From positions 493,923 through 557,922 of the forward strand of contig ML996698.1 in NCBI GenBank assembly GCA_010356995.1: a stretch of DNA of 64,000 bases, written 5' to 3'. Under the pieces are notes generated by a model, which saw only the letters and a program-made list of their open reading frames with translations, was not told the origin of the DNA and searched no databases. A program made the position numbers and the translations under genes. Source of the DNA: Trichodelitschia bisporula (lineage: Eukaryota). Every line of letters begins with the position of its first letter. The stretch's first letter is position 1. Below are positions 1-64,000 of the stretch, in pieces.

Positions 1-210
1 AATATAGCCTACAATTCTACAAATCATTCTCCCCGGAGAACTCCTGCCGCACTGAGTGCATCGTAAATCCGTGAACGCATTCAATCCCCAAGCTACGCCG
101 GAAACCAAGAAGCTAACAACAGCCAATTGCCAGCTCGACACCCGCTACGGTAAATACAATGGCTATCAATTCCAGCTCCCAAACGCCACCACCCCAGCCG
201 ATAAACCGCA

Positions 211-2012
211 TCAGAAATCAGTCTTCAGCCTCTTGGCATCAGGTCCAGTTCCAGCTCCACCACCACCACCGTCATTTGTAGTGGCATTACTGACATCGGC
301 GAGTGGCGCTCTGTTTTGCTGCATCTCCGGACCGCGCTTGACACCAATGGTTGGCGGGCGGTAAGCTGTCCGGTTGCCCATCGGGCTCTGAACCCCACCG
401 CCAGGCAAGCCGATTCTGCGATTGGTGTCGGACTGCGGGTTTACGAAGTTCGGGTTGGGTCGGTTTGACGTAGTGGCTCCAGCAGGCCCGCTGGGACCGC
501 TTGGGGGGTTCCCCGGATTGGCCGCCGTACCAAGTGCCGACCGGGTGATGGGGACAGACTTTCCGCCGTGCACCCCAGCAGTGCGCCGCAGGGATGGACT
601 TTCAGCATGTGGATTGAAGGTAGGCACATTCGCAGGCAGGACATCACTCTTTTGAACTAGTTCAGCAGCCCGGCCCGCGACGAAGCCTATGGCCACGTTG
701 GCCGTTGTAGGTCCCGCTCCGGCCACTATCGAAGGGCGCGGAGTCTGCGGAGTCTGTGGAGTCTGGTTCCCTTTGGTTCCTTCGGGCATTGAGACAGTAC
801 GAGACTGTTGGTTGGGGTTGTGTTGCTGGGGCGGTTGTAGATTCCGTTGACCCTGTGGACGGTACTGCTGAGGGGTGTATTGTGGAGGGGGCATCTGACC
901 AGCGGCGTTTGACCTGGGGTTGGCATTAGTCTGCCCGTTGGCAGATTGCTGTGGCTGCTGTGGATGCTGTCTTCCGGCGAATTGGTTTGGGGATTGAGCT
1001 TCCTGGCGCAGCTGAGGTAAAGACTGAATCCTCGGAAGCTGCTGTCGTGATTGGTTTTGCGGCTGTAACTGGGGCGGTGCGAGAAGGGCATCTAAAGCGG
1101 CTGTATCTGAATTGTTGGTTTCCAGATCCAGAAAATCGCTGCCATACTCGTCCTCATACTCCACCGTCTCCGACGTTGGATTGCTGGAAGGTTCCGTGAC
1201 CGCCTTTTCGGCGACTCCAGCAGGGATAGGAGGCTCGAGTCCAGCTTTCATGGAGGCTTCTTCGATAGGAAGGCTCTGTTTGGGTGGTATGAAATCAGGA
1301 TGTCGGTGAAGGTTGTCCTCATCCCATTTGGCCGGAAGTGTTTTCATCCTCGATACTTTAGACACATAGTCCTTGTCGTAGATGCAGTTTCCGAGAACGT
1401 TGCCGAAACTGCGCAGGGCCCGCTTGAGCGCATCTGTCGACGCTTCTTTTTTTATCTTTTCGAAAGCTTGCCCTTTGCCGGGCATGTTGGAAGTTTCACC
1501 GTATCCGATATCCTGTTCGAGTAAGCATCCATATCGCCGGAAAGATCCCCCGGGTACATACCTCGTGGTAGGTCCCATCCTTCAGGGTGACCCGTACAAT
1601 TGTGGAGCAACCCATGGAGACTTTGCCACTTTTGTCGATATCGACCTTGGTAGATTAGCATCGGGTAATCCGACAGCATTGTAGAACTAACATAGTCTAT
1701 GGTGACATTCTGTATGGCACTCGACCATCCGTTGAAACCAAACACCTCGTTCGCGATACCAATGACCTTCTCTGCAGCGACGTAGTGGAACGACTTGCCG
1801 CCAGGCCCTTTGCGCGATGATATGAACTCCGGACCTAGCTGGCGGTCGAGTTTGGCTTGTAAGGTGGCGATCTCCTCCGCTGTGTACTCCGACATGCGAG
1901 GGATGGGGGGGATGAACGGGTTGTGGATGTCGCCCGCCATCCGCTTGAGGTCTTCTGTCCTGCGTCTGTTAGCTTTGTAACTTTCCTAAGGGGTTTACAC
2001 TCACGAAGGCAT
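211..2012 (-). CDS. RAD52: DNA repair/recombination protein Rad52 (Rad22 family), 4 exons
   Basis: Spliced product: MPS (8-nt first exon, gtgagt donor) / TEDLKRMAGDIHNPF..EYTAEEIATLQAKLDRQLGPEFISSRKGPGG..ANEVFGFNGWSS / VRVTLKDGTYHE / DIGYG..AFEKIKKEASTDALKRALRSFGNVLGNCIYDK. These are hallmark Rad52 N-domain motifs, followed by a Q/P-rich disordered tail ending AKRLKTDF. Confidence 0.97.
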
Positions 2013-2081
2013 CTCGCAAATTGGTTCGAAGGTGCGGAGGTAAGTTAATGGCGAATGAGTTGGTGCTGGACGTAAGAAGTG

Positions 2082-2146
2082 ACGCGACCGAGATCGCCAA
2101 GACGACGCGGTTGACGCAGCGCGACCGGAGGACTGAATCACGTGAC
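2082..2146. promoter_or_regulatory. MCB-like ACGCG elements and a TCACGTGA E-box upstream of RAD52
   Basis: ACGCGA at 2082, ACGCGG at 2105 and TCACGTGA at 2138-2145, 70-135 nt upstream of the RAD52 ATG. MCB elements are typical of fungal DNA-repair promoters. Confidence 0.4.
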
Positions 2147-2360
2147 TATTGAGCTCAAGCTACGAGGGTCGAGTGCCAGGAGACATTGAGGGCAAGAAGA
2201 CAATCAATTTGAATTTGTACAGTAGCAATAGTGATGCCATATTTTATGGCATTGAATATCGTGGCAGCCAGCAACCATTTACTCGTACAGATATCCGCCA
2301 CAAACTTCCAAAAACGCTCTCAATTTACGGTACGGGAATGCCTCATGCCTTCGAAATCTC

Positions 2361-2711
2361 TCATCGTCTTGGGAGCTTGCTCCGGTCCGACGGTAAATCC
2401 CTATCAACCCATATAGGTGTTTGAATGTGCTTCTTCATGGCCTCATCTAGTTCGGATTCGGAGTCTTGCGCATCGGCGGACAGGGCACCTTTGATTTTGA
2501 TCTCGTCATTGGTATCCTTCACGTTCCTGTTGAAGACACTGCCTTCGCGGTAGCAGCAGAGTATGACGGTTATGGCGACGAAGACGGCAAATACTACTCC
2601 CAAGCAGATAGCCAGTGTCCTGAAGAATCCCGGGTCTTTCGTCGGATTGTTTGGTTCCAGGTCCAAAGAGATATCTCGGGCTCTGTTCATGATGAAAGTG
2701 ATGGGTGCCAT
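2361..2711 (-). CDS. Small single-pass membrane protein, unknown function (~116 aa)
   Basis: ATG at 2711 (MAPI...), one hydrophobic helix LAICLGVVFAVFVAITVILCC, then a charged tail. Confidence 0.5.
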   Translation of the reverse strand: MAPITFIMNRARDISLDLEPNNPTKDPGFFRTLAICLGVVFAVFVAITVILCCYREGSVFNRNVKDTNDEIKIKGALSADAQDSESELDEAMKKHIQTPIWVDRDLPSDRSKLPRR

Positions 2712-3314
2712 CAAGATGTTGAGGTCGGTAGGATAGCTTTGTGACGCAAGCGGAGATAGATCGGGCTGCGACTAGGAGTCCGGAGGTCGATGAAGTGAGC
2801 GAAAGTCGAGCTGGATGAATGTGTAAACATCTGCTATTGAGCGGTAAGCTCAGCCATGAAGAAAGCTTGGGAGATGAGGGAAAGTACTATCTGTGCGTAC
2901 ACTTGTTCTAACTTCCACGCAGAGTATGCTCCTTTATCCAGATAAGTGGAACTGAGCTCCAAAGGCTTTCATGGAACTAGGTGGCCAAATTCGACGCAGG
3001 TGTTCCAGAAATATACTGGCTAAGATTTGTGAAGGCGCCAACGGTAGGTGGTATCACATCGGTGACGTTCCTTTATGAGAACCTTCACCCGGATGTGACC
3101 CGCAGTGAAAGTGGCCCTTGTAACGCGAACAAAGCCCTAGCAAAACAAAGGAACACGCCGTTCTTACCAGCTAAGGCTTTTTGGGCACACTTTTGGAAAC
3201 TAGATGGCAAAACAGTTCCCCTCAAATTTCCAGTGTCCCCGTCACTAAGTGATTACCTGGCGCCCAGTGGAACTGAAGCTGTGTATACCGGTGACATATT
3301 CCGTCTGTGAGCGT

Positions 3315-3785
3315 TCAAGAATCGTCATCTCGTCCAGAGCGCTGTCTCCTTTTGTAGTCCTTTATGACTTTTGATGCTTCGCTCTCATGGACATCGCCCT
3401 CGACTCGCTTTGTTTCAGACGATTCAGTCTGCCGTTGACCGAGCAGAGTCTCCCTTAGTACTGCCTGCTCGTCCACCCCCTCCAGTTGACCACGTCGGCG
3501 CAAAGACTCTTTTCTCCAGTCAAGCTGTCCACCGTCCATTTCGCGATGCCGTTTGGCGCTCAGCTTGGCGTTTTGTATGCTCGAGCGTGTGTACACAAAG
3601 ACCAGGCAAGCCATCGTAAAGGCAGCAAGCGGCGCCATGAGGGTCTGAAAATACTGAATTAGACTCTAAGTACCTCACCATGACATCGAATGACTCACTC
3701 GGCCATTGATGGTTCGCGACCGTCCGGGTCTGGAGGTCTCAGACAATTTGTCAGGCGACCTTGGGACGGATACCCGGCCCCCCAT
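3315..3785 (-). CDS. Small fungal protein with one hydrophobic segment, 2 exons
   Basis: MGGRVSVPRSP..TINGR / gtgagt..ctaat..cag / TLMAPLAAFTMACLVFVYTRSSIQNAKLSAKRHREMDGGQLDWRKESLRRRG. The splice is clean and in frame. Confidence 0.75.
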
Positions 3786-4368
3786 TCTTACTGGAAAGGT
3801 GGCAGTAGTCACGGTCGCTCAGCAACTATCAGTGCAAGGAAATTGGAGCAGAAATGCAAAAGAGCCTCATGTAGAGCTGTAAGCACGCCTTAATGGAAGC
3901 TGTTGGATGTGATGAAACGGAGGTGATGTCGAGCCCATGTCCACCAGGCAACAAGGCAACCACGGCAACATGGCACGCCTGTGCTAACCCACTGGACGAT
4001 TATTGTGGGGAGGGCGGAGACGGAGGGTCTCGGGAGTGGCACGTACTTGTGGCTTGTCTCCGTCACGAACTTTTGCTAGTTCTTCGGTTACACTCTGCTG
4101 GAATATTTATCATCCATCATCCGTTCACGACGTTCTAGCCCAGCCGACACACACAGTCCTGTACTAAGCATCATCAGTAATCGCCGGGATCTTTCACTGG
4201 GTGCTGCAGTCGGCTTATATGGGACACTTTCTCACAAAGCACTCCTCTTGTCCTTATCCGCGCCCTCCGAACTTTCGACCATCCTGGACGTTTGAATAAG
4301 GTTCTCGAACCCGCTTACTAAAGTGTGCCCAGTGACGCTGCCAGAATCTTGCGCCATTTCCGGAGCCC

Positions 4369-5984
4369 ATGATTCACCTAAGACCTGTGCCATATTCGTC
4401 TCTGACAGCGAATTCAAACCCTTTCAGCCAGCTTCTGTTTATATTCTCGAGATCTCCGAGACCAACCTCCATTCTGGCGACATCACGACTCTCCTCACTC
4501 TCACGCCAGTTTTCATCCACGTCGGTCCGCATGGCTCCTCTCCCGAAGGAATGTGAACTGCTTGTGGTGGGGGGTGGAAGCGGCGGGGTAGCTTCCGCTC
4601 GCCGCGCAGCTGGTGTTTATGGTATCAAAACCATTATTATTGAAGGCAAGGCTCTTGGTGGGACTTGCGTGAATGTGGGGTAAATGCACCCAACGACGTT
4701 TTATTATCTAGATAGCCAATAACGTCTTGCAGATGTGTGCCCAAGAAGGTCACCTGGAATGCTGCGACCATGGCGGAAGCTGTTCGCTCTGATGCCAAGG
4801 CATATGGCTTCAATGTCAAGGAAATAACACCGTTTGACTGGACCACCTTCAAGCATAAGCGTGATGCATACGTCAAACGCCTGAATGGAATCTACGAGCG
4901 AAATCTTGCCAATGAGAAAGTCGAGTACGTCTACGGCCAGGCCAGCTTCCTTAGCAAGAACGAAGTTGAGGTCGCATTGCACGACGGAGGCAAGCAGCTG
5001 ATCAAGGCGAAAAAACTGCTCATCGCCGTTGGTGGCCGTCCTCACTACCCGGAGGAGGTTCCGGGCGCCCATCTGGGAATCGACAGCGATGGCTTTTTTG
5101 ACCTTGAGACGCAGCCAAGGAAGGTGGCTATCATCGGTGCCGGTTACATCGCCATTGAGTTTGCTGGCATGTTCAATGCCTTGGGTACCGAAACCCACCT
5201 GTTCATCCGCGGCGAGAAGTTTCTGCGCAGCTTCGACCCGATGATCCAGGATAAGCTTGGAGCGGAGTATGAACGGGTGGGTATCCAAATCCACAAGCAG
5301 TTCGCCGCTCTCAAAATCGAGGAAGTCGATGGAGGTCGGAAGCGGCTTCATTACAAGGGTCCCTCGGGGAATCATAATGATGATTTCGACGTTGTTATTT
5401 GGGCCATTGGTCGGACGCCTGAAACAGACCGCATCGGCCTGGAAAATACTGGTGTCGCCACGGACGCAAAGGGTCACATCATCGTCGACGAATATCAAAA
5501 CACGAATGTGGATAACATCTATGCACTGGGCGACGTTTCCAATAGTGGCCACGAACTTACTCCTGTTGCTATTGCTGCGGGCCGTCGGCTCGGGGATCGT
5601 CTCTTTGGCGGCAAGAAGGATTCCCATTTGGACTACACCAACATCCCGTCCGTCGTTTTCGCACACCCTGAAGTCGGTACCATTGGCTTGACTGAGCCAC
5701 AGGCGAGAGAGAAGTACGGCGACGCTGTCAAGGTGTACACGAGCAACTTTGTCGGAATGTACTACGCCATGATGGATGCGGAACACAAGGCGCCCTCGTC
5801 GTACAAGATCGTCTGCGCGGGACCGGAGGAGCGCGTTGTTGGGCTGCATATCCTAGGCCAAGGCAGCGCTGAGATGCTGCAGGGCTTCGGGGTGGCCATC
5901 AAAATGGGCGCGACGAAGGCTGATTTCGATAACTGTGTTGCTATCCACCCGACCAGTGCCGAGGAGCTGGTGACGATGAAGTGA
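4369..5984 (+). CDS. GLR1: Glutathione reductase (ATG 4531 for the cytosolic form; upstream in-frame ATG 4369 adds a presequence); intron 4680-4732
   Basis: FAD motif VVGGGSGG, redox-active [13 protein letters not shown] split by the intron, NADPH motif [10 protein letters not shown]-terminal [12 protein letters not shown]. Confidence 0.97.
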
Positions 5985-6464
5985 AATTGTTGGGTTGGTG
6001 TAGGGCTTGGCACCGGGTTTCCTATTGAGGTATGTAGTTCTAGACGATAAGGAACAATACTGCCGTGCATTGATAGCTGTCTGGCCCCACGTGAGCCCCG
6101 TGCTTGGTGAATGGCAGAATTTCTGGTATGTGCTTCCGACAATAGCAAGGCAAGAATATCAGACACAATTACGCTAGCGCCTCAAACACAATGGGAGCCT
6201 CAATGAGAACCAGAGATGCGAATGACAATGACATCATCAATAGCATTGTCGAACAGCTCCATAAGATGGCTCTACCGACAGCTGAATATTCTCCTCTTCG
6301 TTGCATCTTCACCGTCACTCCACAGCAACTCCTCACTTCAAGTTCGTCAAATAACCACATCTCGGTGCAACTTGCCAGAGCCTTGTCGCCACCACTGCGC
6401 TACCCCTTACGAACTCGACACCAGACACATAATTCGTTCACGATATTCTCGGACGACATCCAAC

Positions 6465-7955
6465 ATGAGTTACCCGTCGGCTTCTCCTCCCACCCAGGCG
6501 ATGGGCCGGAACGGGACTTCAAAGCGCCAGGACAGACTGGTAGCGGATGACACCGACATCCTCATCGACAGACTTCTCCAAGATCTTCTCAAAGTTCCAG
6601 CCCCCTCAGAAACAGCCGAGTTCCAATGCAACAACTTTGCCTCTGAGCACAGTCTATCGGACGCAAGCACCCACGACATGCCTCATCAGCAGATCGATTC
6701 TTCTACCGGCAATCCAGAGACCCATTCGATTTCGTTCGTGTCTCCTCCTGAGCCCTATGCGTTCGAAGCTGAAGCAGCCCCTGGAATTCAGACGACTCCT
6801 CTCCATCTGGCACTGGATGCTTCGACCTGCCGAGAGAATCGATCAAACCCCCCTGAACAAGCAGACACGGCCTCCATTTCCCAGTCGACCCTCTCCTACG
6901 TCAGTCTCACGCCTTCCGACTCGATCAGCCAAGTCATGGACCGTCTTTACCCCAGCCCGATTCCGGAGCCACCAGCGTTTCTTCCAGCGGCTCAGGCGCC
7001 AGTGCCTCAAGTTTGTGCTGACACTGCACAATCCGCTTTCGAGTCGCAAGTTTCTCAAAACAACGCCATGCTCGAGATACCGGATCATCGCGATGGCGCA
7101 TCTCTGCTTACTCGTTGCCGCTCCAAATCAGTTTCCACTGTCTATTCATACCAGACTATCGTTCCGGACGATTCGGTCAGCCGAGTTATGGACCGCAACT
7201 GGGCCAGAGAACGGAAGCCGCAGTACCGAAGCGTATCATCCCCGAATTTCCCGGTTGTTGTGAGCCTGCCTAGGGTTGCGACACCTTCGAGTTTACCTCT
7301 GGGTGCAGTATCTCCGAGCGAACTCAGAGAGCAAGCTGCCATACATGCAGAAAAGGCTGCTACGTATGCACTGGCGGCAAAGCACGCAGAGGAAGCGGAA
7401 ATGCTTGCAAAACAGGCCGAGATGATAGAAACTGCTCAGCGCCAACGCACTTCAGTAGCACTTCTTCCGGCCCCCGCACAGCCCGCTTCTTTGTCCTCGA
7501 AACGGGCCTCTCTCTACACATCTGGGAAGAGTGTCCGGGTTTGCGATGCTCCATCGTCTGTCAATGCTTCTTGGACCAATTCCTCTTCCAAAGGGTCTGG
7601 CTCTTCCGGCACTCTTAACAGCAGTCGCATGTCCGGCTTCAAGCGCTCGGTCGACACCTCCCGCGTGAGAGTTAGTGGACTGTTCAAGAAGTTGCCCCAT
7701 TCTGTGAGTATTTTAACCCGTTTTATTCTCTGATCAGTTTCTAACCTGCTGAAGTCACCCAACACACCATTCACCACGCCTCCCACCTCTCCGCGTGTGG
7801 TGTCTGCTAGCTTTTCGCAGCAACCCAATGCATCAACACCTCCGAAGTCCAGTCAAGTCGGCAGAACTCCCGTCGACTCGGTGATTATGGCATCACCTCG
7901 TGAACCCAAGTCCAAAAAGCGGATCACCTTCGCCGGTCTTGAGCTCCACTTCTAG
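6465..7955 (+). CDS. Ser/Pro-rich, probably disordered protein of unknown function, 2 exons
   Basis: Long ORF (likely start caacATG 6465; the frame is open from 6216). Intron gtgagt..ctaac..aag near 7704-7754 joins a final exon ending KSKKRITFAGLELHF*. Confidence 0.65.
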
Positions 7956-8410
7956 GATGCTTCTACGGATCTGCCAATGTTGTGATTCTTCACATCACAT
8001 CTATTGACGGGTTTACCCTTTCTCTCCTCCTGTTTGTGGAAGGCCAGGGAGGAAATGCGAATTCGGTATCTGATGGAGGTGGTGGTTTACGGATACTGTA
8101 AAAAAAGTACGAGTATCATGTGTTATGGGGTCGACTCTCATGTGCTTCATTTTGTAATTGTAGTTCACTTTTTTGTTGTTTTCTATAGCTTGCCGTTTTG
8201 CTTCCTCAGTACAGTAGATAGACCACGATTTCTTTATGCACATTCAACCCCCATCTCGCCTCGTCATGTGATAATCAGTCATCACGTGCAGACATGAGAC
8301 GCCATATCTCAACATCGCAATCCAGGCCGTGTCTTCCAAAAGCAATCGACACCTCGCTTGTTGACACGATATCCAGTGTCTTCTCCTCCCACTTCCATAG
8401 CCCCCACGCC

Positions 8411-9205
8411 ATGTCGCTTGCCAACATCTGGCACCACCGGCGCGTCGCCAACGCCTCGTCTAAAGCATGTTGGGTTTGCTTCAAGCCGTCAACCAGCGTT
8501 CTGATCACACCAGACAACAAGGTACGGCGCCTAGCCGGCTCACGGCACATCTTCCGTGCACCAGACTTCTAAATTACATCTCCGCTAAGGATTTCTTCTA
8601 CATTTGTCCTGGACACCTCAAGGATCGCGGATTTTGCACGCCTGATACCGCTGAGGTAGCTGCAGTGGCGGCGAAGCGCAAGACGGCGGAAGAGGAGGCG
8701 GCGTTGAAAGCTGAGGTTGAGCGCGTGAAGAAGGAGTACGAAGAAAAGCGCAAGGCGAAGGCCAAGGATGGGAAGAGTAAGGCGGAGACTGACGGCGAGA
8801 AGGAGGTGAAGAATGCCGGGGAGACGTCTACCGCTGCCGATGCCGCCAAACCGCAAGACTCTGCAAAGCACTCCGCAAATCCAGATGACGATGGCCCTCG
8901 TATATTCACTCTCTCGAAGTAAGTCCGTACGATTTCGTAACAATCCCCACACCACAGGTCACAGTGCCTGTCACTGAGCCGAGAGCATTCCGATTGCCAT
9001 GCTGGCATTTCTCATAGCCCATATGGCCCAGCGCAAGATATTTTAGCAGCGTGCTGCTCAAACTCTTCTTTGGCTGTTGACGCTGCGCAGAAGCTTTTAC
9101 CAGCAGCGCGTGGACCGCCTGCGCGCTGCCGAACTTGCGCGGCGCAACCGTGAGCGACTAAAGAACCCATCATTATTCCCATCCGTCCCGACGGGTGGCC
9201 CCTGA
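8411..9205 (+). CDS. VFA1: Vps4-associated protein 1 (DUF1742 family), 3 exons
   Basis: NIWHHRRVA..SKACWVCFKPSTSVLITPDNK / DFFYICPGHLKDRGFC, a Lys/Glu coiled coil, PRIFTLSK / SFYQQRVDR..LFPSVP. Confidence 0.9.
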
Positions 9206-10313
9206 GGACAAGTTGGAATTAGCTACTCGCATCTACAAGGGTGAACGGGTCTGAGTTACTCAGAATATCAAGGCCAGAAACCCAAGGAAGCTTTCCTCAT
9301 GCCGAGAAAGCCTTACTTAACAAATCTCTTGCTCCCAAGAACTCCTTGCATTCTCCTTATGCAGTCAGCATTTAGTTACGCAACGCCATTCAGAACCCCA
9401 CCACTCCACCTCACACCGACACAACTATACCTTACGAGCCATGAACCCGAGCTCGTCTCCCTTGCGCCTAGAACCGACAGCGTCAAACTCCGTTCCTGAC
9501 AAGCTTCTGACCCTTTCCGGCCTGCTCCGCCCGCCGCCCCTGTTATCGGCCGATCTGTATCTAGACCGTAAGGCTTAGCTAGTGGCAAGCTAATACGAGA
9601 CCGAAGGTATTATTATCATGTGTCGCCAAGTCCTCTACCTAGACATGCATCGCGTGCTCCACATCCTCCGACGTCCCCTCATAAACTAACAGGCAGATAC
9701 TGCACAGCTAGAACCCACATGGCCTGGATGACTTAGCCTGCCACTGCGTGGCGCTTGCTCACACGGCTTAAACGCCGCAAAATAGCCCCGCACGCATGGC
9801 TGGAACCTCCTCGCGCAGCAGGGCGGAGGGTTGATATCGCCGGTTCGCATACGGGCATACGTCTAGACGCCTATGTTGACAATAGCTCCTTCTGCGTATC
9901 CCATACTGTACACCGGATACGCACCGCATCAGTATCTTACTCCTATCCACTCTCCCACCGCTGCGGACCTACGTCCGCCCGCCCCCCACCCCCGCCCAGC
10001 AACGCCGCGGCTGACTGAGCCTCCCCGGATTGCAGAAATGGCATCACCGCGGACCACACGCGCCGCTCGCCAAGTCTCCCACCCCGCACTCGGAGGTGAG
10101 CATTGTCCGGAAGCGTAGCTGTATGCGCATATCAACGTCATGTCAGAAGTATGATCGAGAACTGGCATCGTCGTCGAAGTTACGATCGTCTTACGGGGCG
10201 ATTTGAGGTCTACCCTGGTCGGAGCCCACGGACGGTAGAGGCAAGGGAGGATTGGAGGGGGCGGGACGGCTAGCCGTGTGTCGGCCTGGGGATCGGCGAG
10301 ATGCATATGCGAG

Positions 10314-10400
10314 TTCGGCGAGGCAGGTGCGATGCAGGTCTGGCTTCGGCGAGGGGAGGTGCGATGCATGCCTGACTTCGGCTAGGGGAAGTGCGATGCT
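10314..10400 (+). repeat. Three degenerate 31-32 bp tandem repeats
   Basis: ttcggcgaggcaggtgcgatgcaggtctggc / ttcggcgaggggaggtgcgatgcatgcctgac / ttcggctaggggaagtgcgatgct. Confidence 0.8.
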
Positions 10401-10669
10401 GCTGGTTCCACTGAGTGGGTTTGGTCTTGCTATTGCTAGATACCCCGCATCTCACTCTGCTCACAACTGGGGGTTGGCCTGCGGGCTGACAGGCGCGGGA
10501 CTTGGTCGGGAGGTTCGTGGTAACATCACGGGGAGTGAGCGATGACGACAGGGGTTGACTCTAGCATAGGTTACTCTATAGCAAGATCCTAGCGTCAGAC
10601 AACGCTCGATGACATTTCCCACAGCCATCATAATGCCAACTCACGCTCGGGAAGCACCCCTTCACAGAT

Positions 10670-12362
10670 CTACAACAACCCCCTCCCCGTCGCACTCGTT
10701 GCCGGCATCCCCACCCCAGGCCCACGTCTAATCTTCCCCTCCACCGCCCCCTTGCTCCTAACCTCATCAACCCGTCCCCTTGCCAACGTAATCGCCGGCA
10801 CAACCCACGCACCACACGAGCAACGCATCCCCTGCCACGCATACTTCCCAACCTGCGCCCCACACTTCGGCTGCGGACACTCGAGGCGGCCCTCGAGGCG
10901 CGCATGCTCCAGCTCGGACCGCATCCAGCTCAGCGGGTCGAGGAAGTAGTGCGCGCAGGTTAGGGTTTGGGGGAAGGGGGCGTTATGCGGCGGAGGTGTA
11001 TGGGGGATTAGGTGGGTTGATGTTGCGAGTTTGCGCCTGCGGGTTACGTTAGTTTGTGTGGTGCGGGGTGTGGTGGGGGACGCACCGGCACTTCTTACAC
11101 TTGAGCTCGAACTCTGCGGTTTCAGGGGAGTCGGGAGAGACGTGCTCATCCTCGAAGCGGATGTTCTCGATTTCTGGGGCCTGGCCGCATTCGGCGCTCA
11201 TTTGCACTTGGCGCTGGTAGAGCCAGCGTTGGTAGACGGGGTGGGAGTCTATGTCCGTGGGCATGTTCATTTGGTGGTACAGTTCTAGTTGCTGCCAGAA
11301 GCCCTCGTTGGGCTCAACGAGTGGTCGGCTTTGGCGTACTTGCGCGAGAGCTTCGCTGGGTGTGATGCCGTACTTGTGGATGAGGTAGGCTAGCACGCAG
11401 GTGGCCGAACGCGACTTGCCCATTGCACTGAGACGATGTTAATACTTAGTCCATGGTAAGGATAACTGGGTACACGAAGAGGAATGATTGGAGCAGGATG
11501 ATTACACGACGACATAGCATATAGTCCGGGATATGGAGTAGGCAGCAGGGGATCAAACCCATGCAACGAAACCCAAGTAAACTGAGAGGGAGACAGCAGT
11601 CGACCCATCAGCCTGAGCCCTAGGTAAGCTGAAGCCTTCGAAAGGCATCTTGGTTCGCATGTAGCAGCATGATCACAGCGATGATCAAAACTGTCCAGAA
11701 AGAGAGAGGAGAAGCGAGGTGGCACTTTTGAGGCTGACATGAAGTCTGAAAAGAGTAACCCTGCCACGCCTCATAAAAAGGAGATCGGTTGCCATGTGCG
11801 CCAAGTCATCAGAAGAAGAAACAGTCAGGAGTGCGCAATTCCAAATCTGGCTGCGGGTGGCTGATATCGAGGCGCGTTTCCGATGGCAGATTCGATCCGT
11901 TCCACTGCCGATCTTCATGACGCAAGACCGAGGGAAAAAAAGAAACACCAACTCCCAAATTCGATGCTTATGCGCCTTAATGATATAACGGGATTTAACA
12001 TACCAGTGGACGAACACACCGCCTCCGCCGTCCAGGCCCTCCTGGACGAAGGCGTTCGTGGCGGCAAAGTGCTCGAGCAGATTCTCATCTTCGACGTCAT
12101 CGACTTCAACGTGCATGTGCTTGTACGACTCAAAAAGCTTCTTGTCGAGCGGTTGCCGAAGTACAGAGAGCACGTGGGTGATGTTCGCCTCCTGCATCTG
12201 CTCTTTGCGCCGCAGGGTGAACAGACTGGTAAGGCGACGGTTAGCCTGGTGACCACATGTAGATCGCAAGCCATCAGGCCCCCAGATGCATGTGGGCGGT
12301 GGTTCAGGTACTCACCCGCCGATGTAGAGCTTAAGATCTCCGGGAACCTTGTCCAACAACAT
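10670..12362 (-). CDS. YVH1: Dual-specificity protein phosphatase with C-terminal zinc-binding domain, 4 exons
   Basis: LYIGG / ..ITHVLSV..VDDVEDENLLEHF..VFVHC / AMGKSRSAT (HCxxGxxRS loop), EPNEGF, CKKCR / R, CAHYFLDPLSWM, GRLECP..CGAQVGKYAWQGMRCSCG. Confidence 0.95.
11824..11921 (-). ncRNA. Candidate intronic box C/D snoRNA in YVH1 intron 2
   Basis: On the sense strand, ATGAAGA (box C-like, 11918-11912) lies ~85 nt before CTGA (box D, 11828-11825), with internal stems ggcag..ctgcc and atcg..cgat. No rRNA target identified. Confidence 0.35.
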
Positions 12363-15300
12363 GGTGTCTTTGATACTGGCGCCGGTGGCGGTGACACTGT
12401 TTAGGGACTCGAGAATTTAATTGGAGAGGCCAGAGATGAGCAGGCGTCGACGCTAAATGTTGCCAGAATGCGATGATTTCCGAATACAGAGATGATGCGA
12501 TTTAATGGTGAACCACAAGTAGCTATGGCTGCTTATTGTTGCTGCCTGTGGTCGAGTGGGGTTGTTGTAAATATTTCGGTTGTCGGCCGGGGGTCTGGCC
12601 GACGTTTGTCGGCGGGCGGGGTGGCAATTGGCCGCGGCCCTTTCATCGGGTCATCGTCAAGAGTAGCGGCTGAGACACATAACCAAACATCGATCCTCGG
12701 GCCGTTGATCATTTCTTCGGGCCAGATGGAACGGAGCTCCAAAATCCCATTCCAAAACTGATGCTCCGTGCGAGCAACTAAACTGACGCTACAACGCAGG
12801 CGAATCTCACGATGTGGGGAAATAGTATCTAGTATCGCTAGCCAAGGCGGTCTTGGAGTGTATTATCGTAGGGTGTGGCCTTAAATCGGTTAAAGCACGC
12901 GCGGAAGCGAAATGCCACTAAGCTAGAGAGTTGCCGTGACAGTCGGAGGGCCCCGCTTTGCATCTCGACCGCCGGCATGGATAGCAATCTGCACAGCTTC
13001 GCTTCCGTCTCGGAATCGCGCCGAACAGCAATCGGGCTATCGAGCGAGAGCACCGGCTCCGGTATGTAAGCGCAGCTTGCACGGCGCTACTGTACTATGT
13101 GACCGGCAGCGGCTCTCAATCCAGACTGCAGAACCTTCCCCACTATCTACCACCTCAAACATGACTCGTCCTCTTCCGCGGCCATGTACGTAACATGTTC
13201 CGGACCGCGGAGATCAGATATGCAGATGGAACAGGCTGATGTGCGCGCATGCTCTCCCCGCAATATCCACTCGATGATCATTGGTAACCTCGATGCTACC
13301 CCGCCTCTCCTTCCCCCTCCCCCGTCCCGTGGTCCGTTCCTGCAGTATGCCGGTCCGTCCACTCAAGAGTCGCTTGGTACTGTGACAGACGCGCGCCTGG
13401 CAAGTAGACATTCAGCCGAGCAGCCCGGCCACGCAATATTCGCAGTGGCAGAACAGCAAGCAAGCAAAGTCATAGCACAGAGGACCTAACGCCCTTCCCG
13501 CAGAAGCAATATCCGTAATGGCGAGGCTGGCCCAAGACTTTAAAATGACAGTTAACAGCCTAGCTCCATGCCGTGCCGCCGCGGAAAGTCACAGACCCAC
13601 AGCCCTATCCGCGACAGCACGACCCCTCCAACGACCCCTCCCTACACAGCCCTAATTTCTGCATCGCGCGGTTGGCGTTGAACAAGTGGGGTCTGGGCGC
13701 TGGGCTCAAAGCAAGGCGAAGTCGGGATACTTCGCGAAAAGGTAGAGACGGGCGGGGGATGGAAGTTGCTCCTTCCCCAGTGTGTAACGACTATCGTGCG
13801 TGACGCAAGGGACGCGTAAAGTGCAGGAGGTTATAAAAATACGAGCACCCTGTACCGCGGGAGAATGGCCTTGAGGGCTAAGGTCGGCATGAGGGCGGAG
13901 TAGAAAGGGCTGAAACTTGAGAGTGCGGAGAAGGCACGCCTGGTCTGGGGTGTATGTCCTGGGGATGGGGAACGGGTTTATTTTCTGCTGCGCCGGGGTT
14001 CTGAGCTCGTGTGAACGACGTGCAGAGGCGAGAGGAAGGAGGCCTGGACTGATTAGTGTTGAATGATGAGTCTTCAATTTTCGGCTGCCGCAGTGATGGT
14101 TGGGGAGAAGAGTAAAGGCTAAAGCTTAGTGCGACACGGAGAGTTGCGGGCAATACACACGGTACAGCGTGTCCGAATAATCTTGTTCTTCGAAGTCAGA
14201 GTAGGTACAGCGCAACCGGCTTGGGTTGCCTCGTCGGCTCTCAATGCATTGGCCGGGGCCGAGAGGTCGGGAGTGCTGCGAGTTCCGGTGGCACACGCCT
14301 CGATCACGAGCGAGCCATGTTGCTACCCCCCGGTCGGAGATCCTAGCCGCGTGTGGTGTACGGAGGAGGGTTGCCCACTGAAGCGTGGTTACAGCACAAC
14401 AGGGACTGAGACGAGGTCGCCCTAAAGCCAGGAGCCGATAGACACTCCGGGAGAGGGAAGAGCAGGTAGCACGAATATGGTGATTCGTAGCGTCTTCTCA
14501 AGCCGCTGGTCCGTCGATATTTAGGCTTCAACGCCAAGGCAGGGCAGGGCGAGGCGACCAGGTGAATAGTGGGAGCGGAACTTTGGCCACTCTCCCTCAC
14601 TGAAATATCTGATGGCCTTGAGAAATGTGGGCAGACGGTGGGCGAGAGGGCGAAGCTGCTCGCTTGTGTGCGTCGGCCATGGTTTGTGGTCGCTCACGGA
14701 GACTTATCCTGTTACCCTACGACGGTCTGCCACACGTCCTACACGCTTGCCTTTGCCTCAATGCGTGCTCTGTAGCCCCAAACCTTTGGGTTACCGGCTG
14801 CTAGGGTTGGCGCGTAGCGCGGAGCTCTGATCTGATGAGTTGCCCTGACGTAGTACTGTGCGTAATATGAATGTATGATAGAGAGCAGCATCCTTCCCAC
14901 CGATTCCTTTGCTTAGGTTGCTTGAGACATGTCGTTGCTCGGCGCCTGAGCAGAACCAATCCGAAATAGGCAAAACGGAAACAGCAATGCCGCCACCTAA
15001 CCGCTAGAATCTGCGCGTCGCTGAAGAAGATAGATTAGCCGCGAGCCATACATGCGTCCTCGTCACTTCGAGCGATGGAACTGCGCGCAAGCCGCAGAAG
15101 CAGCCATCAGGCATGAGATAAAATCAAGGGATCATGGCAAAGCCAGTCGAATTTCAGTGGCGGAACGAGGACGAGCTGACATTGGCGGGCCCTACTTCAC
15201 CCTACGGGAGCACAAAGTGCGAAACGCCCAACTCTTTACGAGGGCAATCCCCGTCGAACCGGGGGGGAAGCGGGCAGAGTTGCGCACCTGTTGCCGAGTG

Positions 15301-18300
15301 TCGCAAAGCCGTTGCGGGAAGAGGAGGGGGGTTGAGAGTTGGTGCGAGTTGGCAATGCTTGTGGACATGGTTGGGAAGTCGAAGCTCCCCAGCTCCCGTC
15401 GATTTTGACGTGCGCCAACAAAGCACTGCCTACTCCGCGCCAGGCTGGCTGCTTGTCAAGGTCAGTTGCCGCTCTACTCTATGCCTCAACTGGCTGCTTG
15501 TCCGATGAGCACGTCTAGCCTGGTCGATGATGATGTCCTGGTCGTACTATGGGTTTGCGCGCGCGTGTGGTTGTCCAGCTCGACCGTTCCCTCGGTCGGC
15601 AGCGATGTCCAGCTCCGCGCTCCATGCAGCCATTCGTCATGGCTGGCGGCGCCAGGTGCGATTTCGCAAGTCTCAGCCATCTCATGAGCGAACAGCGAGC
15701 CACTAGATCCCCAAGGTCTCCGATGAGCAATGCCGTTGGACAAGTGGGTTAGGCATATAGCGCCACCAGTCTTCGCGTATCACCGTTTTATCGAGGCTGA
15801 TGATGGAGGGGTCCGATTTTGCCTTGGGAGGACGGCCCGGTCTAGTGCGCGACAAAGTCCCCTTACCAGTGCCTTGCTGCGTGGCCTTCGCGAGGCGTAT
15901 CCGAAGAAAGGTACCACGATCGTGACAGAACGCTCCCCCTCATCCATCCCCGCATCCAACTAGTAACTCCCATGCCCTAGAGCCGAGCCAGTGTGATCTC
16001 TCAAAAGCAATGCAGCATAGAACGCGAAGTGGATACTTGGTACAGAGCGCAGACATACGTCATGAAGGCAGGTTGGCTGGCTGGCCTCCTTTCCGCGCCG
16101 TTTCGCATCCGCATCCCAGCTCTCAAGCAGCAGCCGGGAGGATGGAGGGCGAGTGTGGCACAGTGTGGCGCAGGAGGGTAAAGAGTTCACCCTAAGTAGT
16201 CTAGCGGGGGGGGGGCTGGCTGGACCATGCCGCTAGGCACAAGCCCCCTCCGTTGTTACAAGGGCACGACGGGCGGGCGTTGCGCAGTGCGAGCTGCAAT
16301 AATAATGGCTGCATTTCCTGCCACACACCAACTGGCCATGTCTCTCCTTGTGCGGCTGCGGGCGGTAACTGGCTAGGGAGGGGATGTGCCGGTGGTCGGT
16401 TACAAAGTGGGTGTGCCACTCAGCGGAAGTCCATGTTCTCGGGGCCCGTACGGTACGGTATCGTGCCCGCATACACCCGCCCATTGCCCATGCTGATTCA
16501 TCCCTCGAAGATGGAGAAGCTTGAACTGCTTGCTCAAAGGTATAGTAATCAGGATAAAGGCATACGTCTTGCTAGCATTGCAGATGGAGCGAATGAGAAG
16601 TAGAGTTTAAGGGGGGTTTGGGGACTGCAGTGTGGCGGTGCCACATGGAGGTTCCTCCGCACGGGGATTGACTGGTCGCCCTGAGGGTGGCAGTGGGCGT
16701 CAGTGTGGCAGGCTGGGGGGGGGGGGAAGCGGAGACAACCGCGACCCGGCTGAAAGTTTTTATGGGCAGTGGTGCGGAGGAGGGAGACGACGAACTGATG
16801 AACATGCGATATTGAGGAACGGGACTGGGTCACGATCATTGTGTCGCCGCGTTTCCGTGTGCTGGATGGCTAGCTACTCAAACTTCCAACAATGCCAGCT
16901 GCCAGCGACTTGGTCAATCTCCTACCAAACACATATCCAAGCTCATCGTGCCCTGTGGCCCTACGGTTAACTGCCTACCAACGAACCTACGTAACTGGCC
17001 CTACCTGAAAGGCGGGTCAAGGTTCCAGCCAGCAGTACATCCGTAATCAGTAACGCAGCTTTTGCACAATCCGCCCATTTTGCTTCCAACTCCTGGTTGA
17101 CGAAGTCCATTGCCGTATGTTATCCTACAGTGCTACCGTTCTTCTACGTCTCGCTCACTTCGTTCCTTGTCCTCATCATTCCCATCCTCCGCCTCCCTTT
17201 CCTCTTCCGGACCCATATCTTTCCGTCTTCCCCACCCCCTCACCGTTTCCCCTCCCCCTCCTCTACCCTCCCCCCACTCTCTCCACCACCACCTCTTCCT
17301 TCCTCCCCCAGGCTCCCAAGCCCGCTGGCGGCTGCACAACGCGACAAGGATAGCCGTCGCGCCGTCGCCTTGCGCCCCACAAACTACCCCCCCCTCCCCC
17401 GGTCTGGGAGTCGGTGGGTAATTTTCTTTCGTCAAGACGTTTCCTAGTAGGGCTGAGAAATAGAGGAGGGCAAAGTAAATGCCACCAAAGGGCCAATGCA
17501 CCTGCAGCCAACGGGACGGGTGATCCCAGTAGACCAGTACTATTTTGTAGTCAGAAAATTGAAGCTGCGGACCAAGCAGCAGGTAGCAAGCAGTAGCAAC
17601 AGCGGGCAGCAGAGGAAGACAAAAACGCGTTAAGCCCTCCTGCGATGCATAAGTGCTAGCTTGCACCCCCCCAAAATACAGTACGCAGATGTGGAAGTGA
17701 GATGAGGAGTATCAACTAGTTCTAGTTTTAGTTCTACGGAGTAGTCGGCCTACCCTACCCCGGCCCACCAGATCCAGCGGTGTTTTTTCCATCCTTGGGA
17801 GGCTATCCTCCGCATTACCACTCTTTTGCTTCGCGCGCGCCCACAAACGCACCGCACGCCGTCTTCGCATCACCCTCTCACCCGCAAAACTCGCACCTCT
17901 CATATTCTCACCCTTCTCACCCTCTCATACTCTCCCCTCCCCCTACCAACTCCCCACCTCCCCACTTCTTCCCTCTCTCCCTTGTTTTCGAACCCTCAAG
18001 GGAAAACACACACTGCTACCTCGCTCTCCCACCCTTACATACTTACCGCTTCTCTCTCTCCCTCCCTCTCTCTCTCTCTCGCTTTCTTCTCTCTCCTCAT
18101 CACTCCCACGTTGTTGTACCCGCTCATCACCTTCTCATCGCCTTACGCGGTTCGGCTTACTTCAACTCTTCAGCCTGCAAAATCCTGCAAAAGGCCTGAC
18201 CTTTTCTCGCTCGCCTTCTCACCTCACTCCATCCTCATCCCACTCTAACTCGTACTGCCATTGCCATACGTCTCTACTCCCGCAAGAAGACGGTTCCTCG

Positions 18301-18991
18301 CTCACTCAAGCCATCACCGTCTCCACCATCACCACTACCACTATCAGCATTAGCACCCTTCTCCATTTCAATACTGCTCTTGCTCCACACCCCGCCTAAC
18401 ACGGTACGTATCCTTGTGCACTCTCACCCCCTGCTACCCACCCTCCAATCCCCTAAAACCGCCGGTTTCGATAATCCTTCTCCAGCCTGAAAAAAAAACT
18501 GCCCTCTTCCTCTGTCTTCTGAAAGTCGCGCTTGCCCCTCCTGCGCTCCCTCACCCTCTCGAACTCTCTCCCCATCGTCGCGAAGCTCCGCTATACCTTT
18601 CCGAACACTTCGAAAATGCCCTATTAAATACAACCCCAGCTAGCCTTGCACTTTCACCTTCTTGTTGCCCTCCTTTACCCTGTTAGAACCACTCGGTTCT
18701 CTTATTTCTCCCTTCCCTTCCCTTCCCACACCCCCCCATTCCTTCTTTTCCCTCGAGCTCACCGCTGTTGTTGCTCCACCCCACCACCACCACCACCACC
18801 GCGACCCACCCCCTCCTCACGCTCCATTTTCCGCCAGCCTTACCCTTGTTTTCTGCGCCCTGTGGCTGGCTGCCACCCGAAAGCAGTTGAAGCGCCCGCC
18901 CAAAGCTGTTGCTGATAATCGCCACAGACAATAAAGTGCGGCTTCGCTCAGCTGGTGGCAACCGCGAATTGCTTCAGCTTTGAACTACACC

Positions 18992-20985
18992 ATGGCTCCT
19001 CTGCCTCTGTCGGTTCCAATATCATATGGAACTAACAGGAATGATACCCACAATGGCTCGTCCTTGTCGGTGCCTATGGCTATACCCAACGCCCGTGAGG
19101 CTGTACCGCCGCCTTTGCCGCCACCACGGTACATTGAAGAGCTCGGCCAAGGCCAAGATGCTGCCTGGGCTTTTCAAAACCGTCACCAGGTCGAAAGGTA
19201 CAACGCGCCGGTGAAGGGCAGCTTGCTAGGCGGTAGCAGCGACAGCGGCATATCCATGAACGCCGACCGTTATGGTCACCACGACTCGCGCAAGAACAGC
19301 TACGCCACTCAGGACGACGATGCTGACGGCACGGACAGCCAGGACGCTGACCGCCGTGATTTCAGGTACGCCTTACTTCTCGCACTTGTGGTTCAATTGC
19401 TGACAGGTCATTCACAGGCTGCAAAACAAGCTGCGAGGCGAACTTCAGCTCGGCGCGCGCAACCTCAACACGTCATCGCAGGCATATGACAAACAACTCC
19501 TCTCAAAGATTGGTGGGCCTGCTGCGGACCGAACTCCAGGCTTTTACTACAGTGGTGCATCCCCTTCAGAGGCCCAGCGTCACAGCCACCGTCTGCCACC
19601 TCAACTGGCGCCACTCAACGTACCCGAGAACCGGTACGCTTCTCTCGATTCGCCCCACAATCACTGGGGAGCTTCGTCGGCCGGTCTGTCGCCTGCGTCT
19701 TACGTGCGCAGCCCCATCATCGACAACAACTCGCTAGAAAACGCGTATGCTCGGCGCAAGCACGGCTCGTCGACCCCAGACGGGTTCGAAGACACGACTT
19801 CGGGACACCGTTCGCAGCGGAACAGCGAAGACCATGGTGTTTTCCTTGATCCTGAACTAGGCGTAGAGGACCATGAACGGAGCCCTTCCACGGGTACGGA
19901 TCAAGGCAAGGGTCGCAAGCGGAGGGCGTCCTCGCCACTGGCAGACAGCGTCCGCGATGACCGTGCCGTGGGGCCTGGCAACGACCTTTATCGGCGCCGT
20001 TCCCAACAGAGGCTTGCCATCCGAGGCGCCCCCCCGCCGCGCTTCCCCGCCGCCCATGGTTCGTTGGCCTCTACCGCTTCTCTTGCTACCCGCGCTGGAT
20101 CGTCTTGGGCCTCTGAATATAATTTCTCCGTGGCTAGCGCCGCTACAAGCTACAATGGAGACCGGCTGTCACCGAGCGCGCTCTCCCCTTCGGCTCCGGA
20201 AATGGAATATCCGGCTTCGCCTTTTGGACGTAGGATGGATCGCAGCCCTCGCGGATCAATCTCTCAGATGGTCCACCACCGCCGTCCGTCCGAAGCCGAA
20301 TCTCATGCCCGTCAGCCTGCGTCTCGGCAGAATAGCATTTCGGGGCTGCATATCCATCATCAGTACATCTGCGAGTGCTGCCCGAAAAAGCCAAAGAAGT
20401 TCGAGACGGAAAAGGAACTTGCGTTAGTGATTACTGTTCACGTTATGATTTGACATCGCTGACAACAATAGTGATCACCAGGCAGAAAAGCAATACCGCT
20501 GCGCCTACTGCAACAACCGCTTCAAGAACAAGAATGAGGCGGAGCGTCACCAAAATTCCCTCCACCTTCGCCGGTATTCGTGGTCGTGTAATTCGCTCAA
20601 GAGTGTGCAAGCCGCCTTCCACAATTCGACCATCCACCCGACCACGGCGGACGTTTGCGGCTACTGCGGCCAAGAGTTTCCCAACCCCGCCGACTGGGAA
20701 GCGCGCGCGGAGCACCTCTGCCAGGTTCACAAGTACGGCGAATGTAATCAAGGCAAGAAGTTTTACCGCGCCGACCATTTCCGTCAGCATCTGAAGCACA
20801 GCCACTCAGGCACGAGTGGCAAGTGGACCAATCAACTGGAGACGGCTTGCATGCAGGATGAACCCCCGCAGCCGATGCTCGCCGACCGCTTGCCGTCCGT
20901 AATTCCCGCGGGCCTTTCGCTGCTCCCGCCGCCGCCGATGATTCCGCCTCCCGGGGTCCTGGGCGAAGTGCGCGAGGAAATGTGA
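18992..20985 (+). CDS. C2H2 zinc-finger transcription factor (four C-terminal fingers), 3 coding exons
   Basis: PPPLPPPRYI, YDKQLLSKIGGP, CECCPKKPKKF, YRCAYCNNRFKNKNEAERHQNSLHLRRYSWSC, CGYCGQEF..HLCQVH, CNQGKKFYRADHFRQHLKHSH. Introns at 19366-19417 and ~20423-20471. Confidence 0.93.
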
Positions 20986-23900
20986 AGAGTAAGGGGTGCG
21001 ATAGGCACAAAAAAATGGCATAGGAAAAAAGCTGATGGCTCTACAAGCTAAGAGGGCATAATCATTGCATACTCCTGGTATGTTTGTCACGGAATCAGCT
21101 GCAGGGTGTGGGCGTTGTCGACTGATCATCTGTTACTACGAGAGCGGGCCTTTTCGTTTCTGGCCTTGGGGATGATGGGAACGGTGGAGGCGTATTGCTT
21201 GCTGACCAGGCTGGTGTCTCTTTGATTTTGCCTTTGAGCGGCGCTTGCATGGGAAGCTCTCACAAGAGATGCGAATATTTACTGCTTGTATCTGGCGCTT
21301 GGAGTCGCATGTTGCTGGGCAGGACGGGGTGTCGAAAAAGGACGGGGGCGCGAATTGAATGGTAATGGCGGATGGCGTACTGGCTTTTGTCCTTGCGTTG
21401 TCGTCGACAGGTCATAACCCCCGTCGACGTCATTGCCATTGTCGGCGGTATGATGGTCATTCACATACACCCGGCCTGGTGATGTCTAGTGTATAACTTG
21501 TGGTAGCCAGCAGCTCTCTCTCGCAGTCTGGCGTTCAAAAAATGGGACAAGAGTGGAATGAAAAAGCAAGTTTTGTGAATTTCATGGTTGTGCGAGACAT
21601 GGGCCCAGGCCGGTGGCAGGCGTGGACAGTGCTGCTGACGACGTGTGTAGCGTCGATGCGATTGGTGCGAGGAGGGAGGTGTAATGCTGATGGGATGGGA
21701 GCGGGTGGAGCATGTGGTTTGCTCGGGCGACGTATTAAGCAGTGCGTATCCGTATTCACGGTTTATCTGAACGGGGAAATTCCCGCGCCCAACGGTCTGA
21801 TCGGAGGCGCCAGGTCTGATTCATAATGCGGAAGCTGGGCTGGTGGCTTGCTGGGTGCGCTGCTCGGAGGCGTAGCCCGTTGGCGCTCTGGATCTGTACC
21901 GCATGTCTCGTGATATGACGAAGATAATCGGGGTCGCGCGGGCCAGCCTTGCGCGCAGCACGTTGGACTTGGGCAGCAGGCGCGCGGGTTAGAAGCTCTA
22001 CCCCTACTGTCATGGCCAGCTGATGAGAGATCGGGTATTGTAGTCGGGTGAAGGGGATTGGAGATCGCCGGTGGGGGCGGGGTTGTGAGGAGCTGAGATG
22101 CATGTACCGGTACATTGCAGCCTCAACTTCTGCAGGATTGAGCAGGCTTGCTTGCTGGAGAATCTGTGCAACGACTAATCATTTGGCAAGTCTCATGTGG
22201 TACTGTGCGGTACACTGACCTTTCCGATCTCGGTCCCGTTCCGCCCACTCAATGCACGCCATTTCGGCCCCGCTGGCAATTCACCGCAACCCCGTTAATT
22301 CTCCACATCCCCCGTTGCCCCACCGCGAACGAGGCGGCGATATCGCTCGCAGCGCTTCGGCTCGGCAACCCCATCTCCTCCGTCGGGCCGGCCGTCCTCG
22401 GAGCGACGGGCGAGATTGCAATTGCGAACGCGGCGGCAAGCCCGCTGGCCCCCACCATCGAGCCTTAAACACCCCGCCCCGCAAAAGTGGGTCTGCGCAC
22501 GCACCCCGACGCACGCCACTGCGCGCGCACCAACAGCCAATCGCGGGAGGCAGATTAGTGAGCACCCCATCCCCATCAACCACTGCCCTCGACAGACGGA
22601 AAACGGGGTACACCATCACCCTCGGGATTTCCAATGAAGACAGGACCGACTCTACCCTCACAGCATATCACAGCAAGCCGCCAACCATTCTTCGAATGCA
22701 TGCCTACCCCCACCCACCCACAGTCGCACATCCCCAGCCTTACAGCCCCCCAACCGACGTCCGCCCTACGCGCCAAGACCGCCCCGCATGACGTGCTAGC
22801 CGCGGTGCGGGAGGGCGGAGAGGCGCGCGGCTGCCAAGGCGGGGAGCGGGCGGGCGGGCGACAAGCGGGGTTGGCATCGACGTCGCTGCCTGCGCGCCGC
22901 GCCGCCGCCTGTGGTCTGCCTTGCCGCTCGACTCACTGGGCTCGACTCGGCTTGCTGGGCGAGTTGCGGCAAGCTCACCCCACTGCCGACAGTCGGTGTG
23001 TGCCCATGTCCCGCGCCGCCGCCACGCCACGCCGCATGCGGTAATCGCTCCTCGCAGGGCGCGGTATGCACGTTCCTGCGGGCGGGATGTCCCGCCCGCG
23101 TGGCGGGTGGGGGGAGGCGTTGCGGATTGGGTTCCGGGGTGTGGGGACCGAGGTTTGGCTTGTCACTGTTACTGCTGCTGGGGCCGCTGCTGTTGATGTC
23201 ACCTGGTGGGGTGGGGTCGGTGGTCAGCACTGGGCCCGGGAGCGCGGGCGAGTACGTAGCGGAATGGGCGTGGTGATCGAGGGTGGCGGGAATAGAGGGG
23301 ATCATGGGGGGTAAGCGCGGCAAGATGGGTTTAGATTTAGGAGGGCTGTTTGATGACGGGATGTGATGACGGGATGTTGGAAGCTCGTGTGTGAGCTTAG
23401 TCACCCGCCGCAACTTCTCCATCGTCGCTGTATATACTGTACCGCCGCGGCATGATATTAGCCCGCAAGCCCGGCTCCTGCATCCCTTTCTGCGCTATTT
23501 CTCCCCGTCCTCCGCCCCACTATGCGCCCTCGCTTCTTGCGCCTGCTCCCGCACGCCATTGGCCGTCGCGCGCGTCAGTCAGCCTTGCTAATCGGGCGCC
23601 CGGGCCCAGGGCCGACGGCGTGGAACGGGCCGGTTGACGGTTTCATTGGTAGGAAATACGGAGTTTATTCGATCAGCCTTCGGGCTATGCAGGTCGGCGA
23701 TTGCATCGAAGGAGGCGGTCCATGGCGGAGATTATGGGCTGGGCGAGCCTAAACTCCAATTCCGCGCCGGCCCCGAGTCCGTCGCCATGCGCCCTGACTC
23801 TATTGGCCTCTGACATATGCTTAGAGGCTGGTGGGCGGTTCAGGCTGGCCAAGGTACGGTCCAGGACTGCCAAGGGTTGCCAGGTGCTTGATGGCGAGGT

Positions 23901-26259
23901 GAGAGTGGGGAAGGCGGGTGGTGAGGGGAGCTTATCGAGTCTCGTGGTGGATGAGGAAGGCTTGGTACCCCGCATGTATGCATCGTTAAGTGATAGGTGC
24001 CGTCGAGGAGTTTCCAGAAGCCGCATGTTATGATTACTTATGCCGGTGGACAGAATGATGTCTGAGGCAGCTCAACTATAAATGTTCACTCATCATTTTG
24101 CGACCCGAGATTGCCAAGTGCTCAGATTGCCTATGTATCAGGATCGATGGCAGCCGCGAGCCAGCAAGCAGGTTATAGACACAGAATGGCCAAGCAGGAG
24201 GAGATACAGTGGATGCTAAACAGTGTAAGCTTTGGGAGCATAGCGTCAGTATGCTTCAGTGTCCATAAGCCGAAACCCCATCCGGTTGAGACTTATTGCC
24301 ATCGTTCGAAGAAATTTCTGCGCAAGCGCCGTAGCAGGCTGATGGCTTGTTACGAAGACGTTTTGAGTCCGGTTCCGGCGCTCAATTGGGGAATCCACTG
24401 GATGTGGTCACGGATATGAGTGACAGGTGGTTCGTGCCTGTTTGGTGAGAGCAAGACGATCGTGGCCTGCGGGCAACGCGGCACCCGTTTCAACAATGCC
24501 GTTATAAGGCCGATGAAGGACATGCCTGCCGTCCAGCTGCTTGAACGTCGTGCGGATGATCCCTATGTGCTTCGCAAAGCTGCACTCCTGGGAAACACTA
24601 CACTCAACCCGCGCGGCCAAACGACTCCAGCCTCCTTCCCTTCAAACTGAATACCTTGGGGCCGTTGCGAGGACCTATCCCACAACATGACAGAAGCCTT
24701 GCAGGCAAATCTGTCCATGACCAGGAATCGATCGGGCACGACGGCTATTCGGAGTGTAAAATGTCGCTGAGGGCCGTAAAAGCCGAAATAGTTCAATAAG
24801 GTCAATGTCGAGTTGAGTCCTGCACATTGTGGCTGTGGATCTTCTACTCGTGCGGCAGGGAGTGGCTTTCGGACACGAAGTCGAACCTTCCTGCCAGGTC
24901 TTTGGCGAAATCGCTGACCACTTCATAACCTGACGCGTAGATGCAGCGCTCAAACTCCTTGATCGTTGTTCCTGGGAAGCAAGTGCTGCGGTTGAGCTGG
25001 GCAACGAATTAGCAACGATGCAATCCGGTATGTCCTTTCTTTGTGAACAACGCGTTGATAGACTGTTTGGCTCATGTGGTAGATCTTTCCGCAGAAGAAG
25101 GCGCTTTTGCGAGTGCCAAAGGCAAGGGATTCTCTTCTTCAAGACCCCGGGCAAGCCGGGAACGATGATGAAAAAAAATTGTTCGCGTCAGCTCCAGGTA
25201 GTGTAATAGGAGCGACACAGTGCCAGTCGACATGCGCAAGCACAGAGGCCGACCAGCGGGGTGACAAAAATAAGATCAATCTTGAAGTGACTCCGTAGAG
25301 TCGTTTCAGAGATTAAACTGAAAAGAACAGATACTACACTTGATCTAAGCCAAAGGCAAAGAGAGCTAGAGAAAAGAAGAAGAGGTTTGGAAGGGGGGAA
25401 GTCGAACCTTTATACCCTGGGGGAGCGGGTGCACGGGCCATGGTACCTTGCCAAGCCCTATGCTCCCGCCGTGGGTTAGGGGTCCGGAGTGATATTTGAA
25501 ACAACACACTTCCCAATAACCCCGAGATGGGTGCGGAGTCATTGTGTGTTAAGACTTGACATTGCTTGCGCTGCTTTATCCCCCGATAGGAAAAGATGTC
25601 TGGCCATAGCAAGCGGAAACTTAGACATGTGGCTCTCCGCGCAACCATTAGCAACGCATGCTCCCAGGTTTGGAGCTTCCTCACTCATACCGCCTTAGGA
25701 CTGTAGTCGTTTGGCTTCTCTCAAGGTGACCGATAGTGGAAGCTGAGCATAACCGGGCTTTACGGCCACTACGATCAACCTATCCCCATTGTTATCTCTA
25801 CTCGCATCGACCCGCCCGCATAAACCATCTAACCCCCACCCTATCGTTGTAATGTACACCCATCGGCGACACCACCCATGCAGGATAACGGTCCACGACC
25901 GAAGACATAGCTTCCCAAGGCCCATAGGCACAGCCACTATCCAGCAAGAAAGGCTCAGCAGTCGAAATGAAGCCCAAATATAACGCAAAGTCTCCGCACA
26001 AACAAGCGCCAGGCACCGTGCCACTCGTCACAAGAACCCGTGCCCTGGATTTATCCGCATCAGTATTCCCACATTGTGTATGTACATAATAGCAGGATGC
26101 GAAAAGGCTGACGAAAATAAGAAAATAAGAGACCAAATGACCTGCCCGCACGATCCTCCCAATGCCGACTCTGTGTTGGGGAATATCATGCTGGTACCTC
26201 GCCGCACGCCTACATAAACAAATATCGAAAACGAGAATAATTGCAGCCCGCCATCCCAC

Positions 26260-27517
26260 TCACTGGTGTTCGGAAAGCTGGTGACCCTCCGCTTGCAGCC
26301 GATGGAAATACGTCTTGAGGGTCTCATAGGTGAGCATCGTTGTCATGGCCGCCGGCACCGCGCGGACCATGTTCGTACCCATCCCGGCGTAGAAAGCACG
26401 CCAGCCCTCTTCTGCAAGAATGGCACGAACCGTCCGTACCATGCCTCGATAGCGGGGGAGATTGATCATGCCGTCCGACGAAGAAGTACCAGCCCCTCGA
26501 GGCATGTGACTGGAGCCCAAGGAGCCACGGAAGGAAACATCTTCATGTGAGCCACTCGGAGGAAAGCGCTGTTGCGTCTGAAGCCGAGTGCGCAGCACCT
26601 CGTGGGGATACGTGGCCGATGTGGCACACATTTTGGACAGAAATGTAGCCGCAAGTATGGCGGCCTTATGGTTTTCCTGGTCCGATTCGGATGTGTTTTC
26701 GCCCATTCCGACTCCGGTAAACTTCTGCTTGAAATATTCGTACAGCGGGAACTGAATGGCGACATGTGACAGTCCAAGAAGCGCGGGCGAGAGACCAGAG
26801 TAAAAGGCCCGAATTCCTTCTGCCCTGTACATCTTACGCGCCGCGTCCCATGTCGAGCGATAGAACCAGGGTGGCCGAGCCTCATCCGGTGCTGACAAGC
26901 TCACTTGTGACATTAACCGCGTTTTGATCACCCAGATGGGATTCGTGACCAGTGTCGAACATCCTCCGGCTGTTACCGAGGCGTAAACGCGAGCAACCCA
27001 CTTGTTCTCTGCTTCTGTTAATATGATTCGTACGAGATAGCAGAAACGAACCTATGTGCGATTGATAATACTCCTTCGAGGCATCATACACGCTCATGTA
27101 CACAGCCCACGTCGGGAGATACCCCAACAGCATCGGGCTCAGGCCGCGATACATACCACGTATGCCGTCCTGACGCCAAATCACCTGAGCCGTGCCTATC
27201 AAACCATTGTACAGCGCCGCACTCGAGTGATGTGGATTGCGGCGAAAGGATGTCTGGCCTTGCAGACGGGTCTTGATGACATCGAGAGGACATGTCACAA
27301 TTCCAGAAGCGACGCCGGCTGCAGCACCACATATGCTGTTGATGCTGGAGTTAGGGAGCCGCGTGCTCCATACCGCGAGTCCGGACAGTGGCCCGGTAAG
27401 CGGGGCTGGCACGTGGCTGTGGGGATGCGTGCTCTGGCCTCCAATGCGCGTCGGCGAGCTGTTGTCTGGCGACACGAGTTCGGTGTCTTTGCTTGATATT
27501 GTGGAGGGGTCCTCCAT
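26260..27517 (-). CDS. Mitochondrial carrier, NAD+ transporter-like (Ndt1/Yia6 group), 2 exons
   Basis: Three carrier signatures PLDVIKTRLQ, PIWVIKTRLM and PHEVLRTRLQ. W in the second signature is typical of NAD+/FAD/folate carriers. Intron ~27052-27010. Confidence 0.9.
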
Positions 27518-28260
27518 TGTGAATCGGTCGCCGATATGGCGGAAGGCATACGCTCACGGAAGTGGTGGAGGGGTTGTGAACAAGGATGCCGGTGTGCGGG
27601 GTTTTGCGGGCAAAAGGCGTGCTGGCTTGGTGAATCTGCTGTAGTCACGACCGTGTGAAGCTTTAATGTGCGCGGAAGGCCCCCGCAGGCCGCAGCACTC
27701 TGGTCAAATTCGTCCTAGCGATTTAGCGGCTCCATTGACGACGGAAGAGAGCGGGGCAGTCTTTTGCGTGATTCGGAGAGCGTTGGCGGGAAGGCGAGAG
27801 GTTGGGACAGGTGTTACACTGGGCGGTTACTAGAGGAGGGACAGCAGGTGTGACGAACTGCGTACAAGAGACGGGATGAAAGGAAGTTGGTAGAGGGATA
27901 CGAAGGTCGTTAGGAAGAAGAATGAACTGGGAAGGTTGATCAGAGAGCTTGGCTTGGGGCTTGTAGAGTGGAGCGGGGAGAACTGGCCGGGGGCATCAAT
28001 GGCTGTTTGACGTCGATGCCTTAATAAACGATCTTCAGGCCTAAGGCGCCATTAACATCATTGCTGCCTGAGGCAGCTAAAACGTCTATTCCTTAATGCC
28101 CCAGGTATCCTTTTAAGGCTTGTCCCGACGGCGCCCGAATCGCCAATCGAATCTGCTGACTAACCTCCGCCAACCGACGCAGAACTGCACCACCAAACCC
28201 GCATCTCGAACGACCAGCAAGCTCAATAGCTCCACCCCACCGTGCTCCCAGTCACCAGCC

Positions 28261-28785
28261 ATGTCTCAACCCTCGCTCACCAACTTTATCGTCAAGCGGC
28301 CGTGGCTCAAGGCCTGGATGCGCCCATTGGCCGGCTGGTACGCCGACCTTTCCGGTTACCGGAAGCTGGGTCTGCGGTATGCGACAACACCGTCTGGAGT
28401 CAATTGAACACTGCTGATGAGGATGCTGTAGGGCCGATGACCTGCTCCACGAGGAAAACGAGACTGTCGGTCTTGCCCTCAAGCGCCTGTCGCCCAAGGA
28501 GTCCTACGACAGAGTGTTCCGCATGCGGAGGGCGTTCCAGGTTCGCGACTCAGAAATGGTATCAACGAATGCCGGCTAACGGTCTGCAGCTCTCCTTGTC
28601 CCATCAGCTGCTCCCCCCGCATGAGCAGACTAAACCCTCCGAGGTAGGAACCTATCCGTTGTATGTGCTTGTCCTTGTGCTAACACGCTCAGGATATCCC
28701 ATACCTGTCGCCCATCATCAGGGAGATCGAGGCTGAAATCAACGAGCGGGAAAACCTTGATTCACTGGTTATTCAGAAGAAGTAG
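28261..28785 (+). CDS. QCR7: Cytochrome b-c1 complex subunit 7, 4 exons
   Basis: SGYRKLGLR / ADDLLHEENETVGLALKRLSPKESYDRVFRMRRAFQ / LSLSHQLLP..TKPSE / DIPYLSPIIREIEAE..ERENLD. Confidence 0.96.
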
Positions 28786-29101
28786 ATTAGGGACTCCGGA
28801 GTTGAATTTTGGCGTGAGCGAGGCTCGTGTACAAGTCACAAAATTCAAGCAATGACACGCGAATAGACTGTAAATTATCTGGTGGAGGCGTCTCGTGCTT
28901 CCTGCTCGGTCCTGTGCTGTCACAGTTGCGATCTTCAATCACCATCTCTTGTTCATATAAACTTGCAACAATTACGGGAATGGAGCGTGTGAATATGGAG
29001 ATTGACTGATGAACTAGGGGTTTATCAAACCAACCTCCGGCACTCGATAGTATCAGCAACCGCCATTCAACTCAGCCAGCCACCACTTCGCGGAAGGGTC
29101 C

Positions 29102-30244
29102 CTATATTTCATCCCACTCCACCTCCACATTCTCCGACCAGTCATCCACTCCGCCGCCAACATTTTCAATGTGAAATACAAGGCTCATGCCCAACGCCCT
29201 CATAAAGTCCATGGACGTGGGGCGGGGAACCTCGCCGTAGTATGATATCTTTGGGGCCTGGAGAGCGCACGACGGGGTTCGGGCAAAGATTTCCACGAGG
29301 GATACGCGTTTGTTTCCGTACTGTGGCTTATGGCTGAGCAATATCCTTGCGACGCACTTTCCCTGAGCCGTCCCAAGGAGCGCTTTTCCACCCTCCTTGT
29401 CCGTTGGGAACCGCAATGGGCTCTCCCATGAAGCCACCCAATGTGTCAGGTCATAAATAATATGAAGTGTCGCTTCATTGTCGATTTGGCCAAAGATGAC
29501 GCGCTGGGGTGCGACAACGCGGTCACCCGGGTTGAAGTTGAAAGCCTCGTACGCACAGTGAAGGAAAAATTGGTCCGAGAACTCGCACAGCGCCAACTGG
29601 TGTCCTCCGCAATATATCTCCTCCAGGGTCACTATGTTAGGGTGGATGACGGTGAGTTGGTTTTTACCATCAAGGACGTAGAAAAAAAAGCCTGCGGCAT
29701 GAGTTGCCTGTCATGACCCAAGTTAGCATATGAGGGTAGACATGGGAACCGGATAAATCGGATTGGCGCGAGTTAAAATGATTGACAAACTTGCCAGTCC
29801 TTCGCCTCCCCAAAAATTATTCGCATGCTCAATCTTCGCATATAGAACCCTCAATGGGTTCTTCATCCCCAGTGCTTGAACGAGCCGCTTCCAGTGCTGC
29901 CTCTCCGGCTTCGGGAATAGGACTCTAGATGATCGCCACCCCTACTTGTGCAGGTCTCCCGGATCGATGAGTTTGCTTGGCGGATAGATTTCGTCGAAGA
30001 GGTCCAGGTCAATATAGAGACCAGGGTGGCTCTTCTCCATCAGAGCTAGCAGCCTGATGCCATCGCTGGTACACTGGCGCAAATCACCGACTAACTCTGG
30101 CAGGCGTGGCCAATTGTTGCTGGAGGAAACATTAGGGACCTCGACGCTGGAGGAGACATTGGAGTCCTCGACGCTGGAGGAGACATTGGGGTCTTCGACA
30201 CTGGGTAGGATGAGGTTAAGCACACTGAAGATGGCATTGGTCAT
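29102..30244 (-). pseudogene. Uncharacterised fungal protein gene with one in-frame TAG (29944-29942) and a GC-AG intron (29794-29708)
   Basis: The frame continues 49 codons past the TAG (DLHK*GWRSSRVLFP..ALG), then GCAAGT..GCTAAC..CAG joins it in phase to ORF 29102-29632 (FSD..IDNEAT..GKALLGTAQG..LLSHK..GNKRV). The start codon is uncertain. Confidence 0.6.
30119..30199. repeat. 3 x 27-bp in-frame tandem repeat (VEDPNVSSS / VEDSNVSSS / VEVPNVSSS on the minus strand)
   Basis: Unit gctggaggagacattggagtcctcgac, three copies with few substitutions. Confidence 0.9.
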
Positions 30245-31129
30245 CAATTTGGCGAACGAGGTGCGGCTCAAGCGTAGGATCGTCACGCGGGGGTAGGCCG
30301 ATGATATACAGGAAGGTTCGAAGAACGAAAATTTCTGCTGCTATTTTTCCTAGTTGCTTGCGTAGGCCTGTTCAGAGTAATACCGAAGTTGATGGTATCA
30401 GTAGCTGTGCTTGGTATGGTGACCAACACAATATTGAAAGACTTGAAGACGATGGAAAACAAAGCATGGGAATGAGGAATGATATAACAACCATCCATTT
30501 CAAGTAGGCAGGTGTGATTAGAAGGCAATGTTCTGAACCTGGTTCTGAGAATTGGAAGGTCCACGTTGGCGACCGACGATGGGTTACTTCCGGATTTTGG
30601 TAGCCGATATGGAGATGATGAGCTGCTTCTCGCCCCGGCATTCAGGAAGGTAGCATCATATGAAGAGACTGTTCATCGTGATTGTCTGCCGTTGTAATTC
30701 GTCATCATAAAAATGCGCTCAAAGGACATCTGAGCCGAATCTCCACGACAAGATGCCGTCGATCTCCATAGAATTGTAATAGACTGACCTAGCAAGAAGT
30801 CAATACACAGCAGACGATGCATTCAGAAACTTAGCATTCTGTCGTTTGGCCCTTTGCAGACCTGAACTGGCCAGTACCAGATGGTTAAGTTAGTAGGATG
30901 CCAAGTGTAGTTGATCAAGGTTATGTCATCCCCAGGCCAAACCAAGCAATACTCATCACGGGATCACGTATTCCCTCGACACCCCCACGTCAGACGGAAC
31001 CTTACACGCGTCTGCTGCCTATCCAACGAGGAGCGTCTGATGTGAAAAGCAGGATTTATTCAGTCTGTACCATACTCTGCGTCGAAATCACGACACTGCC
31101 CAATTTCACCAGTACTTCCTCTGGCGACA

Positions 31130-32474
31130 ATGGCAACAAGACGCACGACACGCTCGCAGACGAAGGCCGCGGCTGACGACGTCAGCGCCCACGTAGCCCC
31201 AGTCGCACCCGTAAGTACCAACGTAGCGTCGAAACGCGTCGTGACAGACTCACAGCTTACTCTAGAAGCCGAAGGCAAAGCGGGCGGCGAGCAAGGCCAC
31301 CAACTCTGCTGCGAATGGCGGTAATGCAACGAAGAAGCCCAGGAAAGAGAAAGATGGGGCTGCCGTTACCGAGGCTGTGGAGTCCAAGTTTAAAACTCCT
31401 GAAGTTCCCAAGACGCCCGTAAAGGGCGGGAAAGCCGCGCCTACTGTAGCGTTGAAGACACCTCCGCCTGTTGAAAATAACTTCATAACGTCAACAGCGA
31501 AGTTGAAGGCCAGAGCACCGGCGTCTGCGCGTAGAGTAGATCCGCATAGCACCAATGCTTTACTGTCGACGCCCAGGGGTTCGCGTCTTACGACATATCC
31601 TACTGAGCTCTTCGAGGAGACCTCGAAACTGTCTACGGGGACGGTAACTACAACCGAGAATCTACTCGAGGTTGCGTGTGCACACCTGATAAACGTTGAC
31701 CCAAGGCTGAAGCCATTGGTCGAGAAGTATCACTGCGAAATGTTTAGCCCCGAGGGACTAGCAGAAGAAGTTGATCCTTTTGTTGCTCTTTGTAGCAGCA
31801 TCATGTCGCAACAGGTGCGCTTTCAGCTATCCTAGATGACCGTCGCTGACCAACTAGGTCTCCGGAGCTGCTGCGTCGTCGATCAAGAAACGCTTCATTG
31901 AGCTGTTTCCCACCAACGACCACGGTTTTCCCACTCCAGTCGAAGTGGCGGCTACAAGCGTTGAGAAGCTGCGCACAGCTGGTCTCTCTCAGCGTAAGGC
32001 TGAATACATTCAGGGCCTAGCTGAGAAGTTTACTTCCGGCGAGCTGAGCGCGCGCATGCTCATCGAAGCGAGTGATGAGGAAATTATCGAGAAGCTGACG
32101 GCCGTGAGGGGACTCGGACGATGGAGCGTAGAGATGTTTTCGTGCTTTGCGCTCAAGCGCATGGATATCTTCTCCACGGGAGACCTTGGCGTGCAGTATG
32201 TTGTGTACCCGCCGGCTGTACAAAGCTAAACATCAGTAGGCGAGGTCTCGGAGCGTATCTCGGTAGGGATGTGAATAAGCTGAAGGGTAAAGGCGGGAAG
32301 TGGAAGTATGCCACCGAAGAAGAGATGCTCACGCATTCAGCCAAGTTCGCACCCTACCGGTAGGGTGCAACAGCAACTTTCCTGGACTGAAGCTGACTTG
32401 CAAGTAGCTCCCTGTTCATGTGGTATATGTGGAGGATTGAAGACGTCAAAATCGATGCGCTCCAGGGCACTTGA
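31130..32474 (+). CDS. MAG1: DNA-3-methyladenine glycosylase (HhH-GPD family), 5 exons
   Basis: DPFVALCSSIMSQQ / VSGAAASSI, LRTAGLSQRKAEYI, HhH motif LTAVRGLGRWSVEMF, DIFSTGDLGVQ / RG, FAPYR / SLFMWYMWR. A perfect MCB (ACGCGT) lies at 31006-31011. Confidence 0.93.
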
Positions 32475-35400
32475 CGGTATCGGCGTTCGTCAACATAAGA
32501 TCGCTGCGGGGTTTGAAACGAGCCTGTGACACAGATTAGGAGGATTCCATTACCTGATGTTGAGCTGTTTATAGTTTCTCTTGTCTTGCGGGTTGCGGAA
32601 TTGCGTGCAAATGGCCATTGACAAAAGCTCGATTTTGCAGAAACGGATATCTGTGCAATTGGGGTCGGGGTACGGTATCCTGCAGTTAGTGCTTTTGTCG
32701 CTTCCGGCGGCAGTCTGCGCGCAGGGCGGCATCCAGTATGCGGCTCGTCGCTGTAGTACGCAGGTTACAGGATGTCGGTTACACCAACACAAGCTGCTGC
32801 TCCGTACACCGCACTCGAAACCAGGTGGAGAACTGTCGTGCCCCCTTCCAGAGCGGTTAGGAGAAAATCCATATTTTTGTTGTGGAGTCCACATCGCTTC
32901 AGCGGGTATCTGGAGCGATATCCCCACGGTTGATCGGAACGGCGCTCGCCGCGTTTCAACCCTCCGCTCGGGTGGCTCATGATATTGCATGTGGCAAGGA
33001 GCGAAATTGCACTTCCGAAGAGCTGCCTGGCAGGGTTTCGTCATGTGATAGTCGATGGGCGCGCAACGAACGTGGCAGGGTTGCAGGAGAACAATATACA
33101 GCGCAATATGATCAATTTTGGCTTCGAGTGCAGGAAAGACGACCACCCTTTCACAGTCAACGATGACCAGCGAGGATAATGGCTGATAGTTGAATGGGAG
33201 ATGACTCCGGGGAGAGGGAAGGTAGTTTATTGTTCATGTCGTCTGATGCAACGTGCCAGAAGAACAGCGACAGAGCTACGTGCCTTCCTATTCCGAAAAG
33301 CGTTTAGCAGGAGGTGTCCGGCCCGTCCGGCAAATTGGGGCTAGCGCCTCCGCGCCGGGGGTTTAGAGGTCAACTGCGTCATCGTGAAAAATTATAAAGG
33401 ATGAAGGAAAGGGCAGGGCAGGACGGGTGCCGTGGATTATACGAAATAGTTGTGATCCAGGTTACGTGAATTGAGTTCGTCGATCCTAGTAGGCTCGCCG
33501 CGGTTCGTAAAATCCGCGTCAGGAATGCTCTCCGCGATAACCGCAAATGACGGCCAGACGTAAAGCGAGGCGGCCCGTTGGCGTGTGGCGCGGGGCGGGC
33601 GAGACGAACGCGCTTCGGCAGATGCGCCGCACTTGGCATCGACGCGTGGGGCGGCATCACAGGCAGGCGCCGCCTCCTTGACAGGCCGATGATTGCCCCG
33701 ATGAGCAAGCTCACTCTCCACTATCTATGGTGGGCGTTCAGAAATGGCATGGCAAGCGATAGCCAGCAACGGCGTGGGACCGGGCGTGTCAGGCGGTAAG
33801 AGGGGAGCTTCAGCGATGTCTTGTTTCCCTTTTTGCGGGGATGGATACACTGTCACGGGCGGAAGAAAGGGTGCAATACCGCTTCAAGTTCTAGCGACTC
33901 GACAACTTTGGAGGAAGAACAAGCAGGCTCAGCGATCGTACGCGGGGATTGAGCGATAGTCACGGTTTGCGCGGATCCGGCCTGGGAAGGAGACATGCAG
34001 GCCCAGCATGCAAGGCATGGGGTGGCTGCGCGGGCTCAACGCCAAAAACGCCTTTCCGAGGATCTTGCACTAGGGGGTTGGCGGAGAGATATGGAGCCCA
34101 GAGGAGCCAGGATACTTTTCAATGTACTATATTAGAGAGCGGAAGGGAGATGGAGTGGGTCCGTCTAGTTTTGCGTGATGATTTATGAATCCCGGGGCTT
34201 TATTGAGCGCGATAACATCAGATGCCGCCGACGAGCGATTCTTTGTATGGAGGTAGATGTCTGCAGAGTTGCAGCGGTGCTGGACATCTTTCACAAGCGA
34301 CTTTGTGGCTGCCGGGGACGGATGAGGGGGTGAAATGTAGGATTTCCGGATCCCCCATCAACCTGACGCGGCCCGTCAATTGCTGACTGCGGCGTGTCGC
34401 GCGATGCAGCGGGGCAAGTTGCATTGGGATTGTGATGGACAGGAGGAGGGGAATAAGGGCGACTGGATGAGCGGGCAATAGACGTCAAACTGCGCAGTGT
34501 TTGAACTTATTGATGCCAATGACTTTCTGTGAGCCGGGCAAGCTTGTGGAATGGGGAAGGCCGTTGAAGCAACTCGGTATGGTGGGATGGGGGATTGATG
34601 AAGTTCGTTTGATTCGCCGTTGGTCAAGAGTTCAGCGTCGTGTGTCGAGCTTCCGTCAGCTCTGTGCGATTCCTTGAATCTTGCCTTGACATGTGTGGAG
34701 TATTCTTCTGCACCTTAACATTGGAAGCGGCAAGCTAAGGCGAGTTGGCAGGATGCCGGTCCAGGTTCGGCCTCATGTTTTTGTTTGCGGGGGGGCGTTT
34801 TCTTTCAGGGCTGGTGTGGCATTGTGTGGCGAATGGTGCCTGTAACCTTGACGGTCTCCAAATTCCATCGGGTTGGCCGGCGCGGCCAGGGTGGGGCGGT
34901 TTGGCTGGTTTGGCTTGAAGTGGCTTGCTTAATGCCTGTCTCAATGGTAAATTTGGTTGGCCGATGCGTGAAGTGGAGCTTTGTGGTTGACCCTCCTTAA
35001 GGTTTAGCTCGTGGCCCGAACCCCTCGCTCCCTCTCTCCTTCAAGCAGATCAGGCACTCTCCTTTTTCGCGTCTTCCCCCATCAAACTGCTTGATTCTCT
35101 CTCTTGCTTCTCTCACTCTTACGCTGCTTTTGGCTTGAATTTAATACGTAGTAGAACTGGTACGTTACTACGTCGGCTGTCCGTCGTTTCTCATCTCTGC
35201 TTTTCCTCCTTAGCGAGCCTAACAACCACCACCACCCCCTTCCCCTTCTCCACCCTACCGTCCCCCCTACTGTACCCGGCCAAACACGCCTTTCTTCCTC
35301 CCTAGCTTCGTCAAAAAGGCTAGTGCCGAGCCTCCGCCCAGTCCTGTTTCCTCACCCAATCGTCCACTCAATTGACCACTTCCCACTGCCCAGAAGCCCT

Positions 35401-35775
35401 CTTCCAACCCCCCTCCCCCCCCCAAACCAAAAAGCCTGCCCTCTCGTCTCTCTCCAACCTTCCGTTCTTTTCAGCCACGCCTTCCAAAACACTTCCTGCG
35501 GCAGACGACAGTATCGGTGCCCGGATCTTCTGCTTGCCCGTATTTCTTGACTTTCGTTTCTTGTCCTTCGTTCCAACTACATCATCTTAGCATCAACAAA
35601 CAACATCATCCCCAACTCCCCTTCCACCTGCATCTGCGCGCTCTAATTCATACTCCGCGTCGCAAGCAGCTCACTCGCCCCCAAAAGGTAATGCCCAAAC
35701 ACCGCGTCCGGTTTGCATCACTTGGCGGCTAACCCTCCTTTCCTCGACAGCTCATCCTTCTTTCACGCGACCGTC

Positions 35776-37059
35776 ATGTCGATGCTGAAGTTCGTGGCTA
35801 CGGCCCTCGCGACCGCCGCGAGCGTGAACGGTGAGTCTCTTTCGATGCCATTGGCCTTCTTTCATCTCTGACCCTCGTTCAATAGCTGCCTGCAGCGCGT
35901 CTGCCACCCTCACAGTCCAGAATGCTGGTGATGCCTCCGCTATCTCCAGCTGCTCGACCTACTCGGGTAGCATCGCCATTGCCACCGGTACGAGCGACCC
36001 CATCAACTTCCCTAGCGTGAAGAAGATTACGGGCGACCTGACCATCTCGAACGCTCCGAACCTGACGTCGGTGGGCGCGGACAGCCTGCAGGAGATTGGT
36101 GGCGCCTTCGAGGTCAATAATGATCAGATCCTCAACACGCTCAACTTCCCGCAGCTCACCGCGGCTGGCACCATCAACTTCCAGGCGCTGCCGAATCTTC
36201 CGCTCCTCGGCTTCTCGTCGAACGTGGCGAAGACGCGGTCGCTCAACATTCAGAACACCTTCCTGAACACGCTCGACGGGATCAACCTGCAGCAGGTGGA
36301 TGACATCTACATTGCCAACAACCGCCTGCTACAGGACATCAGCTTCCAAGTGTCGACGATCAAGCAGAGCCTTATCCTGGAGAGCAACGGTGACCGTCTG
36401 TCGGCTAGCTTCCCCAACCTGATCTCGGCGTCAAACCTGACGTTCCGCAACTGCCCCAGCGTCTCCATTCCTTCGCTGCACAACGTGACCGGATCGCTGG
36501 GCTTCTACGAGAACACATTTGAAAGCCTCGCTGCGCCTAACCTGACGACCATCGGGGGCACTCTTGCCGTCAACACCAACGACAACCTGAAGAACATCAC
36601 GTTCCCTGTCCTCAAGACGATTGGTGGTGGTTTCCAGGTCCAAAACAACACGCAGTTGAAGGATGGGACTTTCAGCAGTGTCGAGTCCATCGGTGGTGCT
36701 CTGGACTTCTACGGCGCCTTCTCTACGTAAGTCACATGACTGATAACTTGGCTAAACTAACCGTTTTCAGCGTGAGCTTGCCGGCCCTCAAGGACTGCCG
36801 CGGCGCCTTCAACCTGCAGAGCACCGACGACGTCACCGACTCTTGCAACGTCTTCGGCAAGGAGAAGGGCCCCAACAACGTTATCAAGGGCAAGTACCAG
36901 TGCGCAGGCAAGCTTGCCAAGGCTGGTAACGCTGGCACCACGCCCACGAACAGCGGCGCCTCGTCCACCAAGTCCGGTGACGCTGGCAACCTCCGGATTC
37001 CCGCCTCGGCCGCCGCCGGTCTCACCGGTGTTCTCGCCGCCATCTTCGGAATGTTGTAA
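35776..37059 (+). CDS. ECM33: GPI-anchored cell wall protein of the Ecm33/Pst1 family, 3 coding exons
   Basis: Signal peptide MSMLKFVATALATAASVN / A, receptor-L-like repeats (LNFPQLT, FPNL, SIPSL..VTGSLGF, FPVLKTIGGGFQVQNNT, IGGALDFYG), LPALKDCRGAFNLQST, and a hydrophobic GPI signal. Confidence 0.93.
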
Positions 37060-39393
37060 ATACGATCCGTGGGGAGGGGTACCGGCGTTTCTTCTAACAC
37101 CACGGCTTGCATAGACTTAATTGAGAAAACGACATTCTCGTGATACCTCTGGGGCCAGCTGGATTCGAGCGGAGGGGTTTGGTTCAGCAGTGACTGCGAG
37201 TGTTATCGGTTAGCGTGTCGTGCTCACGTTTGTTTTTTTATCCTGGCATCTTTTGCGAATGGGGAGCTGTGAAGGGCGGTTGAAGGATGGGCGATATTGT
37301 GACTTAATACCCGGCACTGACTGGGTGCTGGGGGAAGGTGTAGCGGGCTCTTGGGAACGAGAGGTTAATAGTTACTCCTAACCCCCCCGGTTCTTTGACG
37401 TTTTGTGGCATATGGTTTTGACGTCTTCTGTGTAAATGGTTACGTTGTGAGCACATTTGGCTGGATGGATAGTTTGGTACTTCCTAATGTCTTTGGCTTG
37501 TGCTGCTGTCTCTTCGTGGGTTTCGATCTGTGATTTTCATCCCCTCATGTTAACCTATCTCTTCCTGGTTCTGATCTGCGGCACTGATGATTATCAGGGC
37601 CTGGCATGGGACCGCCTCGAGTACCGGTTCATCTCGCCATCTCTTACCTTGGTCACCTCCACCCTGACCTACCTTACCATTCGCTTTCGTCCGTGTTGCA
37701 TCGAGGATTTCGAGCACTTGACCCTTGCACTCGATCCTTCCAGCTGAGCCGAGTGAACGGTTCCGCCAGCCTCGACAGCGGATCCCTGCAGCTGAGCAAG
37801 CGCTTGATGCGACAGATGGACTCGCTCTGCGAATCGCGAATTGCGGGACTTGTGTAACTCGAGCGTGCATCGCATCGTTGAAATATGGGATGGCTTGGAG
37901 AAGCTCTGGGCAGGAAGCCTTGCAAGGGTTGCATCAAACCCGCCTGTACGCCAGGTGGGGTGGCTGACGGGGAACCTCGCCTAAAGGAACGGACAGTAGG
38001 GGACGTGGAAGCGGAGTCGATTCCGGGGACTAGCCTGTTGTAAACGACGTTTTGCAGCCATGTCTACCACAGTACGATATGCATCAAGGATGGCCTGGAT
38101 GGGCCCATACAGTCGGTTGAAGGATCGTAGAGGAGCAAGAAGCAAAACCTACTCCCGCAACTCCACACGACGTCATGACGCCAAGATACTTCAACCCTAA
38201 ACCATGCCCCCCCCCCAGTCAGTTGCTGCTTCCCCCCAGCATGAGGCGCCAGACCGCATCGAGATACGGAGCCGCCCTCATCATCAATGACATGCTTCTA
38301 CTTTGCATCTCCATCCCCGAACCCACACCGCTGGCCGACCAACCACAACGCACTCTCCACTAACCCTCTCCCCACTCATTGTGTCCACCCCCATTGTTAA
38401 ACCCACTGATGGCTAACAGAGTTCCAGCCACAGGCGAAACGCAGCGCAGTCGTCAGAAAACACCTAAGCAGACAGGTGTACAGAACGGCAACGCCCACGA
38501 TTATGCAGGTAGCCGTAAGAGAGATGAAGAGCGTGCCGCCTGGAGGCAAACCGGACATGCTGCATGGCCTTTGGCGCACCCATCGTACTAGAAGATGCGC
38601 CTTGCGCGCGCCATCTCCGGTCGATCGCCAGTTGCCAGATCTCCGCGTCCCGTGTTTTGCGATGCTCGTGAAGTCCAGCCCCTCACGATCGAAATTACCC
38701 CGATAGACGCGGATGCACTCGCCTTCGGGGCCGCAGAGGCCGACCGCTACCGCTCTGCTTAACCGTTACTTGCACCACCACAGCGGCGTGTAGCTGTATT
38801 CAAGCAGGGAAGCTTTCTCGCCAATCCCGCCAACCTCTCCCCCGCTTTCCTCCCTTTCCTCTTGATGGAGAGGAGGAGCTGGTGTGTCCGAAATGCACGC
38901 CTTTGAGGCCGGGGGGGGGCTTGAAGGCGCGGCTCTCTGTCCTGCTTCCCCGAAGGGAATTGAACCAACTGTCTCAAATCACTTTCTGCAAGGGAGCCGC
39001 GGGTGGCCAACCAAATGTGGTGCTGGTGCATTGCTTGCGCGACCGCCGTGCTCGTTGCTTGTCGTCTCCCTAGCGGCCGTCTCGGGGTCTGGACGACGCG
39101 GTAGCATTGTAGCGCTAGATGCAGTTCTCCCTCCTCTCCTTCGCCCCCCTCCAGCCGCTTCTGGACGGCGGGGTTTGCCTCGAGAGTCTGGCAGATTTCT
39201 TAAGTGGGGCGTCTTGCGTCCGTTGCACTTTGTCTCTGGCATTCTATTGAGCTCATTGAATTTTGGAGTAGGCGGCTTCTGTGACTTTTCATATTGCTTT
39301 ACCATTCCTTGACTTGCCGGCCAAACCCATCCCTTGGGTGTCTCCTTTGTCTCTGTCTTAATTGTTTAATCATTGCCCCATATACTCTCCACC

Positions 39394-40388
39394 ATGTCTC
39401 CTCGTCGATATCAATTCTTAGCCAGCCACAGGTGAGTTAGCCACAGCAACTCGTCGTAACATGTACTGACAACACAGCTTACCACCATGTTCGGAGATGG
39501 TCAGTATTGCCGAAGGGTACAAACCGCCCCTCGACCTGGCCGAATGGCCCATCACCGCTCTCGACGCGGGATCTGTCGGCCCATCGCCAAGTAGAAGCTG
39601 CTCGGCAAATGTCCATCATCCCAAGCATGTATACATTAGCCTTCTCTTCCGTCCCATCTCCGCCTGGTTCGCATCATAATTCCGTGTCAGACTTCGCGTC
39701 TCCGTCATCCACGTCAGTTCCTACGAAGTTTGCTCATTCACAGGCTTCCCGGGACTCTTCTCCACACTGGCAGGCACACTCGCCAGATGTGAACCTCACT
39801 CTCCCTCCTTCATTCGACTCCCCGGCCGTGGCCTCGCCTATAACCGCCTCCTCACCACGGACTGTGGTACATGTCCCAAAGCAAGGCCTGAAACACCGCA
39901 GTCCTTCCGCGTTTGACGAGGACTTCGGCCCGGGGATCAAGTCATTGAGGAAAGATAGGGAGCTTATCAAGAAATCAACGAGCGGGAGCGTTGAGCTGGG
40001 CAAACGCAGTTGATCGGAGAGATGGAGAAGATTTTGACAGGAAGGTTGGATCCCCGGGGAGGGGTGGAAACTCAGCGAACCCAATCGCAAGAATAGTAAC
40101 CTGACGGTTACTAAAAGGAATACGATGGGCGAGTTCATTGGGCGGTACAGGCGGTACAGGCTTTACAACACTAGATACAGGAACATGCTTTCGCAACATA
40201 CGGTCTCAAGATGGAGACTCGTAGTTGCGTTGGCAGTGGGAAAGAGACGGGCCGAGAAGGCCGAGGCGGAGACACAAAAATTGCAGCAGAAGATTAAGGT
40301 GTTGATACAAGAGAAGGGGACATTGATGGAGGCGAGTATGGCATTGACGAAGGAGATCGAGGTACCAAAGGCTGGGGCTATGGCATGA
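39394..40388 (+). pseudogene. Probable decayed gene with bHLH/coiled-coil-like C-terminus
   Basis: Good start context accATG and a canonical first intron (39432-39477). A Ser/Pro-rich ORF follows, then INERER*AGQTQLIGEMEKIL in a shifted frame, then a return to frame with LTVTKRNTM and a coiled coil. Confidence 0.35.
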
Positions 40389-42757
40389 GCAACGTCGATC
40401 TACCTTACAAGCAGCGGACAACATTTTTCAGTTTTGCCTTTCAGCATCCGACAACGACCTTACCATGTCATCTCACTACGAGTTCCCTTGGACCAACGAG
40501 CAACAAAGAACAACACGAACGGCCTTTCCGGTATCTTTCCTATCATGCCATCCCCCTATTTCCATTCACGATGAGTGCACGCAACCTGGCGTCGCTCATC
40601 GGGCATCATCTTTCAGCTTCCACCGTCTTTTCCTTCCTCGTCTCGGCTTCCAGCATGGCATCGTGCGGCGTGGTACGCGCGGACGTGGGCGGCCGGTTTT
40701 GTTTTCGGTGCACAGGCAATGGCAGGAGCAACATGGTAATTCAAAAGTGTAATGTAGTCTGGTGTATCTGGCATATCGTCCCTCGCTGCAGATGTCCTTT
40801 CCTTCCTCGGGTCTATGCGAGAGGCCAAGTGCGCGCCTGCATATTGCATTCCGGCGATGGATGACCCATGGTCTTCATCCCCGAGCAATCGGGTTGATGC
40901 CGTGCATACGAGCAGTCTGCTGGTCGCCATTCGCGGTCGCTTCATCGTCGTGCATGTGGTAGGTGGGGGCGCTAGCGGCTAACGCCGGTGGTTGTGGGCT
41001 GTCACTTTATTTCAACGCCTGCGATCCGATGGCACGCCCGCGATTGCCGCCTCGTGGGGTTGAGGACGATGCGGTGGTAAGGCGGCTAGGGCTGGGCTCG
41101 ATGGGCTGCTGCAGGGGGCTTTTTTCTGGGTGGGGAGGTGGGAAGGTGTGGTCAGCGCCGCGGCGATGAGATGTTGGGTGTGGGGACGGCTGGGGGGAGT
41201 GCGTGAGGGAATATGGGGATTGTTCTTGAGTTGGTTTGATGCTTGTGGACACCGAAGTCTTCGATCGGTTTGCTTGATGAGGAATTCGCACAAGTGAACC
41301 CATTATCATTTCTCGAAAGGGAATATCAACTCGGAGCATATGTGAATTGAATGCTTCTGATTGGTCTGGGACTCGATATGCGCGCGATTGAAGTTGGTTA
41401 CTTCCCACGCTGGCCTGTGAAGAGCTGATCACTAAACAAGAGAGGCGTTCAGAGGTATCAACTTTCGACGCACTACAGCTGGATCGTGAACGCCATCATA
41501 ACGGAAAGGCGACAGGGTGCTCCGTGCTGTGATATGGTCTCCCGCCAGCTAAGTCATATGTGCATAGGCGAGCGCTTGCGGATGTGAGCGTTTGCGCGAA
41601 AGCGATCCACGATCTGCCATCTGAAACCTGCGATGATGCTGTAATTGGTCTCTACATGATGTTCTGTTCGTGCCCATAGCTTCATGGCCGTTAGGAGTGG
41701 AGAGGTATTCTTCGAACAGTTGACGTGTAGTTGACGTGTAGTTGACGTAGTTAACGTGACCAGCGACGCCACTTGGATAAATCATCGCAACATCATAAAG
41801 ATGCTCCACACTCCGCTTCATCCATAGCACGACGAAACATTCACAAGCGAAGTATATGCAGAGCCTCAAACCTCATAATGACCTGTCACGATGCACAGTG
41901 ACGCCATCTTCGCCACTGATGATGACAAGGACAAGGCTGTTGGATGGTTGATCGGACGTCGTGGCGACATGATCGTAGATCGGGCTTGACCAATGGCGGG
42001 CGCGAGGGGGAGCCACGAAAATGTGCCGGCTCCGGCTTTTCGGGCCTTTTTGGCTTTGAGTGATTGGAGCCGGGGTCGGGCGGGATGGGGATGCCGTCGG
42101 CTGTTGGATTCGGCCGGGTTCCTCGGCTTTACGGTGAGAGGGGAAGCGAGAGGAGGTGAAGAGGAGGAGGGGGATGATGGGGGGTGAAAGGAGTGGAGGA
42201 CACTCACACCGACTTTATCCTCTCGGCGAAAAGCATCAGCGGAATGCAGGACAAAGCGGGCGGTCAAGAAAGATTCGCCGGCATTGCATCAAGTCACAGG
42301 AGATGTGCAGCTGCCAAGCCCGTTAGCCACGGGGCTCGGCCACTCACTGTCAGGTCCGAAGTCACAAGTGTGGCGGCAAATAGGCAGGGAAAGCGGGAGA
42401 AGAGAAAGAAAAAGCAAAAGGGACCAGCGGCCGACAGCGCCTCGTTGCAAAAAAAAGGCCGCTAACCAAAACTCAAAGTCCATCCCACGCTTGTGATTCT
42501 CCGACATCCACAAACCTCCACTCCTATTTTCTCATCCACACTCCCTCATCTTCTCCCCACACTCATCAATCCGCTACACCTCTATCTCTAACGTCTGAAT
42601 TGGAGTTCGACTGCCGTCGTTAACTATCGTCGTCTGCGTTCTTCCCTCCTTTGCAAGGGACTGCCACACAGCGACCGCAGCCCTCGGCTTCGCGCCCTGC
42701 GCCTAACCCTCTGAACCGATAAGCCCCGCCACCCCACTCTCAACCACCACCCGCACA

Positions 42758-43372
42758 ATGAAAGTCTTCAAGACGAGCGCCGAGTTCGACTACTCATGGG
42801 AGGAGGTGTCGACGGCCAACTGGCAAAAGTACTCGCCATGGAACAAGATGACGCCGCACGTCATCGGCGTAGACACCATCTCGCGGCACGTCGACGCCGC
42901 AACCGGCATCGTGAGTCCCGCGTCGAATCTCGTACGCGACCTGTTCTAACCGCAGCAGCTCCGCACTGAACGCCTCATCACATGCCGCCAGTCCGCGCCG
43001 CGCTGGATCCTCGCACTGCTCGGTGGGGATGACACGAGTCTGGTGTACGAGACGAGCTACGTCAATCCTGCGACACGCACCCTGACCATGGTCTCGCACA
43101 ACGTCACCTTGAACAACGTGCTCTCGGTCCGTGAAACGGTCACCTATTCGCCGTCAAGTCGCTCGCCTCGCGCCGCTACGCATTTTGAGCAGAAAGCTGA
43201 GATCACGGCGTTGTGTGGCGGGTGGCAGAAGGTCAAGAACAACATTGAGCAGTTTACTGTCGAGCGCTTCCGGGAGAATGCGCTTAAGGGCAAGGAGGGG
43301 TTTGAGATGGTCCTCGCCCGTGCCCGAGAGGTGTTTGCTCAGGAGCGCGAAAGACAGGTGATGAAGATGTGA
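42758..43372 (+). CDS. UPS2: PRELI/MSF1 mitochondrial intermembrane lipid-transfer protein, 2 exons
   Basis: FDYSWEEVSTANWQKY..HVIGVDTISR..GI / LRTERLITCRQSAPRW..VYETSYVNP..VRETVTY..FRENALKGKEGFE. Confidence 0.9.
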
Positions 43373-44033
43373 GGAGGGGGCTGTGTTTGTGCTGCGGTTG
43401 CATGCGTGTGGTATGGTGCATCACTGGCGTTTTTAGCGGGCTTCTTTTCCCCTCCACCGTCAAGACGGCGGGTGCGAATACACCATAGAGCTTAAAAGTT
43501 ACGGAGTCATGGGCATGAGCGGGCGGGTTCTGTTTTACTTTGGTATGGGCGTTCAGACGACGATGATAGGATCTCTGCTTTTCTTTCTGCTCGCCGGAAT
43601 GGCTGGAGCGGCGGTGGGGGTACATCCCGATAGACTTGTGCGCTTTCTGAAGCCGTTTGCTCTCCTATTTGGGGGTGATGGCGTCGTTGTAGAATATGCA
43701 ATGACATCTGCTGTCCGATCTATGCACGTGAGGCGTGAACGTGCTTTCCATGTGTCGGCGGTTGTAGGTCCCTCGTTTTCCCTAGGAAGCGTGCTAACGG
43801 TGTTCAGGCTCGAGGACTACGTAGTATGCTATGTGTGTGGTATTCGTACATGTGCACTACACGGTCTTGATTATACAGCGTATCCTACAATCGTCCCTCT
43901 GCCAAATCATTAAACTCCTACACTTCCCTCTCGCTCAAGACCAATACATCCATCCGTCATATCCTACATTCACTCCAAGCGTCTGCCTCCCAAATCATGC
44001 AATCCCCACACTTCTCCCAATACACCTCACCAA

Positions 44034-46994
44034 CTACCCATTCCCAAGAAAAAACTCCAACCCCCCCTCCTCCCCACCCAAACTCTCCAAAAACCCCATC
44101 CCCTCATACCAATCCCCCCTCCCACCCTCCCCACCTCGTCCCGACGCCGTGGCCTCAAGCCCGCCTTCCCCTCCCCCACCCGCAACCTCGGGCAACGAAC
44201 AAAACACCGGACTCACCGGCGTCAACGTACTCGGAAACCGTCCGGGCCCACTACTCCCCCCCGCCGAGTACGGCCCCCCATATCCCTGACCCCCCTCATC
44301 CCGCACCTCAAACCCGCCACTCTGACTCCCAGGACTCATCTGCACCCTCCCCGGCCCAAGGAGCGGCGTATGCGGCGACCCCTCCGTCCTCCGCCGTTTC
44401 CGTGGATTCGCAGCCCCAAGATGCGGCGGCAGGAAGTATCCCCCTTGTCCCCCTTGGGGCGTCGGATGTGCTAGCACCGGCGTGTGCAGCACAGCCGGAC
44501 TCCCCGGGTGCGGACTCCCCGCCTCCCACCCCTCCCCACCAGCCACGGGCCCAGACATAAACGGCAAGTAAGCGCCATCGAGTCCCCGCCCTGGATACCG
44601 GTCGAAGAAGTCGTCCTGTGCGAGGGCCGAGCCGGCGCTGCCGCGGTACGCGGGACTAGCGCTGCCGTACGGATATTCGGGGGGCGGGTACGAGGTCGGT
44701 CCGTGCGGCCCGCCCGGTCCGGTTCCTGACCCGGCCGTGCTACTTGTCGGAGAGGCGGATGTGAGTACGCTGACGTGTGCGGCGTACACGGCTTTGAGGA
44801 GTGCTGCGTGATGGGCTGCACATGCCCAGGCGCGGGATGCGGTGGCGAGGGCGCGCATTTCCCGGGCTAAGGCTTCGGCGGCGGTTGTGGGGGAGAATAG
44901 ATCGGCCGTGCTGGCGTCTAGCCTGTAGTGTGCGGCGTGGACGTGGATTGTGCCTGCTGTCGCCAAAGCGAACGATGCAAATGCTGGGATAGGGGCGGGT
45001 GGCCCCGCTGCCGGGCAGAGATGTGGTGCGAGGTCGGCGAGCAGGTTCGCGTGCCGGATGCACTCTGCCGTTGCGGCGATTTGCCATTGGTGGTGGGAGG
45101 TGGAGCGTAGTAGGGCGAGGTCGAGGGGGAGGAAGGGGCGGTAGATGAGAGCGTGGACGGTGTGAAAGGTCGCTTTGGCCAGGAGGAGGGTAGCATGAGT
45201 TTTTGAGCCGGGCGTGTGCGCGGGCAGGGCGGAGAGGGCTTCTGCGGTTGCGGCGTCCCAGAGGTCGAGGTCGCGCCGTATTTTGGAGAGGGTCGATTGC
45301 GCGTGCCACGGGAAGCGCGCGTCGCCTTTTACGCCCCCGGCCGCGAGGTACCGCGTTGCGAAGCCGAGGATGCGTACAATGCCGATTAGCATACCTGCTG
45401 CGTCCCGCAGGTGTTCGGAGGCTGCACCGCCGGGGACCGGGTGCAGGCCTGCGCCGTTGGCGAAGAAGTCGCCTTCGCCCTGCGGGGGGTGGTCGGGCGA
45501 GGAGACGGCGGGCAGGCGCAGTGCGATAGCGTCGTCGGGCACGAGGTGGGGCCGTTTGCTGCCCGTCGCGCTGAAGCGGTCGAGCAGGTAGACGGCCCAG
45601 AAGAGGCGTCGCCTTCCTTCGCGCTCGGGGGGTGGGATCCGGGGGTCCGGGGGGAGTTCGCGATGGAGGGAGAGGGCGTGGGACATTGTTGTTGCGAAGG
45701 CTGATTTGGGAGTTAGTTGAGGGGGGCTGGGGAATGGGGGTGGCTTACAGAGATACATGTACGCCTGCTTCCCACGGCCGGTTTGGAAGCTCGCTTGCGC
45801 GAGGAGCAGGAGCGTTTGCAGGCCCTCGATGCTCGGCTCGTCGACGTCGAGCTCCAGCCGTGCGCGTCGTCCGTACTCGATGCCTGCTTGCACGGCTGTG
45901 TCATAGGCGGCGTAGTACTGCGGTGCGTATCTAGGGATGTCAGCCTCGTGATCTCGTCTCTCGTCTCTCCCTTCACAGCCTCCTCCTCCTCCCACGCCTG
46001 CTAAGAAAAAAAAGGCACACAAAAACGCACCTCGCACTAACGGCAAAAATCGCAAACGCCAAATGGCCCGGTAACTGGCTCGTCTGCAGGCGCTGGCGCG
46101 TGCTCGCCTCGTCGAGGATGAAGTACGGCCGGCCGTGGAGACAGGCGAAATACGCGTCGAGCAGGGCCTCGAGATAAGGCGCTTGCGGCGTGCTCATGGC
46201 GTCGGCGGTCGTGAGCGGCGGGAGGAGGTGCGTGTCGTACGGTGAGGTCGCCTCGATGCTCTCGAGGGCTTGGATTCCGTTCGTCGGGCGATCGTGCTGC
46301 TGGTGGTGCTGGGCCTGGTGATGACTTTGCTGCGGCTGAACATGCTGGCTCTGCTGATGGTGCTGCTGGCCCTGGATTTGGTGATGATTCGGACCCGGTT
46401 GATGGTGTTGCTGCTGCTGCTGTTGATGGTGCTGGGGCATGGCGTTCATGGCGTTCAGGGCGCCGAGCAGCGGCTTCGTCTCCTCGAGGCCGGCCATGAC
46501 GGGCGTGCCCTCGCCCTCGTCGGTGAGAAAGGCGGCTACGTCGGCTGGCGAGCTGGATTTCTCCTCGTGCAGCTGCTTCTCCAGGAAGTCGACGCGTTTG
46601 ACCAGCGCTTCGAGGGCGTCGGTTTTGGGACCGCGCTTCTTGGGCACGGCATCTTGCGCGCGTAAGTTAAGGGGGTTAATTGGGGAGGTTGGGACAAACC
46701 GTAGATGCAGTCGCAGGCGAAGAGCTTGCATGAGTCGCATGCTGGGAGTAGGCGGTTGCATTTGATCTGCGCCGCTGGTCAGTCTGTGATCTTCGTTTCG
46801 TCTTCGTCTTCGTCTTCCGTCTTTTTCATTTCTCCTCGTCTTCGCCATCTTCGCCCCCATCTTCGCCAAGTCACGCTCATTTGACGACTTGCCTTCCTCT
46901 TTCTGCAGCTCTTGCAGTTCATCACCTCGCGCGGCTCATTGCTCAGATGCCGTGCCGGCAACCGATCGATTCCGATCTGCGGCCGCGACGCCAT
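44034..46994 (-). CDS. Zn(II)2Cys6 transcription factor with fungal-specific TF domain, 5 or more exons
   Basis: Spliced cluster CKSCRKRK / [22 protein letters not shown] / [12 protein letters not shown]-rich linker, [31 protein letters not shown]. First intron is GC-AG (46892-46767). Confidence 0.92.
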
Positions 46995-47461
46995 GCCGCC
47001 CTCCGTCGTCCCGTTCGCCGAGTGGACGAAGAGGCCTCCTGGCGGGCTAGGGAAGGGGGTGGGGAGGTGGGGGCTGTGCAGTTTGGGAAGGGAGGGAAGG
47101 AAGGATGGAGGGGGGGCAGTGGTGTCCAGTGGGACTGAGGGAAGGGACGAGGGAGGGGTGGATGCGGTACGGGGAGGCGCAGCAAGAGGCGATCTAGCGG
47201 CCGAGAGAATTGACGATCCGATTCCCAAGCGTGGGTGGAGCAGTGCCAGCCGAGACACTTGTGTCGTAACACGCGATCCGATCTGCGGTTCGCACGACTC
47301 AATTGGGACAAAGGCAGGCGTTAGGCGATGCTCGGTTGGCGGGGGCCGGATACGGATGAGAAGTGGCGATGGGTGGGTGAGAATGGTGATGGTGTTGGCA
47401 CTGGCAATGGCGTGGATGGGAATGGGATGGATCAGCCGGGTCAGGGAGTGGGGAGCGTCAC

Positions 47462-47681
47462 NNNNNNNNNNNNNNNNNNNNNNNNNNNNNNNNNNNNNNN
47501 NNNNNNNNNNNNNNNNNNNNNNNNNNNNNNNNNNNNNNNNNNNNNNNNNNNNNNNNNNNNNNNNNNNNNNNNNNNNNNNNNNNNNNNNNNNNNNNNNNNN
47601 NNNNNNNNNNNNNNNNNNNNNNNNNNNNNNNNNNNNNNNNNNNNNNNNNNNNNNNNNNNNNNNNNNNNNNNNNNNNNNNNN
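47462..47681. other. Assembly gap (220 N)
   Basis: Run of N flanked by G-rich low-complexity sequence. Confidence 1.
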
Positions 47682-50376
47682 GGATTGGAGGGTAGGGGGG
47701 GAAAGAGCGTTGGTCGAATGTCGTGAGTAGCCGAACAGACGGGCATTGACCATCAACACTGACACCGACAGCCTGCCTTCCCCTCACGTCCATCCCGCGC
47801 GCCGGGCCCTTTGATAGGCGACCATACCCGCCCTCGTTCGGGTAAGCTTCTAAGCCCAGTGAACCCGTCGGCCTTGCGCCCTTCGCTTTCGCAGCACCGC
47901 TCCGCTCTGGGACTGCCTTGTGCGTCCGCCGGTTTCTCAACTCTCTCGCTGTCGGCCGAGTAAAAATAGCATATAAAGAAGTGCGCCCGCGCCCGCCAGC
48001 ACCGTGTAGATGGCGCGCACGGCCCGCGGCTCGTCTGCCTCGTACGCGGCGGCTGGTGTGGGAAGGGGAAGGGGTGTATAACGTGGCGCACGGTCGGCGG
48101 GCCAGGGGTGGGAGCGGGCATGGGAAGGGACGTCGAGTCAGGTACGTAGAGCGGGGGGGAGGGGGAGGCGGATGGAGGTGCATCGCGCGCCGCTGCTAAC
48201 GGTTGCGATACCTTGCATTCTACTACCTCATCGCCATCTCGAGCCCGATGCTGCCCGCTCCTCCTCGTCCATATCAAGATCCTCATCCCCCTCTTACCGA
48301 ACAACCAGCCCACCCCTCCCTCTCCCTCTCCCATTATTCACCAAGTCAATAAACACCCACGGAGCGCTGTCCCCCGGGCCCAAACCAGCCTAGCCCGCAC
48401 CTCAAAATAGGTTCAGTCCAGGCAGGCATTCTAGAATACAGCCCTGAGCGCAGAGCACCCCCCATATGCCCGCCCGCCAACATCCAGTCGCAATATACCC
48501 ACCCGCGGTTGTGCTGTGGGTCGCACGCAACGCTACGCGCACCTGAGACATGCGCGAGGTGATGTTTGACACGCGCTGGCCCCTGGCATTGATGGGTTTG
48601 GCAGCGGGCGTGCAGCACTCACTGCCTCGCGTGGTGAGCTGCAGTTGCAACTGCAGACGGCCGTTGCCCGTCGTCTACCCGCTCGCTTGCTGTCAATCGG
48701 GGTGCAGAACGAATCCCGCGCGTAACCAATCGCAGACCACCGCGCCCATCGGGCCGAGGCTGACGTCCTGCACGTGGCCGCCACGGCGCAGCCCCGCGCC
48801 CCACCAACCGCTCCCGGCGGGAGTGGCGCGTGGCGCAAGGCGCAAGGCGGAGAAGTAACGACGGGGGACTTGCAGCAGCAGCGTAACGAGTTTGAGCATT
48901 GGAGTCGATTAAGGACAACGACGGGTAAAACTGCAAAGCCATAACCCACGCGGGAGCATATAAACATTCTGCCCCTCCCTCACCCCCCGTAATCAGCGAC
49001 CCGTTTCCCGCACCCCCGTCTCGCATCCGCAGTGTGAAACTGAGACGCGCGTGGCTGCGATCTGACGTCTTCTAGAAAAGCCAAAAAGTTTAATCGCATC
49101 CGAAGCGGCGCGGCGAACGCTCGACGCCCGCCAAAAAGGCCTCGAACCTCACGATCCACTCTCTTCATGAGCAGCCCTACTCGATCTCCCCGCCCCCTCG
49201 CACCCGCCGCAAATAAAGCTCCTCATTCACCTCGGCGCCTCCTCATCCCAAAAATAGATAGACTTTGCGCTAGCTTGATCGCTACTCTTGAGAATTCAGG
49301 GCTGAAGAAATATGCACCCTCTTCTCCCGCTCTTCTGGGTGCGAGACAAGGCAGCGATTTACGTTCCATGTCCCACCCTATCCCCCGCCGATCTCTTTGC
49401 ACCCCAATCTCGCCCACCGCCATGACGGCGCGCCCGCTCAACCGGCGTCAATGCGGGATGCCGCCACAAGAGTCGCATGGGCGGCCTTACCGCATCGGGC
49501 GCGGGGGACGGTCTCCCGTTTGTCAGTCTCCCCAACGACGATTGATAGCAAACGAAATCACGCTCGACTGAATCGGTTCTCGCCGTTTGGGCCCGGAGAT
49601 GTGCATTTCCCACGGGGCGACTGCATAGGGAGAAGGGGGCGTAGGGCTTGCGCATGATAGCATTGTTGAGAGGAGTAGTTTGCGCCCGGTGGAACGAAGT
49701 GGAACGGGAGGCTATTTTAGGGGTATAGCGGGAGGGCGTATAGCTATGGCGAACAGTAGGCTGGAGCGGTGTGGAACGAGAAGGAGGAAAAGAGGGGGGT
49801 AGAAGTAGACTCGCACGCTTCGTTGCGCTGCGCTTCGTAGTTCCCCCTCCGCCGGCCTGCGGGCTCGCGAGCGTACCCGCTTCGCGTCGCCCAGTATGCT
49901 GGCCCCTCACCGTACGGCCCGATTCTCTTCTTCCGGCATGGCGATCCCCCGTACAGCTCGTATTCCACCCCGCCTGACATCCGGTAGTCTGGCATGCGAC
50001 ACAAGCGCCATCCTTCGCAGCCCCTCAACCGACGACCAGATTCATGCTTGCGCCCGCCAACCGGGAACCCGTCGACCGGGCGGCGGGTCATGACGACTAC
50101 AGACGGACGGACGGACACGCGCTGTCGCACCGGCGGTAAATCCGAGATCCTTGGTGCACCACACAAGACTCATGACGACATACGACACACAACGTACACG
50201 AACACACTGACGACGCGCGCGAGCGCCAGTGCAAAGCAACAGAAATAGACATGACGAACTGGATATTAGAGACGCCAAAAGCAGGCCGCACGACGCTTGC
50301 TCTACAACCATGACCAGGATATCACCACCGGTCATCACCGGATATCATCACGGCATGTCACCCATTCCGACCACCT

Positions 50377-52692
50377 CTAAAACCCCCCTCTCCTCCTTCC
50401 ACCCCCACCAGCCAACCTGACAAAATCATACGGCACATTCTGCCCCACAAGCAGCCTCAACGTCTCCACCGTCGTCCAAGCATCCACCTCCTCCGCATCA
50501 ACCCCGCGCCACCCCCACCCCACCGCCCGGGACACCAACCCTCCCTTTCCACCAAGATCAACGAAAACCCCCCCAGAACCACTACCCCCAGCCCCCCTCA
50601 GCACCCCCTCCACAAACGCCCGCTCTCCGTTCCCAACACCTGCACAGCAAACCACCGCCCCCACGCCGCCCGGCACACTCACATCCTCAACCCCCCTCAC
50701 CCCCCTAACCGCCGCCCCCACCCCACCAACAACCCCCTCAAACCCGTACACAAAAAGAGGTCCCGCGCCCAACTGCGCAAGCGCAAACAGCGCCGCACCC
50801 GCCGCACCGGTACTACCCCCAACCACCACCGCCGCGCGGCCAGAAAACGCGCTCGGTACGGACCCCGCAACAAGCGCCCCGCGCACACCTTTCCACGCCG
50901 CATTATCCGCCACACACACCCCGTCCCGCCCACCAGCGATAAGCGTATCTACCAGACCAATTGCACGGGCCGCGGGCGTCGGTTCCGCGGCGACACCCGC
51001 ACATGGTGCAGGGGGCGCGAGGACGGCGCCGCCGAAATCGGGAGCCGCGAGGAGGGCAGCTAGAGCTGCGGGACCGCGCGCGTCGAGCTGCGTGAATGCA
51101 TGCGGGAGGCTGAGCTCGTTGAAACACTGCTCATAGAAGGGAGCTTGGGCGCCGAGGCCGAGGCCGAAGAACGAAAGGCGCGGAAGAGCACCCATGGTGT
51201 GCAGCGCCGCATTAATCTCCGCGGCCGACAACTGCCCCGGGGCGGCGATCATAGGGAGGAGGGGATGGGTTATCGGGGTGAAGATTTTGTTGAGCGAACG
51301 GGAGAGTTGGCCCACTGGGCCCATGTTGAGGCCCGAGAAGGGCGGCGAGGGAGACGAGGCGGCGAGGTGGGCGCGGAAGTGTTCGAGCGCCCAGTTTTCG
51401 TGCGGCGAGTCCACCAGTGCGATCATCTTGATGACGTCGCCGTAGACAGCGCCCTGGGTGAACAGTTCCATGGCGCGGGGCGCGGCCCACGTCCACGCGC
51501 GGCTGAAGTCGTGGAACGCAGAGATGATCTTGCTGTGCCCCTTTTCGGTAGCCAGCGCCGCGCGGATCGGTTCTGGAAGCCAGAGTTCTACGTCGATGTA
51601 CTCGCAGCCCCACTGAATAGCTTTGGACAGGTACGTGTAGAACAGGCCCGGGTCGTGCATGGGGAAGCGCCCGTTTTCCGCCGTGCATCGTGTCGTGTAG
51701 ATAATAGGCAGCTCGGTACGCTGCCGCAGGAGCATTAGTTGCTCGCCTACGTATGCGAGGCTGGGCACCGGCGCGACGCTCCCGTCCGGCAGCGTCTCCT
51801 TAAGCAGATCCACCCGCAACTCCACGGCATCCGCGCCAACGGACAAGATCTCAAGATTTGGAAGCGCAGCATGAACATCCGGAAAGGTGGTGCTAATAAA
51901 CGTCGTCCTTGCCTTGCGCGCCAGCTGTCGATGCGGCCGCACCTGCCCGAGCACGAACGAGAGAAACCGTGCCAGATCCCGTCGATAAAACGGTGCGCTG
52001 GCGAATAGGTACTCGTAGTCGACTACCGAGCCGAGCCAGTCTGCCTCGTCCTCCTCGTCCACGCAGCGGAGCCGAATCAGCGTGCGACTTGCGCCTGAAC
52101 GTTTACGACTCTGAGTCCGCTGGGCCCAGTCTGAGGGCCGGCAGTCGGATGCGGCGAGCCCGGCGATGGTGCTGGGCGGTAGGGAATCAGCATCGGTGGT
52201 ACGCTCGATAGGTGCCCATGGCTGGCCGAGAACGTCGGCGACCAGGGGGAGAATGTGTCGTCGCCGGGCGGGGAAGATGATGAGTAGGGAGGGCTTTTCG
52301 GAGTTGAGAAGCGCAGGGATGGCGACGGGCCGCCGGCGGGGAGGGGTGGAGGAAGAAGATGTCGAAGGTGGGGAGGCGGAGGGATGACGGTGCGTGTGGT
52401 TGGTGGTCGAGGCGTAGGCTGGATAGATTCCCGTGTAGCCAGTGCTACTGCCATCGCCATTCCGCCCGTCCCAGTCCTCCGCACGGTGTGGTGAGACGGG
52501 TGGTGAGACGCCAGTGCTACGGCTCGTCGAACGCGATGTTATGGGACGGGCGGTATGGTTTGGTGAACGGGTTGCGTGTGTGGAGGATGGAGGAGTGGGG
52601 ATGGGTGAGGGGGAGTAGGAATGGGTTCGTGAGGGACCGGAAAGGAGGGTGCTAAGTGGGGGAAGGAGCGGGTGTGCTGGGTGTGGGAGCAT
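50377..52692 (-). CDS. AROM C-terminus-derived protein: type I 3-dehydroquinase domain plus degenerate shikimate kinase and dehydrogenase regions
   Basis: GADAVELRVDLL, LPIIYTTR..ENGRFP, EYIDVE, IISAFHDF, GDVIKM, NMGPVGQLSRSLN..TPITHPLLP..AAPGQLS. The dehydrogenase-like tail (DFGGA, ARAIGLVDTL, DNAAWKG) lacks catalytic motifs. Single 771-aa ORF; start uncertain. Confidence 0.88.
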   Translation of the reverse strand: MLPHPAHPLLPPLSTLLSGPSRTHSYSPSPIPTPPSSTHATRSPNHTARPITSRSTSRSTGVSPPVSPHRAEDWDGRNGDGSSTGYTGIYPAYASTTNHTHRHPSASPPSTSSSSTPPRRRPVAIPALLNSEKPSLLIIFPARRRHILPLVADVLGQPWAPIERTTDADSLPPSTIAGLAASDCRPSDWAQRTQSRKRSGASRTLIRLRCVDEEDEADWLGSVVDYEYLFASAPFYRRDLARFLSFVLGQVRPHRQLARKARTTFISTTFPDVHAALPNLEILSVGADAVELRVDLLKETLPDGSVAPVPSLAYVGEQLMLLRQRTELPIIYTTRCTAENGRFPMHDPGLFYTYLSKAIQWGCEYIDVELWLPEPIRAALATEKGHSKIISAFHDFSRAWTWAAPRAMELFTQGAVYGDVIKMIALVDSPHENWALEHFRAHLAASSPSPPFSGLNMGPVGQLSRSLNKIFTPITHPLLPMIAAPGQLSAAEINAALHTMGALPRLSFFGLGLGAQAPFYEQCFNELSLPHAFTQLDARGPAALAALLAAPDFGGAVLAPPAPCAGVAAEPTPAARAIGLVDTLIAGGRDGVCVADNAAWKGVRGALVAGSVPSAFSGRAAVVVGGSTGAAGAALFALAQLGAGPLFVYGFEGVVGGVGAAVRGVRGVEDVSVPGGVGAVVCCAGVGNGERAFVEGVLRGAGGSGSGGVFVDLGGKGGLVSRAVGWGWRGVDAEEVDAWTTVETLRLLVGQNVPYDFVRLAGGGGRRRGGF

Positions 52693-54630
52693 GGCGACGT
52701 ATGATGGATGTGCGGTGTAAGGGAAGTAGCATTGGTGGTGATGATGACGGGTGAGGCGGTGTTAGACTGGCACTCGTGATCGTGATGGTGAGTCGCCTAG
52801 ATGGAGGGAGTCTCGGCCACGTCGATGGCGATGCCGAAACGTATGCAGCCCGAGATACGTGTTGCAATGTGTCGTGTCGCTTTGAGGCCGTGAAGTGTCG
52901 GTTCGTCGCCAGTGTTGCGGCCGCGATGTGGTGTCGAGTCGGCGACTGTAGTCGGTCAAGCAGCTGGAGATCTTGCAAGTCAGCCTCACTCTGCGTCTCC
53001 CTCATCCCCAATCTCGCAGCCGCCGATGGCCCGGACCGCGCGCGTGCCAGAGCTTCAGGCTCCTCGGTCATTGAGCGGGAAATTGAAGCTCCATCCTTCT
53101 CACCACACCGTTATGCCATGCCTAGCAGCATCGTAACATCTCCTCCCAACTAGGTCTCCCAAACCTCAACCGCGCAAAGAAAACCACACCACTCACCCAC
53201 AAAATCCCATATGCCCTCTCTCGACACACTCTCAAAACCTAGAGGATCCGCGATCAAGATCCGCACTTGACCCACGTCCACGCCCACTAGAACTACCACC
53301 CCAATCAACCGCCAAGCCCACGGGTCCCTTGAACGCTGCCGACGAATCCACGCACCCTTCCCGTGAATCCACGCTCAATCACTTCTGCTGGGCCCAGACG
53401 GGAAAAAGGTGGGAGAATCGCCGTCGCTTGGCGGGCGGGCTGGGATATTCGCCCCCCGGAGAGCGAGAGCACGAATCCGCCCGATAGAGAATTGAGCAAG
53501 AGAACCGTTGCGCGAAAGGCAGCAATCCGGTTTGGCTGTAGGGAGAGCGAGGAGCGAGATGGCGAGGCCGATGCCAGGGGAGGAGTATCGCGACCAGGGT
53601 GAGGAGTCGCAGTGCGGATCGCAGATGGGATGGACGAGAGAGCGATGCTGCGCGGAAAGGAGGGAAAGAGAGAAACAGGAAGCCAACCCACGCACCAGAC
53701 TGGAGATAGCCCAAGCAGGATAGAGTGCTTAGAGAGTAAGTATCTCGCGGGCAACGCACAATCACAAGCCTGTCGTCGCACCCACCACCACCACCACCCT
53801 ATCAAACCCGTAGAGTCTAGCCAAAATGACATGCCTATCAAACCCGCGCCGGGAACCGGGAGGAACGCCGCGGTACGTACCTACTGCACTATCCACGCCC
53901 CCCCCCCCCCCCATCCCGACGTGGGAGCCGATATCAATAATGTCGCCGAGCCCTGCCCCGCAAACTCCCCTCCATTCCCCGCCCGCTAGAACTAAACTTC
54001 CACCCCCTCCAATCACCACCGTGTTTCCACCCCCCCAAGTGTCCACCCACCACCACCAATACCCCACTGTACCCGCAACGGCCCCCACAGCCACCCGCCG
54101 CAAGCCCAGTAGAACTGTCCAGTAGAAGCAATCCGTACGTAACCCTAGAGGCTAGCGCAAGGCTCGCTGCCAGCCTCGAGCTCATCCCCTCCAAAACACC
54201 ACGCAATCTTGTCCGAAAAGCCGGTCGTAGCCCTGATCCCGTACCCTAGCGTAAACCCACCCCAAATCTCAAGATCCCATCTCCACGGCAGTTTCCTGCG
54301 GCCGGATGGCCGGCGTGGCCGAAACGTTGCACGCACCGACGGTACCACACACTGTAACGCATCCCGGCTTGTGGCATCGGCCTGGACTGTACAGCGAACC
54401 GTGTACTTTGTACTGTTGTTACGAACTACTTGTGATTTGCTTTACAGCGGCGGGCTGCGCCGAGGGCGCGAAAAGGCGCGAAAAACACACGGCGAACAAA
54501 GTTCAATATCAAGCGGTTGTTACTCCAACTATCAAAACAACGAACATCCCTAACACATACACAGACACTCCAGTACAATCCAACCCCATCCGTACGTAGT
54601 ACGTAGCCCCAGCTCCACCGCTCCACCGCC

Positions 54631-54746
54631 CGCAACGCGCGAAACGCAACGCACGAAACGCAACGCACCTAACGACAAGTCCAAGCATCACGACGAGTCC
54701 AAGCATAACGACGAGTCCAAGCATAACGACGAGTCCAAGCATAACG
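54631..54746. repeat. Adjacent 14-bp (x2.5) and 18-bp (x4) minisatellites
   Basis: cgcaacgc(g/a)cgaaa units followed by four copies of aacgacgagtccaagcat. Confidence 0.9.
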
Positions 54747-55140
54747 TTAACAACGACAAGCAAGAAGGGAAGATAATAAAAGGCACGAACCCGCCCGCAT
54801 CAGCCACCCCGCGTCCAGACCTCATCCACGCGCCCCACTCATAAAGTACGCACTATGTGCACACCCACGGAGAAAGCAGAGTAGCGTGCGGAATGACATT
54901 CCCCAACCTACCACTTGCACCGCCGCCAATCTGCCCAGATCCCACGGCAAACCGGCCATCCGCGCCGTCGTCCGTCCGTCTCAATCCCCGGCAAATCATC
55001 CACCAATCACCACCCCACGGCTCATCCCGAACTGAACCCGATCTAAGTTCCAGCCATGTGTCATGCCACGCGAGCGCCCGTCACGTCTTGCGTGCGGTAC
55101 GGCTCGGCAGCGGGCCGTTGGCCGGTTCTTCGGGCAGTGC

Positions 55141-57062
55141 CTAGCTTGCCGGCGGGGCCTTGCAGCTGAAAGGTTTGCCGGCAGCACCGTGGGATATGCG
55201 TTTCATTGACGCCCACATCCCTAGGATGCACTGCGGTGACTAGTTAGCATACATTCCCGGAGAGAAGTAGACGACATGATGGGAAGGTACGTACAATGAC
55301 AAGGCCAAGCAGAATCATCGCCGAATTGAACGCCGCGAGCGCGATTCTCCGCGCCGGACCTTGGAGCGTGAATCGACGTCTCGGAACAAGCAGCGTGCCC
55401 CGGTTGAGGCTGAGCCAGAGACACCCAGAGAAGCCGTCTACACCATTAGTACCGCTCATGAGTCTAAACGGGAGGACTCACAGCTAAACCATCCGCCAAA
55501 CAATGCGCTCACAAACGCGAGGATGAGCTCGAAGCTCGGTACTGCCTCAGCAATTGCCCACGCAATTACCCACGACCCGAAGACGATGGCGGCCCACGAC
55601 AAGGTCGCTCGCTTGCTCTGCTCGTCCGCGACCTTGGCGCCGGCCTTTGTCACGCCCCACAGCCGGGAGTGCATCATCTTACACACGACATGCCCGTTCA
55701 CAGCGCCACCAATGATGACGGTCGGCAGCGCAAGGCCTGACGCCACTTTCTTCAGTATCGGTGTTGTGGCACTGAGAGCCGGTGCTGGCACGCCAGGCCC
55801 CGCGAAGTGGTAGATGACCACGGCAGCGATGACGTAGATCGTGATGGCGGTGGACTGCAGCATCAGGACAGCCTTTTTGAAGTCCCTCGGGTCACGCAGT
55901 TCATCCGCGAAGCCGAAATAGGTTGAATGGCCGGTGTACGACAGGATGATGTTCAGCACGGCCGTCATGGCCTCAGCCAGTCCAGGCTTGGTCGTCAAGG
56001 CTGTGCCGAGGACGGGCGCAGGCCTCTTTGCGACGACGCTCATGATGAAGAGCACCGTGGTGAGGATCGAGAGACAGGCTGACGGGTTAGTCAGGTCGGG
56101 ATATTTGCTTTGGGGAGGGACACTCACATGCGACCGAAAAGTACGAAATGTGCTTAGACGATCGTGGCGCGGTAAGAAGGGCGCAGACGACAACGCCACA
56201 GGCTGAAAATACTATGGAGCAAAGGGCGGAGTTGCTCAGGGTGCTGAGGATTAGGCGGAAAGTGGTGACGTGTGCCGCCATGATGGTTATCAAAGCGAGT
56301 ATCTGGGCCATTCCGAGAATCTCTCTTCCCCAAACACCGCCGAGAATGAAGCCAGCGTCGCTCATGTTCGTGACTTCGGGATGAGCAACCTTGAAGTCAC
56401 CGTACACGAGGCCTGTATAGCCGGCGATGAGGCCCAGAGTGATTATGAGGATGATCGAGCTGTTCGAGTTAGGCACTGGTACTGATGGCATGCAGTATTT
56501 CTTACGGTATGAGGCCGATCACCGCGACGACGTGTGGCAGCGATAATATACCCAGCGATATACATCCCGCAATCATTACTTCTACATGTCAGCGTTATTC
56601 CGGCCCGGAGTAGTCAAGACATACACAGCCCACAGTGCCTAAGGAAAGACGGTCAGCTTCAGGGTGGCTACAACGACAACGACGATCCACTTACCTCCAC
56701 TCCATATTCTGATACCGCCCCAGACCAGGAGCTGTCGGAGGCGGTTTGTCGCCGACGAGTTTCTCGTCTGGAGCATCGAGAGGAATGTCCTTCCACGACA
56801 GTTCCTGACTACTTCGTAGCGGAACGAGGGTATTGCCGCTGTCGACCGACGGAAGAGAGGCGACTTCGCAAGAAGGGATTGTCGCTTCGAAGTGCTTGAG
56901 GTCTGGTTCGAGGGACGACGTCTCTGAAGCAGGGAGCGTGATGACCTCGCACGGAGGGTTTCCCGCTTTGAGCAGCTTGTCATCGTGCTCGGAAGTCGAC
57001 GACTCCGAATAGCGAACATCGTTGGGAGCAGGGGAAGAAGTTGGAGTAGTGTTATCCGCCAT
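55141..57062 (-). CDS. Amino-acid permease (Aa_trans/AAAP family, Mtr-like neutral amino acid transporter), 7 exons
   Basis: YQNMEW / RHCGL / LMIAGCISLGILSLP..IGLIP / SIILIITLGLIAGYTG..HPEV..MSDAG, SYTGHSTYFGFADELRDPRDFKKA, IAEAVPSF..ALFGGWFS / YG..W, final exon ending PFSCKAPPAS*. Confidence 0.9.
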
Positions 57063-59149
57063 TGGAGGAGCTGAGGTATGTTCGTGCGGGGGAGAGTCGA
57101 GAGGGGGAGGATGGCTTTATGCGGGATGTAGTGGAGAGTGGGGAGGAGGGGAATGGGAAGGAAGGGCCCGACGTAGGAGCAGGCCACATACTGTGGGAGG
57201 ACCCGGGAGTGGATGGGAGTCAGCGATAAGGAAGATGTTCAAAGAATGGTTGACTAGTGGACCTGATCCAGGGATGGCCATTTGTTTTGGCGGGATATGC
57301 TCTACCCGATGCGGGGGAGCGACAGCTAGTTGGGGATGGAGGGAAGGGAGGACCTAGGGCAGGGCAAGCTGTGGGCGCGGTGTTGAGGGTACGGTGACGA
57401 CAGTGAGCCGGCGGAATAATGACTTAGCTTCACGGCCAAACACGGCTACCGGAACGTCTAGGGATGGGCAACGTGAGCGACGTGAGCGATCGTGGGCAAC
57501 GTGATAAGGCAGAGATAACACAGAAGAGAGTGGAAGGGGCATCGCATGAGAGAACACGGGGTAATGAATGGAACTGGAGTGGGAAGCAGCGGATACAATT
57601 CTTCTGCAGACGACGGTGATGTGAAGTATGGTAGAAGATTTGGAAGAGTATGGATGAGTTCGATAGACTACCATTTTTTTGAAGATGCGAAGCTGATTGA
57701 TGTTCCATGAGCAATGAGATTGTCACGATATCTCTGATAATGGACGCGGGTATTGACGGGGTAGATTGATGTTGCGTAGAAAACAGTTTGGCAGCTGTCG
57801 TGATGATGACGATGGAGGTTGGTGTTTTAGCCAGAGTCTGGGCGGTAACACATCCCCTTTGAGATCCCTCCCCCTCGCGTGGACCGTGGACCATACCAGA
57901 TATTGTAGTACTTACCGGTACAGTCCCGCTTATTAGGGGAAAGTGTTCGACTCCGCTCTGGAGCCAAGAGATATGCGGTTGGTGAAGATGTGGATGGGGA
58001 TGGAGATCTGTGGAGCTTGATTGTGTGGAGACGAAAGATGGGAGGTCCGTTGATTGAAGAAGGGGAAATACTGTAGTTCTAGTATATTAGACGCTTTCCC
58101 CATCCCTTCTCATCACCAGCATCACCTTATGTCCATCCCACCCCCATCTCTTCACTAATGCTCCTGCCACTCTGCCATTCTGCCACTCCAATTGGCACTC
58201 ATTCTCTTCGTTCCACGTCGAAGCTCACCGTCAAGCCTGGACTGGCCTGGCCCTCGGAGATGCATCATTCCGTTGTCTGCCGAGGGGGGGCACAGTTAAG
58301 CAGTCAGGCTCAAGGCGGCTGATCAGCAGCAAGCATACTACCTTCGTAGTTCTTCTATCCATCCCATCACAAACCCCATCCCATCCCATCCCATCACGTC
58401 CCCGTCTCCCCTTCTCCCTCCCTGCATCCCCGTAAACAACAGCGAAGCAAAAGGCTCGCAAGATGGCTCACAAGAAGACAGGGCTATGCCGCAACGTTGC
58501 GCCCGACATTACTATGGTAGTAGGCCTGTCAAACGCCCGAGGATATCTGCAGCATTCCGCATCTATCGGTCTGTCTACCTTGTCCTCGGTGCCCCCTCCC
58601 TTTCCCTTCTGCATCTTGCCTCCTGCAGTCTCTTTCGGCTGCAAGGCGTCGTCCTCGTCCTCGCATATCAATCAATCAATCAAAGTCATCTAGCGAAGGC
58701 AAGCAAAAAAGGCAATCGAAGGCACGCACTCAAGTCCCCCGTCCGCGTAACACCTCCGTTCTCAAATAAAAACTCACCTTCCCCATCTCCGCACCTCTCG
58801 CTTTTCCCCGTCACCCCGCAACCTCCTCCCGCAGCTCAATCTCCTCCCCTTTCCCTTCCCCTCCACAAAAAAAAAATAAGAACGAGGAATGAGGCGCCCA
58901 TCGCCTACCCACCCACGCCCTCCCGCTAGGAAAATAAGATAGGAAATAAACCTTCCATTGCACCACTGCCGCCCCCCCCCTCAGCCCAGCCCCCCTCCAA
59001 AAGTCCCAAACCCTGTCCGAATCGCGTACGCGTCCACCCGCCGAGTACATAAACCCCGAACGCGCCGCAAACAACCTCGTCCCCCCCCCCATTCCCCGAA
59101 AACCCACCCCAAAACCTAACCCAAAAACCACAACCCTTAAAACGCAACG

Positions 59150-59954
59150 ATGGTAGAGCTCCGCAAGCGCAAAACCCCACCTCCCGCGCCGACGCGCCCA
59201 ACCCGCACCAAGAAAACCGCCGCCCCGGCCGCCGCAAAAGCTGACGCAAAAGCTGACGCAAAGCCGCGCGCCGGCCGCGTCACCAAAGCTAAAGAGAAAG
59301 TATCCAAGGCTGCGAGCAAGGCCGCGGCCGCCGTGACAGGCAAGACCGACGGCAAGGAAGAAGAGGAGAAGGCTGCAGAGGCGGCCCCGGATGCCCCCGC
59401 GGCTGTGGCTTCGCCGACCGGCCCCCCGAAAGTCGGAGATGTGATCTCGCTCGAAAGCTTCGGCGGCGAGGTAGAAACGCATGAGGGTACAAAGGTCACG
59501 CTCGCGCAGCTGGTGGAGGAGAGCAAGGCGGGTGTTGTGCTGTTTACGTATCCGAAGGCGAGCACGCCGGGTTGTGAGTTTGCAACCCCCCTATGCTTCG
59601 AATGGTGAAAAATGCTAATCAAAGGTAGGCACGACACAAGCCTGCGCCTTCCGTGACCAGTACGAGCCGCTCACGGCGACGGGACTCGCCATTTACGGGC
59701 TCAGCGGGGATTCGCCCAAGGCGAACACAACCTTCAGGACGAAGCATGGGTTTCCGTACCCGTTGCTGTGTGATCCGGGGTATGGGCTTATTGGCGCCAT
59801 TGGGTTGCAGCAGGTTGGCGCGAAGAAGACGAAGAGGGGCGTTTTTGTCGTGGGTAAGGGGGGCAAGGTTCTTGCGGCTGAGCCGGGTGGCCCCCTGCCT
59901 ACGGTGGAGGTGGTGAAGAAGGTTGTGGCGGGGATGGAGAATGGGGAGGCTTAG
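59150..59954 (+). CDS. DOT5: Peroxiredoxin Q/BCP family with basic N-terminal extension, 2 exons
   Basis: VVLFTYPKASTPG / CTTQACAFRD (PxxxTxxC with CxxxxC), GLSGDSP, YPLLCDP, RGVFVV. NLS-like LRKRK at the N-terminus. Confidence 0.92.
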
Positions 59955-60893
59955 AGGGTGGAGGTAGTGTCTGGTCATTGTACGGCGGATTAGGTTGGGT
60001 GGGTTCGGCTTTCGGGTTTGCGGTCTGATATGGTATGGCGAATGGATGGATGGATGGCTGCAAGGTGCTTGGCATGGGAGCGCGTGGAGTTGTCGGTAGT
60101 CAATGGGATCCATGGTCTCGAGCGGGTGTGTGTGCCTGCCGCTGGTGATAGTGCAGTGTGCGAGGCATGTCCCTCGCCGTTGCTGAGGGCGGACACAGGT
60201 GCTTTGGACGGCTTTTTACAATGCCCGGGCTAGCTCTACATGACCACCCGAAGCGTTGGCACTTCCAGATGCTAGTAGTACGCGCACGGCGCCTATTAGC
60301 ACCCGACGAGCCGTGCTTCGGACCCATTTGTCCCTCGGGCTTGCCCTGTGGGTAAGGCTTATCTGCGACCCGTCTTTTGAAGAGCCTGGACGCGTGGGCG
60401 CCGACACATGACGTCAATATCGGACTTTGTACTGTACCCTGGTGCTGGGTTAGGTGTCCTCTGGCGTTTATCTGCTGGCGCGTCTCTTGCCTTGCCTTTG
60501 GCAAGATATCCCTTTTGAAGGGTTGTTCGTTCGTGGCTACTCGCTGTCAAGGTGGAAGCTGCTTGCGAGACCGTTGGCTACCTGTCGGCTTCACGTCGAG
60601 GCCGACTGGCGGACAGGTTGCCGATGGTTAGCTGCCCAACACCTAGAACTAGAACTAGTACGGAGAGCAGGACGAGTATGGAGCACTTGTCGGCATATAT
60701 CCGCTGGTCCCTTCAATCGACCTTACTTGACGGATATCAACCCACCAATTCTAGGCCCGTTCCAGCTTCAAACTCACGCGCAACCGCCCATCAGCCAAAC
60801 AAAAAACCGGCTCCCCTTCCTCACGCCCCGTCAAACCCCCCACCTTCCTGCCCACCAAAAATCAGGCCCCAAAAATCAAAAAGAAAGAATCTT

Positions 60894-60982
60894 ACCCGCA
60901 GCAGTGAGTCGAACACTGGACTTGGAGATAAGTCGCGCTATCAACGCTGCAATCTCCCACTCTACCACTGAGTTACTACGGG
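60894..60982 (-). tRNA. tRNA-Cys(GCA) with 17-nt intron
   Basis: Acceptor stem CCCGTAG/CTGCGGG with discriminator T73, D arm ACTC-AGTGGTA-GAGT, anticodon arm GGAGA-TTGCAG[intron]A-TCTCC, T arm CAGTG-TTCGACT-CACTG, downstream oligo-T terminator. Confidence 0.93.
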
Positions 60983-61702
60983 TTTTCGATGCCGCATATT
61001 GTGGGTCCACCATCGTGAACCCGGCGCCGGGGGTCCCCAGTCCATCCCGTCTGCCCGGCCCGGCCCGAGAATCAGTTCCTCGGCCCGGTGGATGCCAGAT
61101 ATGGCCGTACGGCGTCTGCTATACCCCTCCCCCCCCCATCTCATCGCGATCCCATCACCGGCCCGTCCTCCCGTCCGCCGCAAAACCATGCCACCTGAAA
61201 CCCGCCCTCAGCCTTATCGCATGCCCACCGTACCGCCTCGCCGCACCTCGCACCGGCCACTTGGATTGAGTTTTGGGCTAGAAATCCCTCGCGTGCTCTT
61301 TCCCGCCTTTGTTCGTCATGCCTGGTTCTGTGCCGTCGGTGGCGCGTTGCGTTTCCGGGTTGTGAAACGGGAGGCTTGTTGCGGGTAGATGGGACTAGGG
61401 CGGGGGTATGCGGTGGGGGTATAGTTGATCGTGATATTGGTGTGCGGCTGGGCTAGGTAGTTCGGGCATGTGGCTGCGATGTTGGAGTTGGCTTCATAGC
61501 TTGCAAGGCTAAGAAAAACGGAAATGATACTGGAAAGGCATGCTCAGAGTAGCATCAAACCGCATCGTCAATATTCAATATCAATTAACAATCTGCACCG
61601 CCCGCCCATCGTGGACGCCTGCCACCATCCGCCAGAAAAAGGGGGTATATCCAAAGCACCACCATTCCCAAACACCGAAAATGCACCAAACCCGCCCCCA
61701 AC

Positions 61703-64000
61703 CTATGCATGCAATCGCGGACTCTCTACCACCCGACTCCCTCGCGACCCAGTCTCCACTCGACTCCCCGGCCTCGTCCCCGCCCCACTTCTCCTCCTCT
61801 CACTCCTAGAAGTTCGCTGCCAAAACCTCCAGGAACACCCCCCCTCCGCCTCAGGTGGCTCATCCACCGCCCTCCTCGCCCTCTTACTGAAATTGGTCCA
61901 CAAAGGAAAAACACACCCCACCGCCACCGTGGCAACTATAACCCCATAACTCCGCTCATACGCCGGCGGACTGCTCGAACTCGAAATCGCATACGTAATC
62001 GGCGGAAAAACAGCACCGCCACTAATCGCCGCCGCCAGCAGGGCACTTCCATCCTTCGTCCACCGCCCCAAGCCCCGCAAACTCGTCGCGTACAGGATGC
62101 TGAAGATCGGGCCCTCGGCCGCGTAGAGTAGCATGAGCACGACCTCGGTCTGCGGCCCCCGGGGCCGCGTCGCGAGGATAGAGAGGACGAGCAGCGCGGC
62201 GTAGGACGCGAATAGTACGTATCGTGGCTTGACAAGTGTGCATAGCGCGGCGGCGATGAAGCGGCCCCCCGTGAACACGCTGTGTCCGATGACGCCCGTG
62301 TCGGACTTTTCGCCGCGCTGGGTCCGCGGGCCGAGAAGATACGCGATGCCCGAGACCGAGACGCTCTCCTGCGCGCCGAGGTAGCAGAACTGCGCGATTA
62401 CGCCGAGAGCAAGCGTAACGAAGACGACGCGCGTGCGGTAGCCGCCCGGGAGAGTAATTCGCGCGAGATGGGCGTCGTCAGAGCGCGCGGAGAAGGCCTC
62501 GAGCTCGGCGTCCGTGGCTTCGGGTAGCGGGATATAGTAGTACAGCACAGCGAGGAGGACGACGATCAGTGCGATGCCGAGGTATGTCCACTGGACGTCG
62601 ACGAGGGAGGCGGTGTGCGGCTCCGCGGCGCGGAAGAGGACCTTTTGCGCGAGGAGGGGCGAGACCACGGAGCCGATTGCTTGGACGGCTTGAGCGAGTT
62701 GCAGCCGGGCTTCCATGTAGCGTGGCGGTCCGCAGAGGGCGACGAAGGGGTTGGCGGCGATTTCGAGGGAGGAGAGACCGAGACCGACGATGAAGTTGCT
62801 GACTACGAAGGCGGGAAAGGAGGTTAGGACTGCCGAGGGCCAGAAGATTAGCACGCCGCAGGCGTAGATGCAGAGCCCGATGATGAAACACGCCTTGAAG
62901 CCCCAGCGCTTGAAAACCAGCCGACCAAAGGACAGCGTGCCGGCGAAGTAAGCCGAAAAATAGGCTGAGTGGATCCCTAGTTTCTGTGCTGTGCCCATTT
63001 CCACTTTGCGCTGGAACTGCAAGTTTATCGCGTCGAGAAAGCCGTACGCAATTCCCCAGATGAAGAAGAGGATGGTGACACAGAGGTTTGGTAGTAGGCA
63101 TTCGCGCGCACTGAGCCCAATAATGCACTTCCGCCGCGGACTGATGTCCACAAAATCAAAGAATCGTTGCGGCGAGGAGCGCGATGGGGCGATATGGCTG
63201 CCACCTGTGCGCGTGCGTGCCAGCATATCCGGCGTCGTTAAGAAGTCAATCATGTCGACGGGCTCTTCTTCGACGGGCTCTTCGTCGGAGCGCTCCGCAT
63301 CGGCCTCAGTGGCCACGACGGGCCGCTTCGGCAGCTCCAGAGCGCGAGGCACTCCTGGTTGTGCATCTTGCGTAGTGACTTTCTCGCTCTCTCGCTGTGA
63401 GGAGTTTCCCGGATCGCGGAGGATGCGCGGCATGAAACGAGATACCAGTGGTTTCAATCCTGGGACGCAGGCGCACATGATGCCGACATTGACCTCGATG
63501 GCGGACCACATGTAACTCAGGGAAGCGTACCAAGCAACGTCGGTCTTGTTTCGTACGTCGGTGGCCAACTCTGGGTCTTTGCTCTGCATGTCCAAGCGGG
63601 CCGTAAGTGCTTCTTGCAGGTACGCGATGCGAATAACGTCGACAACCGCAACAAAGAAGCCGAAGCCGAAGGTAATGACAAGAATCGTTTTTTGCTTCTT
63701 GGGTAGCCGCATGCCGGTTAAAATCGGCATGGGTAAGAACAAGATGGCGAGGTCGGTGATGATGTTGACAGGTGCCGAAGATAAATACAATGTCACGATG
63801 TCCTGGCAGCGGTCCGTTTCCAGGACAGGTGTGGCAAAGGCGGCGCCCACTGGACGACACTGAAAGATGTTGAGGAAGGTGAGCGCCAGACCGGCGGCGT
63901 TGACAACCATCAGAGTTACGAGCGTGGCCCATCTGAAGATCTTTTCCGACTTGGACAAAGTCAAGTAAAAGAGGAGGATGGAGGTTTTGGTGGCCATGAG
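61703..64000 (-). CDS. Fusion of a PTH11-like (fungal rhodopsin-domain) membrane domain and an MFS FucP/glucose-galactose permease; 5' end lies beyond the window
   Basis: KTSILLFY, IFQCRP, NIITDLAILFLPMP, WSAIEVNVGIMCACVPGLKPL, then in the same ORF LFFIWGIAYGFL, SAYFSAY, GFKACFIIGLCIY, LEIAANPF..GP, CYLGAQ, FTGGRF, EGPIF, GGAVFPP. Confidence 0.92.
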   Translation of the reverse strand, partial: LMATKTSILLFYLTLSKSEKIFRWATLVTLMVVNAAGLALTFLNIFQCRPVGAAFATPVLETDRCQDIVTLYLSSAPVNIITDLAILFLPMPILTGMRLPKKQKTILVITFGFGFFVAVVDVIRIAYLQEALTARLDMQSKDPELATDVRNKTDVAWYASLSYMWSAIEVNVGIMCACVPGLKPLVSRFMPRILRDPGNSSQRESEKVTTQDAQPGVPRALELPKRPVVATEADAERSDEEPVEEEPVDMIDFLTTPDMLARTRTGGSHIAPSRSSPQRFFDFVDISPRRKCIIGLSARECLLPNLCVTILFFIWGIAYGFLDAINLQFQRKVEMGTAQKLGIHSAYFSAYFAGTLSFGRLVFKRWGFKACFIIGLCIYACGVLIFWPSAVLTSFPAFVVSNFIVGLGLSSLEIAANPFVALCGPPRYMEARLQLAQAVQAIGSVVSPLLAQKVLFRAAEPHTASLVDVQWTYLGIALIVVLLAVLYYYIPLPEATDAELEAFSARSDDAHLARITLPGGYRTRVVFVTLALGVIAQFCYLGAQESVSVSGIAYLLGPRTQRGEKSDTGVIGHSVFTGGRFIAAALCTLVKPRYVLFASYAALLVLSILATRPRGPQTEVVLMLLYAAEGPIFSILYATSLRGLGRWTKDGSALLAAAISGGAVFPPITYAISSSSSPPAYERSYGVIVATVAVGCVFPLWTNFSKRARRAVDEPPEAEGGCSWRFWQRTSRSERRRSGAGTRPGSRVETGSRGSRVVESPRLHA

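Follow-up and report, generated by a model that had tools for sequence, protein, structure and literature searches.

The window considered here is a stretch of 64,000 nucleotides from the fungus Trichodelitschia bisporula. As a preliminary description noted, three genes on one strand, the minus strand, encode a Zn2Cys6 factor, a 771-amino acid (aa) protein resembling the C-terminal part of the pentafunctional AROM protein, and an amino-acid permease (Table 1). The first two, which lie 3.4 kb apart, are designated gaaR and gaaX for the orthology argued below. The gaaX ORF is free of introns, and a contig from a putative RNA run spans 50735-52971 unbroken. In each of the runs X1 and X2, which represent a single sample classed as RNA on the tool's guess, one contig lacks 225 bases of the long gaaX leader, the missing stretch having GT-AG ends. 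The permease intron at 55438-55481 is seen spliced in an RNA-type contig. The X1 and X2 contigs contain no splice joints in gaaR and are uninformative either way about its introns, which were placed from splice signals and homology. In the resulting model, intron 1 has a putative GC donor and divides a Zn2Cys6 cluster whose spacing is identical to that given in PMC5111758 for the cluster near residue 26 of Aspergillus niger GaaR. The database model (P0122) takes an upstream GT, so that two of the cysteines are lost. An intron at this position with a GT donor is present at 24 of 80 metagenome loci, and one with a GC donor at none of the 80.

Table 1. Features of the gaaX/gaaR locus (window coordinates)
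Feature	Position	Strand	Basis or remark
gaaR orthologue (Zn2Cys6/Fungal_trans)	46994 to 44034	-	sequence, PF04082
gaaR, 5 exons, 879 aa	46994-46893, 46766-46700, 46652-46031, 45930-45749, 45700-44034	-	hand-built
Zn2Cys6 cluster CX2CX6CX6CX2CX6C	46700..46916	-	split by intron 1
gaaR intron 1, putative GC donor	46767..46892	-	GC-AG
Predicted GaaX-binding loop of GaaR (P0122 residues 438-448)	45297..45329	-	complex prediction
Assembly gap, 220 N	47462-47681	.	gaaX-gaaR intergenic region
gaaX orthologue (AROM-derived ORF), 771 aa from ATG	52692 to 50377	-	intron-free ORF
Type I dehydroquinase domain of GaaX	51202..51900	-	Pfam + alignment
GaaX I282 (= A. niger I190)			within dehydroquinase domain; on predicted interface
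First helix of dead dehydrogenase domain, residues 515-526, including N525 (= A. niger N438)	51115..51150	-	
Long gaaX 5' leader	52693..53897	-	spliced intron 52972-53196
Four CCNCCAAT GARE-like sites (54006, 54053, 54923, 55000)	54006..55007	+	upstream of gaaX transcript
Aa_trans (PF01490) amino-acid permease	57062 to ~55141	-	neighbour

The sole Pfam match of the 771-aa protein is PF01487 (E 8e-50); matches to AROM chains in the PDB (E 3.6e-70) bear out the likeness to AROM first noted. A low-complexity extension of ~115 residues, which is not found in relatives of the protein (636-750 aa), precedes a degenerate shikimate-kinase fold (~130-250), a dehydroquinase-I barrel (265-497), and a degenerate shikimate-dehydrogenase fold (~505-765). 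The AlphaFold2 model (pLDDT 90.8, pTM 0.92) superposes over its full length on the kinase, dehydroquinase, and dehydrogenase part of Candida Aro1 (TM 0.83-0.84), with a Z of 37.5 and an rmsd of 3.0 over 604 residues. Compared with the AROM of its own genome, to which it is 33% identical over 558 aa (213 bits), the protein is without the first two domains and, as reported previously, without the kinase P-loop and the SxS, TxPxK, and NTD motifs of the dehydrogenase. The dehydroquinase active site that it shares with AROM is retained (S267, E291, R293, R335, E339, H394, K422, R465, and Q487) and includes the histidine (AFHDF) and lysine (GDVIKM) to which attention had already been drawn. The assignment presumes an AroD numbering of which K170, E86, and Q236 also appear in PDB titles. 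Among 72 family members each of these residues is at least 90% conserved, and the dead dehydrogenase domain is conserved as far as the C-terminus.

In A. niger, others have shown that GaaR switches on gaaA-D together with pectinase and transporter genes by way of GARE (CCNCCAA), which is present in the promoters of the GaaR regulon, and that loss of GaaX renders these genes constitutive; without GaaR, growth on galacturonate is abolished. The window pair was compared with this system by way of an A. niger mutation table, primers, and proxy proteins; residue mappings and locus counts were done by hand from tables. The Aspergillus ellipticus protein P0409 fits 45 of the 49 wild-type GaaX residues given in Table S3 of PMC6528562 in three ungapped, hand-mapped blocks, and its C-terminus falls on GaaX residue 697. 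Window GaaX, which shares 48% identity with P0409 across 651 aa (564 bits), retains 26 of the same 49 residues; of 18 missense loss-of-function sites, 14 are kept and 3 more show conservative changes. Another member of the family, the Penicillium protein P0461, is named GaaX-like by its source. Window GaaR contains the Zn2Cys6 cluster, PF04082, and the equivalent of A. niger W361, and is 41% identical over 496 aa to the Aspergillus japonicus activator P0541 (62% across the N-terminal part). Peptides encoded by published gaaR primers, as translated by hand, occur in P0541 and P0242 and, slightly altered, in window GaaR. Judging from domain-boundary offsets against P0541, W361 probably corresponds to W445 (P0122 numbering; 45306-45308), which is invariant in 53 of 53 sequences.

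Among the four A. niger modules described in PMC10512348, recognition of PF01487 alone and a head-to-tail gene order are specific to gaaR/gaaX. The window pair is likewise head-to-tail, and in its three-domain, AROM-like protein Pfam recognizes only PF01487 at E values up to 0.1, as in GaaX. Downstream of gaaX and on its strand, gaaR motifs are found at 41 of 80 metagenome loci, and at 33 of the 42 whose downstream sequence is 3 kb or longer; since the loci are redundant, such counts overstate independence. No gaaR motif is present at the other 9 (about 5 organisms), and five motif-less loci remained so when 3 mismatches were allowed. Large downstream ORFs at loci L061 and L071 were considered and rejected as GaaR. 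Sequence comparison shows, for the window, orthology, gene order, and, through the orthologues, a conserved GARE upstream of gaaX, and it is nearly certain that the pair is the GaaX/GaaR galacturonic-acid repressor-activator module. Because it is this fungus's copy of the known pectin repressor and activator, the locus is an ordinary one, a routine orthologue of an already known kind. Relative to its A. niger counterparts, GaaX (NRRL3_08194) and GaaR (NRRL3_08195, An04g00780), with which it shares order, domain profile, cysteine spacing, and GARE-like sites upstream of gaaX, the window pair has the 3.4-kb spacing noted above, a GaaX with the low-complexity N-terminal stretch and with a Rossmann part that is diverged and Gly/Val-rich, and a longer, diverged GaaR (879 versus 740 aa) with its putative GC-AG first intron; its function in this species is putative.

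At orthologous loci, TCCNCCAAT lies within 1.2 kb upstream of gaaX in 53 of the 62 with at least 1 kb of upstream sequence, versus 2 of 62 for the reversed motif; the genome rate predicts about 2.6. In the window, four CCNCCAAT sites fall in 1 kb upstream of gaaX, in the orientation commonest among orthologues (17 window-wide versus 10.1 expected from shuffles). The exact 9-base site occurs just once upstream of window gaaX, at a distance of 2.3 kb from its ATG; the window total (2 found, 2.4 expected) is not above chance. Elsewhere in the genome there are, at the family level, galacturonate catabolic genes, namely a divergent aldolase and Gfo/Idh/MocA pair (gaaC/gaaA-like) and an enolase-family dehydratase (gaaB-like), names that we take from general likeness and the divergent arrangement, as well as pectinases (12 GH28 matches, about 7 genes, and 2 pectate-lyase matches). 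An aldolase on contig C6 was rejected as gaaC, as it sits in a rhamnose-type cluster. The gaaC/gaaA-like intergenic region has one core GARE site (locus total 5 versus 4.2 expected, no excess over chance), and the surroundings of the gaaB-like gene have 10 versus 5.75 expected, which is borderline.

These weak GAREs at candidate targets, together with a GaaR that is only 38-50% identical to its relatives and has lost several residues conserved in them, would suit a genuine gaaX/gaaR pair that responds, in this lineage, to a drifted inducer or controls a drifted regulon, which might include the neighboring permease, at whose start codon an exact 9-base site is located (57061-57069). We consider such drift improbable, given the 62% identity of the GaaR DNA-binding region to that of the Aspergillus activator, the four sites upstream of gaaX, and the catabolic and pectinase genes; the permease site, which takes in the AT of the ATG, fits chance. 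The earlier suggestion that the regulon may include the permease is not supported, as no such permease is found beside orthologues: an exact permease motif that matches the window occurs at 0 of 108 loci (a weak test, with about 5 kb or more upstream of the gaaX match at 34), and Pfam detects no Aa_trans in the 29 of 80 ORFs listed for six orthologue loci, where the neighbors, within the same 29, differ each time. PRELI and peroxiredoxin motifs are also absent from all 108 loci. Thus, the permease is probably a chance neighbor.

The pair was originally read as a possible separate orphan module, related in design to QutR/QutA, that senses dehydroquinate- or shikimate-type metabolites. An AROM-derived sensor or repressor paired with a Zn2Cys6 activator is upheld, as is a regulon other than qut, this being the galacturonic-acid (pectin) module; orphan status is not, the module being a characterized one. 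The fully kept dehydroquinase active site might still admit such ligands, but Aspergillus GaaX proteins keep the same site, and the inducer in A. niger is 2-keto-3-deoxy-L-galactonate, derived from pectin breakdown (PMC6528562 and PMC5488244). Residue fingerprint, gene order, Pfam profile, and upstream GARE all fit GaaX, whose family exceeds 1000 members at E values of 1e-10 or lower, some of which may be AROM relatives; a separate sensor is largely refuted.

Equally remote is that the protein is a QutR orthologue or a truncated AROM duplicate serving simply as a dehydroquinase. In favor of this are the labels '3-dehydroquinate dehydratase' and 'aldolase' that databases give to relatives, and a TIGR01093 score (136.8) just below the cut-off (139.3). 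However, such labels are automatic, the genome has an intact AROM, and the dead dehydrogenase domain is conserved to the C-terminus. QutR/QutA of Aspergillus nidulans and A. niger and QA-1S/QA-1F of Neurospora crassa also pair a Zn2Cys6 activator with an adjacent repressor derived from the three C-terminal domains of AROM, but, as PMC10512348 describes them, these modules are divergent, govern a quinate regulon, and have repressors in which PF01202, PF08501, and PF18317 are recognized, none of which is detected in window GaaX at E values up to 0.1. The same paper describes TanX/TanR and the uncharacterized NRRL3_07605/07604 as sharing the activator-repressor design; by that description both are divergent, unlike the window pair, and NRRL3_07605 is without PF01487, the one domain found in window GaaX. 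In an exon-by-exon search of the genome, whose assembly may be incomplete, no quinate-pathway genes were found by their markers, with 0 matches to type II dehydroquinase (PF01220) and no Shikimate_dh_N (PF08501) outside AROM. The earlier view that the protein is not a QutR orthologue is thus sustained.

What the locus adds is a predicted contact surface that falls on switch-locking mutations of A. niger. Complex prediction, proposed earlier as a check, places GaaX against GaaR with an ipSAE of 0.63 (0.00 for the best of 3 controls); at least 81% of contacts are shared between runs, and the partner pLDDT is at least 79. Of 78 solved complexes, 51 attain this ipSAE mark, versus 2 of 108 mismatched pairs; in a eukaryote benchmark, the counts are 39 of 65 for solved pairs that have no like complex and 2 of 126 for unrelated pairs. 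Among blind neighbors, 7 of 44 pass the test. The predicted interface is small (27-34 contacts), with GaaX helix 515-526 at its core, and the W361 equivalent of GaaR is placed against the I190 and N438 equivalents of GaaX. All three are sites of known A. niger constitutive alleles (for GaaX, Table S3 of PMC6528562). We regard the interface as likely to be right in the form predicted. A search for solved structures related to the GaaR middle region gave none, and a literature search, with most subscription papers outside its scope, returned no work by title or abstract on GaaX and AlphaFold for this complex.

Taken as a whole, a GaaX/GaaR switch is the best explanation of the locus (probability roughly 0.93), and the following mechanism is proposed for it. 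GaaX would keep GaaR inactive through a conserved loop in the GaaR middle region, around the W361 equivalent, using a surface composed of a dehydroquinase helix (I190 equivalent), the C-terminal loop of the barrel, and the first dead-dehydrogenase helix (N438 equivalent). The intact dehydroquinase active site is the likely inducer pocket, a placement that we favor somewhat less firmly than the interface. The substrate-closing loop begins directly after interface residue P477 and could couple inducer binding to release of GaaR. Free GaaR may also induce gaaX via the upstream GARE, creating a negative feedback loop. A further step, tentative and rather less probable than not, is that GaaX is a chemically live sensor: 2-keto-3-deoxy-L-galactonate would occupy the dehydroquinase site, held through a K422 Schiff base or as a ring-form mimic of dehydroquinate, and closure of the lid would free the W361 loop from the I190/N438 surface. 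Such a GaaX may still accept dehydroquinate. The same literature search yielded nothing linking GaaX with a Schiff base.

Identification of the protein as GaaX corrects database labels that name such proteins dehydroquinases or aldolases. The predicted interface accounts for three independent constitutive sites and points to further residues. If the pocket is indeed intact as a sensor site, there should also be non-inducible mutants, a class invisible to screens for constitutive ones. Together, interface and pocket are relevant to the production of pectinases without inducer in A. niger and to the older question of QutR/QutA. If GaaX does act as a live sensor, AROM-derived repressors would have their first mechanism at residue level, and pectin sensing could be tied to the state of the shikimate pathway.

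The three genes named in the preliminary description (a permease gene, the 771-codon ORF and a Zn2Cys6 factor gene) do lie on a single strand, here the minus strand. The source is an ascomycete with introns, and the closest named relatives of both regulator proteins are Dothideomycetes.

Positions of the permease gene and of the gaaX and gaaR orthologues in the window
Gene	Position	Strand	Basis
Permease, PF01490	57062 to about 55141	minus	ORF and Pfam
gaaX, unbroken 771-codon ORF	52692-50377	minus	sequence
gaaR, Zn2Cys6 factor, five exons, 879 aa	46994-44034	minus	hand-built gene model

X1 and X2 are two runs of one sample, whose status as RNA is a guess by the tool. One contig in each spans 50735-53897 minus a GT-AG intron in the gaaX 5' leader, and one X1 contig has a permease intron spliced out. 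The spliced leader (52693-53897) is at least about 980 nt long; an ATG at 53210 starts a 9-codon upstream ORF that spans the leader intron, and a second ATG lies near 53832. In the hand-built model the first gaaR intron (46767-46892) has a GC donor, versus GT in 24 related loci. P0122, the database model of this GaaR, misses that intron and lacks half of the zinc cluster. The genes are flanked by a PRELI/Ups-family gene (42750-43372, plus strand) and an AhpC/TSA peroxiredoxin gene (59150-59954, plus strand); neither motif was found in any of 108 loci.

The 771-aa protein had been described as a match to the C-terminal part of AROM without P-loop, SxS, TxPxK and NTD. Both the structure model and a comparison with the organism's own AROM bear this out: the predicted structure follows Aro1 along 604 residues, through its kinase, dehydroquinase and dehydrogenase domains, the four motifs are lost, and the dehydroquinase site is retained. 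Pfam recognizes PF01487 as the sole match. The C-terminal Rossmann part (50377-50760) is unusually Gly/Val-rich and has diverged from its relatives; the last 30 residues are conserved.

Aspergillus niger has four AROM-derived repressor/activator modules; according to PMC10512348, only gaaR/gaaX, the galacturonic-acid activator and repressor, are head-to-tail, and PF01487 alone is recognized in GaaX. The window pair shares both features. Identity as GaaX was tested through the 49 wild-type residues of the 697-aa A. niger protein given in Table S3 of PMC6528562 (entry GA469GS taken as G468-A469), and through a proxy, P0409 of Aspergillus ellipticus. Since P0409 carries 45 of the 49 residues in three blocks, each at a constant offset (8, 9 and 16), and its final residue falls on position 697 (both counted by hand), it is GaaX. 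Over 651 residues the window protein shares 48% identity with P0409, versus 33% with its own AROM. It keeps 26/49 of the Table S3 residues; 14 of 18 missense loss-of-function sites are unchanged, and three more are altered conservatively. For the activator, the peptides LLVDITR, VHCLLYR and DFLDRY, read from published gaaR primers, are present exactly or with one change in P0541 (Aspergillus japonicus activator) and P0242 (a fused Aspergillus annotation), and slightly altered at aligned places in the window protein. Its zinc-cluster spacing is that of GaaR, as stated in PMC5111758. The window locus is an ordinary orthologue of the known GaaX/GaaR module. The earlier analogy to QutR/QutA was sound, but an "orphan" status, a dehydroquinate/shikimate-type ligand and membership of the permease find no support. 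The permease gene was not found beside gaaX orthologues (0/108 loci by one motif; 0 among 29 ORFs of 6 loci).

Among relatives of the two proteins there are three pairs with consecutive locus tags, and consecutive accessions in A. japonicus. P0242 is a single annotation reading from GaaX into GaaR, most likely a gene-calling artefact of tandem genes. Aspergillus annotations of 1400-1850 aa (P0242, P0523, P0537, P0548, P0573) cluster with GaaX. In metagenome loci, many of them repeats of the same organism, an exact GaaR motif lies downstream on the same strand in 41 of 80. Where at least 3 kb downstream was available (42 loci), 33 have the motif and 9 have none; five of the negative loci, searched again allowing 3 mismatches, still gave no GaaR motif. 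At two loci where gaaR does not follow gaaX (L061:4272-5612 and L071:4117-5607), a gene for a sugar transporter is found on the opposite strand, about 4.4 kb upstream; it may encode a galacturonate transporter, in a lineage where the module is split. A single locus (L033:18120-19214) has a chorismate synthase gene 6 kb downstream of gaaX, probably by chance.

The 9-base form of the galacturonate-response element (GARE), which we take to be TCCNCCAAT, occurs at chance level across the window. Four CCNCCAAT sites lie within the kilobase upstream of the gaaX transcript. Short tandem repeats (54628-54750; an 18-base unit about four times, plus a shorter unit) are situated between GARE-like sites upstream of gaaX. 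For 62 loci at least 1 kb of sequence upstream of the gaaX orthologue was available, and 53 of these carry the GARE, with its core CCNCCAA from the A. niger literature, within 1.2 kb upstream; the reversed motif is present in 2/62, and about 2.6 are expected from the genome rate.

Elsewhere in the T. bisporula genome, a DHDPS-family aldolase gene and a Gfo/Idh/MocA reductase gene are divergent (L106:200-3574; contig C3:643000-649000), with one CCNCCAA core between them at L106 position 1663. The genome also holds an enolase-family dehydratase gene, some seven GH28 genes and two matches to pectate lyases. We take the aldolase, reductase and dehydratase genes to be gaaC-, gaaA- and gaaB-like, respectively; the number of GARE-like elements at these candidates does not clearly exceed chance. 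A genome search found neither a type II dehydroquinase nor a second Shikimate_dh_N, and so gave no sign of a quinate module. Besides AROM and GaaX it found no match of their kind, and of the four A. niger modules three seem to be absent. An L-rhamnose-pathway-like cluster (L107:2082-5818 and L100) comprises short-chain dehydrogenase, amidohydrolase and DHDPS-family aldolase genes, and its contig carries, at another place, a gene resembling that for L-rhamnonate dehydratase.

In the dehydroquinase pocket, S267, E291, R293, R335, E339, H394, K422, R465 and Q487 are each at least 90% conserved across 72 family members, and 0 of the 18 loss-of-function sites touch it. This would be expected if the pocket binds inducer, because mutations there would make the strain non-inducible and would escape that screen. 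P477, a residue of the predicted interface, lies just ahead of the AAPGQ loop, presumably a lid by its role in AroD, and might couple pocket to interface. An inducer site in this domain was already suggested in the 2018 paper.

According to PMC6528562, the A. niger pectin regulon is activated by GaaR and blocked by GaaX, the inducer is 2-keto-3-deoxy-L-galactonate, and physical GaaX-GaaR binding is a proposal, not a demonstration. A complex of GaaX (chain P0002, 3-634) and the middle region of GaaR (P0122, 203-565) was predicted with a score of 0.63 versus 0.00 for the best control, contact agreement between runs of at least 81% and partner pLDDT of at least 79. The score mark is reached by 51/78 solved complexes and 2/108 mismatched pairs, and among eukaryotes by 39/65 solved pairs without a like complex and 2/126 unrelated pairs. 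A structure search found no solved counterpart of this part of GaaR, so recall of a like complex by the model is unlikely. The predicted interface is small, with 11 contact residues on each side. Those of GaaX include the equivalents of I190 and N438, and those of GaaR the equivalent of W361, which touches that of I190. By alignment through published domain limits (139-518), A. niger W361 would be W369 of P0541 and W445 of P0122, which is invariant in 53/53 relatives. Constitutive alleles are known at all three positions: GaaX I190N and N438D/E (3/23 missense isolates) and GaaR W361R; none was an input to the prediction. By hand calculation, the chance of 2 of 18 sites falling among 11 of 632 GaaX residues is about 0.04, and that of the single activator allele falling among 11 of 363 GaaR residues about 0.03. 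The complex model supports, rather than demonstrates, GaaX-GaaR binding; what it adds is an interface prediction in line with the published A. niger genetics.
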